From: Promethearchaeota archaeon
GTDB lineage: Archaea; Asgardarchaeota; Hermodarchaeia; Hermodarchaeales; Hermodarchaeaceae
Direction of reading: 5' to 3'
DNA length: 64,000 nucleotides
Assembly: GCA_048938385.1 (NCBI GenBank)
Contig: JBHLMG010000001.1
Coordinates: 1 to 64,000 of the forward strand
Part shown: positions 1 through 64,000 of the stretch, piece after piece
Layout: every line of letters begins with the position of its first letter
Numbering within the stretch: position 1 is the stretch's first letter
The notes under the pieces: model-generated
Databases searched by the model: none
What the model was told of the DNA's origin: nothing
Seen by the model: the letters and a program-made list of their open reading frames with translations, nothing else
Translations under genes and position numbers: made by a program

Positions 1-110
1 CAAGGAAAGTATCGCTATTTATCATAGAGAAACAAACCAGAAAATTTCTTCACGGACAACGCAGGAGAAACCGTTATAGGTAATTCTCTCTAGGAGTGAA
101 ACCACCTTTA

Positions 111-245
111 GCGGCCGTGGTCTAGTGGTTAGGATTTAGGCCTCCCATAGGCTGTTCTTAAAATAGCTTGGAGAACGCCTATAGCCCGGGTTCAAAAGTT
201 CAACTCGTTTTACGAGTTGAATGGAAAATCCCGGCGGCCGCACCA
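111..245 (+). tRNA. tRNA-Gly(CCC) with two BHB introns (148-175 at 37/38; 197-228 in T-loop, 59/60)
   Basis: Acceptor GCGGCCG/CGGCCGC-A-CCA; anticodon arm TAGGC-CT-CCC-AC-GCCTA after removing a 28-nt intron (helix CTCC/GGAG); T-loop TTCAAAT restored after removing a 32-nt hairpin intron. Confidence 0.95.
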
Positions 246-268
246 ATTCGATTCACGAACGCATAAAA

Positions 269-367
269 GCTATGATGACTACTTCTATTTGGAGAATGGC
301 TGTGACGACCTGACCCTTTAGACCTGTAGTGAACTACAAGGAATGACAGGGATCTTGAGTACTGAGC
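269..367 (+). ncRNA. C/D box sRNA, D-guide predicted to target tRNA-Leu(CAA) C34
   Basis: Box C ATGATGA 272-278, D' CTGA 310-313, C'-like GGAATGA 340-346, D CTGA 362-365; stem between D' and C'; T-tract downstream. Confidence 0.75.
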
Positions 368-391
368 CGCTCTCCACCCTTTTTTGAAAAA

Positions 392-1114
392 TTAGATTCG
401 AATTTTGTTATGATGCTGTTGAAATACAGCCATGTAGAGACAGTCTTGTCGTGATATGGTCATTGTTTCTGGAAGTATTCGCTGTTGGGTAAATGTTACA
501 GGAGCCCCGCGAATTAACACAAAGGGAACTTGTTCATCAGCTTCACCGAGAAGTACTTGGGCTGCAGACGCTAGATTATCTGCAACTGCTGATCGTGTTA
601 TCTGAAGAGGGCGATTGAAAAGATCTGGGTGCCCCCGATAATCCTTGATAGGATCTATCCCCGCGACTGCCACAGCTAATCCTACTGTACCCAATCTAAG
701 CGGTTGAGTCCGGCTATCCGCTATAATCACACCTACTTCATGCCCAATTCGTGATTCTATGTTTGTCTTGATTTCCCAGGCAGCGTCGGTGGGATTCATT
801 GGAAGCAGGACGACATGGCCCGGAGGAGCATTGGACCGATCAATCCCAGCATTAGCCATAAGAGTAGCGTTTTTTATCGTTAACAGTACGCGAGGAACGC
901 CCCCAAGAATTTCGTCTGCTTCTTCTATAATTAACTGCGCTAAAGGAGCTTCAATCTCATACTGCTCAGACAACTTTTGAGCTGAAGGAGAGATTTGAAC
1001 CTTAGATAAATCGCGGATACGGTTTTGCGCCATAGCTACTACTGTTTCAGCACAGACGATAACATCCTTAGGTTCTATCTGAACCCCTTGACTGGAAAGC
1101 GCTGTAATAAGCAC
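392..1114 (-). CDS. cofE: Coenzyme F420:L-glutamate ligase (true N-terminus probably extends to about 1176)
   Basis: ANAGIDRSN and VIIADSRTQPLRLG motifs; in-frame upstream IKLIGISTPIIQPG resembles the family N-terminus. Confidence 0.85.
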   Translation of the reverse strand: MLITALSSQGVQIEPKDVIVCAETVVAMAQNRIRDLSKVQISPSAQKLSEQYEIEAPLAQLIIEEADEILGGVPRVLLTIKNATLMANAGIDRSNAPPGHVVLLPMNPTDAAWEIKTNIESRIGHEVGVIIADSRTQPLRLGTVGLAVAVAGIDPIKDYRGHPDLFNRPLQITRSAVADNLASAAQVLLGEADEQVPFVLIRGAPVTFTQQRILPETMTISRQDCLYMAVFQQHHNKIRI

Positions 1115-1173
1115 ATTAGTAAGGTTTGAGCCGGGTTGAATGATCGGTGTTGAAATTCCTATAAGCTTGATTT

Positions 1174-2010
1174 TTAATCACATCCTCTAACAGAGTATAA
1201 TGCCTGTACCATTTTCACACAATCTTGGGTTGGTACAACATCGTGAGTGCGGATGACATGTACCCCCTCCCTTAATGCAACGGCTACAGCCGCAAGTGAA
1301 CCATATAACCGGTCTTTGGGTAACGGATACCCCAACACTTCTCCGACGAAATTTTTGCGTGAAGCCCCTATTAGAACCGGTTGATTGACTTCTCGAAGAG
1401 CAGTGAGATTCGTGATAATCTGTAAATCACAGTCAACTGGCTTGCCAAATCCTATGCCCGGATCTACAACAATTTGGCGCCTAGAAATTCCAGTTTCAGA
1501 AGCGATTTGAAGGCTTTCCTTCAAAGCCGAAAGAATGTGAGGTATTGTTTCACAGTCTCCGGGTCGTTGCTTTGATGCCATGAGCACACAACTTGCACCT
1601 GAATCTTTGATTACACTAGCCATAGCTGGATCACGCTTTAGGCCAGATACATCATTAACAATTGTCGCGCCTTCTTCTAGCGCTAGCTGAGCAACAGACG
1701 CATGCTGTGTATCTATGGATATAGTAATGTCAAAATCTTTAGCTAGCCTTCGAATTATTTTTACTATGCGTTTTTTTTCTGTCGCAACTGATACGGGTGG
1801 TGCCCCTGGAGCTGAGGAAGCCCCTCCGACATCGATAATATCAACTCGTTCTCCAATCATTTTTATTGCTGAAGAAACTGCGTTTTTAGGAGTAGCGTGA
1901 AAAGACCCCATAAAAAAAGAATTGGGATCTAAATTTATGACGCCCATAATTGCCACTCTATCATTATCACCAACATTAACAACGCCCAATCGTGCAGAGA
2001 GTGTACCCAT
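1174..2010 (-). CDS. folP: Dihydropteroate synthase family (FolP)
   Basis: IMGVINLDPNSF, DIIDVGG, VNDVSG, DPGIGFGK, SRKNF and RTHDV motifs. Confidence 0.9.
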   Translation of the reverse strand: MGTLSARLGVVNVGDNDRVAIMGVINLDPNSFFMGSFHATPKNAVSSAIKMIGERVDIIDVGGASSAPGAPPVSVATEKKRIVKIIRRLAKDFDITISIDTQHASVAQLALEEGATIVNDVSGLKRDPAMASVIKDSGASCVLMASKQRPGDCETIPHILSALKESLQIASETGISRRQIVVDPGIGFGKPVDCDLQIITNLTALREVNQPVLIGASRKNFVGEVLGYPLPKDRLYGSLAAVAVALREGVHVIRTHDVVPTQDCVKMVQALYSVRGCD

Positions 2011-2078
2011 CTTTATTACCGAAAGCTTAATCCCACCTGCTCAAATAAGAACTCGACCGTTTTAGCGAGGTTACCTCA

Positions 2079-3212
2079 TTGACCCAGTTAAAAACCACTC
2101 ATCTACACGATTGGCATATAACCCTTGGAGCAAAGATGGTACCCTTTGCGGGATTTCATTTGCCACTGTGGTATCAGGCTGCAGTACCTGAACATCTTGC
2201 TACCCGAAATGCAGCAGGGCTCTTTGATGTAACTCACATGGGCAGGGCAATGATTACTGGTCCTGAAGCAACTAATTATCTTGAGTATCTACTTCCCACC
2301 AGAGTTCAGCGGCTTGAAAAAGGAGCGGGAACCTATAGTGCCTTGTGCACTGAAGAAGGAGGAATCGTAGACGACCTTTTCTTGTTTCGTCTTGCTGAAC
2401 AGGAATACTATGTAGTCGTGAATGGTGCAAACCGCGTGAAAGATTTCGAATGGATGAATAGACACGCTAAAGACTTTGATGTATTGATAACTAATATCTC
2501 TGACCACACTCCGATGTTTGCTTTGCAAGGGCCTGTTGCTGTAAACATTCTTGACAAATTGACTGCTGACAATGTGAGTTCTGTTCCTCGGTTTAACGCT
2601 ATTCAAACTAAAATCGATGGTAATGAGATAATTGCTACCCGAAGTGGTTACACTGGTGAAGATGGTTTTGAAATTGCTCAGCTCAATGTCAAACTTAAAG
2701 AAAAGGAGAAAGCAGAAGCACTTTGGGAAATGATTATCGAAAACGGGAAAGAGAAAGGACTAGTTCCTGTAGGATTAGCAGCCCGTGATACGTTGCGGCT
2801 TGAAGCGGGTATGGTCTTATATGGTAATGATATCAATGAAGAGACCACGCCATTTCAAGCCCGTATTGGTTTTGTTGTACATTTAAAGAAAGACAAATTC
2901 ATTGGAAAAAAGGCGTTGGTAGCTGAGAAAAAAGAAAAGCCCCAAACTCTTCGCGTAGGATTAATTATGTTAGATAAAGGAATTCCTAGAACTGGAAACC
3001 CGATCTACGCTAAGGGAGAAATAATCGGTGAGATAACTAGTGGATCTATTTCACCGCTTCTCAAAAAGGGAGTTGGGTTGGGTTATGTTCAACGACCTTT
3101 TAGAAAAACAGAGACTTTGGTGCATATCGAAATTGGAAAAAAGATGCGTTGGGCAGAAATTTTCCACCCCAAAAAATTGCTTCCCCAGATAAAGAAACTG
3201 GCAGGTGGATAG
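2079..3212 (+). CDS. gcvT: Glycine cleavage system aminomethyltransferase T
   Basis: GLFDVTHMG, RSGYTGEDGFEI and GLAARDTLRLEAG motifs. Confidence 0.95.
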   Translation: MTQLKTTHLHDWHITLGAKMVPFAGFHLPLWYQAAVPEHLATRNAAGLFDVTHMGRAMITGPEATNYLEYLLPTRVQRLEKGAGTYSALCTEEGGIVDDLFLFRLAEQEYYVVVNGANRVKDFEWMNRHAKDFDVLITNISDHTPMFALQGPVAVNILDKLTADNVSSVPRFNAIQTKIDGNEIIATRSGYTGEDGFEIAQLNVKLKEKEKAEALWEMIIENGKEKGLVPVGLAARDTLRLEAGMVLYGNDINEETTPFQARIGFVVHLKKDKFIGKKALVAEKKEKPQTLRVGLIMLDKGIPRTGNPIYAKGEIIGEITSGSISPLLKKGVGLGYVQRPFRKTETLVHIEIGKKMRWAEIFHPKKLLPQIKKLAGG

Positions 3213-3224
3213 CTCACCTGTCAA

Positions 3225-3512
3225 TTAACGAGAACCCCAATCATCCACGATGCCCTTAGCAAATGATACAAGCAGCTGAGATACTGGATGCTTTGGGTTT
3301 AAATGTAGAATGCGACGTCTTCTAAAAAAACGGATATCTGATACAATTCCCGCTTTAATGAGTGGAAGTAGGCAGCGTTCCACTGAAGAAACGGATACAT
3401 TGGCACGGCGAGCAAGCTTGGAAAGGTGCATTGTTGTGTCTTTTTGCTCAACTAATACTTCAAGGAGTCGTACTTGGGGAGTGTCACCGAAGAGATCCTT
3501 TAATCGACCCAT
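3225..3512 (-). CDS. Small winged-HTH transcriptional regulator
   Basis: HTH pattern LSKLARRANVSVSSV; start placed at ATG 3512. Confidence 0.7.
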   Translation of the reverse strand: MGRLKDLFGDTPQVRLLEVLVEQKDTTMHLSKLARRANVSVSSVERCLLPLIKAGIVSDIRFFRRRRILHLNPKHPVSQLLVSFAKGIVDDWGSR

Positions 3513-3610
3513 AGGAACAAGCCAACCTCGCCGCAATTGAAAGGTGTACAACGTCAATACAGGAGCTCATGAGAGAAAAAGCTTACCGCAAATCATCTTC
3601 AACAATAATA

Positions 3611-4300
3611 TCAGGAGGAGACAAGGCGAGTTCCTGGTTTTTTGGTTTCTAAGACATCAATAATTTTACTGGGGATAATACCATTTACAAACCAAACTTC
3701 AATTCTTGCCCTTTGAATGATTTCAAGAGCTTGTTTATCAAACAATGGGTAAGTTCCTGGTTCACATTCCAAAGAGGAAATTATTTTCATCAATTGCTTT
3801 ACTGTCAGTAACGGGAGAAGTTTTGCTTGATCGGATTCTTTGGGATCGCGATCATACACTCCTTCAACATCGGTTACATTGATGAGAAGATTGGAATGGA
3901 TGAGTTCAGCTACTCGAGCGGCCACGGCATTAGTGGATTGCCTTGGTTGAAACCCTCCAAGAACCAGAACTCTTTCGTCTTGCTGAAGAGCGGCTAATTG
4001 TTCTTCATTCATTATCGGAGTAGGATAGGCCATTTTACCTAACGCTGTAATCATTAGCTGTGCACTAACCCAGGTTGCGGCAATCCCCAAATAATCCAGG
4101 GCGTCATGATCTCCACCCAAGATTCGTCCAGTTTCTACTAAGGCTTTAGCCAAACTTCCGCCCCCCACGACCAGAGCTAGGTCATCTCCTTGGCTTTTTA
4201 TTTTCCGTATCACTTGTGCGTATTCCTTAAACCGAACCGGATTGTATTTGCCACCCTCTTCGAATAGAAGAGACCCACCAATTTTTACTACAAGTTTCAT
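3611..4300 (-). CDS. pyrH: Uridylate kinase
   Basis: VVKIGGS, VGGG, STNAVAA and TDVEGVYDRDP motifs. Confidence 0.95.
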   Translation of the reverse strand: MKLVVKIGGSLLFEEGGKYNPVRFKEYAQVIRKIKSQGDDLALVVGGGSLAKALVETGRILGGDHDALDYLGIAATWVSAQLMITALGKMAYPTPIMNEEQLAALQQDERVLVLGGFQPRQSTNAVAARVAELIHSNLLINVTDVEGVYDRDPKESDQAKLLPLLTVKQLMKIISSLECEPGTYPLFDKQALEIIQRARIEVWFVNGIIPSKIIDVLETKKPGTRLVSS

Positions 4301-4399
4301 AGCAATACCTCAGAGTTCGAAAAGTTTTTGATTACCTTTAACGGTTGCTGCCTCAGATTTAAGGCACTCCCATGTTCTTTTACCTGATACGAAAGTGGG

Positions 4400-5668
4400 T
4401 TGTTTCCAATGTCTACTACTAGCAAATCATATCAGCGATTCAAACTCAAGAAAGTAGTGGACATTCTCGCCCGAAAAAAGGGTCTTCATACGGAATTAGT
4501 TACACTCTACATACCACCTGATAGGCAAATGAGCGATGTTGTTGGAACGCTTCGTGACGAGTATGGAACCGCATCAAACATTAAGTCAAAATCAACGCGA
4601 AAAAATGTGATGGACGCAATACAAACCGTTATTCAGCGTCTCAAAATCATACCAACACCACCGCCTAATGGATTAGCTGTCTTTGCAGGAGCCATTCCCC
4701 ATGGAGCGCCGGGAAGTGAAAAGATGGAAATCCATCTCATTGAGCCCCCAGAACCTGTTAATGTGTATATCTATCGTTGTGCAGCAGAGTTTTGGCTAGA
4801 TCCACTTCGTGAAATGCTTATACCAAAAGATAGCCATGGACTCATTTCAATTGACCGAAGTGCCGCTTCCTGGGCACTTCTTCGTGGTACGAATTTACAG
4901 ATAATAAAGACGCTCAAATCCGGTATAATGGGAAAGCATCGAGCAGGTGGTCAAAGCCAGCGACGATTCGAACGATTAATTGAACAAGCCGCTCATGAAT
5001 TTCTTACACGATCAGCAGAGATGACACAGGAAGTATTCGGAGATATTACTGATTTGAAAGGGATTATCGTGGGAGGTCCTGGGTTCACAAAGGAAGTCTT
5101 TACCGATAAGGGCTATTTGAAACCGCCTCTTAAAGATAAGGTCTTAGCTGTACTCGACACCGCGTATTCTGGTGAGGAAGGAATTCGAGCCCTCGTCGAA
5201 AAAGCTGACCAAATTCTTCGCGATCAGAGACTCGTTGAAGAAAAACGGCTGGTTCAACGATTTCTAGAAGAGCTAGCCCGCGACTCGGGTCTAGCCACCT
5301 ACGGCGAAAAGCAAGTCCGCTCAGCACTTGATCGAGGGGCTGTCGAGATAATCCTCGTTTCGGAAGGAATTGAATACACACGAGCCAAGATTGAATGCTC
5401 TTCTTGTGGTTACACAACAGAAAAGACAGTTTCAGTTGATGAATTAGCACGACTTGAGGATCAAGTAGGCACACAACAATGCCCTCAATGTAAAAATCAA
5501 ACACTTCAACTCATCGAGTCGGAGGGTCTAATCGAGGAGTTGGGAGAACAAGCCAGGCAAACAAGTGCTGACATTGAAGTGATTTCTCCTGAAACAGAAG
5601 AGGGAAAACAGTTACTTACCGCTTTTCGAGGAATTGGCGCACTTCTCCGATGGTCAGAAAATAACTAA
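4400..5668 (+). CDS. prf1: Peptide chain release factor aRF1 with zinc-ribbon insertion
   Basis: TASNIKS, YRC and GGQS motifs; CSSC...CPQC in the C domain. Confidence 0.97.
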   Translation: MFPMSTTSKSYQRFKLKKVVDILARKKGLHTELVTLYIPPDRQMSDVVGTLRDEYGTASNIKSKSTRKNVMDAIQTVIQRLKIIPTPPPNGLAVFAGAIPHGAPGSEKMEIHLIEPPEPVNVYIYRCAAEFWLDPLREMLIPKDSHGLISIDRSAASWALLRGTNLQIIKTLKSGIMGKHRAGGQSQRRFERLIEQAAHEFLTRSAEMTQEVFGDITDLKGIIVGGPGFTKEVFTDKGYLKPPLKDKVLAVLDTAYSGEEGIRALVEKADQILRDQRLVEEKRLVQRFLEELARDSGLATYGEKQVRSALDRGAVEIILVSEGIEYTRAKIECSSCGYTTEKTVSVDELARLEDQVGTQQCPQCKNQTLQLIESEGLIEELGEQARQTSADIEVISPETEEGKQLLTAFRGIGALLRWSENN

Positions 5669-5777
5669 GACAAAAAATCTTGGAGAAAGCCTTTTTAGCG
5701 AGCGAGGGAATGCCGTCACCTAATCAACCAAAAAATAAACAAGTCATGTAAATGATTTTTATGGAGTCCGTGAATGA

Positions 5778-8186
5778 GTGAGGTTGGACCAGGTGGGGCA
5801 TAAAACACTCTTGAAGGAAAAGCGATGGAAGCCTGAGATTGAACAAGAAATTCTTGAGCTATGGACCAATGAAGAACTCTTCGCTTTCAATAAAAACACT
5901 AAGCGCCCCATCTTCACTGTCGACACGCCACCACCGTATCTGAGTGGACCCTGGCATGTCGGTGGTTCCATTCATTATGCGCAAATCGATATGATCGCAC
6001 GCACTAAACGCATGGAAGGCTTTGAAGTTAATTTCCCAATGGGTTTGGATCGTAATGGATTACCAATAGAGGTCCAAGTGGAAAAGGCCTACGACATTAG
6101 TATGCATCAGGTTCCCCGACAAAAGTTCCTAGACATGTGTGCTGAATTCTTAGATCGTAATGAGGTCCTAGTCGTAAACCATGCAAAAAGGCTTGGACTG
6201 AGCTGTAACTCATTCAAAAATGACGAGATGTATCGCACAGATAGCCCAGAATATCGTGCGATAACGCAACGCACTTTCATTGAACTTTTTAGCAAAGACC
6301 TTGTCTATATTGATGACCGCCCGAATAATTGGTGCCCGATATGTGGAACCACAATTGCTGATGCAGAAGTTGAGTACAAGAACCTTGAAACCACGCTTGT
6401 AACACTTAAATTTAGAACTGAAGAGACAGACGAGGAGCTGCCCATAGCGACGACACGCCCTGAACTTCTATCGGCTTGTGCCGCAATTCTCGTCAACCCA
6501 GAAGATGAAAGATACAAACACCTTCACCAAAAAACTGCTCTCACACCGTTGTATAACAAACGCGTTCCAATAATCCCCCACCATGAAGCCCGAATCGAGT
6601 TTGGTTCTGGCGTAGTCATGGTTTGTAGTTACGGGGATTATACTGATGTCAGACTATTTCGTGATTTACAGCTAACACCTATTAATGCCGTTGGCCCAGA
6701 CGGGAAACTCACTGAGATCACCGGACCCTACAAGGAGTTGACCATCACCCAAGCACGCCAGACTATATTAAAAGACTTGAAGGAAAAGGGACTCATTCTT
6801 AAAACCGAAACCATTATGCATCGCACTCCTACCTGTTGGCGCAGCGAGAATCCTATTGAATTTATCGCTATGCAAGAGTACTACCTCAAACAAATACCCT
6901 TCATCGATGATCTCCGAAAAGTCATCGACCAAATTACCTTCTTTCCTCCCAAACACAAACAGATACTTATCGACTGGATTAATAGCGTAAGTCGAGATTG
7001 GCCGATAAGTCGACGGCGGTTTTACGGAACTGAAATACCACTCTGGTATTGCAACAAATGTAAGGCACCAATTGTACCACCACCAGGTCCTTACTACCAA
7101 CCATGGAGAACGCTGCCCCCAATAAAGAAGTGCACAAAATGTGGTTCTAGCCAGGGATTCACCGGAGAGACCCGAACAATGGATACCTGGATGGACTCAT
7201 CAATCAGCTCATTAGTAATCCTTTCGTACACCAAAGACAACGCATTCTTTAACAGAACCTTTCCTGCAAGTATTCGACCACAAGGAAAGGACATTGTACG
7301 CACCTGGCTTTATTACACCATTCTTCGAATTTACCAACTTTTCAAAAGTCCGGCATTCAAATACATCTGGATTAGCGGTCACGGCCTTAATGAAAAAGGC
7401 GAAGCCATGAGTAAATCACGAGGAAACACCATCGATCCCAACCCGATAATCGATAAATACGGGTCTGATGCTTTCAGACTTTGGGGATCTCTCGAAGCCT
7501 CACTTGGATCTGATTTCCGATTCAATGAAGAACGCGTTGCAGGCACATACCGATTCCTTACTAAGCTTTGGAATATATCCCGCTTTATATCCAGCTTCCC
7601 CCAGCCTACTGAACCAAAGGGACTACTCCAGCCTGCTGATCATTGGATTCTCTCTGAACTCAATAAACTCATATTACGGGCCAAAGCGGGCTATGACAAA
7701 CTAGACTTCATCATTCCAGCACGAGAACTACGCAACTTTACATGGGATATATTTGCTAGTCATTACCTTGAACTCGTAAAAGGACGGGCATATAGTGAAG
7801 ATGATGAACCAGGACGGAATGCAGCCTGGTATACGCTACACACCGTTCTTCAAGCAGTCTTGAAACTCCTCGCCCCAATTTGTCCTTTCATCACTGACAA
7901 AATTCACCGTGCCGTCTATGATTCGAAAACCTCTATCCATACCCAACTCTTTCCTGAGCCTATTGACGGAGTAGACCCAGATCACCCAACAGAAATCCTA
8001 ACTAAGTTTAACACCGACATCTGGAAGCATAAAAAAGACTTGAAAATGAGCCTCCGCGAAGCAATTCCTAGTGTAAAAACATCTAAGGTTCTCAAGCCTT
8101 ATCTAGATGACCTAAAGCGGATGCATAACATTCAGCAGTTTTCATTCCATGCTAAGGATAACACAGAAATATCCCCACCTAAATAA
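5778..8186 (+). CDS. valS: Valyl-tRNA synthetase (start may be GTG 5793)
   Basis: DTPPPY, HVGG (HIGH), ATTRPE, DWPISRRR, DTWMDSS and AMSKS motifs. Confidence 0.95.
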   Translation: MRLDQVGHKTLLKEKRWKPEIEQEILELWTNEELFAFNKNTKRPIFTVDTPPPYLSGPWHVGGSIHYAQIDMIARTKRMEGFEVNFPMGLDRNGLPIEVQVEKAYDISMHQVPRQKFLDMCAEFLDRNEVLVVNHAKRLGLSCNSFKNDEMYRTDSPEYRAITQRTFIELFSKDLVYIDDRPNNWCPICGTTIADAEVEYKNLETTLVTLKFRTEETDEELPIATTRPELLSACAAILVNPEDERYKHLHQKTALTPLYNKRVPIIPHHEARIEFGSGVVMVCSYGDYTDVRLFRDLQLTPINAVGPDGKLTEITGPYKELTITQARQTILKDLKEKGLILKTETIMHRTPTCWRSENPIEFIAMQEYYLKQIPFIDDLRKVIDQITFFPPKHKQILIDWINSVSRDWPISRRRFYGTEIPLWYCNKCKAPIVPPPGPYYQPWRTLPPIKKCTKCGSSQGFTGETRTMDTWMDSSISSLVILSYTKDNAFFNRTFPASIRPQGKDIVRTWLYYTILRIYQLFKSPAFKYIWISGHGLNEKGEAMSKSRGNTIDPNPIIDKYGSDAFRLWGSLEASLGSDFRFNEERVAGTYRFLTKLWNISRFISSFPQPTEPKGLLQPADHWILSELNKLILRAKAGYDKLDFIIPARELRNFTWDIFASHYLELVKGRAYSEDDEPGRNAAWYTLHTVLQAVLKLLAPICPFITDKIHRAVYDSKTSIHTQLFPEPIDGVDPDHPTEILTKFNTDIWKHKKDLKMSLREAIPSVKTSKVLKPYLDDLKRMHNIQQFSFHAKDNTEISPPK

Positions 8187-8204
8187 CCTCGAACCTAATT
8201 TCAA

Positions 8205-8279
8205 GGGGCGATAGATCAATGGTAGATCGCGTGCCTCGCACGCACGAGGTTCCGGGTTCAAGTCCCGGTCGCTCCACCA
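8205..8279 (+). tRNA. tRNA-Ala(CGC), no intron
   Basis: Cloverleaf with G3:U70, anticodon arm CGTGC-CTCGCAC-GCACG, encoded CCA. Confidence 0.97.
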
Positions 8280-8348
8280 AACACTTGCACTGCAATGGCA
8301 AAACTCATATAAACACGCAATACTACGCGGAAAAATCATCAATAATGT

Positions 8349-8479
8349 GGGCCGGTGGCCTAGAGGATGCTAAGTTTTGGCGTCCGGGAAACCTGGTAGG
8401 GCACTCGGCTGATAACCGAGAGGTCGCGGGTTCGAATCGCAGTCCAAGGGACTTCGCGAAATGCCCGTCCGGCCCACCA
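8349..8479 (+). tRNA. tRNA-Ile(GAT) with two BHB introns (8364-8391 in D-loop; 8437-8462 in T-loop)
   Basis: Anticodon arm CTCGG-CTGATAA-CCGAG; T-loop intron has perfect TTCG/CGAA central helix; encoded CCA. Confidence 0.95.
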
Positions 8480-8521
8480 TTTTTCATTCTACCGACTAAT
8501 CAAAAGAATAAGTGGTGGAAT

Positions 8522-9064
8522 TCAGTCTTCACTTGATACTTCAGAAAAAATCCGCGTCTGCAGATATTCACCCAATAGAGTTAACGCATATTTTGCCAGA
8601 CGCGAATTATCGCTATGTGGGCTCTGCCATCTACGATATTGCGCGGCTTGAAGAATTCGATTAAGAGTTGTGAAGATCTCTTTAGGATCTTTCAGTTGAA
8701 TGGAAATTCGATCCTCTGGAATCTCAATCTGTTCTTCCAAGGAGACCTGACCACCCCAACCCTCATAGATTAGAAGACCAAGGAAGAGCAGCACTACAAA
8801 CGCAACAAGAGAATAGCGAATTTCTATAGGAATTGCGAGAGACGCAGAGGGATTCAAGAGGCCGGCTTGCAGTATGAGTAGCTCTGAAGCAGAAAACCAA
8901 ATAGCCACAACCCCAAGACCAACTAGAGCAAAAATAATCCTGATACGCTGGCGTGCGTAAACATCTTTGATAATGGTATCAAGGAAAAGCAGTTCACCAA
9001 TTAGCGGATATAGGAGAAATAGTAATGTTGAGAGCATTCCTGATACTGGTTTTGATTGACCCAT
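8522..9064 (-). CDS. Hypothetical membrane protein (about 3 TM)
   Basis: Three hydrophobic segments followed by a soluble C-terminus. Confidence 0.6.
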   Translation of the reverse strand: MGQSKPVSGMLSTLLFLLYPLIGELLFLDTIIKDVYARQRIRIIFALVGLGVVAIWFSASELLILQAGLLNPSASLAIPIEIRYSLVAFVVLLFLGLLIYEGWGGQVSLEEQIEIPEDRISIQLKDPKEIFTTLNRILQAAQYRRWQSPHSDNSRLAKYALTLLGEYLQTRIFSEVSSED

Positions 9065-9169
9065 AGCCGAATCCCGTTCTCGTCAACTTACCTAAAGGGG
9101 GATACGAGGGGAAAGAATAAATAGAGTTCGTATGGTGTATTTCTCCCGACTGGTTTGCTTGGTGAGTCG

Positions 9170-9601
9170 ATGTCTGACCTGTGGTGGCCTAAATTCATTC
9201 GTAAACCGCGATTACGGTTACGCACACCACGTATCCGTGAGGTCCCCCTCCCCTCGAAGTGGATTTTCTTTGCAATTATATTGGGGGTTTACTACTTTGT
9301 CGCAAGTGGTGGAATGTTTACTATCTCTTACCAACCGGAACCATATTTACCTACTTCCTCAGGCCCACTACTATTATACCCCAGCATTCATCGCCAACTT
9401 CTAATAGAAGGAATAGTTGGCGGTGTGATGTATTTTGTTGGATTTCTTGGTTTCTATTTGATGTACCAAAGTACCAGACATATTTATCGTCCACGATATT
9501 CGCAGATGATGCTTGCATCAGGACTTGTTCTTATACTGATATCGTTCTTTGGATGTCAATGGTTAATTGCGGAGAAGTTACGACTGGCATTAATGTTCTG
9601 A
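9170..9601 (+). CDS. Oligosaccharyltransferase subunit OSTC/DC2 (OST3/OST6 family)-like membrane protein
   Basis: YYFVASGGMF and RQLLIEGIVGGVMYFVGFLG resemble the OST3/6-OSTC TM region; SD GGTGA before ATG 9170. Confidence 0.7.
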   Translation: MSDLWWPKFIRKPRLRLRTPRIREVPLPSKWIFFAIILGVYYFVASGGMFTISYQPEPYLPTSSGPLLLYPSIHRQLLIEGIVGGVMYFVGFLGFYLMYQSTRHIYRPRYSQMMLASGLVLILISFFGCQWLIAEKLRLALMF

Positions 9602-9617
9602 AGCATTATTTCGAATC

Positions 9618-10190
9618 TTACCAAGGAACATCCTTGACCCCAATTAGATAACCCACCGCGTTTGCTAAAAGATGGATAATTGGTGTTACGATCAGTAAGA
9701 ACAGGGTAAGAAGAAGGGGAAGTGGATAGACAAAGAAACCAAAGAGCAAGGCCATAAGAAGAAAATCTAATTGATCGAGGAGTGGCGCGGGTTTTCCACG
9801 GGCCATTTTTAACCTTCGTTTGATGAATGACCCTATTATATCGCCGACTAGGGCGCCAAGAGCAACGACTATTACTAGGGGAATAGTGAGAAGTACTAAT
9901 GGATTGAATTCAGGTGGTAAGACTAGCCCTGCTTGAAGAATTATGTCAAGTAATAATGGGGCAGTTAGAACCTGGACAAGGCCAATTACTACGCCTGAAA
10001 AGAACCCACCAAGAAAGCCTTCCCAAGTTTTACCTGAACCAAATAGCGAGTACCCATCGCTAAAGAGCCGCCCACCATCAATTGGATGCCGAGAAGGTAA
10101 CAAACCCGCAAACACTGCAAACCCATTTGCGATGTATGCAGGTAAGATGTACCAAAAGCTGAGTAGAAATAAAATCGGGTGGAACATCAT
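9618..10190 (-). CDS. carS: CDP-archaeol synthase
   Basis: PAYIAN, PIDGG, GSGKTWEG, GDIIGSFIKRR and LDQLDF motifs. Confidence 0.93.
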   Translation of the reverse strand: MMFHPILFLLSFWYILPAYIANGFAVFAGLLPSRHPIDGGRLFSDGYSLFGSGKTWEGFLGGFFSGVVIGLVQVLTAPLLLDIILQAGLVLPPEFNPLVLLTIPLVIVVALGALVGDIIGSFIKRRLKMARGKPAPLLDQLDFLLMALLFGFFVYPLPLLLTLFLLIVTPIIHLLANAVGYLIGVKDVPW

Positions 10191-10206
10191 TAGCTCACAG
10201 TTAATT

Positions 10207-10887
10207 TTATTTGAATCCTAATTCTAGCAGCTCTAATGTGAATACGATTGGTTTCGTTTCTTTATGCTTCAGTAACTTAAATTCTCTGTAACCTTTAGAT
10301 TCTGCCCGAGATATCTGAATTGAATGGTTAGCCCAGTACGAAATGATTGATTCTGCTACTGGTTTGAATTCGTCTTCTCCATTGATATCACTCCGAACCT
10401 GATTGATTACTATTATTGCGACGGAGTGAGATTCTTGAAAATTCGCAAGTAGCCCAAACTGTTGGTTTAGCATTCGGTTAATAACCACGTTGTTTATGTT
10501 TTGACTCCATTCTTTTCGGTAATGAGAGACAATTGTGTCAAAAACTAACAGCTTAACTTCGGGTGTAATGTAAGTATCTAGATTTCTCACTAATTGAACT
10601 TGTTCATGGAAATCTTTGGGTGATACTACCGTGATTAGTGGAGAAACCCTAGCGAAAGCCGTTGATGATAACTGTCTGAATCGTATGATGGGAAATGAAC
10701 TTTCTAAATTAACATAAAACACGCGATCTCCTTTCCGGATCACATCAAGTGCAAATTGCAGAGCGAGGGTTGTTTTCCCTACACCTCCAGGCCCTACTAT
10801 GTGAAGCAACTCACCGGCTATTATCCCACCATCAAGTGCGTCATCCAGGACAGGAATGCCTGATTTTATTGGGTGAGATTTTTTCAT
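10207..10887 (-). CDS. radB: RadB-like RecA-family ATPase
   Basis: SGIPVLDDALDGGI, GPGGVGKT, LLVFD and NQVR motifs; short form without N-terminal HhH; start re-placed at ATG 10887. Confidence 0.8.
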   Translation of the reverse strand: MKKSHPIKSGIPVLDDALDGGIIAGELLHIVGPGGVGKTTLALQFALDVIRKGDRVFYVNLESSFPIIRFRQLSSTAFARVSPLITVVSPKDFHEQVQLVRNLDTYITPEVKLLVFDTIVSHYRKEWSQNINNVVINRMLNQQFGLLANFQESHSVAIIVINQVRSDINGEDEFKPVAESIISYWANHSIQISRAESKGYREFKLLKHKETKPIVFTLELLELGFK

Positions 10888-10904
10888 CCTTAAACACAAC
10901 CAAT

Positions 10905-10940
10905 TCAATAAATTCAATGATTTTATTACTATTATTGAAA
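10905..10940. repeat. Heptad array 1 (TYAWTRA, 9-bp period, 4 units)
   Basis: TCAATAA-at-TCAATGA-tt-TTATTAC-ta-TTATTGA. Confidence 0.75.
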
Positions 10941-11318
10941 TTTGTGGTTCAATTTTCTCAGTAAAACGGTGTTTATTGCTTACCGGGCAGGCCATCGACA
11001 TCATCAGCTTTTTAGATTTTCAACAATCTAACGCAAAGTAGATGATGACCGTAAGGAGTAGCATAGCGATTATCTAAAAAGACTATCGCCTCATTATGGT
11101 TTCAAATCTTTCAACTGACCGAGCCGATTTGGTTGCTCCTTTAGCCTAGATGGGTCTTCCTCTTGCGAGTTGCCCTTAGATCACCTTAATCAGATTAATT
11201 TGATAGGATCTGCTAGCTTTTCAAGAGAAAAGCGTGAAAACCGATTATTGTTCATTTAGTTATTCGTCAACCTCTTGAAGGAGAAAAACGGCGTTTACTG
11301 CTCGGTAAGTGATGTGTT

Positions 11319-11343
11319 TCATTGGATTCAATGAGTTTATTGA
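11319..11343. repeat. Heptad array 2 (3 units)
   Basis: TCATTGG-at-TCAATGA-gt-TTATTGA. Confidence 0.75.
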
Positions 11344-11447
11344 ATTTGTCTGGTATTCGAGTATGAAGTCTAAGAGGGGACCTTCCGGTGAATTTTTGAA
11401 GTAGCTGCTTCATCTGTATACAAAACTGTATCCGTAGGGATAGGAAT

Positions 11448-11960
11448 ATGACGCAAAGAACCGAACCAGAGCAAACCCGCTCCTGGGCACGCAGAATGCA
11501 ACGAGACCCCATCGCCAAGATTCTTGCTGATAATAGCCACCTTACCAAAGTTCAGCTGGAGACCCTTATCATAGATTATCTTCTTGATGGTTTTAGTGGA
11601 AAACATTCCGATTACGAGACCAAAGCGGGGTTAAGGGATTCAGCACCAAAGGAAAAACGAACCCGGGGCGTAAGCAGAGGGGCTTTCAATCGATCCTTGG
11701 CTCAAGCGCGAACAAATGTGACTAAATCAATTTTTACCCTAGTATTGCTTGGTTACCTTGGATTGTTCGAAACTCCTTCTCTTATGCGGTACCAAGATCT
11801 GGCTGAACAAATCCGATCATACGCTCGTGAATATGATATCGTAGCAATGGCAAAGGCGACCCCAACCCCTACACACTTGAGAACGCTAAAGCAAACACAG
11901 GATCGGATTGTTCAACTAATAGAAGCGTTAGCAAAACCCATTGCCCTTAAATCAGACTGA
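11448..11960 (+). CDS. Hypothetical protein with HTH-like segment
   Basis: VSRGAFNRSLAQARTNV looks like a recognition helix; flanked by heptad arrays. Confidence 0.65.
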   Translation: MTQRTEPEQTRSWARRMQRDPIAKILADNSHLTKVQLETLIIDYLLDGFSGKHSDYETKAGLRDSAPKEKRTRGVSRGAFNRSLAQARTNVTKSIFTLVLLGYLGLFETPSLMRYQDLAEQIRSYAREYDIVAMAKATPTPTHLRTLKQTQDRIVQLIEALAKPIALKSD

Positions 11961-11966
11961 GTGTTA

Positions 11967-12000
11967 TCAATGAAATCAATGAATTTATTGAAATCAAGTG
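11967..12000. repeat. Heptad array 3 (3-4 units)
   Basis: TCAATGA-aa-TCAATGA-at-TTATTGA-aa-TCAAGTG between convergent genes. Confidence 0.8.
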
Positions 12001-12010
12001 GCAGTAAACC

Positions 12011-12580
12011 TCAACAGAACTGATCGACCATTTTTTCTCCGCTACTAGTAAGCGTTACAACACCATCTACCTTTTCAAGCCAACTCTGAGTTACTAAGAA
12101 TTTCACTGCCCTAGTAGTAAATTCATAATCGAACCCCGCATCTAGGATTTGATTTTGTTCACCATGCCCCCCTAGTTGTTTCAATTTTACTAAAACTGAC
12201 AAGTACCCATATCGCTCAATTAGCCTGCTGGTTTCCAAGAAGACTTCGTCCCTTTCTGCCCACAAGGTTGTTGGTAGCCATCCGATGAAATTATAGTAAA
12301 TCACTTCGTCAAACGAGTCTAGCAAACTAATGACTGGACCCTCTGTTCCTGGTTGAAGGCCAATGACGCTTTTGCCAAGTTTCACATGTGGTGTTTGATC
12401 CAATAACCCTGCATAATGGTAAGTTCGGGTAACTACTTTGCCATTCTTCAACTGTTGTTTGACTTGTTGCGTGTACCCGTAGAGTTCCCGAAAAAACCGC
12501 GTCTTCCTAGCCTGGCTTTGGCCCTGTTGTCTAAAATCAAATGATACAACAGATACTCTTCTAAAGTCAGTGAAAGTCAC
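12011..12580 (-). CDS. Hypothetical protein: Cas2/VapD/PaaX-middle-like ferredoxin fold plus C-terminal wHTH
   Basis: VVSFDF...RKTRFFRELYG...KLGKSV pattern; C-terminal WLEKVDGVVTLTSSGE wing; SD GGAGG. Confidence 0.55.
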   Translation of the reverse strand: MTFTDFRRVSVVSFDFRQQGQSQARKTRFFRELYGYTQQVKQQLKNGKVVTRTYHYAGLLDQTPHVKLGKSVIGLQPGTEGPVISLLDSFDEVIYYNFIGWLPTTLWAERDEVFLETSRLIERYGYLSVLVKLKQLGGHGEQNQILDAGFDYEFTTRAVKFLVTQSWLEKVDGVVTLTSSGEKMVDQFC

Positions 12581-12667
12581 AACTTAACCTCCTGTCTTGA
12601 GTAACTTTTCTATAGTGGTAACATTCGCTAAAAAGTAGTCTAGCTAAGGAGTCTGAATGTGCCAACC

Positions 12668-12701
12668 ACATTTAATTCATTAAATTTATTGAAATTATTT
12701 A
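12668..12701. repeat. Heptad array 4 (4 units, degenerate)
   Basis: ACATTTA-at-TCATTAA-at-TTATTGA-aa-TTATTTA. Confidence 0.65.
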
Positions 12702-12720
12702 TTTTAGCGAACCTGTAAAC

Positions 12721-13113
12721 TTAGGAGGCTCGTTTAAGCTTCTCGTACACTTCGGGAAAGTCTTTTTTCAGCTTAGTTTCTAATGCTTCGGCGATGAACC
12801 TTGACTTACCGCCGAACCCACCATATTGCCATTGCCCTGATTTGGTAGCGGTTAAGGCGATGAAGTCGAGGGCGGCCTTTATCCATGCAGGAATGCTCGC
12901 GCTGATAGTCTTCCGACCCTCATATTCACTTTCTATTCCCAACCTTTGAAGGCCAGAGTCACCAACGCGCGAAGATAGTTCCTCCAGTTGGATATCAGAT
13001 GTGTCAAGTGGTTTGGCTTTTCTTCGCGCCTTAGGCTTACTTTCCTTTTCCTGATCCTTATCAGGTTGTTTTTCCTTTTCCATTCGCTTTCGGATTAAAT
13101 CGGTTGCTGCCAT
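12721..13113 (-). CDS. Ribbon-helix-helix DNA-binding protein with long charged N-terminal tail (ParG/SegB-like architecture)
   Basis: Beta strand KTISASIP, helix A AWIKAALDFIA, helix B KSRFIAEALETKL; SD GAGGTGA. Confidence 0.7.
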   Translation of the reverse strand: MAATDLIRKRMEKEKQPDKDQEKESKPKARRKAKPLDTSDIQLEELSSRVGDSGLQRLGIESEYEGRKTISASIPAWIKAALDFIALTATKSGQWQYGGFGGKSRFIAEALETKLKKDFPEVYEKLKRAS

Positions 13114-13124
13114 TCTTTCTCACC

Positions 13125-14429
13125 TCAAACAAAAGAGGACCCTTTAGTCCAAAGTTCGGTTGCTTGAATTCGTCCTGCTTCGGGACTATAAATTAGTCCT
13201 TGTTTCTCGAATAAGTCAAAATCTTCTAGAACACTTTCCCATGTCTTGTTTTGACTTTGAAGCCACGCTTCTATTTCATCAAGAGTACGGGCATCAGTTA
13301 AGAAGGAGAGGAGGGCTGTTTGAAAGTTGGTAAACTCTGCCCTAGCCCGTTTAACTTCCTTCTCTACAAACCGCTGTACATATTCAGAATCAATTTGATA
13401 CACTGAGAGTACTTTTTCAAAGCTGTATCCTTCGTTGATTAGCACTTCAGCACCCCTTATCGCATCTTGAAGACACCGAAGTAATAATTCAAGCATAATC
13501 CCGGGGTTTCCCCCCGAAAAATTATAAATTCCCTCAAGAGACTCTGCAGTAAATGGATGTAGAAGCTTCTTTGAGAGGTCAGAGTTTAAATTTATTTTTT
13601 CCTCGGTTTCGGGATGAAATTTGTCTAGTTCGCCTTTTAGATAAGCAAGCCGCCACAACATGACCCTCATTGCAGTGTCTTTCTTCATTCGCCGCATGTC
13701 ATAGATTTCTACAAACCGCCGTCGGATTGCAGATTTTGTCCCATGACCTAGAGTTTCACCAACAGATGACAATAGCTCTAGCGTTTTTATTGCACTCTCA
13801 CCTACACGAGTAATCACTGCAAGAGTTAGTACAATATACCGCCTACCATCACGGGTCTTGTCGTTTACCATTCTTAGGAGTGTGTCTACGATCCTCACTC
13901 GGTTATCAGGTCGTTGTCTTTCTAATTGCCTAAATTCATCTATCAGAAGAACGAAAGAAGTGCCGTTCTCTTCAGCGTCAGTGCGTAACGCTAACAACAG
14001 TCTTGATAACCGTTTTGCGATAGAACCGCTTCTAACTACTCGTACTCCAACTCTATCAAATAGGAACTCACCAACATTCTGCTCCCCTATACTGGCATGA
14101 ACGAGATCATCAACAAGCGCATCAGCAGAACTAATTCCCTCTATGTGAATTGCGCGAATATTGGGTAACCTATTCAATGATTGTTGGATCATTTCAAGAA
14201 ATGTTGTTTTTCCAGCACCCAGCGGACCAGATACGACTACGCTCGCTGTTTGATTACGGAGATAATTTATCGCGCGTTTAATTGCCAAAGCCTCTTCATT
14301 AGGTACAACATACAGATCAGCTGAATCAATACCAAACAATTCGATTCGTTCGTTTCTAAATCCCCATTTCGAAAGCATCTCTTTATCGAATTTTTGGGTA
14401 CGCTCAACTAATCGATCTAACTCGCTCAA
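13125..14429 (-). CDS. AAA+ P-loop ATPase (ExeA/AAA_22-like) with C-terminal wHTH
   Basis: Walker A GPLGAGKT, Walker B VLLIDE, SGGNPG motif. Confidence 0.8.
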   Translation of the reverse strand: MSELDRLVERTQKFDKEMLSKWGFRNERIELFGIDSADLYVVPNEEALAIKRAINYLRNQTASVVVSGPLGAGKTTFLEMIQQSLNRLPNIRAIHIEGISSADALVDDLVHASIGEQNVGEFLFDRVGVRVVRSGSIAKRLSRLLLALRTDAEENGTSFVLLIDEFRQLERQRPDNRVRIVDTLLRMVNDKTRDGRRYIVLTLAVITRVGESAIKTLELLSSVGETLGHGTKSAIRRRFVEIYDMRRMKKDTAMRVMLWRLAYLKGELDKFHPETEEKINLNSDLSKKLLHPFTAESLEGIYNFSGGNPGIMLELLLRCLQDAIRGAEVLINEGYSFEKVLSVYQIDSEYVQRFVEKEVKRARAEFTNFQTALLSFLTDARTLDEIEAWLQSQNKTWESVLEDFDLFEKQGLIYSPEAGRIQATELWTKGSSFV

Positions 14430-14479
14430 AGTCTGAACACCCTTTGCTCTTCACATAGAACAGGTTCTTATTATAAACA

Positions 14480-14540
14480 TTATTGATAGTAATAAATACA
14501 AAAAATTGAATAATTATAATGTTTTCAATAATATTATTGA
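14480..14540. repeat. Heptad array 5 (7 in-phase units, degenerate) next to the ATPase promoter
   Basis: Units start at 14480, 14489, 14498, 14507, 14516, 14525 and 14534; best units TTATTGA, TCAATAA, TTATTGA; TATA-like TTTATAA at 14477-14471. Confidence 0.65.
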
Positions 14541-14545
14541 ATATG

Positions 14546-15139
14546 TCAAATTCGCGTATAAGCGATTATATCAATCTTCGTAATAATACCCGCTGGTCGG
14601 TCGTTATCAATGGCTAATATCGCTTCAACTCCAGAGGCGATTTTCAGCAAGGCCGCTTCGACGCTTTCTGACACATCAATTGTCGGAAAAGGATCTTCCA
14701 TAATTTCTTTAACAGACAATGAAAAGACTGCTTGAGAGTCCATTATCATTAATTTACGGAGAATGGTGCCTTCACTGATACTACCTACGGGATAATTTTT
14801 TTCAAATACCGGAAGTTGTGAAATGCCATAACGGCGCATAAGTATGACCGCATGACGAACCTTTTCATGCGTCTTAACTGCTACCACGGGTTGAAGCTTG
14901 GTCGTATGACCTTTCCATTTCAGTAAGTCCTTGATACTTGGATGTGATTGTTGCTGTTTTTCGATTATGCTAAGTATTCGTTTTAATGTGGTTATACTGG
15001 GGTTAACTTGCCCTTTTTCAATTCGTGCTACCAGAGATTGACTAATACCTACTTTTGAGGCGAGTTCGACTTGGGTAAGCCCTGCTTTTTTTCTGAGCTC
15101 TTGAAGTTCTTTAGGCGTAGGAACGCGGAATTCAGTCAT
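14546..15139 (-). CDS. XRE-HTH plus CBS-pair transcriptional regulator
   Basis: LRKKAGLTQVELASKVGISQSLVARIEKG, ISQLPV and GIITKIDI. Confidence 0.9.
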   Translation of the reverse strand: MTEFRVPTPKELQELRKKAGLTQVELASKVGISQSLVARIEKGQVNPSITTLKRILSIIEKQQQSHPSIKDLLKWKGHTTKLQPVVAVKTHEKVRHAVILMRRYGISQLPVFEKNYPVGSISEGTILRKLMIMDSQAVFSLSVKEIMEDPFPTIDVSESVEAALLKIASGVEAILAIDNDRPAGIITKIDIIAYTRI

Positions 15140-15221
15140 TCAGGATCACATTGAATGTGATTTCATTATTGATGATAACTCCAAAAGGATTAAGGCTTTG
15201 CTTTGGTCGGTGAAAGGAGAG

Positions 15222-17552
15222 ATGGCACTGGTGGCAGATCTTCAACAAGCCGAAATCCGAATTGTCGGCGTCGTACAAGGTATAGGATTCCGCCCCTTCA
15301 TTTATGCCCAAGCCATAGACCACGAATTAGTGGGTTATGTACTCAACACCGGAAATTCGGCAGTGCTAGTCGTTGTTGAAGGAAAGAAGAATAATATTAT
15401 TGATTTCATTGAATCTATTGAAAAAAATAAGCCTCATTTGTCTATGATTGACAGCATCCAAACAATTTGGCGTAAACCTTCAGAGCAATTCACGGACTTT
15501 CAAATCCATATTTCAAAAAATGAACGAAAAGCGGGCGGTTCAATCATACCTCCAGATGTCGCGGTGTGTGAGGATTGTATTGAGGACATCAACAGCCCAC
15601 AGTCCAGGCACTATCAATACCCCATGACCTGTTGTGCAATATGTGGCCCTCGTTACACGACTATTATAGATACACCATATGATCGGGAGCGAACCACCAT
15701 GGATTCCTTCCCCTTGTGCTCTGACTGTGACGCGGAGTTTAATAATCCACTAAACCGTCGCTTTAACGCCCAAACAATTTGTTGCCCCAATTGTGGTCCG
15801 AAATTTCAGTTACTAGATTCAACTGGAGAAGTCGTTAAAGCCGAGGATGTCTTCAACGAAGTTACCAGCCTTTTGAATGAAGGTGCCATTGTCGCAGTAA
15901 AAGGGCTCGGTGGAATTCATTTAGCTGTTAGAGCAAGTCTCGAAGAACAAGTACAAAGACTTCGCTCTCTCAGAAACAAACCATACAAGCCCTTAGCCAT
16001 TATGGCACCGGATCTCGATGCGGTGCGTCAGTTTGCAACGATTTCACCCTTAGCTGAAACCTTGTTGATATCCTGGAGGCGTCCAATCGTTGTCTTAAAT
16101 AAGAGAGATCCTTTTCCTTTGGCTCACTCTTTAGCCCCAGGATTGGACACAATTGGTGTGATGCTGCCTTATTCTGGAATTTATTTACGACTTTTCGAAG
16201 ATCTTCATGATTCTGCATTAGTAATGACCAGCGCCAATCCTTCTCGGTTGCCTACAATTATCCAAGCTACTACATTTCAAGAACATTTCATGAAGCTAGC
16301 TGATTACTTCCTTACCCACAATCGTACAATTCACCAACGCTGTGATGACTCTGTCATAATCCCTTTTTCCAGTCATGGTCTCATTATCAGACGATCAAGG
16401 GGTTATTCACCAGAACCAATTGATACGGCTAACAATGGTCCTCCGATTCTCGCACTTGGTGCCTTAGAAAAAAATACTGGCGCAGTTTACCATAAAACAC
16501 GGATCTACCTTACTCAACACATCGGAGATATTGATACTCTTGAAACTCTCCGATTTCTCCAAGAAAGCTTAACTCACCTGCAAACATTGCTTCGTGTAAA
16601 CGCTTTCGATGCCATAGCCTGCGATTTACACCCGGATTTCCTCACAACTCAATACGCGGCGGAGCTTTCTGATCAACACGATATTCCTCTAATTCGAGTT
16701 CAACACCATCATGCCCATCTAGCGGCTTTGCTTGCTGATCATAGACTACCTATTGATGAGGAAATCGTGGCTATATGCAGCGATGGTGCAGGATTCGGTC
16801 AAGATAACACTACATGGGGTGGTGAGATATTAGTAGGGAACGCGAACACTTACACTAGAGCGGGCTATCTTCAACCTCAGCCTATGCCGGGTGGTGATCT
16901 CGCTGCAAAATACCCCCTCCGGATGCTTATAGGTATCCTCTCAGCCAAATATTCTACATCAGAACTCAACGAATTATTTACGGATATTGCTCCTGATGCC
17001 CTTCCTCAAGGTATCACTGAACTAAACACCGTATTAGCGCAGGTGGCTCAGAAGATCAACACCCCGCTTACATCAAGTACGGGAAGAATTCTTGATTCAA
17101 TAGCTGCAATGCTCCAACTATCTTATCATAGGACATATGAAGGTGAACCGGCAATTCGATTAGAATCCTATGCAAACAAAGGTAAGTCCCTAACGCAATT
17201 GGACTTACAGATTCCAATTATTAAGAAAGGGAGTGTTCAGATTCTAGATACGAGTCAATTTATTAACCAAATTTTTGAAAACCGTTTCAAGTATTCTGGT
17301 CCCGATTTAGCATATGAGAGCCATCGAATTCTGGGTAGAGCACTTGGTGATGTGGCTATTGATGTCGCTGATGTTCATGGGCTGCGCGCTATAGGTTTTT
17401 CGGGTGGTGTTGCTTACAATAAGATTCTAACCAATACAATCAAAGAAGCCATCGAAGAGGAAGGGCTTGTATTTCTTAATCATCGACATGTGCCGCCTGG
17501 AGACGCAGGAACCGCTGTGGGCCAAGCTTATGTAGCCAGGGCCAGTCTTTGA
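15222..17552 (+). CDS. hypF: [NiFe]-hydrogenase maturation carbamoyltransferase HypF
   Basis: GVVQGIGFRPF acylphosphatase domain, paired CxxC zinc fingers, QHHHAH and PPGDAG motifs. Confidence 0.95.
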   Translation: MALVADLQQAEIRIVGVVQGIGFRPFIYAQAIDHELVGYVLNTGNSAVLVVVEGKKNNIIDFIESIEKNKPHLSMIDSIQTIWRKPSEQFTDFQIHISKNERKAGGSIIPPDVAVCEDCIEDINSPQSRHYQYPMTCCAICGPRYTTIIDTPYDRERTTMDSFPLCSDCDAEFNNPLNRRFNAQTICCPNCGPKFQLLDSTGEVVKAEDVFNEVTSLLNEGAIVAVKGLGGIHLAVRASLEEQVQRLRSLRNKPYKPLAIMAPDLDAVRQFATISPLAETLLISWRRPIVVLNKRDPFPLAHSLAPGLDTIGVMLPYSGIYLRLFEDLHDSALVMTSANPSRLPTIIQATTFQEHFMKLADYFLTHNRTIHQRCDDSVIIPFSSHGLIIRRSRGYSPEPIDTANNGPPILALGALEKNTGAVYHKTRIYLTQHIGDIDTLETLRFLQESLTHLQTLLRVNAFDAIACDLHPDFLTTQYAAELSDQHDIPLIRVQHHHAHLAALLADHRLPIDEEIVAICSDGAGFGQDNTTWGGEILVGNANTYTRAGYLQPQPMPGGDLAAKYPLRMLIGILSAKYSTSELNELFTDIAPDALPQGITELNTVLAQVAQKINTPLTSSTGRILDSIAAMLQLSYHRTYEGEPAIRLESYANKGKSLTQLDLQIPIIKKGSVQILDTSQFINQIFENRFKYSGPDLAYESHRILGRALGDVAIDVADVHGLRAIGFSGGVAYNKILTNTIKEAIEEEGLVFLNHRHVPPGDAGTAVGQAYVARASL

Positions 17553-17577
17553 TGCTAATGAGTTGTAGAGCATACTT

Positions 17578-17613
17578 TCATTGAATTTTCAATAGTTTCA
17601 ATAATTTCATTGA
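17578..17613. repeat. Heptad array 6, directly beside an ORB-like box
   Basis: TCATTGA-attt-TCAATAG-tt-TCAATAA-tt-TCATTGA. Confidence 0.75.
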
Positions 17614-17690
17614 AAATAAAATCTCCAGTGGAAAACAGCCACAACTAATATAAAGAACCGCTCTTCATCTAGACAAAGAGTTGTGGTATT

Positions 17691-17984
17691 ATGGCTACCA
17701 CCCGATCAACCCAACAAACGCCTCAGAGTGTTCAAAAGCCCAAAGCACGGGCGAGTGCCCAAAGAGCCCAGGTGGCCGAAACCTTAGATACTAAGCGTTC
17801 AATCATAGAACTGCTAAAGGAAAAAGGAACTTTAACCCGAAGTGAGATTACCTTACTTACAGGGATCCCACGAACCACAGTCTATGATACGCTGATGAAT
17901 CTATTGATTTCTGGGGCCATTGAGAAGTATGTTGAACGTAACGGCCGGCGTGGTCGCCCCTCTGTGTTTTACTCACTGGTTTAG
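17691..17984 (+). CDS. TrmB-like winged-HTH protein inside the origin region
   Basis: LTRSEITLLTGIPRTTVYDTL...GRPSVFY. Confidence 0.8.
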   Translation: MATTRSTQQTPQSVQKPKARASAQRAQVAETLDTKRSIIELLKEKGTLTRSEITLLTGIPRTTVYDTLMNLLISGAIEKYVERNGRRGRPSVFYSLV

Positions 17985-18374
17985 ATCATAGGAGCCCCTT
18001 TATTTCCACTGGAACTTCATTTTTCTTAAAATAAAAGCAATAACTTCCTAGTCAAAGAAATGCGCATTTACTACTTACAAGAATGCCTTTTTTCCAGTTT
18101 AAAGATGGTAAACTATTAATACAAAAAGCTGGTAGAACTACTGGGGTATCTTCTTCGAATATAGTAAAAAGATACACGAACTTTCTTTTTTCTTCGATTT
18201 CCAGTGGAAATGAAGGGGAGTGCCAAAATCCAAGATAGTGTCAATTCAATTGCATAATTGCTCTACTTCTTCTGGCTTGATAAAAAATTATAACTATAGT
18301 GCATAATTAATCGGATCAAACTCATTGCAAGAAAAAGCCTATAAGAATTTTAGCTATCAGAAGAACTAAACGAG

Positions 18375-18830
18375 TTAGGCTTTGGTGGCCAGGATGGTTG
18401 CGATCTCTTCTTCAAGGTTTTCAATGTTTACGCGGTATTCACGCTGTGCAGCTGAACCGCGCCGAGAAAGAACTTCTTGTGTGTGAAGGCGGCGTAGGTA
18501 TTCTGATGCAGTGGTTAATGATATTGGTGGGTGGAAAGTCCTGTCGTAGAGTTCTTGAAGATCCTTTGAATTAAACCATCCGTGACGGCAATGGCGGAGG
18601 ACGATGTATCGGACTTTTTGGTATTTTGACCAGGACTCAATGTCAGTGAGATTAGGTGATTCTTCTTGAGGGCTTGGAGGTTGGTGTTTAGCAGGGGATC
18701 CTGTTAAAGCTGTAGTGATGGCTTCAATGAAGGTGTTAGGAAGCCCCTCATCGAAGGTTATTGTGACATTGCAAGGCTTTCCTTCAATAGAAAGACCCTC
18801 GATGGAAATCTTTTGTTTCTGTTTCTTCAT
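18375..18830 (-). CDS. Winged-HTH protein inside the origin region
   Basis: WFNSKDLQELY...ISLTTASEYLRRL...REYRV. Confidence 0.75.
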   Translation of the reverse strand: MKKQKQKISIEGLSIEGKPCNVTITFDEGLPNTFIEAITTALTGSPAKHQPPSPQEESPNLTDIESWSKYQKVRYIVLRHCRHGWFNSKDLQELYDRTFHPPISLTTASEYLRRLHTQEVLSRRGSAAQREYRVNIENLEEEIATILATKA

Positions 18831-19407
18831 GTGTTCTGACCACCCATGGTCTGGTCCCTGCTCTCCGCGTCTCTTCTAGTGTGGCTTGTTCACAAAGATA
18901 AAAGTGTGACGGTGTGAATAGGCATAGGCGTCAAGGCCCCTTTTACCTGAAAACCGCTTGTATCTTGCGAATTCAACACTATTGATATTTTTAGACAATT
19001 CGTTTTGAACGCATATTTTATAGCGTTCTTTAACCTTATTTTTCCATTTAAAGCATTATTTCCAATTATTTACGGTTTTAAGGCGTTGTTCACTGAATAT
19101 ATGTATATCAGGGTCCTATGACCCTTAAGAACCAAGTTGCAGTGGAAATAAAGGGGTCAATACTTGTTCACAATATAATTAGAACTATTGATGATATATT
19201 TTTAAAAATTAAGGTATTTGGGACCTTTTTCATGAATACTTATTCACATTATTGGCGCCAATTGTGAACGAATGAACACAATTTTTTAGGCGATTTTCGA
19301 GCTTCTCATGAATTCTACGAAACTCTAATATGTGTGAGGTGACAACCTCCATGCGAAATTCTAGTGTTTCGTTTCCAGTACTGCTGCTGATTTGGAGGAA
19401 AAAACAC

Positions 19408-20643
19408 ATGGACGACCCTCGCCCACTCGACAGAATTTTTGAAAGACTCAGCACTGGCCCTGATTTGATTCGCGACCGAAAGGTACTCTGGCACTCCTAT
19501 GTACCTGATGAGCTACCGCATCGTGAAGAGCAAATCACTCAAATTGGAAGTATATTAGCAACCGGGTTGAGAGGTAGCCGTCCTTCAAATGTGTTTGTAT
19601 ACGGAAAACCAGGAACAGGCAAGACTGCTGTGACTCGGTATGTGCTTCGTGAATTGACAGCGAAGTTTGGAGAAATGCAGTTACCATTTAAGGCAGTATA
19701 TTTGAATTGTCGAAATGTGGACACAGATTATCGTGTGCTTGCAAGAATCTGTGCAGAACTAGGCCAAAAAGTTCCATTTACAGGGTTGCCAACTGATGAA
19801 GTGCATTCACGCCTGGTGGAATTACTGGAAACTCAAGATTTGTTGACAATTATCGTCTTAGACGAAATAGATCGATTAGTGCTAAAAAGCGGCGATGATA
19901 CCCTTTACAAACTGACGCGAATCAACTACGAATTGACTAATGGGCGCGTCAGCTTGATTGGCATTTCGAACGACCTACGGTTTCCGGAGTATTTGGATCC
20001 ACGCGTATTGAGTAGCCTTAGTGAAGAGAAGGTAATTTTTCATCCATATACTGCCCTGCAGTTGCAGGATATTCTTCGCCGACGAAGTTCACATGGGCTT
20101 AAAGATGGGATATTAGAAGAACCAGGAGTGATCAATCTCTGTGCAGCATTGGCTGCAAGAGAGGAAGGTGACGCTCGCCGGGCTCTCGACCTTCTTCGGG
20201 TAGCAGTTGAAGTTGCTGAACGCGAAGGAAGTGAAGAGATTAAAGTAGAACATGTTGAGAAGGCACGGTTAAGTATTGAACGGGACACAGTTTTAGAAGT
20301 ATTGCGTACTCTTCCGCTCCAGCAAAAACTCGTATTGTATGCTGTATACTCATTGGAGCAACATAAGCATCCCCATCCTGTTACTGGCGAAGTTCAAGAT
20401 GTTTATGGCGACTTCTGTGAACAACTCGGTATGGATCCTCTCACTCAACGGCGTGTTAGTGATCTAATAAACGATCTTGATGCTATCGGGTTGGTCAACG
20501 CTAAGGTCGTGAGTAAGGGGCGTTATGGAAGAACAAAGATAATCCGATTAAGCGTTCCTAAGAAAATGGTCGCTGAAGTGCTCGAACGCGAACGGCGAAT
20601 TAAGAGTCTATCCAGTTATGTTCCGAAACAACCAGGCAAATAA
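19408..20643 (+). CDS. cdc6: Orc1/Cdc6 replication initiator (origin-linked)
   Basis: LPHREEQI, GKPGTGKT, VLDEID, GDARRAL and SKGRYGRT motifs; SD GGAGG before ATG 19408. Confidence 0.97.
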   Translation: MDDPRPLDRIFERLSTGPDLIRDRKVLWHSYVPDELPHREEQITQIGSILATGLRGSRPSNVFVYGKPGTGKTAVTRYVLRELTAKFGEMQLPFKAVYLNCRNVDTDYRVLARICAELGQKVPFTGLPTDEVHSRLVELLETQDLLTIIVLDEIDRLVLKSGDDTLYKLTRINYELTNGRVSLIGISNDLRFPEYLDPRVLSSLSEEKVIFHPYTALQLQDILRRRSSHGLKDGILEEPGVINLCAALAAREEGDARRALDLLRVAVEVAEREGSEEIKVEHVEKARLSIERDTVLEVLRTLPLQQKLVLYAVYSLEQHKHPHPVTGEVQDVYGDFCEQLGMDPLTQRRVSDLINDLDAIGLVNAKVVSKGRYGRTKIIRLSVPKKMVAEVLERERRIKSLSSYVPKQPGK

Positions 20644-20663
20644 TATCGTATGAGGGTTAATCG

Positions 20664-21242
20664 GTGTTTAGCATCCCACGAAACCCCAATGGATTAATAC
20701 AGTACGCGTTTCGTGCACTCGGAAAAGATTCCGTTTTCCTTAGAGATCTAGTTTTTTTCATTTCATTCGATTTACGGCAAATGCCGCCTTCCCGTGTCCA
20801 TAAGCTTATTCAAAAGCTTAACTCCGCAGGCCATTTACTCATTGAGGATGGTCTAGTTCAGCTAAGCTCTAGCTTCAGCTCTGAATCTGATGTTACACCT
20901 CCTGCAGCAACTGCAGTTTTGGGTGAAATGTTACGACAATTCATCAGCTCATCTAGATTAACCCGCGCTGTCGGGATGGATGACCAATCGATTCGTTTTG
21001 TCCAGACATCACAACCGCCATTAAAGATTGAAGCAACAGTGTATGGTTCACAAGAGTATCGCCTTGTCATTGATGAGGCGAAAAAACGGATCGAACACAA
21101 CTGTCCGGACTGGAAACGAGTAAGCGTTGTACACCGCTTCTGCAAGCACGTTGCTAAGTTGGTGCTATTACTTAAAAAGGAAGATGCCCTGCGCCTTCTT
21201 TCGAGCTTACAAGAAGGCTCCTGGGAGTTTGTATCCCTTTAG
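20664..21242 (+). CDS. DUF2240-like protein with SWIM-type zinc finger
   Basis: HNCPDW...FCKH motif. Confidence 0.65.
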   Translation: MFSIPRNPNGLIQYAFRALGKDSVFLRDLVFFISFDLRQMPPSRVHKLIQKLNSAGHLLIEDGLVQLSSSFSSESDVTPPAATAVLGEMLRQFISSSRLTRAVGMDDQSIRFVQTSQPPLKIEATVYGSQEYRLVIDEAKKRIEHNCPDWKRVSVVHRFCKHVAKLVLLLKKEDALRLLSSLQEGSWEFVSL

Positions 21243-22780
21243 ACAAAGTATAGCTGTTTTACATTTAGTGTCTGAAGATTAACTAAAGGAATAATTCCTG
21301 GTGTGGGTTCAATTCCAATTAAGCGCTGGTAGTCAGTTTGGCTTTGAAAGGTTCCTGAATTGATAATTAGTGTTTTACGATAACTGCTCAGAGTGGTTAC
21401 ATGAATATGCCCGCAGTGAAGGATATCGGGGACATCATCGATTACTAACCAGTCGCGAGGTTCAGCAACAATGGTTGTACCTTTACCATAAATAGGGGCG
21501 AGGTGACGGCCCTGAAGCATCGTTCGCATGGCCGCAAAACCTGCTTCAACCTCGGGTTTTGAAAGTGCCCCCATGATATCGACTAGGCTATCACCATGAA
21601 ACAATAGGAGTTTAACTCCACTAAGACTGATTTGCGAAGGACATCCTAGCGAGGTGATTTGTAACCCTGAATCCCTAAGTGGATCGAAAAAGTAGTCATC
21701 TATTGCAGGTCGTGGAATGGCCGTTCGGACGCCATCATGATTCCCAGGTGTGATGATGAGACTAATGTGGCTAGGAATTTCTTGAAGAATTTTATTAAGC
21801 CCTTGAAACTGACCGTTCAGATCATAAATCGTGATATCAGCGAGCTGGTTTGGATAGATACCAATACCATCGACAAGGTCACCATTTATGATGATGTATT
21901 TGACAGTACCTGCTAATTCAATGTGTTCTTTATCGCCCTCTTCACCTTTGAGCCATTCAATTACACGGTGGAAGACTTTATCGAGGAAATGCTTACTTCC
22001 AAAATGAATGTCAGATAACAACAATGCACTGATATTTTCCTTAGCCCGATTGTTCCGTCGGGTTGTTGGAATGTCTGGTAAGAATAGATCTTTGGCAATA
22101 ATCATTTCAGAACTAACTATGGCTCCTTCAACACAGACGACCTGATCTAGCAAAACTATTCGGGCTTTAGAAAGCAGTTGTGTGTCGTGTTGTTGGATGA
22201 TACAGTTGATTTTACCTGTGGGGTCCTCTAACTCCAAAGATATATTGCCGCTTCTAGTTTGCAGTTTCGTTGTGACAATTCCTACTATTTTTACAGTTGG
22301 TTTTGCTTCAGTTGCTTTCCTTGTGCTCATTCGTGCTTGGTCAATATCGACTACCCCTTTTCCATCAACCCGTTGTGTAATAATATGACGTAAGCGGTAG
22401 TAGCGGTCTTGAAATGTCTGGTGGAAGTCTTCTATGGTACCGGTGCCTTGCATTTCCGATGTTGGGTCTTTTAAAATTTGAATATCAGGTTTCACATTTT
22501 CTGCAATAGCTGTTGAAGATGTTAGTTGAGGTGTCTTGACTTCTTGTGAGATCGGTTCATCTAGCGATGGTGATCGTTGTTCCTTTTTAAAATCGATAAA
22601 GTGGGTAGGCTCAAGCACAGGAATTTCAGCAGGGTGGACTTTTTCTGCTTTAAGAAATGCGTCGATAAATTGATCTGGGTAGGGGTGTTCCTTGAGAACA
22701 TCTACAGCTTGTGGACTGATTTGAAATCCCGCCTTTAGGAGTCGTGTGATTGCAGTTTGGACTTTATCGTCTGGATGCAC
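21239..22780 (-). CDS. polB: DNA polymerase D small (exonuclease) subunit DP1
   Basis: OB fold LEDPTG; SDIHFGS, GDLVDG, PGNHD, FHG, RHLAP and GHIH calcineurin-like motifs. Confidence 0.95.
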   Translation of the reverse strand: MHPDDKVQTAITRLLKAGFQISPQAVDVLKEHPYPDQFIDAFLKAEKVHPAEIPVLEPTHFIDFKKEQRSPSLDEPISQEVKTPQLTSSTAIAENVKPDIQILKDPTSEMQGTGTIEDFHQTFQDRYYRLRHIITQRVDGKGVVDIDQARMSTRKATEAKPTVKIVGIVTTKLQTRSGNISLELEDPTGKINCIIQQHDTQLLSKARIVLLDQVVCVEGAIVSSEMIIAKDLFLPDIPTTRRNNRAKENISALLLSDIHFGSKHFLDKVFHRVIEWLKGEEGDKEHIELAGTVKYIIINGDLVDGIGIYPNQLADITIYDLNGQFQGLNKILQEIPSHISLIITPGNHDGVRTAIPRPAIDDYFFDPLRDSGLQITSLGCPSQISLSGVKLLLFHGDSLVDIMGALSKPEVEAGFAAMRTMLQGRHLAPIYGKGTTIVAEPRDWLVIDDVPDILHCGHIHVTTLSSYRKTLIINSGTFQSQTDYQRLIGIEPTPGIIPLVNLQTLNVKQLYFV

Positions 22781-22866
22781 ACTGTTTCGCCATATTGTTT
22801 AGGTGGTTCTCTTTTTTCAAAAGTTCGGTTTAACTGTATCAATATAACTTCAAGAACGAAACGGAT

Positions 22867-22964
22867 TGGCGCGGAGTAAGGGATTTGAACCCTTGCGACC
22901 ACGAAGGTCACTGGATAGCTCGTTCAAACTCGAGTCCAGCGCGTTACCGCTCTGCCAACTCCGC
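22867..22964 (-). tRNA. tRNA-Ser(CGA) with 12-nt intron (22917-22928) at 37/38
   Basis: Long variable arm, G73, encoded CCA; BHB helix CTCG/CGAG. Confidence 0.95.
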
Positions 22965-23079
22965 CCGGATATTGACTATCCGTTTCCATCCCCATAAAGA
23001 TTTTTTCTACTGCTTTTTCTTGTTTTTTAATGAATTTGTTTAAATGGGTGCTGTAGTAAGTGCATCCAGGTGAAATAAT

Positions 23080-23928
23080 TTGGTATCTTCGAAGGATGTA
23101 GCAGCAATTCAACATAAGTATAAAATCATTGGACGAAAAGAGCTTATCACCCAGTGTCTAGCCTCGGATAACGCAGGGAAACACATTCTCATCGAAGGGC
23201 CAGTGGGTGTTGGGAAAACGACCATTGCTTCAGCCTTTGCTGATTTCTTAGGTCGTTCGCTTCTCCGTGTTGATGGTGACGAACGGTATACATCGGCTAA
23301 GCTTGTTGGATGGTTTGATCCACCGGTTGTTCTAAAGCATGGTTACACTCGGGAATCCTTCATTCCGGGTCCATTAGTCGAGACCATGGAGTCTGGAGGG
23401 GTGTTGTTCATTAACGAAATCAATCGAATGCCGGAAGCTACGCAGAACACTTTACTCCCGGTCATGGATGAAGGGCGCCTGCATGTGCCGAAATTGGGGA
23501 CGATTAACTCTAAGAACGGGTTCCGAATAATTGCGACACAAAATCCTGAAGCTAGTGTTGGGGTCACTCCGCTAGGCGAAGCATTGCGCGACCGTTACAT
23601 TTGGTTGCATTTGGATTACCATTCTGAGCCTGAAGAACAGGAAATCGTGAAAATAAACACAGGCATTAACGATGAAAGCATCGTTGATACGGCAGTGGCA
23701 ATTACACGCGCAACTCGTGATTACATTGATGTTCGCCGTGGGGCTAGCGTCCGGGGGGCAATTGATATGGCTAGCCTGTATGTCGAACTTCCTGGGGAGG
23801 GAAAAAGTGTCTGGGAACAAGCAGCGATTATGTCTTTAGTTCCTAAAATCGAATTACATGATAATGTGCAGAAATCTGCATCTGATGTAATTAAGATAAT
23901 TGTAAAATCAGTACTTGCAAATTTCTAA
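23080..23928 (+). CDS. MoxR-family AAA+ ATPase
   Basis: GPVGVGKT, LFINEINR, IATQNP, EALRDR and ASVRG motifs. Confidence 0.92.
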   Translation: MVSSKDVAAIQHKYKIIGRKELITQCLASDNAGKHILIEGPVGVGKTTIASAFADFLGRSLLRVDGDERYTSAKLVGWFDPPVVLKHGYTRESFIPGPLVETMESGGVLFINEINRMPEATQNTLLPVMDEGRLHVPKLGTINSKNGFRIIATQNPEASVGVTPLGEALRDRYIWLHLDYHSEPEEQEIVKINTGINDESIVDTAVAITRATRDYIDVRRGASVRGAIDMASLYVELPGEGKSVWEQAAIMSLVPKIELHDNVQKSASDVIKIIVKSVLANF

Positions 23929-23951
23929 TCTCCGAGGAGGAAGCGTCCTCC
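23919..23951 (+). promoter_or_regulatory. Putative -1 programmed ribosomal frameshift signal
   Basis: Slippery heptamer A_AAT_TTC 23919-23925 directly before the TAA stop; hairpin GGAGGA-agcg-TCCTCC 23936-23951; -1 frame open into the VWA ORF. Confidence 0.7.
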
Positions 23952-24089
23952 GATGACCGAGTCTCTGTTCTGCTCTCAGGTTCTCTATCCGATGAGAAAC
24001 TCTTCGAATCGGAAATTCGCGCGCACGGACGTGATTTTCAATATTTTCTGCGTTTAGGGCGAACCTTTGATTATCCAAAGGCAAAGGAG

Positions 24090-25001
24090 ATGGCTGAACT
24101 TGCTATCGAGCATGAAAATATTACAGCGCTCCAAGCGTTAGCTCATCTTCAACCAATTGCGACTAGTGAAGCGCTTTCTTCGCAAGATGGGGTCCATCTT
24201 ATCGCTAGATCTGCTCGAGAAGGAAATGTCGCTGCACCACTGCTCTTCTTCCAATTACGTCGGCAGATAAGTGGGCAATATAGACAAACCTTCCGTGAAC
24301 TGGCTCGGGCCACCATTATCCATTCAGCGCTACGGATTAGCGGTCGTGGACTAAGACCTGAAACCATCAATACAACCCCATTTTCTCCAGGGCTAGACGA
24401 GTTTGATTTAGAATCTACCCTTGAAGAAATCCTGATGGAGCCCCAATATGTCAACTACCCAGATATCGTGGGGATCGAACGCGTTGCTCGCAAAAAGATT
24501 GGTACAATAATTTTAGACACTTCAGGATCTATGGCTGGTGAAAAGCTCTTAACCGCCGCTACAGCAGCCGCTGTAGCTGCCTTCCATTTACGCCACGATA
24601 AATACGCCCTAATCGCATTCAATACGGTGGCTAGTACCATCAAAACCATGGAACAAAAAGCTACAATCGACTATATCGTTGACACGATTTTAGATACTGA
24701 ACCTGCAGGATACACTAACATAACCGATGGCCTTCAGACCGGATACAATCAGTATCGGCGAATTCCACGACAGGAATCCTGGGCGATTCTGATCACCGAT
24801 GGCATTGCAAACCGTGGAGGTCCACCCGAGGACCATGCACGGAGGTACCACAATCTCCATGTATTACAAACACCAGGCACGCATCCTCAAGGCGAAGAAA
24901 CCTGTCAACGCATTGCACAACTAGGGCGAGGGCGCCACATAAAGGTCAAATCCTACACAGAAGTACCACGAGCGCTCATGCAGCTACTGCGTCACACATA
25001 A
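24090..25001 (+). CDS. VWA-domain protein (frame open upstream to about 23895; probably also made as a MoxR fusion)
   Basis: MIDAS DTSGSM, GYTNITDGL and LITDG motifs. Confidence 0.9.
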   Translation: MAELAIEHENITALQALAHLQPIATSEALSSQDGVHLIARSAREGNVAAPLLFFQLRRQISGQYRQTFRELARATIIHSALRISGRGLRPETINTTPFSPGLDEFDLESTLEEILMEPQYVNYPDIVGIERVARKKIGTIILDTSGSMAGEKLLTAATAAAVAAFHLRHDKYALIAFNTVASTIKTMEQKATIDYIVDTILDTEPAGYTNITDGLQTGYNQYRRIPRQESWAILITDGIANRGGPPEDHARRYHNLHVLQTPGTHPQGEETCQRIAQLGRGRHIKVKSYTEVPRALMQLLRHT

Positions 25002-25015
25002 AAGAGCAAGGGCTT

Positions 25016-25075
25016 TCAAAAGGGAATTGGGCGGGCAGTTAAGGGACCAATTTCTGTTCCTGGAATAGGGTACAT
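25016..25075 (-). CDS. Putative 19-aa proline-rich micropeptide MYPIPGTEIGPLTARPIPF
   Basis: SD GGTGA 5 nt before ATG, TATA TTTAAGTA at 25114-25107, T-rich run after the stop. Confidence 0.5.
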   Translation of the reverse strand: MYPIPGTEIGPLTARPIPF

Positions 25076-25225
25076 GTGCTTCACCAACAATGTATCAAGA
25101 CCAGAGTACTTAAACTCCGAAAATTATGCACTATAGTATCTAAACATTCAACATCATTGCTAAATATGACGGCAAAGCTTTTATCACCCTCACCGGCTCT
25201 TCATACGCGACCACACCAATCGGCT

Positions 25226-25368
25226 AGCGAGGTGGGGTAGCCAGGATTTCACCCGACCTTACTTCTGGGTCAGGGACCTGAGATCCCGCGGTGAAGTCGC
25301 CAAACTGACGACCTCGCGGACGGCTCATAACCCCGAGATCGGTTGTTCAAATCAACCCCTCGCTACCA
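25226..25368 (+). tRNA. Initiator tRNA-Met(CAT) with two BHB introns (25248-25282 in D-loop; 25292-25321 at 29/30)
   Basis: A1:U72; GGG/CCC anticodon stem restored after splicing; perfect central helices CAGG/CCTG and CCGC/GCGG. Confidence 0.95.
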
Positions 25369-25402
25369 TTTCTTCTTTTAGAAACAAACCGACTATTTGA
25401 AC

Positions 25403-25625
25403 AAAAAAACCCGTAGTGGCTGTGCTCCGACCACCGGGAAATAATGCCGGTACGAATCCCGGACCAAAACCGGCAGTCGGACCCAATCCTAGGAAGCGTA
25501 CAATTGACCAACAACGCGAGGCATCCAACCACCCCAGTAATTGTACACCGCTCAGCCACCCGGACCACGACCAAGCAGTCGTGTCATCAATAACACGACT
25601 ACAGAGTAGAAAAACTCCACAACTT
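25403..25625 (-). ncRNA. Putative structured non-coding RNA, unknown family
   Basis: Two 12-bp and two 8-bp stems in a nested arrangement, TATA-like CTTAAGAG upstream, T7 tract at the 3' end. Confidence 0.55.
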
Positions 25626-25681
25626 CCTGATGTTGCCTTTACCAAGACTCTTAAGCCGGTCTAGGCAAGGATACAAAGTGT

Positions 25682-27433
25682 ATGGAGAAATACCAAAAGG
25701 AACTCTCATCCATGACAATCAAACAGACAGACAGCCAGAATTCGGTATCATCCCCTAACAAAATCACAGCTCTACAACTATTTAATGAAATAGCAAAAAA
25801 GATCCAAAAAATTCTGGGTTCTAACCCCTTTGGCAACTACTCACAAATTCGTTGGATTAGCACACCATTAGAACTCAAGGGACCACGCTTTGGTGCTCAC
25901 GAAACCTACATTAACAATCAACCGGTTCTCAACCTCTCCAAAGATCTAATCACCAAACACGAAAATCTCCTCGAAGCCGTCTTGTGGCGAGAAGCTTATC
26001 TCCTACATCTACCGGAATCAGTTCGCGCTGTGAACCGTGCTGCTGACCTCGGACTCTACTGTTACTACCGTCATGGACTCAAAACACGAAAACAACGGCA
26101 ACGATTCATCCAGATATGGGAAGCCTCGTCTCCACCAATCCAATATGCCTTCTACCGCTACTTCCCAACAGGTGGCTTTGCTTATTTTGATAAAATTGTC
26201 GATGGTACTTTCTTGAAACTTGTCAAACAGTGGTTCACACCCTTCAAACAACTACAAACTCCCTTAACTGTAGAAGCCTATACCTCAAACCTTGAACGAT
26301 GGATGATGAATTACCACAGAATCTTAAAATCCATTGAACTCAAAGTACTACAAGGGCTTTATAACCACCCTTCTGCGTCACAAACTGAACTGGCCGAAAA
26401 GCTTGGTCTTAAACAACCCACAGTTAGTCGAATTATCAAAGTTCTTGCAGAAAAGCATTTTTTACGTTTATCCACAATAGAAAATTTCCCTGTTCTTGGT
26501 TTACAACCACTTGCTGTTGAATTTTCAACTCCAAATAACCAAATTCTAAATAAGTTAAAAAGAATTGCCAGTGAAATTCGCTACACTCTAGCAATTCACG
26601 AATTTGAAAATCTAATAAGAATTGTTTTTGTAATACCATTTAGGCGAACAGAGCGCTTTAGACAATGGGTAAAACAAACCAGTAGCGTGTTGGATTTACC
26701 TGCTTCAAGAATTCTCCAATTAGTCGAATGGTCGGTCTCAAGAAATTTCAACCTTTATCAACCACAGAATAAAGGTTGGTCTTTAGATTTCAGCGCAATA
26801 TTAAGTAGTATACAACGACTTCTCAATGAAGATTGGACGCAACAATTACCCCCAATACGATCATTCAGTTTTTCGCGCATAAAATCCAATCAATATGTAC
26901 TTCTGCGTCCAGAAGATTTTATCTACATCCAAAGGGCTTCGGACGCGTTTCTAGTCACTAGTCGGGCGAAATTCTATGAAGCTGAAGAGGCACGGAAAGC
27001 TGGATCAAGTGATTTAACTTATCGACGCCGTGTGGCATATTTACAACGAAGAAAGGTGATTAGCCCACCTTTGGCTATTGGTTTACTACACATTGGTTTA
27101 GATGGCCTTGTGTCTCTTTTGATTAGAAGTTCTCATAGTGAAGCTCATAATTTACTTAGGTCATTACAGCTCCTTCCTCATGTTTCTGGGACCATTTTTG
27201 AAGATGGAAGCCTAGATGTTACTTTGTTGCTTCCAAAGGAAGTAGCTGTTTCAGTTGAGGCATCCCTACGCGCAATATTAACTGATTATGGAAGAGAAAT
27301 ACTTTCAACAGTAAAACCCGCTTGGGAAGCTTATGGCTGGGTTGCCCGTCCTCCTGTTGTAGCTAGAAATTATGATTTCAGTAACGGAAACTGGATTTGG
27401 CTAAAAGACACTCTTCCGCGTGTTTCGTTTTAA
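25682..27433 (+). CDS. Large HTH plus Lrp/AsnC-fold repeat protein, paralog 1
   Basis: Central HTH ASQTELAEKLGLKQPTVSR; two Lrp-like halves each ending NYDF/NFNL-x-GxW. Confidence 0.75.
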   Translation: MEKYQKELSSMTIKQTDSQNSVSSPNKITALQLFNEIAKKIQKILGSNPFGNYSQIRWISTPLELKGPRFGAHETYINNQPVLNLSKDLITKHENLLEAVLWREAYLLHLPESVRAVNRAADLGLYCYYRHGLKTRKQRQRFIQIWEASSPPIQYAFYRYFPTGGFAYFDKIVDGTFLKLVKQWFTPFKQLQTPLTVEAYTSNLERWMMNYHRILKSIELKVLQGLYNHPSASQTELAEKLGLKQPTVSRIIKVLAEKHFLRLSTIENFPVLGLQPLAVEFSTPNNQILNKLKRIASEIRYTLAIHEFENLIRIVFVIPFRRTERFRQWVKQTSSVLDLPASRILQLVEWSVSRNFNLYQPQNKGWSLDFSAILSSIQRLLNEDWTQQLPPIRSFSFSRIKSNQYVLLRPEDFIYIQRASDAFLVTSRAKFYEAEEARKAGSSDLTYRRRVAYLQRRKVISPPLAIGLLHIGLDGLVSLLIRSSHSEAHNLLRSLQLLPHVSGTIFEDGSLDVTLLLPKEVAVSVEASLRAILTDYGREILSTVKPAWEAYGWVARPPVVARNYDFSNGNWIWLKDTLPRVSF

Positions 27434-27574
27434 TTAACTCTTTGAATTCGTAAACTTATTTACAAGAAAAGGGTAGAACTTGAAATTACTACGACTTTTT
27501 TTTGTATCTCTTTTCTTGGCTTTAAATCGAAATCTGAAGCCAATAACATTAACCGATATTAAATGGAGGCAACC

Positions 27575-27795
27575 AAAAAATGCATTATCCACCCACACGA
27601 CCTAATCCTTTCTAATCATCTTTTGGATTCTCCCAACACATTCTGGAGCCCTAGATAAGGGCTCCCTTCTAATTAACCCAAAAGATACTTTCGGGATTTC
27701 TAACGAAGTGTATTCACCCACTCGTCTTAGACCTGGTTAACCCCCTGAAGAAGCACTCAGGGGTTCCATTACTCTTTTAATGTGTAGAAATTTCT
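27575..27795 (-). ncRNA. Putative structured non-coding RNA 2
   Basis: Hairpin 27739-27765, nested stems ATCTTTTGG/CCAAAAGAT and GGAGCCCT/AGGGCTCC, T6 tract at 3' end, no ORF. Confidence 0.45.
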
Positions 27796-27856
27796 CTAAC
27801 CATGTATAATCAGAAATTAGTTTTAAGTTGAAAATCCATTGTTATGATAGCACGAA

Positions 27857-29578
27857 ATGGATGGGATCTCAATAGCAACTGGTGCTTTGGAGTTGGCGCA
27901 TAGGGTTCGTCGGGTACAGGCTCAGCTGGAGTCCATCTTAGGCTTGGAATGGTTGCCCCGTCCGCAAGATCGGATACAAGGCGTTACTTGGGGGTCGGTG
28001 CCCTTGGTGTGGAACACCCCGCGGTTTGGAGTGAAGGAATCATTAGTTTCAGATCGTCCACGGGGTGGATGGCAAGTGACGATTGCCGAGGCGTTGCAGG
28101 AGGAGCCGGACCATGTATTATCATGGGTGATATGGCGGGAGTCGTTCCTCACCTTTCTACTACCACATCTACGCCACATTCCTGAAGTTGCTGATTTAGG
28201 GCTTTATGCTGGATTGAAGCATGGTAATTTTTCATCCAACCAAGATGCAGAATTAAAGGTGCTATGGCAGCATGTGTCGGTCCCCCAGCACCATGTGCAC
28301 TACATCTATGATGCGCCTTATGGGTTTCCTCTGTTCGACCAAGTCGTAGATGGGGGCTTTCTAACGCGGGTTGTGACCTGGTTGAATGGCTTCCGTACTA
28401 GTGCTGTGGCACCATTAACTTCGACGACATACACAGCGGCCCTGGAGCAGTGGATGCTGGAGACCCACATTCCATTAACTGTAAATGAGGTCCGCATTCT
28501 ATCTGTGCTCGCTCGCACCACTCATTTCAAGCAAACGGAATTAGCCCAACAACTCGACATGCTCCCCTCTGCTCTCAGTCCGGCGCTCACGAAGCTTGCG
28601 CAACGCCACATCCTACGCTTGTACAATTTCACTAATCTCCCTAAAATCGGGCTCATCCCCTTCGAGGTTTTGCTTCGAATTAGTAATTCGAAAAAGCGAT
28701 CAAAATGGATTGATTTGTTGAGTACCGCACGTTATGCATACTCTATTACAACAATGCAACAAGACTGGATCCTTGGAAGGTTGCTCATTCCATTTGATCG
28801 CGTTAACGATCTTCAACAATGGGTTGAAGACCTTTCAACAAACGAAGAAATCACATTAGTATCTCTGTTTAAAGTCACCGAATTGGTAGATTATTGGAAC
28901 TTCGGTTCCTATATGCCTGGGGTCGGTTGGGTTGATGATTTCTCCCTTATTCTGGAACAAACCCGATCGTTACTCTACAATTTGAAATCTAAACCAATAG
29001 AGAAGTTTATCTCAAAGTATACTTACGATTATGATACAGCTCGTGAGAATATATTTGAATTGCGGGTTGAAGACTTTATTTATTTTCGGAGAGCAATCGA
29101 CATCGTTTTCACAACGGATCGTATTTCACCGCAGCTTTCTCAAGAAATCCGAAATGCGGGCCTCTCCGATTCAGCATACCGGAGACGAGTACAAAAGCTC
29201 GAAGAACAGGACATTAGCACCATTGGGCGGTTGTGGTTACTTCATATCGGGCTCGATACAGTTATACAGCTCCTTTTATTTGAACCCATAGAAACAGTGA
29301 CTAGCTTCATACAGGCAATGCGTACTTTTCCCTATATTACTGGTTCAATATACGAAAGGGGGAATGGAAGGCTCAGGGTTTTTGTTCCTAACTTACAGGC
29401 TGTGGAGGTTCTCTCCTTCTTACAGAAACTAGCTATTGATCTTGAAATGGGTGTACTAATTGAAGCTCAGCCCTTTTGGAAAGCCGTTACGGGGCTTCAG
29501 GATCCTGTTAAAGAATCAAATTATGACTTCAATGTGGGAACTTGGAAGTGGGATGAAGCCAGTCTTCCCAAAATATAA
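27857..29578 (+). CDS. Large HTH plus Lrp/AsnC-fold repeat protein, paralog 2
   Basis: Shares WRE, ADLGLY, FDxxVDG, LExWM, QTELA, EDFIY, YRRRV, LHIGLD and NYDFxxGxWxW with paralog 1. Confidence 0.75.
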   Translation: MDGISIATGALELAHRVRRVQAQLESILGLEWLPRPQDRIQGVTWGSVPLVWNTPRFGVKESLVSDRPRGGWQVTIAEALQEEPDHVLSWVIWRESFLTFLLPHLRHIPEVADLGLYAGLKHGNFSSNQDAELKVLWQHVSVPQHHVHYIYDAPYGFPLFDQVVDGGFLTRVVTWLNGFRTSAVAPLTSTTYTAALEQWMLETHIPLTVNEVRILSVLARTTHFKQTELAQQLDMLPSALSPALTKLAQRHILRLYNFTNLPKIGLIPFEVLLRISNSKKRSKWIDLLSTARYAYSITTMQQDWILGRLLIPFDRVNDLQQWVEDLSTNEEITLVSLFKVTELVDYWNFGSYMPGVGWVDDFSLILEQTRSLLYNLKSKPIEKFISKYTYDYDTARENIFELRVEDFIYFRRAIDIVFTTDRISPQLSQEIRNAGLSDSAYRRRVQKLEEQDISTIGRLWLLHIGLDTVIQLLLFEPIETVTSFIQAMRTFPYITGSIYERGNGRLRVFVPNLQAVEVLSFLQKLAIDLEMGVLIEAQPFWKAVTGLQDPVKESNYDFNVGTWKWDEASLPKI

Positions 29579-30015
29579 TTTCAGATAAAAAAGAAAAGGG
29601 GAGGGGGGTTAGTAGGGGTCTGTGGGTCGTGCGGGATACATTGTAGTTGATGCCTCCGTTGAGTTGCGTGTTCATCAAAGGCTTCTGGAAATCTGTTTTA
29701 AACCACAGCAAGTTGGATACAAAGAACTGGTCGGCACAGCGAAATCTTGGTCTCTTTTTTTCGTTAAGTTATCTTCAAATTCAGGAAATGTCTGGAATCT
29801 ATAAACCTCTGTAACCTCATTTTACAAAGAAGTCTAAGAACTCCAAGTTTTTGTCATTTTTTTACAAGTTCCCGCTAGCATCTACAAAACAGCAAGTATG
29901 ATTGGGGATTTGGGTCGCTTTGCTACGGAATACTTGACTTCACTTATCGCTAGCTCTGTCTTGGCTTTTATTACGCCCGTTCAATGTTGAATTCACAGCG
30001 AATGGAGTACACAGG

Positions 30016-31251
30016 ATGGAGATCATTCGGCACGAGTTGAAACGCCCGTCGGTGTTCGTCAATGAAGCGAAGCTCTCAATCGACTATGTTCCACCGAACC
30101 TGCCCCATCGTGAGGAACACCTACGCAAGTTAACTCAATTGTTTCGCGGGGTCATCGAAGCCCCAGGTCGCGTATCCCAAAAGGCGCTCATCATAGGAGA
30201 CACTGGGTCAGGGAAAACCTCCGTGGCCAAGCTGTTTGGCAAGTTCATTACCGATGTCGCTCAGAGCCACGGGATAAGACTAATCTATGTGCATGTGAAT
30301 GCACGACGCGAACGCACCGAATATATGATTTTGAACAGAATTGCCGGTGCACTGCAACCGGGCCTTCCATTGCGGGGCTTGTCCACACAAGAGCTTCTTG
30401 CCATCATATTAGATTACATCGAAGCTAACGATGTGTACTTGCTAGTAACGCTCGATGAGCTCGGCGTCTTCCTTAAACGCCAAGGCGAAGAGCTGCTCTA
30501 TCTGCTCTCGCGCACCGTTGATGACCAACTTAACGCCCAACAACGCATCTCCTTGATTGGAATCAGCCGAACCCCGCTCTTCGGGTACATCCTCGATCCG
30601 AGTACTTGGAGTACCTTGCAAAAGAATCTAATCCAGTTCAACCGCTATGACTCCCGTCAACTGCGGGATATTCTCACCTTTCGTATTAAAGACGCTTTTC
30701 TCGATGGCGCCGTTCCAGCCAGTACCCTAGACCTCATCGCCGACATCGCAGGAACCTTTGGGGATGCACGTTACGCCTTGGAACTGCTCTACAACGCAGG
30801 CAAAATGGCCGACGAGAAGGGGGTGCTGCGGATCTTGCCTGAGTATGTACGCAGTGCCAAAGCCTTCATTACGCCCGAAGTACGGCGCGAAGTACTCCAT
30901 GACCTGTCCCTCCATCAAAAACTCCTCCTATTGGCGGTCTGCCGTGTACTCAAACCGTCTGAGGATGCCTATGCGACCATGGGGGAAGTCGAAACACGAT
31001 ATGGACTAGTTAGTGAAGAGTACGGACACACTCCCCGGTCACATACCCAAGTCTGGTCTTATGTGCAGGAACTCGTGGGATTAGGAATTCTTACCTCAAA
31101 AATTTCTGGCGAGGGGCAGCGTGGGAAAACAACGCTAATCGGGCTTCCTGATATTCCCGCAGAAGCCTTAGAGAGTGAACTTGAACTCCACATCAACAAC
31201 AAACGGCGAGGTGCTACGCATGATCGACGGTTCAGATACCGCTATGCTTGA
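30016..31251 (+). CDS. cdc6: Second Orc1/Cdc6 paralog
   Basis: LPHREE, GDTGSGKT, TLDE, GDARYALELL and GQRGKTT motifs. Confidence 0.93.
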   Translation: MEIIRHELKRPSVFVNEAKLSIDYVPPNLPHREEHLRKLTQLFRGVIEAPGRVSQKALIIGDTGSGKTSVAKLFGKFITDVAQSHGIRLIYVHVNARRERTEYMILNRIAGALQPGLPLRGLSTQELLAIILDYIEANDVYLLVTLDELGVFLKRQGEELLYLLSRTVDDQLNAQQRISLIGISRTPLFGYILDPSTWSTLQKNLIQFNRYDSRQLRDILTFRIKDAFLDGAVPASTLDLIADIAGTFGDARYALELLYNAGKMADEKGVLRILPEYVRSAKAFITPEVRREVLHDLSLHQKLLLLAVCRVLKPSEDAYATMGEVETRYGLVSEEYGHTPRSHTQVWSYVQELVGLGILTSKISGEGQRGKTTLIGLPDIPAEALESELELHINNKRRGATHDRRFRYRYA

Positions 31252-31540
31252 ACAGTTATCCGAACACCGTCCAATCCCAGTAGAACAGCTCTTCTCGTCC
31301 CGTGGACGCACCAAGATTATCCGGTTATTGGCTGAGTGTGGGGAGCTCAATATCTCCGAGATCGCCCGGAGGACGCAGCTCAACCACAGTACCACCCGAC
31401 GCCATCTTCAATTTCTAGAACGGGCCAAGCTTGTCCAGGAGAAAACCTTCGGGCGAATTCGTATCTACCGGTACAAAATCGAAAACCTCCGTGCCCTGGC
31501 ACTGCGTCGCTTCATTGAACTGTGGGAAAAATCTGAGTAA
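31220..31540 (+). CDS. ArsR-like wHTH regulator
   Basis: LFSSRGRTKII, ELNISEIARR and FGRIRIY; SD GAGGTG before ATG 31220. Confidence 0.8.
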   Translation: MIDGSDTAMLEQLSEHRPIPVEQLFSSRGRTKIIRLLAECGELNISEIARRTQLNHSTTRRHLQFLERAKLVQEKTFGRIRIYRYKIENLRALALRRFIELWEKSE

Positions 31541-31545
31541 ATCGC

Positions 31546-32775
31546 TCAGTCTTTGAGAATGAACTGCACGAGTTCACTTGGTAACTCCAGCTCCGTTATC
31601 ACTGTCTTTTTGGTAGCTGCGTTCTCGAGCAGGGCTTTGAGAAGAAGGACATACTCTTCGTAGGCTTTCTTAGAGGAAAGGTGAACGATCGGTGATAGGA
31701 GTTGCCCGATTAGGGCGCGTTTTTGGCGTTGGCTTCGAGAAAAGCCCATTTGCCGAATCCATTCAGGAAACTTGTATTCAGGAGGATTAGGTGTGGGAGA
31801 TCCGTTGGTCAGTGAACCTGTGATGCACATGAGCTCTTTGGAGTAGGGGAGGAGTCGCCAGTTTTGAGTCCGACTGATTCGACGATAAAAAATACTGGCT
31901 TTTGAAAGCAAGTCGAACGCTTTCACCTGCTGCTTGATATCGCGAAACACAAAGGGCACATTGTTACTTACCCAGCGGATTAGCTCATCTGGGTAGACAT
32001 CGGTTTGATTAGCTGCAAAAATGGCTTGATTCCAATTTTCAGCATAGAAGATGCGGTTAAGTGCTTCGTCAAGATCGATTATCCGATCTCGTCCTTTCAG
32101 AAATTCAGATACTGACGCATCAGTTATGGATTTCTCTGTTTTGCTCACACTTTGTAAGTCGTTTATAGCGGCTCGAAGATCGCCACGGGATTGGGTAGCA
32201 ATAGTCTGTAGGGCTGATTCATCGAAGGAAAGCTTCTCTTTTCTGCAAATTCGTTCTAGTAATTTTGTCGTTTCTGAGATTGTGGGTGGTTGGAACTCAA
32301 AGTGTATACACAATTGTAACAATGAGCGTATTTTCGAGTCAGAGGTGTCGGTAGTTACTAAAATCATGGGAACGCGGGTTATTGGAATGTAATCTTTTAG
32401 GGCTGAAGCTGCGCCTCGGTCAGAACGCCCGCTAAGTCCTGCCAATTCGTCAACTAAAACTAGTCTCCCCTTTGTTTGTGTGAGAGTTGTCATCATGGTC
32501 GCGTTTTTTAATAATTCGTTCATCATTTTCTTGCTGCGTTTCACCGTAGCGTTAATCTCGCTTACTTCAAAACCGAGTTCTCGAGCGATAGTATAAACTG
32601 CAATGGTTTTACCCACACCAGGAGGACCATAGAGAAGGAGTGCTCGTCGGGTTCGAGATGCGCTTTTCGGCCAATTAGATAGCCAATCTGTAATCTGTTG
32701 AATAACGGAGTCGTTACCTATGAGATCCTGTATCTTTTGAGGTGCGTATTTTTCTACCCAAGGTTGGTCTTTCAT
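31546..32775 (-). CDS. rfcL: Replication factor C large subunit
   Basis: PWVEKYAP, GPPGVGKT and GDLRAAINDLQ motifs. Confidence 0.93.
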   Translation of the reverse strand: MKDQPWVEKYAPQKIQDLIGNDSVIQQITDWLSNWPKSASRTRRALLLYGPPGVGKTIAVYTIARELGFEVSEINATVKRSKKMMNELLKNATMMTTLTQTKGRLVLVDELAGLSGRSDRGAASALKDYIPITRVPMILVTTDTSDSKIRSLLQLCIHFEFQPPTISETTKLLERICRKEKLSFDESALQTIATQSRGDLRAAINDLQSVSKTEKSITDASVSEFLKGRDRIIDLDEALNRIFYAENWNQAIFAANQTDVYPDELIRWVSNNVPFVFRDIKQQVKAFDLLSKASIFYRRISRTQNWRLLPYSKELMCITGSLTNGSPTPNPPEYKFPEWIRQMGFSRSQRQKRALIGQLLSPIVHLSSKKAYEEYVLLLKALLENAATKKTVITELELPSELVQFILKD

Positions 32776-33746
32776 TGTGATTTTTCACTCATTGTTCCTA
32801 ATAAGGAAAAATTAGCTAAAATGTAACTTAGCTGAATTTCTGGGTCTGCCCCCTCGGTGAGCCGGAATTCAGCTTCTCCAACTAGACCAACCAATCGCAC
32901 CTTTACCTCCTCAGCTATCCCCAGTCTTAGGACCTCGCGATGAATTTGTCGAATGATATCAGTTCCTGAAAGACCTTGCCAGACCAGGAGATTCCTGAGT
33001 TTATTTTGGGCTTCAAGGAAATTTCCATTCAAAGCTAAGTTGATTAGTTGACTAATATCTTCAGGTCGGGCTTTACCAGTTGTGTCGTATACTGAATCAG
33101 CATCAACTTCTCTTTTCTTTACTGCTGAAGCCTGTAAGACGTTAATTGCTCGGCGCAAGTCCCCCCCTGAAACATAGAGAATAGCTTCCATACCCTCATC
33201 GGTCACCTTGACTTTCTCTTTTTTAGCGATATTAGTTACCATTTCCTTGATGTCTTTTTCATCTAATCTAGGAAATCGAAAAATTGCACAACGTGATTGT
33301 ATGGGTTCAATAATCCGGCTTGAATAGTTACAAATCAAACAGAACCGACATGTGGTAACGAATCGCTCCATGGTTCGACGAAGGGCATGCTGTGCATCAC
33401 GAGTGAGACTATCGGCTTCATCTAACGAGATTATTTTGTAAGGAAATTCACCTAAGGGGCGTGTTCGTGCAAAGGTCTTCACACGATTCCGTATTACATC
33501 GATCCCCCGGTCATCACTGGCGTTGAGCTCTAAAAAGTTTCCAGAGAATTGTGGTCCAAATAGTTCATGGGCAAAAGCAAGAATGGCAGTCGTTTTTCCT
33601 GTTCCTGCGGGTCCTGAAAATAACAGGTGTGGAAGATCTCGTTCAATGAGGAATTGCTTTAGTCGTTCGGTTATCGGCTCTTGACCGATTATCTCCTCAA
33701 GTTTCTTTGGTCGATATTTCTCTGTCCACATCCAATGTTCTGACAA
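32772..33746 (-). CDS. rfcS: Replication factor C small subunit
   Basis: WTEKYRP, GPAGTGKT, ELNASD, LDEAD and SRC motifs. Confidence 0.97.
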   Translation of the reverse strand: MSEHWMWTEKYRPKKLEEIIGQEPITERLKQFLIERDLPHLLFSGPAGTGKTTAILAFAHELFGPQFSGNFLELNASDDRGIDVIRNRVKTFARTRPLGEFPYKIISLDEADSLTRDAQHALRRTMERFVTTCRFCLICNYSSRIIEPIQSRCAIFRFPRLDEKDIKEMVTNIAKKEKVKVTDEGMEAILYVSGGDLRRAINVLQASAVKKREVDADSVYDTTGKARPEDISQLINLALNGNFLEAQNKLRNLLVWQGLSGTDIIRQIHREVLRLGIAEEVKVRLVGLVGEAEFRLTEGADPEIQLSYILANFSLLGTMSEKSQ

Positions 33747-33819
33747 TTAGAAGACCTCCTGCTGATTGGGGGTTGCTTTGCGATTAAGGTTTCGTCTCCA
33801 CTAAGAATGTGTGTAGTGC

Positions 33820-34938
33820 TCAGTGGGCTACGATTCGGTTTGTTGACCGTTTCATTCGCCAGCTAATAAGTGTAGTAGTGACTGTTATACAACTTAGCGT
33901 AATGATCCCAATTTGCTGGAGTAGTAGAGCTAGACCAAGTGGTGGAGTTAGGTCTATAGTGTGTGAAAATGGATTAATTAAGGAATTGGGGAGAATTCCA
34001 ATTATTTCTTCGGCACAAGAGTATCCAATACTACCATTGTAGCGTAAAATGATAAACTGGTTCTCATAAAGTTGGTCAAGCAAGTTTATCAAATTGATAA
34101 AAAAGGATCCATCTGGTTCGGTTCGTACCAATCCCATGGCTACCCTTGATTCTTGAAGAATTTCGATGGAGGCATTGGCAATTCCCTCACCCGAGGTATG
34201 ACACAATCGGCCTTGGATTTCAAAACCGCGGTCTCTTTGCCAGAACGCAGGAAGCCCAACGAAGTATGTAGATGAGTTATGAATTACAAAGGGTATCGTA
34301 TTTGCTGTACCATTGTAATACCCATAGCCTAGACTCTGAATTGTGAAAACTATCGGGGCGGTGTCATTAACATTTACTGTGTAATTGAATGTGAGAGATC
34401 CGTTCATAGGAGTTACTGCTTGATTGAGAAGCTGATTAGGTTCCTTTAGTAGCTGGACAGTGATGTTCGCCATTGGAAACATATGATCGTCTTGGATGAG
34501 AACATGAAAGAATAGCTGCTGTCCAATGTTCACCTTCGAACCTACAGGCTGGCCATTTGCGTCCTTGACACTAATGGTTGTGTGTATCTGGGCGTAGATC
34601 GTGATTGGAATTGGTACCATGCTTGGTAGCAGAAATCGTTCAGGGTCACCACGGAAGGTTGCATTGAGTTGAGCTATCCCAAGTGGATGTGTTAGCGGGA
34701 TTAACCAGATAAAAGTCGCATGTCCTGTTATATTCGTCAGGGCAGTTCCGAGTAGCGTGTTTTGTTGTTCATGGAAAAAGTGAACGGTAGCGTTATCAAT
34801 TGGGTTACCGCTCAGGTCGCGGAGTTGAACGGTTAGAGTTAGATCGGTGCCTCTGAAGGTGCTAATGGCAGGGGAAGGTAGAGGAACAGATGGGCTAATG
34901 ACCATCGAGAAGAGTAAAATCACTAAGAGTACACGCAT
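33820..34938 (-). CDS. Secreted/membrane-anchored Ig-like repeat protein
   Basis: Signal peptide, repeated GxPIxNAxV beta-rich modules, C-terminal TM, many N-x-S/T sequons. Confidence 0.7.
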   Translation of the reverse strand: MRVLLVILLFSMVISPSVPLPSPAISTFRGTDLTLTVQLRDLSGNPIDNATVHFFHEQQNTLLGTALTNITGHATFIWLIPLTHPLGIAQLNATFRGDPERFLLPSMVPIPITIYAQIHTTISVKDANGQPVGSKVNIGQQLFFHVLIQDDHMFPMANITVQLLKEPNQLLNQAVTPMNGSLTFNYTVNVNDTAPIVFTIQSLGYGYYNGTANTIPFVIHNSSTYFVGLPAFWQRDRGFEIQGRLCHTSGEGIANASIEILQESRVAMGLVRTEPDGSFFINLINLLDQLYENQFIILRYNGSIGYSCAEEIIGILPNSLINPFSHTIDLTPPLGLALLLQQIGIITLSCITVTTTLISWRMKRSTNRIVAH

Positions 34939-34940
34939 GT

Positions 34941-36452
34941 CTAAAACCCCTCGTTGCTGCGCTGCTCTTGCCAGGACTCCTTCGTCTTGACATCAAAGGC
35001 AGTGAACCCTTCTTCTTGGACAATCGTTGGTTCGTGCCATGTCCAACAGCTTCGCTCAAAATCAAAAGTGTCAAACGATAATGGCCAACCACCAATTTCA
35101 GGACCTGCAAGAGAGATGTCAGCTTGAGTGTGAAGGTATTTGGCAAGGTAGTACCGCATCAAGGCATACGAACCTGCCGGTAAGGTTGCATAAAGCAGTA
35201 TTTCCTTACGACCACTATGATAGTCAGTAAGCTGCCGGGTCCACGCTTGAGGTAGTTCGTCGATAATTCCTACGAGTCGTGCATCGTGTTCACTTATCCT
35301 AATGAAAACATCCTCAATGAGTCCTACTCGTCTGAGCATGGGGTGTAACTGAATGACGCCCAATTCAATTAACTTGCTTTTTCGGCGACTAGCCTGTGCA
35401 ACACTAATTCGAGCGCTTTTCGCTAGCTTCTCTAGCTTAACACGGGCGTCCGACATCAAAATAGGGATAATCTGTTTGTCTTTCTGATCTGGAATATAAA
35501 GGCGAGAAGGTTGCTTTGGTTCCTCTCTCTTCGCGAAGGAACCAGAACTTGTGCGTCCCGTGTGGAAAAGATGGGCACCTAGGAAGAGCTTTCTCCAATC
35601 GATGTTCCATCTTCCGGGTTTTACTTTATAATGGGTAAATCCTACAGTTTTACCCAGGTCTTTCGCTAGGTAAAGCGTGTGTGCAGTGCCCAAACGCGTC
35701 TTGAGCGTCTTTGAACACGATCCGAGATGATCTTCAGGAACCACCATGAAATATAAGGTACTTCTTGAATTGCCAGAGAGTTCAATACGGGAAAGGAGGT
35801 ATGGGCTTCTAATTGAGCTTTTCGTGTCATAAAATTCAACAAAGACTGGAACTAAACCCAAACTTGGGTAGTGTACCTTCGCTATGATTTTACAGATGTT
35901 TAATCTCTGTAACCGTTTCCAACGGCGGCGGATCTTCTTCTCACCGACACGAAGCAGTCGCGAAACTTCAGGAATGGTCATTGTTGGCATTTGGCTCAGA
36001 GTCTGAATTATGCCAATATCAAGTGCTGTTAACCTGAAACTGGAAAATTTACACAGTTCAGTTGCCAGGATCCAAAACTGCTCCACAGTAAGGGGCGTTG
36101 TAGTGCACTGTGCGACTGATTGAAGCAATGGAACTATGCGTTCAAGAAATCGTCCGTCCAGTTTTCCATCCCAATCAAGGAAATCAGGCAATCCCCTATA
36201 GCCACCGGGTCCAAACGCGAAAGGAACCTTAAACTCAGTGAAAGAGGTGTCAAGGCAGCTTCGGAGCCAATCCAGTCTTCCTGCTAATTTGTTCTGAAAG
36301 AATTCGAGAAAATCGGCTCTTATCACTTGGGGCAAGATGGGGGGTAACCAGTGGTCTAGAATCCTGTCGGGGGTGGAAATGGCCGAATCGGGGATGTCTT
36401 GCCATGGTTTGCACTTAAGATGTTTGAAAGCCAAGTCTAGGTTGAGTCGCAT
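34941..36452 (-). CDS. Large double HTH/Lrp-fold protein, paralog 3 (divergent)
   Basis: LDGRFL similar to VDGxFL, two Lrp-type HTHs, C-terminal TFDFERSCWTW. Confidence 0.7.
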   Translation of the reverse strand: MRLNLDLAFKHLKCKPWQDIPDSAISTPDRILDHWLPPILPQVIRADFLEFFQNKLAGRLDWLRSCLDTSFTEFKVPFAFGPGGYRGLPDFLDWDGKLDGRFLERIVPLLQSVAQCTTTPLTVEQFWILATELCKFSSFRLTALDIGIIQTLSQMPTMTIPEVSRLLRVGEKKIRRRWKRLQRLNICKIIAKVHYPSLGLVPVFVEFYDTKSSIRSPYLLSRIELSGNSRSTLYFMVVPEDHLGSCSKTLKTRLGTAHTLYLAKDLGKTVGFTHYKVKPGRWNIDWRKLFLGAHLFHTGRTSSGSFAKREEPKQPSRLYIPDQKDKQIIPILMSDARVKLEKLAKSARISVAQASRRKSKLIELGVIQLHPMLRRVGLIEDVFIRISEHDARLVGIIDELPQAWTRQLTDYHSGRKEILLYATLPAGSYALMRYYLAKYLHTQADISLAGPEIGGWPLSFDTFDFERSCWTWHEPTIVQEEGFTAFDVKTKESWQEQRSNEGF

Positions 36453-36520
36453 AAGTCCACATCAAAGGATTGCAGGCTTTGGTTCAAAAACCCCACAATA
36501 CCAAGTCTTGAGAAGTAGAA

Positions 36521-37624
36521 TCAGCTTACAGACCGAAATTCCAAATCCAGCTTCTTTGCATGAGCGTATGCTTGATTCATTTCTTGAGAGGTAACTCGAC
36601 GAGAAATGTCTTGGTATTTTTTAGGATTTTTAAGGACTTGCCATAAGGGGCGGTATTGTTGCATGATGTTTACGAGTGCTAAAGGCGTATTTTCTGCTAT
36701 CCAGTCAAGAATTGGTAATACACAGCATTCGAGGTGGTTCGGTAGTACTAAAACGCGAATGATCATCTCCGTGGTGCTCTTGTCGTAGGCGGTTTTGATG
36801 TTTCGAGTTACCACGGATGTGTAGTTATTCACATTAGAAATTCTTGAAGCACATTCATCAGATAGGTACTTGAGATCGGGAAGCCAAAAATCGATGACAT
36901 CAATAAGTAGCTCCATTGCTTCGGGTGAGAGATACATGTTGGAATTCCAAAGCTGAGTTATATTGAACTGCTGCTTGCTCAATGACGAAAGGATGGTATG
37001 AAGGTGTGGAGTGGGATCTCCACCAACATAGTTAATGTTCTTGGCCCCTCGTGAAGCAAGTTCGTCTGCAATTTTTGCGAGTTGTTTTGGCGAAACAAGT
37101 TCTCCGTTTAATGGGTTACATGAAATATCGTAGTTTTGACAGTGTGCACAACGCAAATTACATCCACTGAAAAAGATAGTACCTGATGGGACAAGAGGGG
37201 GTTCTTCACCGGTGTGCAAAAACGCTGAAGAGACATAGCTTGAGTGGCTCACTTCACAGAAACCCAGATTCTTAGCCCGGTCTATATTGCATCGCCGGGC
37301 ACAAAAATGACATTCGTGAAGTATTCGATTTGCAAGAACTGCTTTCAGATCAAGAAATGATGTTGAGGCAAGCTTTTGAGAAGGATCCAGCGTTTTGTTT
37401 GTTAGCGCTTCTAATTGTTTCTTGAATTCTTCTCGAATACGCTGATGAGTGTTCCAGAGATTTGCAATTGTTTCTACCGGGTCAAAATCAACAGGCGTAT
37501 TGCGGGCGATAAGGTATTTGGCTGGAAGGCTGAGATCGATTATAGCCTTATATCTCTGGAAGCGTTGAGTTACCAAAGGGTTCGCCCAAACAGTTATCGC
37601 GTCGCTCCTAGCCAGTCGCCACAT
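36521..37624 (-). CDS. Radical SAM protein, PflX-like
   Basis: CNLRCAHCQN, HTGEEPPL and VGGDPT motifs. Confidence 0.9.
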   Translation of the reverse strand: MWRLARSDAITVWANPLVTQRFQRYKAIIDLSLPAKYLIARNTPVDFDPVETIANLWNTHQRIREEFKKQLEALTNKTLDPSQKLASTSFLDLKAVLANRILHECHFCARRCNIDRAKNLGFCEVSHSSYVSSAFLHTGEEPPLVPSGTIFFSGCNLRCAHCQNYDISCNPLNGELVSPKQLAKIADELASRGAKNINYVGGDPTPHLHTILSSLSKQQFNITQLWNSNMYLSPEAMELLIDVIDFWLPDLKYLSDECASRISNVNNYTSVVTRNIKTAYDKSTTEMIIRVLVLPNHLECCVLPILDWIAENTPLALVNIMQQYRPLWQVLKNPKKYQDISRRVTSQEMNQAYAHAKKLDLEFRSVS

Positions 37625-37706
37625 ACCAGTTCCACTAGTATGTAACAGCGCTAGTGAGCGTTATTAATTCCCCCGTTCTTTTCAAATTCCATAAGATGAG
37701 GAGTTT

Positions 37707-38003
37707 TTGTATCCCCTCAAAAAAAGCATTGTAGGGTGTATAAATCTGTTAATGCTTCAAGGATTGCAACTTCCTCTTCAAGGTCTTCTTGATCTGCTAA
37801 TCTACTATCTTAATACAGGCTGGGGAATAGTTATCCTAATTGGAACATTTGCTTCAGCGATTCTTATTGCTGTAGGATTCATTTATTGGTGTACTGGTCT
37901 TAATCCCAAAAAAGGGAGAAAAATGGTAATTGGTGGAGTCATATTGTTTGTTACTATGCAGTGGTTAGCTTTCAACACTCCTTGGCAGGTAATTCTTGGG
38001 TAA
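37707..38003 (+). CDS. Small membrane protein (TrbC/VirB2-like hydrophobic hairpin)
   Basis: Two TM helices joined by PKKGRK. Confidence 0.5.
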   Translation: MYPLKKSIVGCINLLMLQGLQLPLQGLLDLLIYYLNTGWGIVILIGTFASAILIAVGFIYWCTGLNPKKGRKMVIGGVILFVTMQWLAFNTPWQVILG

Positions 38004-38034
38004 ACTCACTTACAGGGCTTTTCGACTCTACACC

Positions 38035-38526
38035 TTACCTCGAAAAAGCTAAGCTTACCGCTTCTTTTGATGTTTGTGCGATATGAAGGTCTGAATGGGG
38101 AAATAATCCACGGTGTTGAATTATCATATCTGTGACACCCCCTGTGCCTTTAAGTAAAATCAACCGCTTTTGTACAGCGATAGCAAAACCAATTTCACTT
38201 AAAGTTCCACCAGATCCTGCAATACTGATGATCGCATCACTTGAGATGATATTAAGGTAATTTCGGGCATAGCCAATTCCCGTAGCAATAGCAAAGTCAA
38301 CATAGCGGTTGGCTACGCTGGCATCGCTTTCAGGGAGAATTCCAATAGTAATTCCTTTTTCGCTTTTTGCACCCTTAGACGCTGCTTCCATTACCCCGTC
38401 TTTACCACCAGTAATTAGAACGGCTTTCTTCTTTGCTATTTCCTGTCCAACGCTTTCTGCAATCTGGAAGATCTTAGGTGAGATATTTCCGCTGCTCCCA
38501 ATTACCGCAATCCGCTGCATCATCAT
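38035..38526 (-). CDS. LOG/TIGR00725-family Rossmann protein
   Basis: TGGKDGVMEA, RNYLN and GSGGTLSEI motifs. Confidence 0.88.
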   Translation of the reverse strand: MMMQRIAVIGSSGNISPKIFQIAESVGQEIAKKKAVLITGGKDGVMEAASKGAKSEKGITIGILPESDASVANRYVDFAIATGIGYARNYLNIISSDAIISIAGSGGTLSEIGFAIAVQKRLILLKGTGGVTDMIIQHRGLFPHSDLHIAQTSKEAVSLAFSR

Positions 38527-38531
38527 CCCTT

Positions 38532-40635
38532 CTAAATTAATCCTCTTCGTTTTCGAATGTTAGAGCTAACACTTTGAAGACGGGATTCTGGTAAAATCTG
38601 CCATCGCGCAAACCTCGTTTGCCAATTCGCTCTTCCTGAGGTTTTCGATCGCAGAATATCCGCTAAATCAAACGACTCGCTCACAGGTAGCAAACCATTG
38701 ATCGTTACAAATACCCCCTTGTAATCAACATTCTCAACTTGTCCTCTTTTTGATATTACTACTTGGGTAACATCTTTCAGGTATTCGCTAGAAACAATGA
38801 CCTGTACTTCATAAATTGGTTCAAGAAGCGTCATACCCGCTTTTTCAAAGGCGTTAAAGATAGCATCCTTTACCATCGACATTAATTCGACTCGTCCTCT
38901 TTCTGCTACATTCTCACTTAACGCTAAATCAAGAATTCGAACGGTAGTTAATCCTACAGGTTCAGAACAAAAAGGCCCTCTTTCGAGTGCCCAAATTACT
39001 CCTTCAATAATTGAGTGTTTTGCTGACTCGGTTGCTTCTACATTTGTTGTAACTACCAGTCTGTTTCCTCGTTGATCCTTGTACCACTCGGTTTCTGTGG
39101 TCTGTTGTTGATTGCTCGGGTCTATGGATATGCGTATGTTGTTTTTACCATTCGGACTAGATGTTGGCTTTAGGGCTGATATTTTGTTCAAAGGGATTTC
39201 ACGGTACAAGACAATTGGATCGGAAGCTAAGACATCAACTCCCATTTTTTGAATATCTTTTAGTGTAATCTCCAAGTGTAAAAGACCCAGACCGGATAGA
39301 AGGTTTTCACCTGTTTGTTCGTTAATTGAAAAAGTTAGGTTCGGGTCACCCTTTGTTGTCAGTTCAAGAATGGATAGTAAGCGGGGCAGTTCTCTTGCAT
39401 GTTTCGGTTCGATGGCAATAGTGACGACAGGTTCGGTGATGTAGGTTATTTGTTCAAATGGTACCATACCCTCTGGAGGGTGTTGTCCTGTTATCGTATC
39501 TCCGGCTTGAACTTTTTCGATACCAATAAGACCGCAAATATTTCCTGCAGTTAATTGGGGAATAACCACTTGTCGTGAACCCATGAAAAGGGTAACGCGT
39601 TGAATTTGGTGCAATTCGCTTTCGGGTAGAATTTTAATTTGAGACCCTTTCTTAACGGAACCAGAGAATATGCGTCCGATTGCTATTAACCCATGTTTAG
39701 ATTCAGTGACAATTTTAGTTACTTCGATGATGAGTGGACCATCAGCACGGCATTCTCGGAGGACTGCACTGGCTGGGGATTCTGGGGGTCCTTTCCAAAT
39801 GTGTTGGGTTCGATATGGTTGCGCCTGCTTTGGTGAGGGAAGGCAGTCAATTATCATAGCAAGAATAGGGATGTGAATAGGAAGAAGTTCACTAAGAGAC
39901 TCAAACTGTTTATTTTGGTAATGTGTAATAATGTCTTGAAACCGAATATTGAGCTGTTTCATCTGTGAAACAGTGAAAGCCCATTTGTGGAGAGCTGAGC
40001 CAAAGGTCACCGAAGTGGACTCGGCGGATACAGTCCACTTTAATGGTGGTTCGCTTCCTAAGGCAGTTACAATTAGTTGGTTTACATCACGAATTATTTG
40101 TGTAAATTTTTCTTGAATTTGTGTCGCTGATAGTTTCAATTCGTTGATGAGTCGATCAATTTTGTTAATGAATAAAACTGGTTTTACACGCTCTTTAATA
40201 GCTAATCGAATCACGCTTTCTGTTTGAGCCATGACTCCTTCTACTGCGTCCACCACAACAATAGCTCCATCGATCGCGCGCATAGCTCGCGTAACTTTTC
40301 CACTAAAATCAACATGACCCGGAGTATCTACTAAGTTGACCACATACCGTTTCCCTTGGAATTCATGGAGGAGTGAAATGTTGGCAGATTTAATCGTAAT
40401 TGGGGCGGTCGTAAATCTCTACAGAACCGTTTCCCCTCCGCTGTTCCTCTTCAAGGTAATCTAATGCTCTTGCTTGTCCAACGAGGTTGGATGAAAGCAT
40501 TCCCGCATTAGCAAGGAGGGAGTCAGTGAGCGTCGTTTTGCCATGATCAATGTGTGCAATTATTCCAATGTTACGAATGAGGTCGGGAGTGGTCATTATT
40601 GCCTGTAATTCGTTAATTCGCTGATTCTGCGACAA
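38532..40635 (-). CDS. Elongation factor 2 paralog (aEF-2p), spliced: exon 1 40635-40431, exon 2 40399-38532, 690 aa
   Basis: AHIDHGKT in exon 1; RGITIKS only after intron removal; DTPGHVDF and NKID in exon 2; diphthamide His replaced (AERG). Confidence 0.9.
40400..40430 (-). other. 31-nt BHB-type intron in a protein-coding gene
   Basis: GGGG-AA^A-CGGT...ACCG-CCCC-AA^T; cuts after the 2nd bulge nucleotide restore GGA ATT ACG ATT. Confidence 0.9.
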
Positions 40636-40763
40636 GAGCGAATACTCTCCAACTAGGCTGCGTTTGTTAGGTTTATGGACGGGGTCTTAGTCTTGAACTA
40701 ATTATTGTTATTTCTGATGCTAAATAGTGTGTCGATGTGATTGGTTGTAATTCACAAGAAATG

Positions 40764-42446
40764 TTAGACTAGCTCCAACACCGTTTGGTCAAATACTATC
40801 ATGGTAATTAGAATCACTCCAAGAACCAAGGTTCCTTGTTGGGCGGTTAACGAAAATTCATGAAATCCAAGATCATACCATGCCTCAATGAACCAGATAA
40901 GAGAAGCATAACCTGATGTATTGGTGATTGCTGTACACCATGTCGTATTGGTACTAGACTCGACAAATTGAATATCCACATTGGTTAGTGGTTGGTAATC
41001 TAGCGTAGTAAGTTGTAAAAAATATTCTGTGGTTGTCTGGCGAAGGACTTGGATAGTAGAGTCTAGAATAAATCGTATTTCGTGGGTGTTAGTGATGAAA
41101 AGCTCTGTCTCACCATCTTTGAATTCTGGTCCGCCCTGAAAGACCATTTTAAACTGGAAGTCTTGGTCTCCCACATTCTGGGCTTGCCATAAGAAATGTG
41201 CGATTCCATTCGAATCTAAGGCTGTTTGTGCAAGAAGATTCCACATGGATTGATTGTAAAGGTAGATGGAACAGATTTTGCCCTGAATCGCGATAAGGGA
41301 TTCCTTATCCTTTGCTGATAATGTGAATTCAATGATATCTCCAATGGCTGCTTCCGAACAATTAGATTCAATACTTAAAAGGGCCTCTCGGGTGAATACC
41401 TGAATAGATATTGACATTGTTGTAAAGTTGTGATGGGGAACAGTGGCTTTGATGGTGAGAGTGTAGTTCCCTGGTGTGTTAGGAGCGAATATTTCAGCGG
41501 AAAAATGATTAGGGCTATCATAATTCATTGGTGTTGTTGCATTGTCTAAGGTGCATGACAAATTAGCTTCTTGGAGGGAATGGTTAGTTGTCTGGCAATA
41601 GATAAGTGCTGAAACTTGGATAGAACAATTATTGGTTAAGGGATAGTACGCTTGGACAATAGTCGTGTTGAGCGTAGAAGTTAAGGTCAGGCTTGAATTC
41701 AAGATATCGAAGGAGAAAAAGTGCATCGCAGAACTGTAATCTCCGGTTGAGAGGGCGGTGATGTTACAATCAAAGGTGCCGGTTCCACTTTGTGAGGTAT
41801 CGATTTCTTGCGCGAAAGTTGAAGTTTGAGAGGTATTAAGATCCCATGTTTGAATTATCTGAGTCTCTTGCGAGATAGCGATCCTGAGAGGATGCAATGG
41901 TACTAGAATTGACGCGTTATGGGAATTTTGCAATAAACCTTGGAGTTGAATGAGATCGTGGAAAGTAATCACTGCAGGTAAAGGTGATGTGCTTATGACC
42001 AAATCTCCTCGAAACACTGAAAATTGAAGTTCAGCAGTGTCAATCATCGTCCCGGAGGAGTCTTGAACCCATCCTTGAACTTGTACGACTCCAATTTGCC
42101 CTGTTGAATTGGGTTCCCAATCGGTGGGGGTTATCTCAAACGAAACGGTTTTGTTCACGCTGAGTCCGAGATCTGTAAATTGGTACATCTGTATAGGGAG
42201 GGGATTTCCTTGCACGATGAGGCTAACGCTTATTGACCCTGCACCCAGCGGATCTGAGGACTCGTAGTACATATCGTAAACAAGGGTCACGAATAGAGGT
42301 TCTCCGATTTGATAGGACGGCTGATCTATGTTTACTGCCACGATTTGAACGAAGCACTCTTGGGTTAGCACAGTATTTATGAATGGGCTAGTTAGCGGAA
42401 TAATGAGGATGGAAAGCAGGGAGATTATCAAGAAGTGACGATTCAT
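40764..42446 (-). CDS. Secreted Ig-like repeat surface protein
   Basis: Signal peptide, T/S/N-rich beta modules, many sequons. Confidence 0.7.
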   Translation of the reverse strand: MNRHFLIISLLSILIIPLTSPFINTVLTQECFVQIVAVNIDQPSYQIGEPLFVTLVYDMYYESSDPLGAGSISVSLIVQGNPLPIQMYQFTDLGLSVNKTVSFEITPTDWEPNSTGQIGVVQVQGWVQDSSGTMIDTAELQFSVFRGDLVISTSPLPAVITFHDLIQLQGLLQNSHNASILVPLHPLRIAISQETQIIQTWDLNTSQTSTFAQEIDTSQSGTGTFDCNITALSTGDYSSAMHFFSFDILNSSLTLTSTLNTTIVQAYYPLTNNCSIQVSALIYCQTTNHSLQEANLSCTLDNATTPMNYDSPNHFSAEIFAPNTPGNYTLTIKATVPHHNFTTMSISIQVFTREALLSIESNCSEAAIGDIIEFTLSAKDKESLIAIQGKICSIYLYNQSMWNLLAQTALDSNGIAHFLWQAQNVGDQDFQFKMVFQGGPEFKDGETELFITNTHEIRFILDSTIQVLRQTTTEYFLQLTTLDYQPLTNVDIQFVESSTNTTWCTAITNTSGYASLIWFIEAWYDLGFHEFSLTAQQGTLVLGVILITMIVFDQTVLELV

Positions 42447-42513
42447 TCTGTTGATTTACCTTGAATGAGAAATTAAAACCCCTCAATTAATTGTCATCTT
42501 CTGAGGCATCCAA

Positions 42514-42903
42514 TTAGCCTTTTTGACGCATTGTTATTGTCATTCCCGAACTAACCTGCCCAAACACTTCTTCATAGTCACTAAGAGTGAAGTGTCCTAT
42601 AGGACTAACCTTGCTATACGGCGTCATTTTTTCAAAAAATAAACAAACCGCATCGCCTTGAGGCCAGTAGGCAATATCCCCTTCTTTGCACAACGAAACA
42701 GCCTTCTCTAATCCCATCCGAATTCCAATTTCAAAATAAAACTCCTTCTTCCAAAGGCGTATTCGACTTTGGATGGGCATAACTGAGAGCATTCGCTCAA
42801 CTAAGCGTGGAGAAAGTACGCTTCGAAGTTCTCCCTCAATCACTAGATTCTCAGAAATAACGAATTCTACAGGAGTACGAGTTGTGAATTCCGTTTTTTC
42901 CAC
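42514..42903 (-). CDS. Cyclophilin-like fold protein (DUF369/TM1367-like)
   Basis: GDIAYWPQGDAVCLFF motif; start GTG 42903. Confidence 0.8.
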   Translation of the reverse strand: MEKTEFTTRTPVEFVISENLVIEGELRSVLSPRLVERMLSVMPIQSRIRLWKKEFYFEIGIRMGLEKAVSLCKEGDIAYWPQGDAVCLFFEKMTPYSKVSPIGHFTLSDYEEVFGQVSSGMTITMRQKG

Positions 42904-42916
42904 AGCAGCTCCCTGC

Positions 42917-43219
42917 CTAGCCTGTAGCCTTGGAGTACAATCGGAATTTCCCTTCAGAAGCAACTTGGCGAATTAATCCCTTTGATTCAAGTTCAGTTAA
43001 TACAGCCTTAGCAATGCTTACGCGCACACCATATTTCTGGGCAATAGCGCTCGGTGTTATAACACGCATCGTGGGTATTTCTTTTTCCATCTCTTGCTTT
43101 TGTTCTTCACTAATGATGAGTTCACGCCGAATTGCCTCATGACGACTGGTCTTCGCTTCATCTTGGGGGGACGAATCCCGCGTAGACTGTTTTGATATTG
43201 GCTTGCTTTTCTTAGGCAT
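42917..43219 (-). CDS. rps25e: 30S ribosomal protein eS25
   Basis: VITPSAIAQKYGVRVSIAKAVLTELESKGLI; start ATG 43219. Confidence 0.88.
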   Translation of the reverse strand: MPKKSKPISKQSTRDSSPQDEAKTSRHEAIRRELIISEEQKQEMEKEIPTMRVITPSAIAQKYGVRVSIAKAVLTELESKGLIRQVASEGKFRLYSKATG

Positions 43220-43265
43220 AATACCACAATCTCCTGAAAAAGTGGACTTGTATTTAAAGGATTTT

Positions 43266-44690
43266 CTAAGCAACTGGTGTCAAAAGTTGCTGATCTGTTA
43301 TCACTCGACTTCGGTATTCTGTTAGAACCTCTTCTAGTTCCTGCTTATTCGAAACTACATGAATCCTCATTTCAGAGGCAATCCGAGAGACCGTGTCTTC
43401 TAGAACGCGAATTTGTATAGGATTGGTGATTAAAAAGCCAATGTCACTATGTTCCTCGCTCTTAAGCCCTGTTACCATTCGCTCTACTAGCCAACTTATC
43501 TGTTGTTCCAAATTTTGCGAAATAATGAAAAACAGAAACTTACCAACTTGGGCATCAAACCTCATTGGAACTCCATCAATCAAGATTTGAGCGTCTTTTA
43601 CACAGGGCAATCCAAGAGTCGATGATAACTGAGCTAGAAGGGTTTTCCAAGTCACAGGGTTCGTTCCCTCTTCAAATTGGATGAATTCGGGTTGAGCTAT
43701 GATGGTTTCTTGACTCAATTGAACTGATTTAATTTGGTTGAAAATGAGTTTGGCTGTTGATGAAAAATCTAAGGCTTTCTGTGTGAAAATAACGGGATTA
43801 CGAGAAAGGATATCTCCAAAGAACTGGATCGCCTTACCCGCTGGAATTTTAACAATGTGTTTTGGTTTAATGGAAGAGAGAATGGAGTTAATTGGTTCAT
43901 TAGAAACCACAACCAACGAATCAAAAACTGTAAAATTACTTTCTTCCCGTCTTAATGAAAGAATAACTCTAAGTTGTTGAGAATTAGATTTATGAGCAAA
44001 AATCTTACCTACGCTAATCTCATTCGATGGGCCTATACCCGTGAATACCCTCCGCTCCTTTGTAACATCGCTTTGGATAAACACACCATTTTTTATGCCA
44101 ACACTTACTCGAGTTATGCTCCCTGTCATTCCCAGGGAAAAGTGGGTCATCAGCTCGTCGCCTTTCAAGATGTGGACCATTCGAGGGTTCAGGAGCGTTG
44201 TTAAGTTGGTTGAAACGCTCTCTACAAGCTCTTGTATACGAGTGAGAAAGGATTCCTTATCCAGTTTGATGAAAAAGTTCACAAAACATTCCTCCTGTGA
44301 CACCCATTCAAAACTACAAATTGTGGAGATTGGTATGATTTTGAGAAGAATGGTTAGGGTACGCATTGCAGTTTTGGTTTCGATGATACTTGGTGTTAAT
44401 CTAAAAGCAAAAAACACAGCATTGCGACTTTTCGGGGACTGGAATGCAAGAAGCCCCTCTTCAAAGACCGTTGGGTTGGTCAAATCAAAGAGTTCACTTT
44501 TAACCTCAATTAGTATTGCTCTTACAAGGAAAGCTGATGAGACTATCGAAACTCCTAGCAGGACTAGGTTGCCCCAAGCAGGGTACAATCCCAATATCAG
44601 GAGAAAGAGAAGGAGAACAAGACCGATGCTCAAGTAACTCAGGCCAAGTGAAATAATTTGTTGGTACCTTTTTACGACTGCTACCCTCAT
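43266..44690 (-). CDS. Hypothetical protein with two N-terminal TM helices
   Basis: 474-codon ORF, hydrophobic N-terminus. Confidence 0.6.
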   Translation of the reverse strand: MRVAVVKRYQQIISLGLSYLSIGLVLLLFLLILGLYPAWGNLVLLGVSIVSSAFLVRAILIEVKSELFDLTNPTVFEEGLLAFQSPKSRNAVFFAFRLTPSIIETKTAMRTLTILLKIIPISTICSFEWVSQEECFVNFFIKLDKESFLTRIQELVESVSTNLTTLLNPRMVHILKGDELMTHFSLGMTGSITRVSVGIKNGVFIQSDVTKERRVFTGIGPSNEISVGKIFAHKSNSQQLRVILSLRREESNFTVFDSLVVVSNEPINSILSSIKPKHIVKIPAGKAIQFFGDILSRNPVIFTQKALDFSSTAKLIFNQIKSVQLSQETIIAQPEFIQFEEGTNPVTWKTLLAQLSSTLGLPCVKDAQILIDGVPMRFDAQVGKFLFFIISQNLEQQISWLVERMVTGLKSEEHSDIGFLITNPIQIRVLEDTVSRIASEMRIHVVSNKQELEEVLTEYRSRVITDQQLLTPVA

Positions 44691-44826
44691 CTTTCTCTAA
44701 CAAATTCTTGTTAAAACGGGCTAAAAACTCGTACAAAACACGAACCTGACACTACTTCCAAATTATCACGATATGAGTAAAATTTAAGACACCTTAGGGC
44801 TTTGCCGCTGCTGAAGATCGCTCAAG

Positions 44827-45282
44827 GTGCTTGAATCGATGCCGGTCTTTAGAACTGATTTGTATGTTACACTCAAGGTGTCTGATTTTGATTTAGCTCA
44901 ATCGAGTGATTTGCTCTTTCAAATCTTAAGTAATGTGTCCGATCTTCGAAATGTGAAGATGACAAAAGTACGACACGATAAAGAAGAACAAGGAAAAATT
45001 AAGATTGAAGAATGGTTTGAAATAACCGGTTCAATAAATGTTCCCGAAGGCGGCAAATCATTTTGGGCGATCTCAAAAGAGAGCTCAATAAAAGAACCTT
45101 ATAACTTCTTTATCCGCATCGATAGAAACATTGAGGCTGAAGACTATGAGACTGCCCAGAACCGAGCCCATGATTGGGTTTTAGCCGTATTTATCAAGCC
45201 CTTAGAAGCAAAACTCAATTTTGAGGAAAAGCACCTATCGGCTCCAGACAAACTGAGTAAAATCGCTCAAAAGTTGGGGTGA
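44827..45282 (+). CDS. Hypothetical protein, first gene of the tfr operon
   Basis: ORF abuts tfrA with a 3-nt gap. Confidence 0.6.
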   Translation: MLESMPVFRTDLYVTLKVSDFDLAQSSDLLFQILSNVSDLRNVKMTKVRHDKEEQGKIKIEEWFEITGSINVPEGGKSFWAISKESSIKEPYNFFIRIDRNIEAEDYETAQNRAHDWVLAVFIKPLEAKLNFEEKHLSAPDKLSKIAQKLG

Positions 45283-45285
45283 AAC

Positions 45286-46992
45286 TTGTTGACTTTTGAA
45301 ATAATCGACACAGAGATTCTCATTGTAGGTGCCGGAGGGGCCGGTTGCCGTGCTGCGATTGCTGCTTCAGAATCGAATCTAGATATAACCATTATCACAA
45401 AGGACATTCTTGGTAAAGCTCATACTGTGATGGCAGAGGGAGGAATCAATGCAGCATTAGCTAACCTCGATCCAGATGACACTTGTGAGATACATGCAGG
45501 AGATACTTGTAGAGCTGGAGCCTTTCTTAATAACCAGAATCTAGTTCAAATTCTCGCCGATGAAGCTCTTCCACGCGTTTTAGATCTTGAAAACTTTGGG
45601 GCTTTGTTCTCACGCACGCCAGATGGATTGATAATGCAACGCCCATTTGGTCACCAGACCTATCGACGAACATGCTACGCTGGTGATCGGACCGGTCATG
45701 AAGTTATTGCCACTTTAACTGATGAACTTCGTCGACGAGATGTTCACATTATAGACGAGATCTTTGCGACTTCACTTCTTCGCAACTCCAATCGTGTATC
45801 AGGAGTTTCAGTAATTGACATTCGGACAGGAAAATTCAAAATTTTCCGCGCTCCTGCAGTCGTCATGGCAGCAGGCGGGGCAGGGCGTATTTATGATGTA
45901 ACGACTAACGCGCAAGCAGATGTCGGTAGTGGTTATGCAATGGCATACAAAGCAGGCGTTAAACTGATTGATATGGAACAGTTTCAATTCCATCCAACCG
46001 GTGCAGCAATCCCGCCTGCGGCTCGAGGACGCCTAGTAACAGAAGGAGTACGCGGTGAAGGTGGGATTCTTCTCAATAAGAACGGAGAACGGTTCATGAA
46101 ACAATATAATCCCCGTTCGATGGAGCTTGCGGGTCGTGACGAAGTTGCTCGATCAATAGCCACTGAAATTCGTGAAGGTCGAGGAACAGTTAACGACGCC
46201 GTGTATCTAGATATTTCATTTTTACCTGCCAAAATTATCGAAGAACGGCTACCAACCATGCTAGAAGATTTCTTGGATATTGGGGTAGATATTCGAAAGG
46301 AACCAATGGAGGTCACTCCAACAGCCCACCATGTGATGGGAGGAATCAAAATTGACACTTCCGCCGCTACTACCCTCCCCGGGTTCTTTGCTGCAGGTGA
46401 AGTAGCAGGGGGAGTTCATGGAGGGAACAGACTAGGAGGAAACGCACTGGCGGCAGGTCAAGTATTTGGAAAAATCGCTGGGGATTCTGCCGCGCTATAT
46501 GCTAAATCTACCTCGACACCTAAACTTAATCGAGACGAAATCAACAACGAATATTCTAGGATAACAGCTCCGCTAAAAAGAGAAGCCGGTCTTAGCCCTT
46601 CAGCTGAAATAAAACGACTACAAAGCGCTATGTGGGATAAAGCAGGGCTATTCAGAAATGAACAAGACCTAAATGACGTCTTGCTTTTCATCAAGCAACA
46701 GCAACAACAGGTCATTGACCAGTTGGTCGTTCAGAACAAAGCCATGCGGTATAACACAGAATGGATTAGTGCACTAGAATTGCAGGATATGGGGCTTGTT
46801 GCAGAGATGATTGTTCGTGCGGCTCTCTTACGCAAGGAATCGAGAGGCGCTCACTTTCGAACAGATTATCCCAATCTTGACAATGAGAACTGGTTCTCGA
46901 ACATCGTGATATTTCAGCAAAAGGGAACGATGGTGCTCAAAAACGAAGCCGTTGTTGTCACGAAATGGAATCCCCCATGGACTAGAAAATAG
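45286..46992 (+). CDS. tfrA: Fumarate reductase flavoprotein (thiol:fumarate reductase subunit A type)
   Basis: GAGGAG, AHTVMAEGG, QFHPT, HHVMGG, HGGNRLGGN and ESRGAH motifs. Confidence 0.9.
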   Translation: MLTFEIIDTEILIVGAGGAGCRAAIAASESNLDITIITKDILGKAHTVMAEGGINAALANLDPDDTCEIHAGDTCRAGAFLNNQNLVQILADEALPRVLDLENFGALFSRTPDGLIMQRPFGHQTYRRTCYAGDRTGHEVIATLTDELRRRDVHIIDEIFATSLLRNSNRVSGVSVIDIRTGKFKIFRAPAVVMAAGGAGRIYDVTTNAQADVGSGYAMAYKAGVKLIDMEQFQFHPTGAAIPPAARGRLVTEGVRGEGGILLNKNGERFMKQYNPRSMELAGRDEVARSIATEIREGRGTVNDAVYLDISFLPAKIIEERLPTMLEDFLDIGVDIRKEPMEVTPTAHHVMGGIKIDTSAATTLPGFFAAGEVAGGVHGGNRLGGNALAAGQVFGKIAGDSAALYAKSTSTPKLNRDEINNEYSRITAPLKREAGLSPSAEIKRLQSAMWDKAGLFRNEQDLNDVLLFIKQQQQQVIDQLVVQNKAMRYNTEWISALELQDMGLVAEMIVRAALLRKESRGAHFRTDYPNLDNENWFSNIVIFQQKGTMVLKNEAVVVTKWNPPWTRK

Positions 46993-47009
46993 CGTTTGAG
47001 GCGTATTTC

Positions 47010-48578
47010 ATGGCGAAAGGAAAAACAGTGAGGTATAAAATTCTAAGACATAATCCCGACATCGATGATGAACCGATTTTCGTCACCTATGATGTTCCCT
47101 ATTCTGACCGCCAAGGCGTCCTTGATGCTTTACACCACATTTTTCGGGATTTAGATTCAACCTTAGCCTATAGGTGGAATTGTCGTACTGGGCAATGTGG
47201 GTCATGCGCTATTAGTATTAATGGGGTTCCAGGACTTGCGTGCCGAACTGTAGTAGATCCAACAAAGGAGTACATTCTAGAGCCTTTACCCAATTTTCCT
47301 GTTATTCGTGATTTGGTCGTCGATCTCGGACCTGGGTTTAAGCGTCTTGAAAAACTTCGTCCATATCTTGAGAGAACCTCTGCACCTGATCGTCCCGAAA
47401 AGCTAACACGGGAGGAGGTTTCAGCCGCCATGGAGTTACGCTCTTGCATAGAATGTTTCTCATGCTATGCTGCTTGTCCCGCGGTTGCCTCTGCCAAGCA
47501 AGAATATCCTGGGCCAATCGCCATGAGGGAGCTAGCTAGTTTTGAATTCGATCCGCGTGATCAAGGTGATCGTGTACAATTAGCAGTTAGCAGCGGGTTG
47601 TATGATTGTACTAGCTGTGGAATATGTAAAGAGGTCTGTGTTCCAAAACATATTGACACTCGGCGTACTGCTGTTGAAGGGTTGCGAGCTCTTGCTGTTG
47701 ACCGCAAAATGGGACCCTTGGAAGGGCATCTAGGCTTTATCAAACAGATTGAAGATACGGGGTATGCTGTCGATGTTAAAACTACCCCACTTACTGATCA
47801 ATTACCCGATGTTATAGATGTGGAAAACCCGATCGATGAAGTCTTATTCTTTCCGGGTTGTCTAATCAATCTCCGGATTCAACAAGTGGGAATGAATGTT
47901 ATCGAAGTATTGAAGAAAAATAAGGTTCGTGTGCATATACCCAAAGATTTCGTTTGCTGTACTAGTGTGGCTTTTAGAACAGGGGCCCGAACAGTTGCTT
48001 ATGATATGGTTTTACGGAACACAGATTATTTTCGAAAATTAGGCGTCAATAAGGTTGTTGGTTTATGCCCTGGTTGCATGTCGACCATCAAGCAAGATTG
48101 GCCAGTGGTCTTACATGAAAAAGATAGTCCTCCGTACGACTTTGAACCCTTTGATATCAATGAGTACTTAATTGGAGTGGTAGGGGTTGAACGAATTAAT
48201 CAAAAGGAGCTCAAGCCACTTCCAATCCGAGTTGTATACCATGATCCCTGCCATTTGAATCGCCATCAAGGAATTAGCGAAGAGCCTCGAAAGCTCATCC
48301 AAATGATACCAGGTCTCGAGTTCATAGATATCAAAGACAGCGATCGGTGTTGTGGCGCGGGTGGTGGTGTTCGAGCTGGTCGGCGAGAACTTTCAGAAGA
48401 TATTGCTGGAATAAAATTTGAACTACTTAGCGAGGTAAATCCTGATGTAATAGCAACATCGTGCTCTTTTTGTTACATTCAGCTCCTTGATGCAGTAAAG
48501 AAGGCTGGTTCACAAATCAAAGTAATGAATATCACAGATTTACTGGCAATGTCATATCGTGGTGAGGCTCTCAAATAA
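47010..48578 (+). CDS. tfrB: Fe-S plus CCG-domain subunit of thiol:fumarate reductase
   Basis: CRTGQCGSC, two 4Fe-4S motifs, HDPCH and CCGAGGG (HdrD-like). Confidence 0.88.
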   Translation: MAKGKTVRYKILRHNPDIDDEPIFVTYDVPYSDRQGVLDALHHIFRDLDSTLAYRWNCRTGQCGSCAISINGVPGLACRTVVDPTKEYILEPLPNFPVIRDLVVDLGPGFKRLEKLRPYLERTSAPDRPEKLTREEVSAAMELRSCIECFSCYAACPAVASAKQEYPGPIAMRELASFEFDPRDQGDRVQLAVSSGLYDCTSCGICKEVCVPKHIDTRRTAVEGLRALAVDRKMGPLEGHLGFIKQIEDTGYAVDVKTTPLTDQLPDVIDVENPIDEVLFFPGCLINLRIQQVGMNVIEVLKKNKVRVHIPKDFVCCTSVAFRTGARTVAYDMVLRNTDYFRKLGVNKVVGLCPGCMSTIKQDWPVVLHEKDSPPYDFEPFDINEYLIGVVGVERINQKELKPLPIRVVYHDPCHLNRHQGISEEPRKLIQMIPGLEFIDIKDSDRCCGAGGGVRAGRRELSEDIAGIKFELLSEVNPDVIATSCSFCYIQLLDAVKKAGSQIKVMNITDLLAMSYRGEALK

Positions 48579-48587
48579 GTGATTTGA

Positions 48588-49187
48588 TTACACCCCGGCA
48601 GTTTTGTAAACAGTTTTTCTATTCTTTTCCACCTGTTCTCTAATTTGTTCGAAGAGATTTTCACCAGTCGCATCAATTGCGACGATCAAAGGTCCGAACC
48701 GTTCAACTTCCATAATCCAAAGAGCTTCTGGCATTCCGAGATCCAACCAAGCTACATCTCGGATACGCCGAACAGCCTTGGCTGCCAAGACAGCTGCACC
48801 TCCGGTGAAGGCACCATAAATCGCTCCGATCTTCCTCATTGCTGCAGCTGTTTTTGCCCCCATTCCTCCCTTACCAATAATAACTCGAACTTGAAATGCC
48901 TCAATAAACTTGTCTTCAAACATTTCCATGCGAGTACTTGTTGTCGGACCCGCTGCTACTAATTCCCATTCTCCATCATGTTTCCTTACAATTGGTCCAC
49001 AATGAAACAGGGCTAAACCATCGGGTTGAATTGGCAATGGTTTGTTTAATTCATACCATTCGAGGGCCCGTTCGTGTGCTTCATCACGAGCCGTAAAGAT
49101 GGTTCCAGAGATGTAAACGATATCATTAACACGAAGCTTTCGAATTGTCTTTTCTGAGATAGGAGTAGTCAACTCGTATGTTGCCAT
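48588..49187 (-). CDS. Class I fumarate hydratase beta subunit
   Basis: TARDEAH, GPTTSTRM and IGKGG motifs. Confidence 0.92.
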   Translation of the reverse strand: MATYELTTPISEKTIRKLRVNDIVYISGTIFTARDEAHERALEWYELNKPLPIQPDGLALFHCGPIVRKHDGEWELVAAGPTTSTRMEMFEDKFIEAFQVRVIIGKGGMGAKTAAAMRKIGAIYGAFTGGAAVLAAKAVRRIRDVAWLDLGMPEALWIMEVERFGPLIVAIDATGENLFEQIREQVEKNRKTVYKTAGV

Positions 49188-49188
49188 T

Positions 49189-50067
49189 TTACTTCACCTT
49201 ATGTGAGGTGTATTCCACCTTTCCTTCTTTGCTAATAGTTGCTGAAGCACGTCTGGCTGCCCAACACTGCACAGCTAAACCAACAGGGAACGAAGCAGGA
49301 TGCCGCATAGCTATATCAATGTGCACATCTAACACTGTAGTGTCTCCACCAAGTCCCATTGGACCGATTCCCGTTCTATTAAGACCCTGCCTGAGATCTT
49401 CTTCAATTTTAGCCACTTTAGGATCAGAGTGGCGTTGACCTACTGGTCTTAGTAATTGCTCTTTTGCTATCTTCAAGCTAATGTCTGCGCCTCCTCCAAT
49501 ACCAATCCCAATAATAGTCGGTGGACACGGCTTGGCTCCTGCTTCAATCATTGAATCAATTACGAATTGTTTCATACCATTCAATCCCTGACCCGGGGTA
49601 AGCATTCCTAATTTGCAGACATTCTCTGAACCACCCCCCTTTGGTAAAGCTGTGACATGTAGATCAGAACCATCAGTGATCTTCCAATTTATCCAGGGAA
49701 TATTGAGACCGGTGTTATCACCAGGATTCTTATGTAAAATTGGATTTACTGTATTTGGGCGAAGCGGAATCTTCTGAGTTGCTTTTCGAACGGCATTAGT
49801 AAGGATTTGTGGAATCTCGTTTAATAATGGAAATTTAGTACCTACGGTAACATAGAAAATTTGTATTCCTGTATCTTGGCACATGGGGATCGAACGCTGA
49901 CGCGCAAGTTCGATGTTTTCAAGAATGGCCTGTAATTGATTCTTTGCCGTAAGGTTTCGTTCATTTTTCAGCGCCTCTTCGAGTCCTTTAGATACATCTC
50001 GGGGTAAATCAGTAACAGCTAAACGCAAGAGGTTAACAATAACCTCTTCCAAGTCGTTAGCATTCAT
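49189..50067 (-). CDS. Class I fumarate hydratase alpha subunit
   Basis: CQDTG, KGGGSEN, CPP and CWA motifs. Confidence 0.92.
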   Translation of the reverse strand: MNANDLEEVIVNLLRLAVTDLPRDVSKGLEEALKNERNLTAKNQLQAILENIELARQRSIPMCQDTGIQIFYVTVGTKFPLLNEIPQILTNAVRKATQKIPLRPNTVNPILHKNPGDNTGLNIPWINWKITDGSDLHVTALPKGGGSENVCKLGMLTPGQGLNGMKQFVIDSMIEAGAKPCPPTIIGIGIGGGADISLKIAKEQLLRPVGQRHSDPKVAKIEEDLRQGLNRTGIGPMGLGGDTTVLDVHIDIAMRHPASFPVGLAVQCWAARRASATISKEGKVEYTSHKVK

Positions 50068-50106
50068 TCAGATCATCTCCTACCAGAGATAATCACATTG
50101 ACCCGC

Positions 50107-50697
50107 TCATCTACCTATCGTTTTGGGTTGTGCAAGTTGGGACCCCAAGAGGATTTTGCGTAAAAGCTCTTGTAAGAGATTAACTGTGCGTATGCCTTGC
50201 GTGGCAACCGTTTCAAATATTTCCGACGACCCATTCAGACCAAGGGCATTGATAAAGTCAACACGGCTAAGTAAAGGAAGAATATCGCGCTTATTTAATG
50301 CGAAAACAACAGGTATATCCGAACTAAGACGCGATCCAAAATAACCTTGAAGTTCTTTCCAACATCGTTGGTTCTCCCCAATTAACTTCGGGTTGGAATC
50401 GGCGACAAACACAATGCCATCTGTTCCAGTTAGAACCGTTGAACGCGTCTCAGCATAGTAGTCTTGACCTGTCGCTGACCAAATGTGAATTTGCAGAATC
50501 CACTCCCCCTGAGTGAGTTCTATTGGACCATAATCAAAAAAAAGTGTTCGACCTGTTGTTGTTTCTATCGACTCAAGCCGTGAGAGAATATTTAGGTGAC
50601 GAAAAAGAGAGCGAATACTTTCAGTTTTTCCACTCATTGCAGGGCCATAATAGACAATTTTGGTCTGAATAATCCGTTGACTCCAATCAATTAACAA
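50107..50697 (-). CDS. MglA-like small GTPase
   Basis: KIVYYGPAMSGKT, RTLFFDY, ATGQ and NKRD motifs. Confidence 0.9.
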   Translation of the reverse strand: MLIDWSQRIIQTKIVYYGPAMSGKTESIRSLFRHLNILSRLESIETTTGRTLFFDYGPIELTQGEWILQIHIWSATGQDYYAETRSTVLTGTDGIVFVADSNPKLIGENQRCWKELQGYFGSRLSSDIPVVFALNKRDILPLLSRVDFINALGLNGSSEIFETVATQGIRTVNLLQELLRKILLGSQLAQPKTIGR

Positions 50698-50719
50698 GAT
50701 CTCAGTCCTCCGACTGTTT

Positions 50720-51610
50720 TCAAATTGACCAAAATCCTTCTAGTCGATCACCAACTGATTGACCGGTTCCATCTTGCACTGAGTTTTCAAAATCTTCGCC
50801 CCATTCAGATTTAATGAACTCCATGAGCCGCTCAATTGAGGCTCCTTTGTAATCAATGGCTTGTTGAAGCATCTTATTCGAGATTGTAGATTTTACTCCG
50901 ACTCCTTGAAGCAAACGAAGCCGCATTAAAATTATTAAAACCCGCCAAGCGGCCTCCACAAAACCCTGAATGTGCTCTCGGTAAAGGCTTTGACGAACTC
51001 GTTCTTCTTCATTATTGAGATCAATCAAACTACTTTCTAATCTTTTACTTACCTTACCTTGTGCTGCTCTGCGTAGTATTCGAGTGATTCGTTCCATTTT
51101 CATTCTGGTTTCTGATGTCACCTTTTCTAGTAATTTTTCTTCAAAGCCAACCTTGGATACAGACTTATATCCACCATTTGATTCGAGTTTGAGCCCCCCT
51201 TCCCTGTGTCGTAAAATTATTGGTGAGAATGAGTTATTACTAATATTACTGTGAACCTGATCAAAATAACTCGAATCTGTTACTATGATCCATCCTTGAA
51301 AATTGGATATCTCATTACTTACAAGATTCATGGAGGATGACGGAGATCGATAAATCATACGCTCTCCGTTATAATCACTTTTCTCGTGCTCTACCATTCT
51401 CGTGTGTTCAGAATTAGAAATGAAATCAGATCCAAACACTACTTCTCGTCTGTGTGGCACTAATTTGACTAAGGCTTCTGCTATCATATCGGCTGATTCG
51501 GGAGAATCACTAGAAATAATCACGGGATAACGATCTAAAATAGAACGTAGCACGATTGCAAGATTTTTGCGATTTAATGTATTCAATTCGCCATCAAGGA
51601 AGATATTCAT
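50720..51610 (-). CDS. DENN-core-like protein (tentative)
   Basis: VLRSILDRYPVIISSDSPESADMIAEALVKLVP resembles the cDENN signature. Confidence 0.45.
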   Translation of the reverse strand: MNIFLDGELNTLNRKNLAIVLRSILDRYPVIISSDSPESADMIAEALVKLVPHRREVVFGSDFISNSEHTRMVEHEKSDYNGERMIYRSPSSSMNLVSNEISNFQGWIIVTDSSYFDQVHSNISNNSFSPIILRHREGGLKLESNGGYKSVSKVGFEEKLLEKVTSETRMKMERITRILRRAAQGKVSKRLESSLIDLNNEEERVRQSLYREHIQGFVEAAWRVLIILMRLRLLQGVGVKSTISNKMLQQAIDYKGASIERLMEFIKSEWGEDFENSVQDGTGQSVGDRLEGFWSI

Positions 51611-52521
51611 CGTGCTATCGCCTCTAAAAATCCGTTTACATCCAATGTCGGGCGTTGAGCCGTAGGTGCCTTTTGTAACACGGATTCAATTTCAGATATG
51701 AAGTTTGGAATCACAAGTCGAAGTAATCCCAGGCGCATTGAATCCTTTTTTATCAATGTGCTAAAGAGCCCACCGGCAAGTCGGTAAATGAAATGTTGTT
51801 GGTTACCACAATCACAAAGTACCTGAAGAATTCTCGTTCGCTTAACAAGTTGGGCGACCTTCCGAGAAGTATCAAAAAGAGTATAGGTTAATGTTGAGTT
51901 TCTAATTCGGACGCCTTCGTTGTATCGCTGCGTTGGAATCAAATAACCACCTTCAAGGCATACTTCACCAGTTTCTGCTGATGGTAATGCCTGAAGAAAA
52001 TCCATAACTATCTCAGTAATTTGCTGAGCTGTACTTTCGGTGATTGAAAGGTTCACAGTGCTTGGTGTCCAAGTTCGCTGTGGCCCTTCGCGCACATTAA
52101 ACGCGTTATATATCTGTGCCTTTTCTCTGTTCTCAAATGCTCGTAAAGGTGGAATAAAGTGTTCGTTCCATAGCGACTCATCGAGATGCCTTATAGTGCG
52201 TTCAAGCTGTAGAAGTAGTGCTCCAAGATTACTTTGACTTTGTGTAGTTACAGTAATGAAATAGTTACTTGCCCGTGGAAGCGTTGCAAGTAAGAACTTG
52301 CTTCTTTCTCCCTCAATAAGAACATAGGATAAATCATCATGCAGCCGTTGGGCAACAGATAGAATCGCAGCCGCTGACGATGATAACCCAAATATCTCGT
52401 TTTCTGAAAGCCAGACGCCGCTACTTGTGATGGGATATCCATCTCGTTGTGCTAAAACAGAGTTTTCTACTCCAGGAACAGCTTTGATGCTTTGGAGATG
52501 TAAATTACACTGGTCTAGCAT
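51607..52521 (-). CDS. Tandem roadblock/LC7 (MglB-like) protein
   Basis: VLAQRDGYPI...VLIEGE...NLGALL and a second copy CLEGGYLI...RLGLLRL; start re-placed at ATG 52521 because the longer ORF runs into a tRNA. Confidence 0.8.
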   Translation of the reverse strand: MLDQCNLHLQSIKAVPGVENSVLAQRDGYPITSSGVWLSENEIFGLSSSAAAILSVAQRLHDDLSYVLIEGERSKFLLATLPRASNYFITVTTQSQSNLGALLLQLERTIRHLDESLWNEHFIPPLRAFENREKAQIYNAFNVREGPQRTWTPSTVNLSITESTAQQITEIVMDFLQALPSAETGEVCLEGGYLIPTQRYNEGVRIRNSTLTYTLFDTSRKVAQLVKRTRILQVLCDCGNQQHFIYRLAGGLFSTLIKKDSMRLGLLRLVIPNFISEIESVLQKAPTAQRPTLDVNGFLEAIAR

Positions 52522-52607
52522 TTTATGTGACACTATTAGCAAGCTCCATAATTTGGAGAAGCTTTGCGTATAAAAACCAGCAAAAGTGATCAGATTCGTG
52601 AAAGAGG

Positions 52608-52719
52608 TGCGGGGGGTGGGATTCGAACCCACGAAGGTCTACACCACAGGAGCCTCAGTCCTGCCCCTTTAGTCAGATTTCATAACTGAAATCCTTAGAC
52701 CATGCTCGGGTACCCCCGC
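52608..52719 (-). tRNA. tRNA-Leu(GAG) with 27-nt D-loop intron (52669-52695)
   Basis: Anticodon arm CAGGA-CTGAGGC-TCCTG, long variable arm, BHB helix GGTC/GACT; 3' end reads A-CCT, so CCA is not fully encoded. Confidence 0.95.
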
Positions 52720-53116
52720 AGCATCAGTAAGCATCCCGTTTTCTCCTCACTTTTTAACTTTGTCGGCGAGATGCCTCATTTCCTTGAGAAGGGGAATCAA
52801 TCATCGTGTTTGTCAGTGTACTTGTATAAACCCAATCCTTCATGTTATGAAGGCTCAATAGATCATTTGGCGCCAATAAACCCCGAATTCCATTCGATGG
52901 AATGTGCAGCTTTTTTACTTGGCTCTAGCAGCTCAAAAAACGCGATTCTCAGTTGAAATGGTTTTTTTGGTGGGTAATACTCGTTTTTTTTCAAAGGTTT
53001 TGAGTTTCGAGCTTTAATAAAGCTTGGTTTCCTCCGTGGTGGATTCACTTTGACTGAATATATTCTATGGGTAATACGCAGATAATACCAGCATCTTTTC
53101 AGAGCATTACCCAGGT

Positions 53117-53299
53117 ATGTATCTGATTGAAATGAAGCTGATCACAGTTAATCTACCCGAAGCTTATGTTAACGGCATTGAAAAACTGATCGTCGAAAAA
53201 CTCTACCCCAATCGAAGTGAGGCCATTCGAATTGCAGTGAGAGATCTTCTGAAGAAAGAACTTTGGGAGAGCAATTCTCCACAAATGAAAGCTAGGTGA
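53117..53299 (+). CDS. cdrS: Ribbon-helix-helix regulator, CdrS-like
   Basis: ITVNLPE...YPNRSEAIRIAVRDLL directly upstream of ftsZ. Confidence 0.8.
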   Translation: MYLIEMKLITVNLPEAYVNGIEKLIVEKLYPNRSEAIRIAVRDLLKKELWESNSPQMKAR

Positions 53300-53305
53300 A
53301 ACGCA

Positions 53306-54643
53306 ATGGGAGCGGGTTTATCAAAAATTGTACAGGATGCCGCTAGACGCCCTACACCTACTCCAACTCGGTTTTCGAAAACTGGAGCTAGAATAATGGT
53401 TGCTGGTGTCGGGGGTGGTGGAAATAACACCATAAACCGACTCGTTCAGATTGGTATCCAAGGGGCTGAATGTATCGCAGTTAACACTGACCAACAGCAT
53501 CTTGATCATGTTGACGCTCACCAGAAACTGCTAATAGGAAAAACAATAACTAGAGGTTTAGGAACGGGTGGGTTTCCTGAATTAGGTGCAGCAGCAGCTG
53601 AAGAATCTCGGCAAGATCTAATTAATCTCCTTCGTGGAGTTGATTTGCTATTTATTGCAGCAGGATTAGGGGGTGGAACAGGAACCGGTGCCGCACCTGT
53701 AATTGCTGAAATTGCTAAACAAAATGGCGCTATTGTTGTCTGCACAGTCACTACGCCTTTCACCATTGAAGGCGCCCGTATCGATAAAGCTCATAGAGGG
53801 CTCCAAAGGTTGCGTCGATATGCGGACACCGTTATAGTAATTGATAACAACAAACTTCTTGAAATTGCACGAGACCTTCCAATAGATGAGGCGTTTAGTG
53901 TTGCTGATGAAATTCTTGCAAGTATGGTAAAAGGGGTTACTGAGACCATTAGCCTACCGAGCCTCATTAACCTTGATTTTGCGGATGTAAGAAGCGTCTT
54001 AGCGGGTGGTGGTGTAGCTCTAGTCGGTCTTGGAGAAGCTGCCCCTTCGGAAAACAAAAATTACGACCGTATTTCCGAAGCTGTGAAGAACGCCCTTCAT
54101 TCACCATTACTTGGAGATCTAAGCGTTAAAGGAGCAACAGGAGCGTTGATACATGTCATTGGTGGACCTGATCTTAGTCTTGAAGAGGCAACTCGAGTTG
54201 CAGATGTTGTCACACGCCAAATGCGCCATGACGCTAGAATAATTTGGGGTGCCCGTATCCTTCCTGATTTTGCTGGGTATGTGCGTGTTTTGTTAATCGT
54301 AACCGGACTAGAGGGTAATTCAGCCGTACTACCTGGGTTCAGGGGCAACATCGAGATATTCGACGATGTCGATTGGGGCGCTCTTCAATTGTATCGGATT
54401 GATGCCCCAGAAGATAGTATAGGATCAACAAGCGAAATCCTTTCAGGAATAGCGCATACCTTCGAAGGAACAACATCTACTCCTCTGGTTCCTGATCAAC
54501 CCGGGGAAATCCGCGAACACACACCCGCTTCACAATCACATGTTCCCACAGCATTTCCAATGGCTTCGAGCTTCATAGAAAATGAACCCTTGCAAGGGCT
54601 AGGGTTGAAAAAAATCGAATCCACCTCGAGCGCTAGTTCATAG
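53306..54643 (+). CDS. ftsZ: Cell division protein FtsZ with long C-terminal tail
   Basis: GVGGGGNN, VNTD, GGGTGTG and NLDFADV motifs. Confidence 0.96.
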   Translation: MGAGLSKIVQDAARRPTPTPTRFSKTGARIMVAGVGGGGNNTINRLVQIGIQGAECIAVNTDQQHLDHVDAHQKLLIGKTITRGLGTGGFPELGAAAAEESRQDLINLLRGVDLLFIAAGLGGGTGTGAAPVIAEIAKQNGAIVVCTVTTPFTIEGARIDKAHRGLQRLRRYADTVIVIDNNKLLEIARDLPIDEAFSVADEILASMVKGVTETISLPSLINLDFADVRSVLAGGGVALVGLGEAAPSENKNYDRISEAVKNALHSPLLGDLSVKGATGALIHVIGGPDLSLEEATRVADVVTRQMRHDARIIWGARILPDFAGYVRVLLIVTGLEGNSAVLPGFRGNIEIFDDVDWGALQLYRIDAPEDSIGSTSEILSGIAHTFEGTTSTPLVPDQPGEIREHTPASQSHVPTAFPMASSFIENEPLQGLGLKKIESTSSASS

Positions 54644-54663
54644 TAACCACAAACGGTGAACTA

Positions 54664-54924
54664 TCAACCCATCCAACCAAAAAACGCCTGTCGCAACTGG
54701 TCCAATTGAATAAGGATTGACTGAAAAAGTCCCTGTGACCAACCTATCACATCGAGAATAATTGTAATGAGTATTGCGATGGTCAGAATTGCTAGACCAA
54801 GTAAAAGTCCTTCCTCAACTAGGGGTGATCCTCGTCTATTTCGAATGAAATCAATAAGTATCTGAAATAGCCGCATTCTCAAGTCCTGTAAACTACTTTT
54901 CGCTTCACTATTTAAGCTCCACAA
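54664..54924 (-). CDS. Flp/type IV pilin-like protein
   Basis: Class III signal RNRRG/SPLVEEGLLL followed by a hydrophobic helix. Confidence 0.75.
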   Translation of the reverse strand: MWSLNSEAKSSLQDLRMRLFQILIDFIRNRRGSPLVEEGLLLGLAILTIAILITIILDVIGWSQGLFQSILIQLDQLRQAFFGWMG

Positions 54925-55614
54925 TTAAATGAATGCAAAGAGAAGTTGGCTAGTAAGAATGTAAGTGCAGCCAAAGGCCATAACATACAAGAACACTGTC
55001 CGCATAGATCCTTCAACGGTTTGGTTAAGTCGATATCCAGTAACAATGACGGTTAGGAATAACGCAGTGAGAACTGAAAACGAAAAGGGCGTTTGGATCC
55101 CAGGGTCAGGATAGTTGAACCCTCCAGCAATGAACGCTAATGATAACATTGGAGCTAAAGCGGTAATCATACCCAAAACTATCGATGAAACAAGAGCGAG
55201 AGCCAATACTTTCACTTTCTGACTCGAAATAAGGCTCTTCCGCACTTTAGTCATTGCATTGTTTTTGCGAACTTGTTTAATTACTTGTAACATTCTTTCG
55301 CCTCCAACCTTCGATCCTTTTTCAAGAAAACGACCCAACAGCTCAACTAATCGAGAATATTTCGTATAGGAATATGTAGAACACAAATCTCCCCAGGCTT
55401 TTCGAAACGATTTCGTACCTTCTAGAATTCCTCTAATAGCTCGTCTAATGAAATCTGGCGTTTGGTCGCCAAAATACTCTGCAGTGCGAACTAAGGCAAA
55501 CTCAGGACTAGCCCCAGAAGTTAATTCGTAGGAAAAATGAGCGATGAAATCCACAAATTGATCAAATCCATTATTTTGTCCCAATCCTTCATTCCCCCAA
55601 TAGAATGAGCTCAT
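54925..55614 (-). CDS. TadB/T2SS-F-like membrane platform protein
   Basis: LTSGASPEFAL motif, C-terminal TMs, operon context. Confidence 0.7.
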   Translation of the reverse strand: MSSFYWGNEGLGQNNGFDQFVDFIAHFSYELTSGASPEFALVRTAEYFGDQTPDFIRRAIRGILEGTKSFRKAWGDLCSTYSYTKYSRLVELLGRFLEKGSKVGGERMLQVIKQVRKNNAMTKVRKSLISSQKVKVLALALVSSIVLGMITALAPMLSLAFIAGGFNYPDPGIQTPFSFSVLTALFLTVIVTGYRLNQTVEGSMRTVFLYVMAFGCTYILTSQLLFAFI

Positions 55615-56422
55615 TCGAAAATAGCATCTTTTGCATTATCTTTGAGAGTCCAAACTGAAAAACAGGTAAGATTAAGATAAGAGGGTGTTCTGCTAAACCG
55701 CGAATAGCGACACCTAAGAGAATAATTACTGGTAAGAACACCAGCAGTCCCGAATATACCATCATGCGGCTTTCCCATTGCATCGTAAGCCCTTCGTAAT
55801 GTCTTTGAAGATTCTCATGGGCATCTAGAATCACAGTGTCCAAGCTATCATTAGAGGCTTCAACCAATTGTACAAAAGCTAATAATCCCCTTCGAAGAGT
55901 AATTGAAGGCTGACTGTAGGCGAAGTTCATGAGAAGCTGTTCGGGCGCAACTCCTTGATTTAAGGACGAAATCATTTTTAAAAACGCAGTTGAAATTTGA
56001 TCATATTCGCCTCTTGATACATATTGAATTGATTCAAACACTGATCCTGTCGCAAGAAAAATCGTAGCTAGCTCTTCTAAAACATATGGCGTGTGTTTTG
56101 CAATCTGAGTTAATATTCGATTGTATTCTGATGATATAGAATTAGTAAGAAGTAAACCGCTCATTGAGGCGATTGTGACCCCCAAAATCATAGCACTAAT
56201 TGAGTTGACAAGGAAATTCAACAAAAGGGTTGTTAAGCCAAAAATTGTGACGCTAAAGAATAGAACCCCTCCTAAGATGTGCTCGGGTTGAACAGTGTCA
56301 TGGTACAGGAAGTTTACTGCTTTCTTAAATTCTAAGGAGACGAAATGTTTACCTACAAGCCGTGAACCTGGAACGCCTTTTCCAATTTTAGCTAGTAATG
56401 GTATGTAACCCAACAGTCTCAC
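55589..56422 (-). CDS. TadC/T2SS-F-like membrane platform protein
   Basis: PYVLEELA...GVAPEQLL pattern, TMs, operon context. Confidence 0.7.
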   Translation of the reverse strand: MRLLGYIPLLAKIGKGVPGSRLVGKHFVSLEFKKAVNFLYHDTVQPEHILGGVLFFSVTIFGLTTLLLNFLVNSISAMILGVTIASMSGLLLTNSISSEYNRILTQIAKHTPYVLEELATIFLATGSVFESIQYVSRGEYDQISTAFLKMISSLNQGVAPEQLLMNFAYSQPSITLRRGLLAFVQLVEASNDSLDTVILDAHENLQRHYEGLTMQWESRMMVYSGLLVFLPVIILLGVAIRGLAEHPLILILPVFQFGLSKIMQKMLFSNELILLGE

Positions 56423-58454
56423 TCCTACTTACAGGTTTTTTTCGTTGAGATTGAGAAGATAACTCGTTTTGGGGGAACAGGCTTGCATGGGCGGTATCAA
56501 ATGTAGATACAATCACGCTGGGGTTCAATTGTTTACTTGAGACAAGACGATGGAGAGTCTTCTCATAAGTCTGATAGAGTCTAAGAATTACCATTTCTGA
56601 TATCGATTGGAACTGACAGGATCGGGTAATCAGGGGGGTTATGACATCGCGTTCTTTATGTTCTAGTTGTTTGGAAGCTTTGTTCCATTCAAACAGCGTT
56701 CTCAGCGTTGTCTCTCCTTCTGCAAAAGACACTTCACTTATCTGAGCGACTCGACGAATAATTTGCCCTCGAAAATTCTCCTTGACCATATGAATCAGTA
56801 ATCCAAGACCTTGAAAGCAAACCTCAGGGATGTTGTGATGAATGCGCCATCGTAATAAAAGCTCAGCATTCGAATTAGCATGACATGTTTGGATACCTTT
56901 TATTCCCGCACTTAGAGCATGGAACATTGCTGAACTGTGTTCAGCGGTTTGGAGTTCACCCAGGAAAACCCAATCAGGTGATCGATGTAATAATCGAATA
57001 ATTTCATTTGATTTTGTTAATCGACTATTCTCAGTAGAGTCGAAAGGATCAACCTTGAAGATTACTTTATGTCTTCCTTCTTCATTCACAGTTACGCTTT
57101 CTAATGCATCCTCAATGGCAATTCTTCGCCAACTAGGTGGGGCTACCAAATTAATTGCATTCGCCATGGTTGTTTTTCCAGTGGCAGGTTCACCACAAAT
57201 TGTGATGTTGATACGAAGCGACATGCAGAGGATTAGAAAGGCTGCAGCTTGTAAAGAAATGGTCCCATTAATTATGAGTTCAGGCAAAGTTAGTGTTCGC
57301 ATTCGAATCTTCCGAATATTCAAATGAGAACCACCATGAGCTAAAGGAGGAATATCGATTGCAGCCCTTACATGAAATAGGCTCGTTTTCAATTCAGTTT
57401 TTAAAGAAGGGGTTTTTTCATCCAGAGGCTTCCGGCTTTCAAGGCGTAGTCGAGTTATAATGTGGGATAACTCCGAATGCGAAGGGGCTAGATTACTTTT
57501 ACAGCGCCCCCATCGAGCATGATCAAGATAATAAGCACTCTCAGGGCTATCCAGATACACTTCTTGAACTTCATCGTCAAGTAAAAGTGGCATTGTTTTT
57601 GTGAAATTAAGGCTTTGAGCCGTAGCATAAATTGCAAACTTGGCTCGGTCTTCTTCGTTTAATTCCGCAAAATGAGTAGCAATATAATGCTGAAAATCAG
57701 CGATCTTCGAATGGATGACTTCATCTAAGGTTTGAAGTCTAAAATCAGAAGAATCAACCAAGTTTTGTTTAGAATGAAGCTGCTGGAGTATTCGCGGGGA
57801 TAAAACATCGTTAAGCGATAATACAACGCGATAATATTTCTCAAGGGGGGCATGAGCAAAATCTATTATCTCAACCTTAAATGGACCCACTTCATAGGAG
57901 CTTAGAGTGTGATGAGGCGTCTCTACACTATGAAGGGCTAGCTCTGCCTTTGAAGCTCGTCGTATTTTCAATAGGTTCTCAAAAAGACGAATATTCTGTG
58001 TTGGGGTACCGCTCTGGGCGTTTTTTAACTTGGATATTAATGTGGTCTTTTCGAGTGCTGCTAAGAACTCATGAATAAGGTGTTTATTGCTTGATCGAGA
58101 TGCGTTTTTCACCGTATTATATGCTGCTAAGGGCGTTGAGTATAACTGTTGTTTAATGGCAGGAAATTGCTTGCTAACTTCGTGTATCCGGTTCTCGAAT
58201 TGGGATAAAAACGAAGAGTAGTCTTTGAGCATCTCCATAGAGCTGGCTGGGATTGTTACTACCTGATGCCTTGTCATAAAGCGGCAAGGAAGAGACTCAG
58301 TAGTAAAAGGCATTATTTGGAGGAATTGATGAAGGCAATGAGAGTCTACTGACAAGTCCCCTTTGGTTGTCTTATCATAAGGACAAAGATCACAGCTAAA
58401 AGTCAAGCTTCTCGAATTGAGACTATCCTCTTCAAGTTGGAATGGACAAACCAT
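56388..58454 (-). CDS. Type II/IV secretion/pilus assembly ATPase (CpaF/ArlI family)
   Basis: GEPATGKT, IEDALE, PDWVFLGE and QTCHA motifs. Confidence 0.9.
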   Translation of the reverse strand: MVCPFQLEEDSLNSRSLTFSCDLCPYDKTTKGDLSVDSHCLHQFLQIMPFTTESLPCRFMTRHQVVTIPASSMEMLKDYSSFLSQFENRIHEVSKQFPAIKQQLYSTPLAAYNTVKNASRSSNKHLIHEFLAALEKTTLISKLKNAQSGTPTQNIRLFENLLKIRRASKAELALHSVETPHHTLSSYEVGPFKVEIIDFAHAPLEKYYRVVLSLNDVLSPRILQQLHSKQNLVDSSDFRLQTLDEVIHSKIADFQHYIATHFAELNEEDRAKFAIYATAQSLNFTKTMPLLLDDEVQEVYLDSPESAYYLDHARWGRCKSNLAPSHSELSHIITRLRLESRKPLDEKTPSLKTELKTSLFHVRAAIDIPPLAHGGSHLNIRKIRMRTLTLPELIINGTISLQAAAFLILCMSLRINITICGEPATGKTTMANAINLVAPPSWRRIAIEDALESVTVNEEGRHKVIFKVDPFDSTENSRLTKSNEIIRLLHRSPDWVFLGELQTAEHSSAMFHALSAGIKGIQTCHANSNAELLLRWRIHHNIPEVCFQGLGLLIHMVKENFRGQIIRRVAQISEVSFAEGETTLRTLFEWNKASKQLEHKERDVITPLITRSCQFQSISEMVILRLYQTYEKTLHRLVSSKQLNPSVIVSTFDTAHASLFPQNELSSQSQRKKPVSRSETVGLHTITS

Positions 58455-58556
58455 ACTCGCCGTTCAGCTAGTTCAGAAATTGGTATTTAAAGGAAGAAAA
58501 ATCTCGAAAAATAGGACTTTATATTCTGCATAGTTAGAGTTGAATATGGGACCAAG

Positions 58557-58952
58557 TTGAATCAGAGCCTCGAGAAAATTATCATTATCGGATTGAACCT
58601 CACACTTCTCGTTACAATTGGAGTTCCACTACTGTTTGCAACTACTCAGGTAATTTCTGAAACAGAACACACAGTAGCCTTCCAAAACTTCGTCCAAGAG
58701 GTTGATGAAACCATTCTGCTTGCAGACCAGGGACAATCAGTTATAGTGAAACAAGTTTTCGTTCCTGTGAATGTATCGATCTTAACTGAAAACACTCAAC
58801 TCATTTTCAAAATATATCTTGGTTCCTGGCAAATGGCAGCACGAACCTATCGATGTCCCCTTCAGTTGTCAAGCCCCACCCAGAGCGGTCTTCACTGGTT
58901 GACAGTTAACGCAACTAGTTCATCGATTTCTATTTCCTTTCAACCAATATAG
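58557..58952 (+). CDS. Pilin-like protein with N-terminal hydrophobic helix
   Basis: QSLE-KIIIIGL N-terminus; divergent from the pilus ATPase. Confidence 0.5.
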   Translation: MNQSLEKIIIIGLNLTLLVTIGVPLLFATTQVISETEHTVAFQNFVQEVDETILLADQGQSVIVKQVFVPVNVSILTENTQLIFKIYLGSWQMAARTYRCPLQLSSPTQSGLHWLTVNATSSSISISFQPI

Positions 58953-58961
58953 GGTGGACCA

Positions 58962-59204
58962 ATGATCGTATTCCCACTTCTCAAAATCTTACTCTGTTCT
59001 TGGATAATTCTGCTAATTATTCAATCAATTAGTCACAATATTCTTACACTCACTTTGATCTCAGGAGTGATTGTTACCTCCATACCAATAGCACTAGGGT
59101 TTGCCTGGATTAGCGGACCTATTGTGTTTCAAACGGTGTTTCTTTTCACGCTATTTGTAATTGCTGTGATACTAATTCATTTAATACAGCTAGGGCTGGG
59201 GTAG
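58962..59204 (+). CDS. Small hydrophobic membrane protein
   Basis: Three TM-like segments, SD GGTGG. Confidence 0.5.
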   Translation: MIVFPLLKILLCSWIILLIIQSISHNILTLTLISGVIVTSIPIALGFAWISGPIVFQTVFLFTLFVIAVILIHLIQLGLG

Positions 59205-60194
59205 CATTTGAAAAAGGTGTTTTTTTAGTAATTTCGCGTAATGATCGCGAACACTGTACTCTGCTGCGTTCGTAGCTTTTGAAATCAGGCGTTGAGTGAG
59301 AATTGGCCGGCGCTTAGCTATTTTTGCCATGAGAAGGTCAGAGCTGTACACGACTGCGACGGCAAAGATGAATGGGTTCCTGCCGCCGCGTGTTTGGGCA
59401 TCGATTTTACTAAACAACTGGTTAGCATACTTCAACAAGCGTGATTGATACTCTTCAATGGACAACCCTGCTCGACGAAGCCGTTGCCGTATCGTGGGGT
59501 GAAGAACAGTCTGTGACACTATCCGTTGCAGATAATCTTCGCTCTTCCGCTTGACAGGGGCTAGTGGGAGCTTCTTCTTTACTGAAAGCGCTTGACGAAT
59601 TATTGAACGGCTAGTGACTCGGTGACCGAGCTTTTGAAACGCATCTGCAATTTCTTGGAGCGTAATAGGGGCGTTCCCTTTTGACTCACGGACTGCTAGC
59701 ATTAATCCGTATGCCATCAGGGTCAGATGGCTCGTGATATCGTGATTTTCAAGGTTCCTATCCATTTTCTGATAATAGTAGGCTGCTCTATCCTTAATAC
59801 TATCAGGTAAGGAAAGTAGTTCCGCCACTCGACTTAAGGAGCGCAAGGCTCGATAGGTCGTCTCGCGCTTTGCGATCCGTAGACGAAGATTATAGTCGAA
59901 TTTTAGCCTTCGAAACAACCGTTGGCCTCGTGGGGTTAATGGCCTCCCCGTCTTATCGTGGAAAAAACGGCTGGCTTGGTAATCAATGAAACTCCCCAAA
60001 CCACCAACCATCACAGCTCTTTGTCCTAGCGCAACATAGGATTTAGCCTGTGAGGATGAACTTTCCTCCTTATACATCTGGTATGGTGAACTCACTACTT
60101 GGCGTTCAAGGACTAAACCACAAGTAGCACACACATACTCACCATTTGTGAGAATTGCCTTTCCGGGGCATTCGGTGCAGCATAGATTCTCCAT
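59190..60194 (-). CDS. tfb: Transcription factor B (TFIIB) paralog
   Basis: Zinc ribbon CTEC...CATCG, cyclin repeats, GRNP motif. Confidence 0.85.
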   Translation of the reverse strand: MENLCCTECPGKAILTNGEYVCATCGLVLERQVVSSPYQMYKEESSSSQAKSYVALGQRAVMVGGLGSFIDYQASRFFHDKTGRPLTPRGQRLFRRLKFDYNLRLRIAKRETTYRALRSLSRVAELLSLPDSIKDRAAYYYQKMDRNLENHDITSHLTLMAYGLMLAVRESKGNAPITLQEIADAFQKLGHRVTSRSIIRQALSVKKKLPLAPVKRKSEDYLQRIVSQTVLHPTIRQRLRRAGLSIEEYQSRLLKYANQLFSKIDAQTRGGRNPFIFAVAVVYSSDLLMAKIAKRRPILTQRLISKATNAAEYSVRDHYAKLLKKHLFQMLPQP

Positions 60195-60421
60195 CTTCCT
60201 ATCACTTCAGGCGGCTCTACTTCCTGAAGCGAAACCGCTCTTAACCTGACTTTTGGCACAACAGCGTCTGCCCTAGCATACGCTCTGTACGCAACAGCGG
60301 ACCTCTACCTATCCTGTAACTGACAACAAGTCCATTGAGAGACACGATGCTGAAACTATTAACAAAGTATAAAAACGGATGAACAATCACTACACCAAGC
60401 AGAAATTAGGAGGAAAATCGT

Positions 60422-60871
60422 ATGGCACAAAGCACCGGGGCTCGGTACTTCTTCAAAGAACTAGCCTCTTTAATCGGCGCTACCGTCCTTGTAAGTACTA
60501 ATACCGGAAAGACTCTCACAGGTAAGATGAGAGGCTACGATCCCACTACATTAAGTGTTGTCTTGTCTGATGCACAGGATAACAAGGGAACCATATATCA
60601 TCGAATTGTTGTTACTGGACATACAATTTTAGAATTGGTTAAAACGGAAGATCCGTTTGACTTGAAAGGGTTAGCCGAGCAATTAGAAACCCTTTTTCCG
60701 CCTGGTGAAGTTCGATTTCTTGAGGATGCACGCGTTATCGTGGTCTTAAATAAAGTTCGAGTTACTGAACAAGGAGTAGAAGGAACAGGACCCCTCGCAG
60801 ATCGAATACGGAAAGTGTACGCCCGTTTTGTCGAAGAACAAAAGGAGAAGAGCGAGGAAACGTCCTCTTGA
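60422..60871 (+). CDS. Sm/Lsm protein with C-terminal extension (SmAP3-like)
   Basis: GKTLTGKMRGYD...LSDA Sm motif; VEGTGPLADRI C-domain. Confidence 0.8.
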   Translation: MAQSTGARYFFKELASLIGATVLVSTNTGKTLTGKMRGYDPTTLSVVLSDAQDNKGTIYHRIVVTGHTILELVKTEDPFDLKGLAEQLETLFPPGEVRFLEDARVIVVLNKVRVTEQGVEGTGPLADRIRKVYARFVEEQKEKSEETSS

Positions 60872-60887
60872 ACACCTTATCTTTGCT

Positions 60888-62483
60888 ATGATCGAGATTC
60901 TGCATAAAGACTTGCTTGCGCGTATAGCTAGATTTCAAACCAAGACAAGCACAATTGAAACGCCTGCGTTCGTTCCGGTAGTTCATCCTATTAAGGAATT
61001 AATTTCACCCCGAAGGATGCATGATGAATTTAACTGCAAAATTATCATCACGAATGCATATCTACTTTCAAAAGCTGGAAAAGAAGAACCGATTCATGCA
61101 TTGCTAGATTATCCAGGCACTATCATGACTGACTCCGGTGCTTATCAGCTTCTTATTTACGGGGGGGTTGATACAACACCAACTCAGATTATCGAATACC
61201 AAGAGAAAATTGAATCTGATATAGCTGTTATCTTAGATGTTCCTACAGGAGGTTATGCTTCATACTCTAAGGCTCAAGATACGGTCAATGAAACCTTACG
61301 AAGGGCCAAAGAATCAGTTTCACACCGGACAAAATCTGATATCTTATGGGTAGGACCAATACAGGGTGGAATTTACCCCGATTTAGTTGAGAATGCAGCC
61401 CAAGAAATTACCAAACTAGATTTTCCTCTTGTCGCCATAGGAAGCCCAACGCAGCTAATGGAACAGTACCATTTTGATAAACTCATTGATCTCATAATGG
61501 CTGCAAAAAGTAACATACCTACGAACAAACCAGTACATCTTTTTGGAGCAGGTCATCCACTCATCTTCCCATTGATTGTCGCTTTAGGATGTGATCTATT
61601 CGATTCTGCTGCTTACGCGTTATTCGCTCAACATGATCGAATACTTTCTCCAGAAGGCACCTATCGGTTGCAGGATCTTCGTGAACAATTCTGTTTCTGC
61701 CCCGTTTGTAGAAAATACACAATTCGTGAAGTTAAACAACTTCCCAAGCAGGAACGCATTCAAGCCCTTGCTGAACATAATTTGTGGGTCTGCCAACACG
61801 AAATCAATCGAGTCAAACAAGCCATTCGTGAAGGCCGACTTTGGCGGCTTATTGAAATTCGTCTAAATAGTCATCCAGCGTTAATTGATGCCATGCACAC
61901 GATGGTAAAATATCATCAAAACATTGAGCGCTCTTCTCCGATAACTAAAAAACGCGCAATTTTCATAACTAGTCGTTGGTCCCTCTTTCAACCTGAAATA
62001 GTGCGACATACGCTTCGTATGCGTTCTTATACGCCACCTCCATCAAAACACGACGCGTTATTACTATTTTCGGCTCCACAGACACGTCCTCATCACACGG
62101 CCAAAGAATTTGAACGGTTTGTTAAACTATTTCATGAAAGCTCTCAAAGAAAACAACGCCATTTTGACATAATCTTCATCTCGCCCTTTTTCGGGTTAGT
62201 TCCATATGAACTAAGTACTATCTATCCGCTCGCTCAAAACGAACTCCCCCAGGAAGCGATAACAGAAAATCAAATTCTAGTAATTAGAGAGCTGGAGCAA
62301 TATATTAAACGAAATCAACAATACAATCGACTTTTTGGGATTTTTGAATCAACGGACTACTGGCAGAAGTTTACCCGCCTCTGTGAGCAATTACTAAAAA
62401 AATCAAAGAAACCTATTTCGTTGTTCCATACAGACTTCTCAACTCAAAGCCTGAAACAACTAATTACCAAACTGAGTGAATAA
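60888..62483 (+). CDS. tgtA: Archaeosine tRNA-guanine(15) transglycosylase (no PUA domain evident)
   Basis: ETPAFVPV, MTDSGAYQ, HLFGAGHP, FDSAAY and CFCPVC...HN motifs; start ATG 60888. Confidence 0.93.
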   Translation: MIEILHKDLLARIARFQTKTSTIETPAFVPVVHPIKELISPRRMHDEFNCKIIITNAYLLSKAGKEEPIHALLDYPGTIMTDSGAYQLLIYGGVDTTPTQIIEYQEKIESDIAVILDVPTGGYASYSKAQDTVNETLRRAKESVSHRTKSDILWVGPIQGGIYPDLVENAAQEITKLDFPLVAIGSPTQLMEQYHFDKLIDLIMAAKSNIPTNKPVHLFGAGHPLIFPLIVALGCDLFDSAAYALFAQHDRILSPEGTYRLQDLREQFCFCPVCRKYTIREVKQLPKQERIQALAEHNLWVCQHEINRVKQAIREGRLWRLIEIRLNSHPALIDAMHTMVKYHQNIERSSPITKKRAIFITSRWSLFQPEIVRHTLRMRSYTPPPSKHDALLLFSAPQTRPHHTAKEFERFVKLFHESSQRKQRHFDIIFISPFFGLVPYELSTIYPLAQNELPQEAITENQILVIRELEQYIKRNQQYNRLFGIFESTDYWQKFTRLCEQLLKKSKKPISLFHTDFSTQSLKQLITKLSE

Positions 62484-62521
62484 GCTAGCAATATGCACTT
62501 CACCAGCGACACTATCAGAAA

Positions 62522-62629
62522 TGGTGCCGCGTCGGGGATTTTCATCTGCAGGGTAAACCCCCAAAGAATTTGAACCCCGGTCCTAAGGTCGAGAGCCTCA
62601 GATGATTGACCTGGCTACACTAACGCGGC
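62522..62629 (-). tRNA. tRNA-Glu(CTC) with 30-nt T-loop intron (62539-62568)
   Basis: Anticodon arm TGAGG-CTCTCGA-CCTTA; BHB helix TTCA/TGAA; encoded CCA. Confidence 0.95.
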
Positions 62630-62780
62630 TTTGAGGAATGTGTCCAAGCATCGGTTTTTTAAACTTTCTACCATGCCTCTTTATAAGCACCTATTCGGTT
62701 TCAAACCTACAAAAGCCTAATAGGCTACAAAAAGAATCACGACCGAATTCAAAATTTACTATACACTGGAGGATAATACG

Positions 62781-62990
62781 GTGGGTAAAGTCAGAACCGT
62801 CCTTGTAAAACGGCTAGCACGAGAGTTAGTAGAGAGATACGCAGATAGTTTTTCAAAGGAATTTGATCATAACAAGGAGCTTGTTGACGAGCTCCTTACA
62901 AATACCACGAAACGACTTCGGAACCGAATCGCTGGTTACATCACGCGTCTAATGGTTCTTCGTGAGCATGAAGATGTAATTATTACATAG
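62781..62990 (+). CDS. rps17e: 30S ribosomal protein eS17
   Basis: MGKVRT...KRLRNRIAGYIT. Confidence 0.96.
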   Translation: MGKVRTVLVKRLARELVERYADSFSKEFDHNKELVDELLTNTTKRLRNRIAGYITRLMVLREHEDVIIT

Positions 62991-63007
62991 TCATTTTTGA
63001 CCAAGAC

Positions 63008-63919
63008 ATGAATCGTGGGTGCGATCAGATTCGAAACGAACCTCTGGAGCCTACCTTGATGGGTATCACTATCAAAACTCCAAAGCTAGAAATGGAAATA
63101 AGACTCGTTTCGATTGATTCTCTATACATACACGAAGAAACAATCCCTGATGCGCTCGAACAGCTTAAGCAAGAATTAGGCGCTGAACAAGTTCTTCGGC
63201 ATCCAATGATTGTGGATTCAAAAACCCTTGTTGTTCTTGATGGGATGCATCGGGTTGCTGCATTAAGAGACCTGGGGTGTAGGTTGGCTCCGGTTTGCCT
63301 TGTTGATTATCAAAACGCATCCATTCAACTATTCGCTTGGTACCGTGAATTTGAAGGCAAGTGTCCGCTCCCTGTGTTCGCCAATTCTTTATCAGAGCAA
63401 CTCTCTTTGGAGTTGCGTAAAACTTCTACAGATGATGCAATTGCACTTGTGAATTCTAGAAGTGCTATCGCGGCTCTAGCCTTGGGTAATCAAGCGTTTT
63501 TACTCACAATGTCAAAATACAAACCAATTAAAGAAGTCTATGACCAAATATCTAGGATCGAATCATTCGCTAAACAATCAGGTTATCAGATTCATTATAG
63601 CACTAAATTGGATGCACTCAAGAACATTCGTAACAAAATCCGAACTGGTCTAATAGTCCCTGCCCTCTCCAAGGAAGAAGTGATTGAGTGCGCATTAAAT
63701 CAAGAGCTATTCACACAAAAAGCTACACGCCATGTTGTACCAGCACGACCCCTGTTCGTAAATGTCCCGCTTCCGTGGCTAAAATCCATTGACATTAACA
63801 AAGCAAATCAGAAGCTGGTAGATTATCTGAATAAAAAGCAGATAGTAGAACAAGATCCAGGAATTATCATCAACGGAAGGCGATACGAAGAGCGCGCCTA
63901 CATATTCACAGACCCTTAA
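63008..63919 (+). CDS. ParB/Srx N-terminal domain protein, SerK-like (start probably 63059 or 63092)
   Basis: HEETIP, VLDGMHRVAAL and KATRH motifs. Confidence 0.7.
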   Translation: MNRGCDQIRNEPLEPTLMGITIKTPKLEMEIRLVSIDSLYIHEETIPDALEQLKQELGAEQVLRHPMIVDSKTLVVLDGMHRVAALRDLGCRLAPVCLVDYQNASIQLFAWYREFEGKCPLPVFANSLSEQLSLELRKTSTDDAIALVNSRSAIAALALGNQAFLLTMSKYKPIKEVYDQISRIESFAKQSGYQIHYSTKLDALKNIRNKIRTGLIVPALSKEEVIECALNQELFTQKATRHVVPARPLFVNVPLPWLKSIDINKANQKLVDYLNKKQIVEQDPGIIINGRRYEERAYIFTDP

Positions 63920-64000
63920 ACGAAATCAGTTCGCCCCGTTGGTCGTACCTCGGTTTTAGTAAAAAAGGACCACAACCCAAAGCTCTGAATTGTCACCCCA

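Follow-up and report, generated by a model that had tools for sequence, protein, structure and literature searches.

A probable programmed −1 ribosomal frameshift linking a MoxR/NorQ-like ATPase to a VWA domain in Asgard archaea

In the 64,000-nt stretch of Promethearchaeota DNA analysed here (the window), an open reading frame (ORF) for a MoxR-type ATPase is followed by a VWA-encoding ORF that has no evident start of its own. The ATPase ORF ends GCA AAT TTC TAA, whereas the −1 frame is free of stops from 23895 to 25001 and contains its first ATG, GTG or TTG only at 24090. Are these two genes, or a single gene in which some ribosomes change frame? The first-pass annotation had favoured the latter, pointing to an X_XXY_YYZ slippery heptamer directly 5′ of the ATPase stop and to a −1 frame that is open from about 23895 into the VWA ORF without a canonical start before 24090; each of these features is present in the sequence (Table 1). 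A conceptual −1 slip at the heptamer gives ...SVLANF-LISEEEASSDDR, for which the expected trans-frame junction peptide is SVLANFLISEEEASSDDR. On the comparative evidence described below, the ATPase and the start-less VWA ORF very probably form one gene, recoded by programmed −1 ribosomal frameshifting.

Table 1 Coordinates of the features of the ATPase–VWA locus in the window
Feature	Position	Strand	Basis or remark
Zero-frame ORF, MoxR/NorQ-like AAA_5 ATPase, 282 aa	23080..23928	+	Pfam AAA_5 1.1e-24
Walker A, GPVGVGKT	23197-23220	+	Within ATPase ORF
Walker B, LFINEINR	23404-23427	+	Within ATPase ORF
Slippery heptamer A_AAT_TTC (X_XXY_YYZ), candidate tandem −1 tRNA slip site (Asn/Phe)	23919..23925	+	Sequence
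Zero-frame stop TAA, abutting the heptamer and terminating the free ATPase	23926..23928	+	Sequence
−1 frame from the slip point (CTA 23925): linker, helical domain, VWA domain; stop 24999-25001	23925..25001	+	
Acidic linker, predicted disordered, ISEEEASSDDRVSVLLS	23928..23978	+	pLDDT < 50, residues 1-17
Hairpin GGAGGA-AGCG-TCCTCC, candidate frameshift stimulator, 10 nt 3′ of the heptamer	23936..23951	+	Centroid structure
Conserved helices H22-32, H37-44 and first half of H49-61	23991..24089	+	pLDDT 85-95; 5′ of the only canonical start
ATG chosen by the gene caller, inside helix H49-61 (Met55)	24090..24092	+	Predicted structure and alignment
VWA domain with intact MIDAS: DTSGS 24516-24530, T263, D291	24498..24998	+	Pfam VWA_2 1.3e-9

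The two reading frames encode recognizable partners. The ATPase ORF, whose sole canonical start 3′ of the preceding in-frame stop is the TTG at 23080, scores 87.5 bits against Pfam AAA_5 and 61.2 bits against AAA_3, and carries both Walker motifs of a MoxR-class protein. Its top per-domain matches in the PDB are MoxR (2r44) and NorQ (9qh4), in agreement with the earlier assignment as a MoxR-type ATPase, which we refine to MoxR/NorQ-like. In the downstream frame, the MIDAS residues D197, S199, S201, T263 and D291 are invariant in the ortholog alignment, and the top Foldseek matches of the modelled VWA domain are 9qh8_G, 9qh6_G and 9qhd_G, all of them NorD VWA domains from NorQD complexes.

If the VWA ORF began at the ATG chosen by gene callers, the 161 nt between the ATPase stop and that codon would be non-coding. 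By its pattern of substitution, however, this apparent gap is evolving as protein. Among 14 loci of the genus, variable sites in 23929-24089 fall 20/12/46 across the three codon positions and pairwise differences 660/307/2268. The region can be aligned across the phylum, with conserved columns at G18 and I30 and in the motif LLExEI..GR..YY.KL, and most of its second part is predicted with confidence to be helical. The segment, which the first-pass annotation had taken to be a translated linker, is thus conserved as protein, and, given also that Met55 falls within a predicted helix, the ATG at 24090 encodes an internal methionine and not an N terminus. Where translation of the VWA polypeptide begins upstream of this point is less constrained, because disorder is predicted for the first 17 residues past the junction and the fold does not fix an exact N terminus. 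This last point leaves some room for the main alternative, namely two separate genes with no fusion, in which the VWA protein is translated alone by termination–reinitiation at the stop of the ATPase or from a non-canonical start codon.

We now turn to the relationship between the two frames among relatives. The ortholog set comprises 80 distinct loci after removal of duplicates, from Asgard metagenome-assembled genomes labelled Hermod-, Loki-, Hod-, Sif-, Borr- and Odin- and from Hadarchaeota; as related loci share ancestry, locus counts overstate independence. The VWA ORF lies in the −1 frame relative to the ATPase in 80/80 of these loci, so the relative frame, a point on which the frameshift proposal could have failed, is invariant. 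The same phase is found in all 27 loci from relatives and in 63/63 archaeal loci that have the upstream ORF in view and were found without any motif requirement. In almost every one of the 80 loci, the heptamer marks the beginning of the orthologous −1 open frame (354-379 codons); two contigs end early. Phase by itself does not separate the two readings, since two genes whose stop and start overlap by 4 nt would show the same −1 phase. In about 14 loci a TTG does overlap a TGA stop and is used by gene callers (for example, in proteins P0001, beginning MITEE, and P0003, beginning MIEG), and where the ATPase ends TTT TGA, this TTG could serve as a coupled start. Yet no start candidate is conserved: the window has CTA as the corresponding codon, other loci have TTA, TTG, CTA, CGT or TCA, and in at least 22 loci the first 180 nt (60 codons) are free of ATG, GTG and TTG. 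Candidates for a non-canonical start include the TTG inside TTTTGA in some loci and ATC, ATA, CTA or CTG in others.

The heptamer distinguishes the two readings more sharply. All 80 distinct loci retain the motif N_RAT_TTY, as GGATTTT (47 loci), AAATTTT (19), AGATTTT (6), AAATTTC (4), GGATTTC (2) or other sequences (2). A perfect A_AAT_TTY or G_GAT_TTY is present in 72 of the 80 and an imperfect version (A_GAT, C_GAT or G_AAT) in the remaining 8, and the zero-frame stop follows directly in 31 loci, after one codon in 48 and after two codons in 1. The Asn or Asp codon at the heptamer is NAT in every locus, compared with 73% elsewhere in the same ORFs. Moreover, G precedes GAT in 49/56 loci, in codons for 10 different amino acids and against a third-position G background of 14%, and A precedes AAT in 23/24 loci. 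The first base of the heptamer thus tracks the second (A_AAT or G_GAT) regardless of the encoded amino acid, with at least about four switches between A_AAT and G_GAT on the tree. This co-variation and the invariant NAT indicate that the nucleotide sequence of the heptamer is conserved to a degree that the protein alone does not demand, and G_GAU_UUU is known from eukaryotic RNA viruses as a heptamer that functions in −1 shifting (for example, PMC4737148). Two separate genes would leave both the invariant NAT and the tracking of the preceding base across 10 amino acids unexplained, as well as the covarying hairpin that lies just past the stop, and we regard that arrangement as unlikely.

The hairpin has a 6-bp stem and lies at the position given by the first-pass annotation. 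An alignment of 23 Hermod-type and related loci has 89% of its cells paired and double changes at five of the six pairs, a result that 0/500 shuffles reach; variants of the stem include GGAAA/TTTCC, GGAGAT/ATCTCC and GGGGG/CCCCC. The covarying hairpin is found in Hermod-type, Hadarchaeota and related loci, such that the annotated heptamer and hairpin are both kept among orthologs, with compensatory changes. By contrast, RNAalifold recovers merely a weak UCUCU/AGAGA stem in Loki-type loci, mostly invariant and with little covariation, and the 10-nt spacer between heptamer and hairpin in the window lies above the usual range for −1 signals (5-9 nt); we counted both against frameshifting. Within the single sequence, neither element stands out: the window contains 18 copies of AAATTTC where 27.6 would be expected, which places the heptamer within chance, and shuffled versions of the hairpin region fold equally well (z = 0.11). 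The significance of both elements accordingly comes solely from the comparative data.

The same signatures bear on whether the frame might be changed in the RNA, through slippage of the polymerase on the T-run such that some mRNAs gain one base and encode the fusion in frame. A short T-run is present at the site and reaches T5 in many orthologs; an in-frame Asgard fusion (L109) has T7 at the corresponding spot; and the chlD family contains long A-runs at which transcriptional slippage is possible (PMC3711429). The runs cited for such slippage are of 8 nt or more, however (A runs above 7 and T runs above 8; PMC3711429), well above the T3 of the window and the T4 of most loci. The co-variation of heptamer positions 1 and 2 suits re-pairing of tRNAs instead, and the downstream hairpin is suited to stimulating a ribosomal shift. 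We consider polymerase slippage very unlikely and infer that the slip is ribosomal.

Natural in-frame AAA_5–VWA proteins, the fusions expected among homologs if the two frames belong together, do exist. They are 614-711 aa long and colinear with the conceptual fusion, and their variable linkers align with the acidic linker described here. One of them is the Asgard contig L109 mentioned above. In-frame homologs are also what would be seen if the junction reflected an artefact or decay, that is, a one-base assembly error or a recent pseudogenizing frameshift in a once-fused gene. Identical phase and motif in 80 distinct assemblies over deep branches contradict this, and purifying selection on both ORFs speaks against decay. 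The assembly error that the first-pass annotation had itself raised is contradicted directly, because contigs assembled independently from other runs of the same study (X4 and, at a depth of 47, X2) carry the identical junction sequence and no indel. This explanation is effectively refuted. Separately, a second apparent junction in locus L082 proved to be a coincidence, as the ATPase there has its own ATG.

Taken together, the phase, the heptamer, the coding linker, the hairpin, the in-frame fusions and the indel-free assemblies support the frameshift reading of the MoxR and VWA pair. In the mechanism that we propose, tRNA-Asn would occupy the P site and tRNA-Phe the A site when ribosomes translating the AAA_5 ATPase mRNA arrive at A_AAU_UUC. 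The majority of these ribosomes would stop at the adjoining UAA, so that the 282-aa ATPase is released on its own. Some would instead slip back by one base (AAU to AAA and UUC to UUU), aided by the downstream hairpin (GGAGGA/UCCUCC, at a distance of 10 nt) and possibly by the adjacent stop, and would read on in the −1 frame (…SVLANF-LISEEEASSDD…) to give a fusion of about 640 aa in the order ATPase, acidic linker, helical domain and VWA/MIDAS. Most likely, then, the locus produces both the free ATPase and the ATPase–VWA fusion. By analogy with NorQ6–NorD1 (PMC13036017) and frameshifted chlD (fs-chlD), the two products may co-assemble into a MoxR-type hexamer bearing few tethered VWA adaptors. 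A broader proposal is more tentative: that a cellular −1 signal (G_GAU_UUU or A_AAU_UUY, spacer and hairpin) extends Asgard-wide and to Hadarchaeota and sets ring stoichiometry, with mostly free ATPase and about one tethered MIDAS/VWA per hexamer.

Were this stoichiometric reading true, the site would rank among the best-supported archaeal recoding events and would provide a natural frameshifting reporter on the ribosomes closest to eukaryotic ones. According to a 2021 review (PMC8211752), fucA1 is the single archaeal cellular gene with a demonstrated −1 programmed frameshift; the methanococcal chlD cases are predictions. Searches of open-access papers and bioRxiv for Asgard or Lokiarchaeota frameshifting and for MoxR/VWA frameshifting returned no report of the present site. 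Its deep conservation in Asgard archaea and the signatures of tRNA re-pairing make it a strong candidate for recoding studies in the closest archaeal relatives of eukaryotes. There is also a consequence for annotation: gene callers shorten the VWA protein or assign spurious starts in essentially every genome examined, and the predicted ATPase–VWA fusion product is absent from protein databases.

Among known systems, the locus can be set beside fs-chlD (Antonov et al. 2013, PMC3711429; PMC9227772), whose arrangement it would share. In fs-chlD the zero frame yields a short AAA+ ATPase and a −1 shift yields AAA+–linker–VWA; annotation splits the locus into two adjacent genes, homologs fused in frame are known, and examples occur in archaea and bacteria. 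The C-terminal VWA domain with MIDAS behind an acidic linker is likewise as in ChlD/BchD/CobT. The present ATPase, however, is AAA_5/MoxR–NorQ-like and not ChlI-type, and the slip site is A_AAU_UUY or G_GAU_UUU with a hairpin, and no poly-A run. Membership of the chelatase family (ChlD–BchD–CobT) was rejected: TIGR02442, with a cut-off of 779, gives 30.1 and 34.6 bits, TIGR02031, with a cut-off of 499.6, gives 28 bits, and Pfam Mg_chelatase gives 23.9 bits to a fragment covering profile positions 19-46. CobN/ChlH (PF02514) was not found in the genome, which is 89.8% complete, although control genomes were positive. The chlD-type comparison drawn by the first-pass annotation thus stands as an analogy but not as family membership, the ATPase–VWA locus lying outside the chlD family. 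If the frameshift is real, the chlD principle of one gene giving two AAA+/VWA subunits would extend to the MoxR/NorQ branch, which suggests that frameshifting is a recurrent route to couple and dose AAA+ motors and MIDAS adaptors.

The best solved relatives are the MoxR AAA+/VWA chaperone pairs NorQ–NorD and CbbQ–CbbO (PMC9976466, PMC13036017). NorQ is among the best per-domain matches of the ATPase, the NorD VWA domain is the top structural match of the VWA model, and the MIDAS is intact; in NorQD the hexamer engages one VWA partner (PMC9976466, PMC13036017). NorQ and NorD differ in being separate polypeptides, each with its own start codon, and identity between the VWA domains is low (16-19%). 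No nor or rubisco genes that would indicate a linked client were found near the locus. Neighbours differ between loci, comprising orc1/cdc6, the PolD small subunit, tRNAs and HTH proteins in the window; no conserved operon partner was found, the top neighbours (a Ras-family GTPase downstream and MoeA upstream) occurring in only 14 of about 52 loci.

Among archaeal recoding events, fucA1 of Sulfolobus (Saccharolobus) solfataricus (PMC1616953; reviewed in PMC8211752) is similarly a cellular gene with zero-frame and −1 ORFs, a heptamer and a putative stem–loop. It is strain-specific, uses A_AAA_AAT and shifts merely to restore one enzyme, whereas the present site is conserved phylum-wide and its zero-frame product is a complete protein.

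Eukaryotic midasin (Rea1/Mdn1) shares AAA_5 modules, an acidic linker and a C-terminal MIDAS, with six AAA modules to one MIDAS, but it carries the six modules in tandem where the present ATPase has one. The ATPase matches midasin with 139 bits in total (E-value 1e-39), a figure that is summed over six AAA domains and so indicates no specific closeness; the best single domain scores 41 bits against 48-49 bits for NorQ/MoxR, and a specific kinship was rejected. The VWA profile gave no sequence match to the midasin MIDAS, and Rea1-MIDAS ranked 27th structurally. The likeness to midasin is an architectural analogy only, and the proposed logic of six AAA modules to one MIDAS is realized by other means both there and in NorQ6–NorD1. 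Weighed against all of these systems, the best reading of the locus is as a putative functional analogue of frameshifted chlD, in another AAA+ family and with a heptamer of the eukaryotic-virus type.

The features that the first-pass annotation described in the window, namely the 3′ end of the ATPase open reading frame (ORF), the heptamer, the hairpin, the open −1 frame and its late first start codon, are all present (table). The upstream ORF belongs to the MoxR class of ATPases (Pfam AAA_5/AAA_3). The window contains 18 copies of AAATTTC where 27.6 would be expected, and, judged on the window sequence alone, the hairpin region has no folding advantage over shuffled sequences (z = 0.11). In isolation, the features of the window make a weak case.

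Features of the frameshift locus and its flanks in the window
Feature	Position	Details
orc1/cdc6	19330–20643	
DUF2240	20664–21242	
PolD small subunit	21239–22780	OB fold; minus strand
ATPase ORF	23080–23928	282 aa; TTG 23080 is the only canonical start; 3′ end GCA AAT TTC TAA
−1 frame	23895–25001 (open)	VWA domain, Pfam VWA_2; first ATG/GTG/TTG at 24090
Heptamer A_AAT_TTC	23919–23925	
6-bp hairpin GGAGGA-AGCG-TCCTCC	23936–23951	10 nt 3′ of the heptamer
Two paralogous ORFs, MarR-type HTH	25682–27433 and 27857–29578	about 580 aa each
Second cdc6-like gene	30016–31251	

The heptamer and the −1 phase proved to be conserved in orthologous loci. In a six-frame search of 40 relatives, matches begin at residues 1–16 of the −1 ORF. 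Each of the 27 loci examined has RAT TTY at the 3′ end of the ATPase ORF, a stop no more than two codons on, and the VWA frame at −1. Further loci were found by scanning one genome per species with a profile of the VWA family rather than of the junction; the −1 phase recurs in 63 of 63 archaeal loci for which the upstream ORF could be seen. Among the 80 distinct loci left after duplicate removal, the heptamer is GGATTTT in 47, AAATTTT in 19, AGATTTT in 6, AAATTTC in 4, GGATTTC in 2, and CGATTTT and GAATTTT in 1 each, and the zero-frame stop adjoins the heptamer (0 codons) in 31 loci, lying 1 codon further on in 48 and 2 codons in 1. Across positions 23600–24400 the window is identical, with 0 substitutions and 0 indels, to contigs that were assembled independently from further sequencing runs (X2, depth 47, and X4) of the study that produced it. 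This identity, together with the same phase in 80 independent assemblies, excludes a one-base assembly error; the wider possibility of an error or a pseudogene, which conservation also rules out, is negligible.

The Asn/Asp codon of the heptamer is NAT in 80 of 80 loci, compared with 73% of the Asn/Asp codons of the same ORFs. G precedes GAT in 49 of 56 loci, in a codon that encodes ten different amino acids and against only 14% third-position G in these ORFs, and A precedes AAT in 23 of 24. On a maximum-likelihood tree of concatenated proteins, A_AAT and G_GAT have replaced one another at least about four times, for example between the sister loci L019 and L024. Protein constraint does not account for the NAT codon and the preceding base; a requirement for the P-site tRNA to re-pair once it has slipped back by one base would be expected to produce such co-variation. 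G_GAU_UUU is an established −1 heptamer of eukaryotic RNA viruses (for example, PMC4737148). Transcriptional slippage could also shift the frame, but with runs of only T3–T5 it is very unlikely. At one Hadarchaeota locus, the gene 5′ of the ATPase closes with TTG GAT TTC TAG as well, and the ATPase lies in its −1 frame (L082:1485–1494); this ATPase gene carries an ATG of its own about 40 nt further on, and this second apparent junction looks like a coincidence.

The hairpin, too, is conserved in part of the loci. In Hermod-type loci and those of related clades (Hadarchaeota among them), 23 in all, pairing is kept in 89% of cells and five of the six pairs show two-sided changes, a level reached by 0 of 500 shuffles; its variants include GGAGG/CCTCC, GGAAA/TTTCC, GGAGAT/ATCTCC and GGGGG/CCCCC. 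The 45 Loki-type loci (consensus G GAT TTT CAA TAA TCG ATG ATT TCT C) offer no more than a weak UCUCU/AGAGA stem, invariant for the most part. In these loci (L042–L093), the block TAA TCG ATG ATT TCT C, about 10–30 nt 3′ of the heptamer (columns 11–26 of alignment A3), is near-invariant even at synonymous positions of the −1-frame codons ATC GAT GAT TTC. Dual coding cannot explain this invariance, because these positions lie past the zero-frame stop, and the block hints at an RNA-level element or stimulator other than the simple hairpin of the window.

The stretch between the ATPase stop and ATG 24090 evolves as protein, and no start codon opens it. Over the 55 codons 3′ of the junction in 14 loci of the genus, variable sites number 20/12/46 and pairwise differences 660/307/2268 at codon positions 1/2/3 of the −1 frame. 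The region can be aligned across families, with conserved columns that include G18 and I30 and a motif LLExEI..GR..YY.KL. In an AlphaFold2 model of the VWA protein (mean pLDDT 83.8), residues 1–17 are disordered and helices are predicted at 22–32, 37–44 and 49–61 (pLDDT 85–95). Met55, encoded by ATG 24090, falls within the third helix, and on this model a start there would remove part of a folded domain. In at least 22 loci, the −1 frame has no ATG, GTG or TTG over the 180 nt that follow the heptamer. In loci with TTT TGA, a TTG overlapping the stop is chosen by gene callers (as for protein P0001); elsewhere the codon at that position is CTA, TTA, CGT or TCA, so no initiation codon is conserved. 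Independent initiation or reinitiation of the VWA ORF is improbable, since it accounts neither for the lack of any conserved start codon nor for the co-variation of the heptamer.

Natural in-frame fusions do exist. Relatives of the VWA protein numbered 858 in an exhaustive profile-free search; the orthologous family is narrow, with only 46 of them at E values below 1e-30. More distant matches include proteins of 614–711 aa with AAA_5 and VWA in a single frame. The conceptual trans-frame product is colinear with these through the lid end, a variable linker, and the helical and VWA domains, and the ATPase lid end (…VKSVLANF) aligns with …VTSVLKDY and …LLSNSDFF of the fusions. One of them, the 711-aa P0030 (L109:1501–3636), keeps G GAT TTT within a T7 run (TCG GAT TTT TTT CGT). 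Its contig encodes CDC48, Rpo11, EAP30, SecE and Spt5 and comes from an Asgard archaeon, because EAP30 is of the ESCRT-II type; P0030 is known from this one contig and represents a natural fused variant or, alternatively, an error in homopolymer length. More distant paralogues within the phylum, with 25–28% identity, have single open frames of 637–869 aa spanning the VWA match (genomes G037, G032, G026, G016 and G018), and at least the Asgard genomes G016, G026 and G032 each carry both a frameshifted locus and a long-frame paralogue.

The window corresponds to contig C23; its assembly spans 2.48 Mb and is 90% complete. The locus neighbours orc1/cdc6, DUF2240, PolD small-subunit and MarR-type HTH genes, and none of these neighbours points to a client for the ATPase. 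A replication-gene cluster flanks the locus (19330–22780 and 30016–31251), and a 95-nt tRNA gene, probably intron-bearing, lies about 115 nt 5′ of the ATPase start in the opposite orientation (22870–22964, minus strand; Rfam, 47 bits). No neighbour is conserved in all orthologous loci. Of about 52 wider loci, 14 have a co-oriented Ras-family small GTPase gene 3′ of the VWA ORF and 14 a MoeA gene 5′ of the ATPase (for example, L041:2781–3440, L061:225–1478 and similar).

We propose that tandem −1 slippage occurs at A_AAU_UUC, with Asn in the P site and Phe in the A site. The hairpin 3′ of the site, and perhaps the neighbouring stop as well, would stimulate the slip, which would give rise to free ATPase and, less often, an ATPase–linker–VWA fusion. 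By analogy with frameshifted chlD genes of Mg/Co chelatases (PMC3711429, PMC9227772) and with the NorQ–NorD pair (NorQD), the fusion probably joins free subunits in one ring, in which the number of tethered MIDAS adaptors would be limited. The best per-domain solved sequence relatives of the ATPase are the MoxR protein 2r44 and NorQ (48–49 bits); midasin totals 139 bits, a sum over its six AAA modules. NorD VWA domains in NorQD complexes are the top structural matches of the VWA model, and in NorQD one NorD is engaged by the NorQ hexamer through a finger in the central pore (PMC13036017). Identity as chelatase subunits was rejected, with family scores far below cut-offs; CobN/ChlH was not found in the 90%-complete genome.

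In a 2021 review of recoding in archaea, fucA1 is the sole demonstrated −1 frameshift, and chlD in methanococci appears as predicted cases only (PMC8211752); our searches turned up no report of this Asgard MoxR–VWA slip site. Taken together, the locus is most likely another −1 frameshift that yields AAA+ and AAA+–VWA subunits, as frameshifted chlD does; it differs from chlD in AAA+ family and slip motif, and its Asgard lineage is of special interest.

Follow-up and report, generated by a model that had tools for sequence, protein, structure and literature searches.

A 31-nt insert in the aEF-2p gene of an Asgard archaeon is very likely a BHB intron, with its splicing inferred

Why should the gene for a translational GTPase be carried as two open reading frames in different frames, with a 31-nt insert between them? 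The locus lies on the minus strand of the window (the whole 64,000-nt stretch of DNA that was analysed), where the ORF list gives 40390-40635(-), encoding 81 aa from a TTG start, and 38532-40343(-), encoding 603 aa. An earlier note on this locus had claimed that the two are a single gene for an EF-2 paralog interrupted by a BHB intron. Its sequence-level predictions all held, including the two ORFs, the minus-strand sequence it quoted, the removal of 31 nt and the product of 690 aa, while splicing remains inferred, with no RNA data. Deletion of the insert (40430..40400), which is unique in the gene, left a 2073-nt frame with the terminal stop alone, encoding an EF-2-like protein of 690 aa whose sequence at the junction is EEQRRGITIKSANISL (...EEQRRG-ITIKS... 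across the joint). The Pfam GTP_EFTU domain was divided over both ORFs, with profile positions 3-54 in the first piece and 71-187 in the second, and the break therefore lies inside a single domain. We infer from sequence alone that unspliced RNA would yield only the 81-aa fragment. The parts of the gene and of the putative intron are as follows.

40431..40635, minus strand: exon 1 of aEF-2p (ORF list; GTP_EFTU 3-54), with the TTG start at 40635-40633, the G1/P-loop, and the end ...EEQRRG plus the A of the Ile codon (ORF list)
40433..40436, minus strand: central helix H, 5' strand (GGGG), in the exon 1 Arg and Gly codons (MFE fold)
40430..40432, minus strand: bulge 1 (AAA), invariant in all orthologs, with the inferred 5' cut between 40431 and 40430
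40400..40430, minus strand: putative 31-nt intron, phase 1, splitting the Ile codon as A/TT; its removal restores frame and motif
40426..40429, minus strand: inner helix h', 5' arm (CGGU), pairs 24-47 to 27-44 kept, with compensatory changes
40406..40409, minus strand: inner helix h', 3' arm (ACCG), with compensatory changes
40402..40405, minus strand: central helix H, 3' strand (CCCC), intronic, covarying with the exon strand
40399..40401, minus strand: bulge 2 (AAU), with the inferred 3' cut between 40400 and 40399
38532..40399, minus strand: exon 2 of aEF-2p, with switch I (ITIKS), G3-G5, domains II-V and the stop at 38532-38534

We identified the split gene as aEF-2p, the EF-2 paralog that Narrowe et al. 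2018 (PMC6143161) described in Asgard archaea and Korarchaeota lacking dph genes. After in silico splicing the motifs AHIDHGKTT, RGITIK and DTPGH were all present and the five-domain EF-2 architecture was met, with exon 2 matching GTP_EFTU (71-187), GTP_EFTU_D2, EFG_III, EFG_IV (weak, 25.5 bits) and EFG_C. The diphthamide loop H.D..HRG was not found in aEF-2p, in which the aligned site reads ...NVAERG.... The genome contained one copy of aEF-2p together with a second aEF-2 copy (C16) carrying an R702T-type loop (HEDPAHTKGG), and Dph2 (PF01866) was not found in this genome, which is 89.8 % complete. These features agree with the aEF-2p of Narrowe et al. 2018, which retains the G motifs, has lost the diphthamide loop of domain IV (here AERG takes the place of the His loop) and accompanies an R702T-type aEF-2 where dph genes are absent. 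That paper makes no mention of introns and gives some sequences as partial. In the family studied here (f1), annotation systematically mis-calls aEF-2p as a GTP-binding protein truncated at its 5' end. Two orthologs (L011 and L014) have ATG where aEF-2p has its TTG start, and the N-terminal extension is conserved.

The MFE fold of the single sequence gave the GGGG/CCCC helix, the AAA bulge and the inner stem, and RNAalifold returned the same H/bulge/h' structure, confirming the 4-bp helix, 3-nt bulges and CGGT/ACCG stem that had been claimed. The bulges lie on opposite strands, are 3 nt each (AAA and AAU/AGU) and stand exactly 4 bp apart, and h' comprises 4-5 pairs plus a distal stem. RNAalifold recovered no outer helix h between the exons in the ortholog alignment, and because this helix is essentially absent, bulge 2 is closed by H alone, on one side. 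The label 'relaxed BHB' given in the earlier note was therefore only partly borne out: the outer helix is missing, but four central pairs with an inner helix place the insert in the HBh' class, and recent work rates that class as canonical, not relaxed. Nothing pointed to the ribozyme core of a group I or group II intron, which takes hundreds of nt, the insert being just 31 nt and the Rfam matches in the window being two tRNAs only. The predicted spliced junction is ...GGGGAA joined to TTACGATT..., without 40430-40400. The fold energy of the single sequence was no better than that of shuffles (z = -0.56); since neither the single-sequence fold nor the loose motif (see below) does better than chance, significance rests on comparative data.

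A first objection is that the 31 nt are an assembly or sequencing artefact, absent from the real DNA. Its only support is that the source genome was assembled from a metagenome, as a draft of 51 contigs, and it is all but excluded, being already contradicted by the presence of the insert, without indels, in independent Logan DNA contigs from another sample and another study, and by its presence in the assemblies of at least 14 other species. A mangrove metagenome contig differed by 12 substitutions and no gaps and contained the insert; one strain variant in this contig (40410 C>T) changes a U.G pair adjoining h' to U-A. A 107-nt 'joint' in X2 was ignored, as it derives from another organism's conserved GTPase stretch.

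An insert of 30 or 31 nt was observed at the identical site in 15 of the 15 orthologous loci examined at the DNA level. Eleven of these were from the same genus; ten of them had an insert of 31 nt, and in the eleventh it was 30 nt long and contained an in-frame TGA. The four more divergent loci (53-75 % protein identity, conserved synteny) also had a 31-nt insert, such that the length is constant at 30/31 nt over 53-100 % identity. The H pairs (17-51 to 20-48) were 100 % paired in the 11 orthologs, and H pairing also holds in the four further ones. The intron strand of H reads CCCC, CCCU, CCUC or CCUU facing GGGG or GAGG; pair 18-50 varies with the synonymous third base of the Arg codon, being A-U in 7 orthologs and G-C in 4, and pair 1 alternates between G-C and G.U. 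Across the same 11 orthologs, 93 % of cells were paired vs 30-46 % in slid controls, compensatory changes were observed at 6 of 12 pairs overall (5 of 8 in h' with its distal stem), and the covariation score was reached by none of 500 shuffles. The intron interior diverged (p-distance 0.45) with the helices kept, the outcome that had been proposed as a check by ortholog alignment. Bulge 2 is AGU in three orthologs (L009, L117, G016), and these yield GITIK only if cut after the second base, otherwise GVTIK. This supports the claim that a cut at that base gives R-R-G-I-T-I-K-S, which also held for the source sequence.

A junction-specific pattern matched 13 of 400 Asgard genomes, all of family f1, with 0 control matches, and the insert is thus limited to one Asgard family. 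Every one of ~50 public ortholog clusters was called as a 5'-truncated protein of 583-653 aa. Genome-contig searches were less informative: a single aEF-2p protein query confirmed no relative, and an alignment query returned unrelated EF-2/EF-G loci, saturated on universal GTPase motifs. The relatives of the source genome carry the labels Hermod-, Thor- and Promethearchaeota.

Translational recoding is a second alternative, in which the ribosome would bypass the 31 nt or shift frame without any splicing. Phage T4 gene 60 is a ribosome bypass system with a hairpin and a stop near the take-off site, and the locus bears a superficial likeness to it, with a stable hairpin after the GGA codon and a stop shortly downstream. 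We consider recoding very unlikely. The take-off codon GGA would face a landing codon of CCA, UCA, UUA or CUA, with no match in 11 of 11 orthologs, and the ortholog with a 30-nt in-frame insert and TGA means that no single frameshift rule covers all. Furthermore, the 4-bp covarying helix with 3-nt bulges is the geometry of an EndA substrate, common to the tRNA, cbf5 and dnaG inserts described below, and this geometry predicts the exact junction residue in the AGU-bulge orthologs.

Exon 2 gave dN/dS values of 0.08-0.15, and exon 1 had a dN near 0 vs a dS of 0.11-0.38 in the closest pairs; purifying selection acts on both exons. A dN/dS near 1 in exon 2, like DNA lacking the 31 nt, had been named in the earlier note as a result that would refute it, and neither was observed. 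The same values contradict the view that the locus is a pseudogene, a decaying aEF-2p copy broken by a random 31-nt insertion. In favor of this view, the unspliced frame is broken after 81 codons; against it, the 690 codons contain no further stops, this is the sole aEF-2p copy in the genome, and the same insert is kept with compensatory changes in at least 15 species, and we regard it as all but excluded.

The remaining rival is a truly split gene, in which the 81-aa P-loop fragment and the ~600-aa remainder are translated apart and assemble as a two-piece GTPase, the 31 nt being an intercistronic spacer. Gene callers do give two ORFs in all public sources, and a GTG start candidate is present 19 codons into exon 2. 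However, the ITIKSANISLLH codons precede any start codon in exon 2, yet are invariant at the protein level with variable third positions, and the essential switch-I Thr would be missing from the remainder. A spacer also needs no conserved covarying helix that includes exon codons, nor would it be expected to hold a constant length over the range of identity given above. This explanation too is very improbable.

Enzymes suited to the preferred reading, a BHB intron, are encoded in the genome, all on the same contig (C23): two ORFs with a PF01974 EndA domain, at about 190.4 kb and 325.0 kb, scoring 107 and 67 bits, and a single RtcB of 579 bits at about 205-206 kb. Asgard EndA is reported to be (alpha-beta)2 with a broad-specificity L1 loop (PMC5829648). 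The tRNA-Ser(CGA) gene at 22867-22964 fits the same geometry and cut rule (H CUCG/CGAG, 12-nt intron). Of the nine tRNA introns in the window that this rule is claimed to restore, a check of part of the set confirmed that of tRNA-Ser(CGA); ARAGORN reported four tRNAs in the window, two with introns, and default ARAGORN and Rfam overlook most interrupted tRNAs. For tRNA-Ser(UGA) at 52606-52719 the ARAGORN intron placement was incompatible with a BHB. The published studies of Asgard tRNA introns cover tRNA genes only (bioRxiv 10.64898/2026.10.13.758758; PMC5829648). The aEF-2p insert resembles those introns in its HBh' class, with four central pairs and an intron helix, in the exon giving the 5' strand of H, in its cut rule and presumably in its enzymes. 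It differs in that the enzymes would act on an mRNA, without a tRNA body to aid recognition, and in that codons constrain the exon strand of H.

The scan for other BHB-split frames that the earlier note had suggested found cbf5, dnaG and a CoA-transferase in the source genome split by the same geometry, with profile coordinates contiguous across each junction. In other lineages, aEF-2p homologs were interrupted either by BHB-type inserts, at G1 and at G3, or by an intein, and a cut after bulge nucleotide 2 at the G1/G3 inserts gave HGKTT and HVDF. The intein-type insertions in this gene family were at the P-loop in L022/L025, and also in P0018; like the BHB intron they are selfish insertions at an invariant GTPase motif, but their removal is at the protein level, not the RNA level.

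A loose genome-wide scan for BHB motifs joining ORFs showed no enrichment, with 20270 matches vs 20066 for a decoy pairing rule; adding hexamer coding potential gave 4137 vs 3929, because a chance match occurs at nearly every co-directional gene boundary. Loose motifs joining frames are as frequent as decoys, and the motif alone is therefore weak evidence. A strict filter (A-initial bulges, h' >= 4 bp, >= 2 G-C pairs in H, length 20-45 nt) gave 12 matches vs 3 for the decoy. Two of the strict matches, C48:55394-55423 (cdhB and cdhC) and C37:57660-57703 (GH35 and an unknown), were rejected as adjacent genes with no split gene, and an in-window candidate at 14383-14410 was without profile support. 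A motif-first genome scan is thus neither a complete nor a clean census of mRNA BHB introns.

We conclude that the 31-nt insert is very likely (probability roughly 0.88) a BHB (EndA-type) intron spliced from the aEF-2p mRNA. The sequence analysis shows the anatomy of the insert, its conservation and covariation, the selection acting on both exons and the presence of the enzyme genes. Cleavage and ligation are inferred, as no spliced read, circular intron or junction peptide is available. A search of sequencing runs turned up no RNA run containing this locus, a blank that weighs neither way. Since the insert is conserved with compensating changes across relatives, the mRNA would almost certainly require the tRNA-splicing enzymes. 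In the proposed mechanism, the exon 1 Arg-Gly codons (GGGG) of the pre-mRNA would pair with CCCC, the four intron bases immediately preceding the 3' bulge, placing H between the AAA bulge with the intron hairpin on one side and the AAU bulge on the other. An (alpha-beta)2-type EndA would cut each bulge 3' of its second base, and RtcB would ligate the exons (...GGA A + TT ACG...), giving R-G-I-T-I-K and restoring the frame, with the excised intron probably circularised by RtcB. On this reading the intron was very likely gained by the ancestor of a single Asgard family and then inherited vertically, as one among several BHB introns entering protein-coding genes in the lineage. Against this reading, with helix h essentially absent, cleavage relies on a broad-specificity endonuclease whose activity is untested in the source organism. 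The comparative evidence is about as strong as sequence alone allows.

A bolder reading is that EndA-type introns spread from tRNAs into aEF-2p, cbf5, dnaG, a CoA-transferase and possibly more genes, with the aEF-2p family gaining them independently at G1, G2 and G3 in three lineages and acquiring an intein in another. Taken jointly, we favor these proposals by only a narrow margin. The suggestion in the earlier note that production of this factor could be tied to splicing capacity found no specific support, because like introns are present in cbf5, dnaG and the CoA-transferase of the same genome; a spread of introns into mRNAs throughout the lineage is a better fit than a regulatory device specific to this factor, and a gating of aEF-2p production by splicing stands below the bolder reading in our confidence.

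Among the closest known systems is the BHB intron of crenarchaeal cbf5 pre-mRNA (Watanabe et al. 2002; Yokobori et al. 2009, PMC2738675), also a short EndA-type intron in an archaeal coding region whose removal is needed for the frame, in a lineage whose EndA is hetero-oligomeric and of broad specificity. Splicing has been shown experimentally for crenarchaeal cbf5, whereas for aEF-2p it is inferred. The aEF-2p case also differs in affecting switch I of a translational GTPase in the Asgard phylum, and the cbf5 intron of the source genome is at a different position from the crenarchaeal one, with the dnaG and CoA-transferase introns alongside. The mRNA of HVO_1309 in Haloferax volcanii (PMC7714728) is likewise processed by the tRNA splicing endonuclease, but its BHB intron lies in the 5' UTR and leaves the frame uninterrupted, in a euryarchaeon with an alpha'2 EndA and a strict BHB. 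Splicing of HAC1/XBP1 is independent of the spliceosome, the mRNA being cut by protein alone at stem-loop bulges and joined by a tRNA ligase (RtcB in metazoa), and it too changes the frame. That system relies on Ire1 in place of EndA/TSEN as its nuclease and acts as a regulated switch under stress, whereas regulation has not been shown for aEF-2p.

In the literature searched, crenarchaeal cbf5 has been the sole archaeal coding-region BHB intron known for more than 20 years, with one further mRNA case located in a 5' UTR and none reported from Asgard archaea, consistent with the statement in the earlier note that none is known to have been described in an Asgard EF-2 gene. With splicing inferred, a translational GTPase in Asgard archaea would now join the coding-region BHB introns, within a wider pattern of several mRNAs per genome and several independent sites per gene family. 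The 5'-truncated "GTP-binding proteins" lacking G1/G2 in public annotation are systematic mis-calls, and they may mislead phylogenies, and tables of which Asgard genomes have the gene, for aEF-2p, cbf5 and dnaG. The extent of protein-catalysed mRNA splicing in the closest archaeal relatives of eukaryotes, and the way such introns are gained, are now directly testable. If the bolder reading is true, protein-catalysed mRNA splicing would be routine in these close prokaryotic relatives of eukaryotes, and their genes would repeatedly have gained introns at conserved positions.

The minus strand between 40250 and 40700 was identical to the sequence quoted in the earlier note, whose claims for the EF-2 paralog gene (aEF-2p) of two ORFs in different frames, an in-frame 690-aa product after removal of 31 nt, a break at the switch-I motif, and a GGGG/CCCC helix with bulge and intron stem all held. 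The pieces lie head to tail:

40390-40635, minus strand: first ORF, 81 aa, opening with TTG
40400-40430, minus strand: 31-nt insert
38532-40343, minus strand: second ORF, 603 aa

Once 40430..40400 is excised, the frame spans 2073 nt, has its sole stop at the end and encodes 690 aa (...LDYLEEEQRRG-ITIKSANISLLHEF...DTPGHVDF). The first piece matches positions 3-54 of the Pfam GTP_EFTU profile and the second matches 71-187, so a single GTPase domain is split exactly at switch I; GTP_EFTU_D2, EFG_III, EFG_IV (weak) and EFG_C follow in the second piece. The minimum free energy fold of 40385-40460 (minus strand) pairs GGGG with CCCC, bulges AAA and forms the inner stem.

The apparent start of aEF-2p is the TTG at 40633-40635 (minus strand), with ATG as the equivalent codon in two orthologous loci (L011 and L014), and a segment, xQRxxEL..LM, is conserved upstream of an internal Met that gene callers might favour as the start. 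A SLOG/LDcluster4-family gene (38035-38526, minus strand) directly follows. This pair, followed by a small opposite-strand ORF, was kept in all four divergent orthologous loci (L117-L120), with a radical-SAM gene next in three of them (the fourth locus ends there). The conserved adjacency raises the possibility of a functional link between aEF-2p and the SLOG nucleotide-binding protein.

The case that the insert exceeds chance rests on comparison with other genomes and not on one sequence, because the fold energy of the single insert was ordinary (z = -0.56) and a loose helix-bulge-helix motif joining two open frames was about as frequent genome-wide as its scrambled-pairing decoy (20270 vs. 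20066). When 40 related genomes were searched in six frames, all same-genus orthologs (59-68% identity) had open frames of just 611-669 aa (628 in the window), and more distant homologs were open across 700-750 aa. At the DNA level all ten complete same-genus loci carried an insert at the identical site, between EEQRRG and ITIKS; nine of these were 31 nt, while that of G014 was 30 nt, in frame, with a TGA inside. Four further orthologs from public contigs (three at 53-55% identity, one labelled Hermodarchaeota at 75%) all showed the same 31-nt insert, the same calling as a mini-ORF and a long ORF, and the same neighbours. About 50 ortholog clusters in the protein database (53-100% identity; NCBI, JGI, ENA, Logan) were every one 583-653 aa, called without their 5' end and annotated as "GTP-binding protein" or "elongation factor 2"; proteins of full length (733-736 aa) were found there only at identities of 44% or less.

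An assembly artefact, in which the DNA would lack the 31 nt, is all but excluded by the ortholog assemblies and by independent contigs from two studies. The 31 nt were present without indel in independently assembled contigs of another sample from the same study and in a mangrove metagenome from a different study, the latter with 12 substitutions in 356 nt, one of which turns an inner-stem U.G into U-A. Purifying selection estimates (Nei-Gojobori) likewise leave almost no room for a pseudogene: dN/dS in exon 2 was 0.08-0.15, not near 1 as expected of decay, and the closest pairs for exon 1 (55 codons) had dN of 0-0.024 vs. dS of 0.11-0.38. It follows that the two exons are both translated and under constraint.

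The pattern of conservation also bears on how the pieces are joined. In the second ORF the ITIKSANISLLH codons precede every start codon, with the protein invariant and third positions varying. Conservation of codons that initiation in the second ORF cannot reach, together with a covarying helix, is very hard to reconcile with a two-piece protein whose second polypeptide is initiated separately. In an 11-sequence alignment the central helix (H) of the putative bulge-helix-bulge (BHB) motif occurred as GGGG/CCCC, GGGG/CCCU, GAGG/CCUC and GAGG/CCUU; the alternating purine (A or G) is the silent third base of an exon 1 Arg codon, and the intron side answers with U or C. Pairs were counted on this structure, using 3' partners slid by 1-3 columns as a control, together with 500 shuffles. 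Paired cells reached 93% vs. 30-46% in the slid control, six of twelve pairs changed on both sides, and none of the 500 shuffles matched either the covariation score or the paired fraction. The ortholog alignment, which the earlier note had proposed as a check, thus showed site and helices kept and the interior free: 45% of interior positions differed between species, with no variation in the first inner pair, in the AAA bulge or in the 3'-side GCC. A self-splicing intron can be all but dismissed, given the small size and the lack of Rfam matches.

RNAalifold without a supplied structure arrived at this fold from the 11 sequences (central helix, 3-nt bulge, inner stem), with no outer exon-exon helix, and the motif is for that reason of the HBh' form (central helix, bulge, inner intron helix). 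The outer helix had been called weak, which held; the label "relaxed" needs qualifying, as a preprint of 2026 about tRNA introns in Asgard archaea, restricted to tRNA genes, scores HBh' as a canonical class.

Cleavage after the second base of each 3-nt bulge, as had been proposed, places the junction within an Ile codon (A/TT, phase 1). The exact cut is ambiguous in most species, with A on both sides. Where the second bulge is AGU (G002, L117 and G016, a genome of genus g2), only this rule gives G-I-T-I-K; a cut one base earlier puts Val at an otherwise invariant position. The rule also restores motifs at two unrelated inserts of distant homologs, one at the G3 motif in another Asgard genus (G024 and G034) and one in a third lineage (G036):

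L020 (G024:C1), about 2709-2733, minus strand: 29-nt BHB-type insert after DTPGHV; cut rule gives canonical HVDF
L021 (G034:C4), about 1479-1507: 29-nt BHB-type insert after DTPGHV; cut rule gives canonical HVDF
L027 (G036:C272), about 1296-1329: 31-nt BHB-type insert within the P-loop (HGKTT); cut rule gives DHGKTTLS

In the G024/G034 insert a 9-bp inner stem accompanies H ACGU/GCGU, and the bulges are AGA and AAA; that of G036 has H AUGG/CCAU, bulges AAA and AUA and the stem CAUAUAA/UUAUAUG. Translational bypass, with the ribosome skipping the insert, is unlikely: in no case do the take-off and landing codons match, and a 30-nt in-frame insert with a stop exists alongside the 31-nt inserts.

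Inteins were observed in the P-loop of two aEF-2p homologs (L022, G020:C29; L025, G031:C137; DHGK/C...VHN/TTL; open frames of 919 and 924 aa), and the database protein P0018 (904 aa, 62% identical to the window protein) has intein/Hint Pfam domains. The aEF-2p gene family hosts RNA-level and protein-level insertions alike at invariant motifs, removal at the RNA level being inferred from sequence alone.

We searched 400 Asgard genomes with a junction-specific pattern (intron 5' end, 3' H strand, bulge and ITIK codons). It matched 13: the genome of the window (G000), 11 of 14 other congeners, and one of four genomes of the sister genus. The remaining ~380 gave no match to the pattern, nor did the reversed-pattern control give any. 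Among the three unmatched congeners, the G008 locus is truncated by a contig end, and G004 and G010 have no assembled aEF-2p. The simplest history is a single gain in the ancestor of this Asgard family, followed by vertical inheritance.

A strict BHB scan of the genome, whose other apparent frameshifts had been proposed earlier as targets, gave 12 matches vs. 3 for decoys and recovered aEF-2p, cbf5, dnaG and a CoA-transferase; profile continuity confirmed the last three as split genes. BHB-type inserts outside the window and tRNA introns within it are:

G000:C4:12651-12691, plus strand: cbf5, 41-nt insert between GIINLD and KPPGPTSH; piece 1 DKCLD, piece 2 TruB_N, TruB_C_2 and PUA (Pfam)
G000:C23:180501-180528, minus strand: dnaG, 28-nt insert between FGQTEGL and LGEDL; archaeal DnaG equivalog (NCBIfam) 1-30 in piece 1, 32-419 in piece 2
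G000:C25:75791-75825, plus strand: CoA-transferase, 35-nt insert; CoA_trans 5-44 in piece 1, 78-217 in piece 2
Window 22867-22964, minus strand: tRNA-Ser(CGA), 12-nt intron; fits hBH, H CUCG/CGAG, outer helix 7 bp
Window 52606-52719, minus strand: tRNA-Ser(UGA), 114 nt, intron-bearing (ARAGORN)

The dnaG insert has H GCCU/GGGC and a 9-bp inner stem. The claim that tRNA introns in the window obey the same rule held for tRNA-Ser(CGA), with the same topology and cut. For tRNA-Ser(UGA) the ARAGORN single-intron model was incompatible with a BHB and Rfam gave no match; it may contain more than one intron. Two further strict-scan matches were adjacent genes and not split genes. A 28-nt candidate at 14383-14410 (minus strand; H AUCG/CGAU, bulges AUU and AAA) would fuse a 418-aa AAA/ATPase_2 ORF to an upstream frame of 51 codons; its upstream piece had no family match, and it is probably due to chance.

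Two EndA-domain (tRNA splicing endonuclease) ORFs and one RtcB (ligase) are encoded on one contig. The two ORFs are the pattern expected of an alpha/beta heterotetramer, as far as sequence can tell. Asgard EndA is described as (alpha-beta)2 with an L1 loop conferring broad substrate specificity (PMC5829648). The second EF-2 homolog, on contig C16, is 33-36% identical to aEF-2p, and its domain IV loop (HEDPAHTKGG) corresponds to the R702T variant described for the bona fide aEF-2 in those Asgard archaea that have the paralog (Narrowe et al. 2018). The interrupted gene lacks HxDxxHRG, with AERG at the aligned site, in agreement with aEF-2p of that study, as does the failure to find Dph2 in this genome (89.8% complete); introns go unmentioned there. 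The bona fide aEF-2 (G000:C16:9300-11261, minus strand) has an 802-aa open frame, a C-terminal extension of ~50 aa past the usual end and, compared with aEF-2p, extra segments inserted in domains II and IV.

The full-text literature we searched held only two archaeal mRNA BHB introns, in cbf5 of Crenarchaeota (PMC2738675) and in the 5'-UTR of HVO_1309 of Haloferax (PMC7714728, which calls cbf5 the only other example). It held no report of one in an Asgard protein-coding gene, consistent with the earlier claim of no description in an Asgard EF-2 gene; most subscription journals lie outside its coverage, and absence is unproven. The intron-like insert is confirmed, and an EndA-type BHB intron in aEF-2p is very likely (probability about 0.88), an inference from sequence and comparison without RNA-level proof of splicing. 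It resembles the known class of EndA-type introns in archaeal mRNA, differing in host gene and phylum. The suggestion that splicing capacity might govern production of this factor is weakened, because like introns split cbf5, dnaG and the CoA-transferase gene of the same genome. The aEF-2p intron likely belongs with other EndA-type introns in a population that would have spread into this lineage's mRNAs, and its interest lies in the new host gene and phylum, in the several cases within a single genome, and in repeated gain at GTPase motifs.
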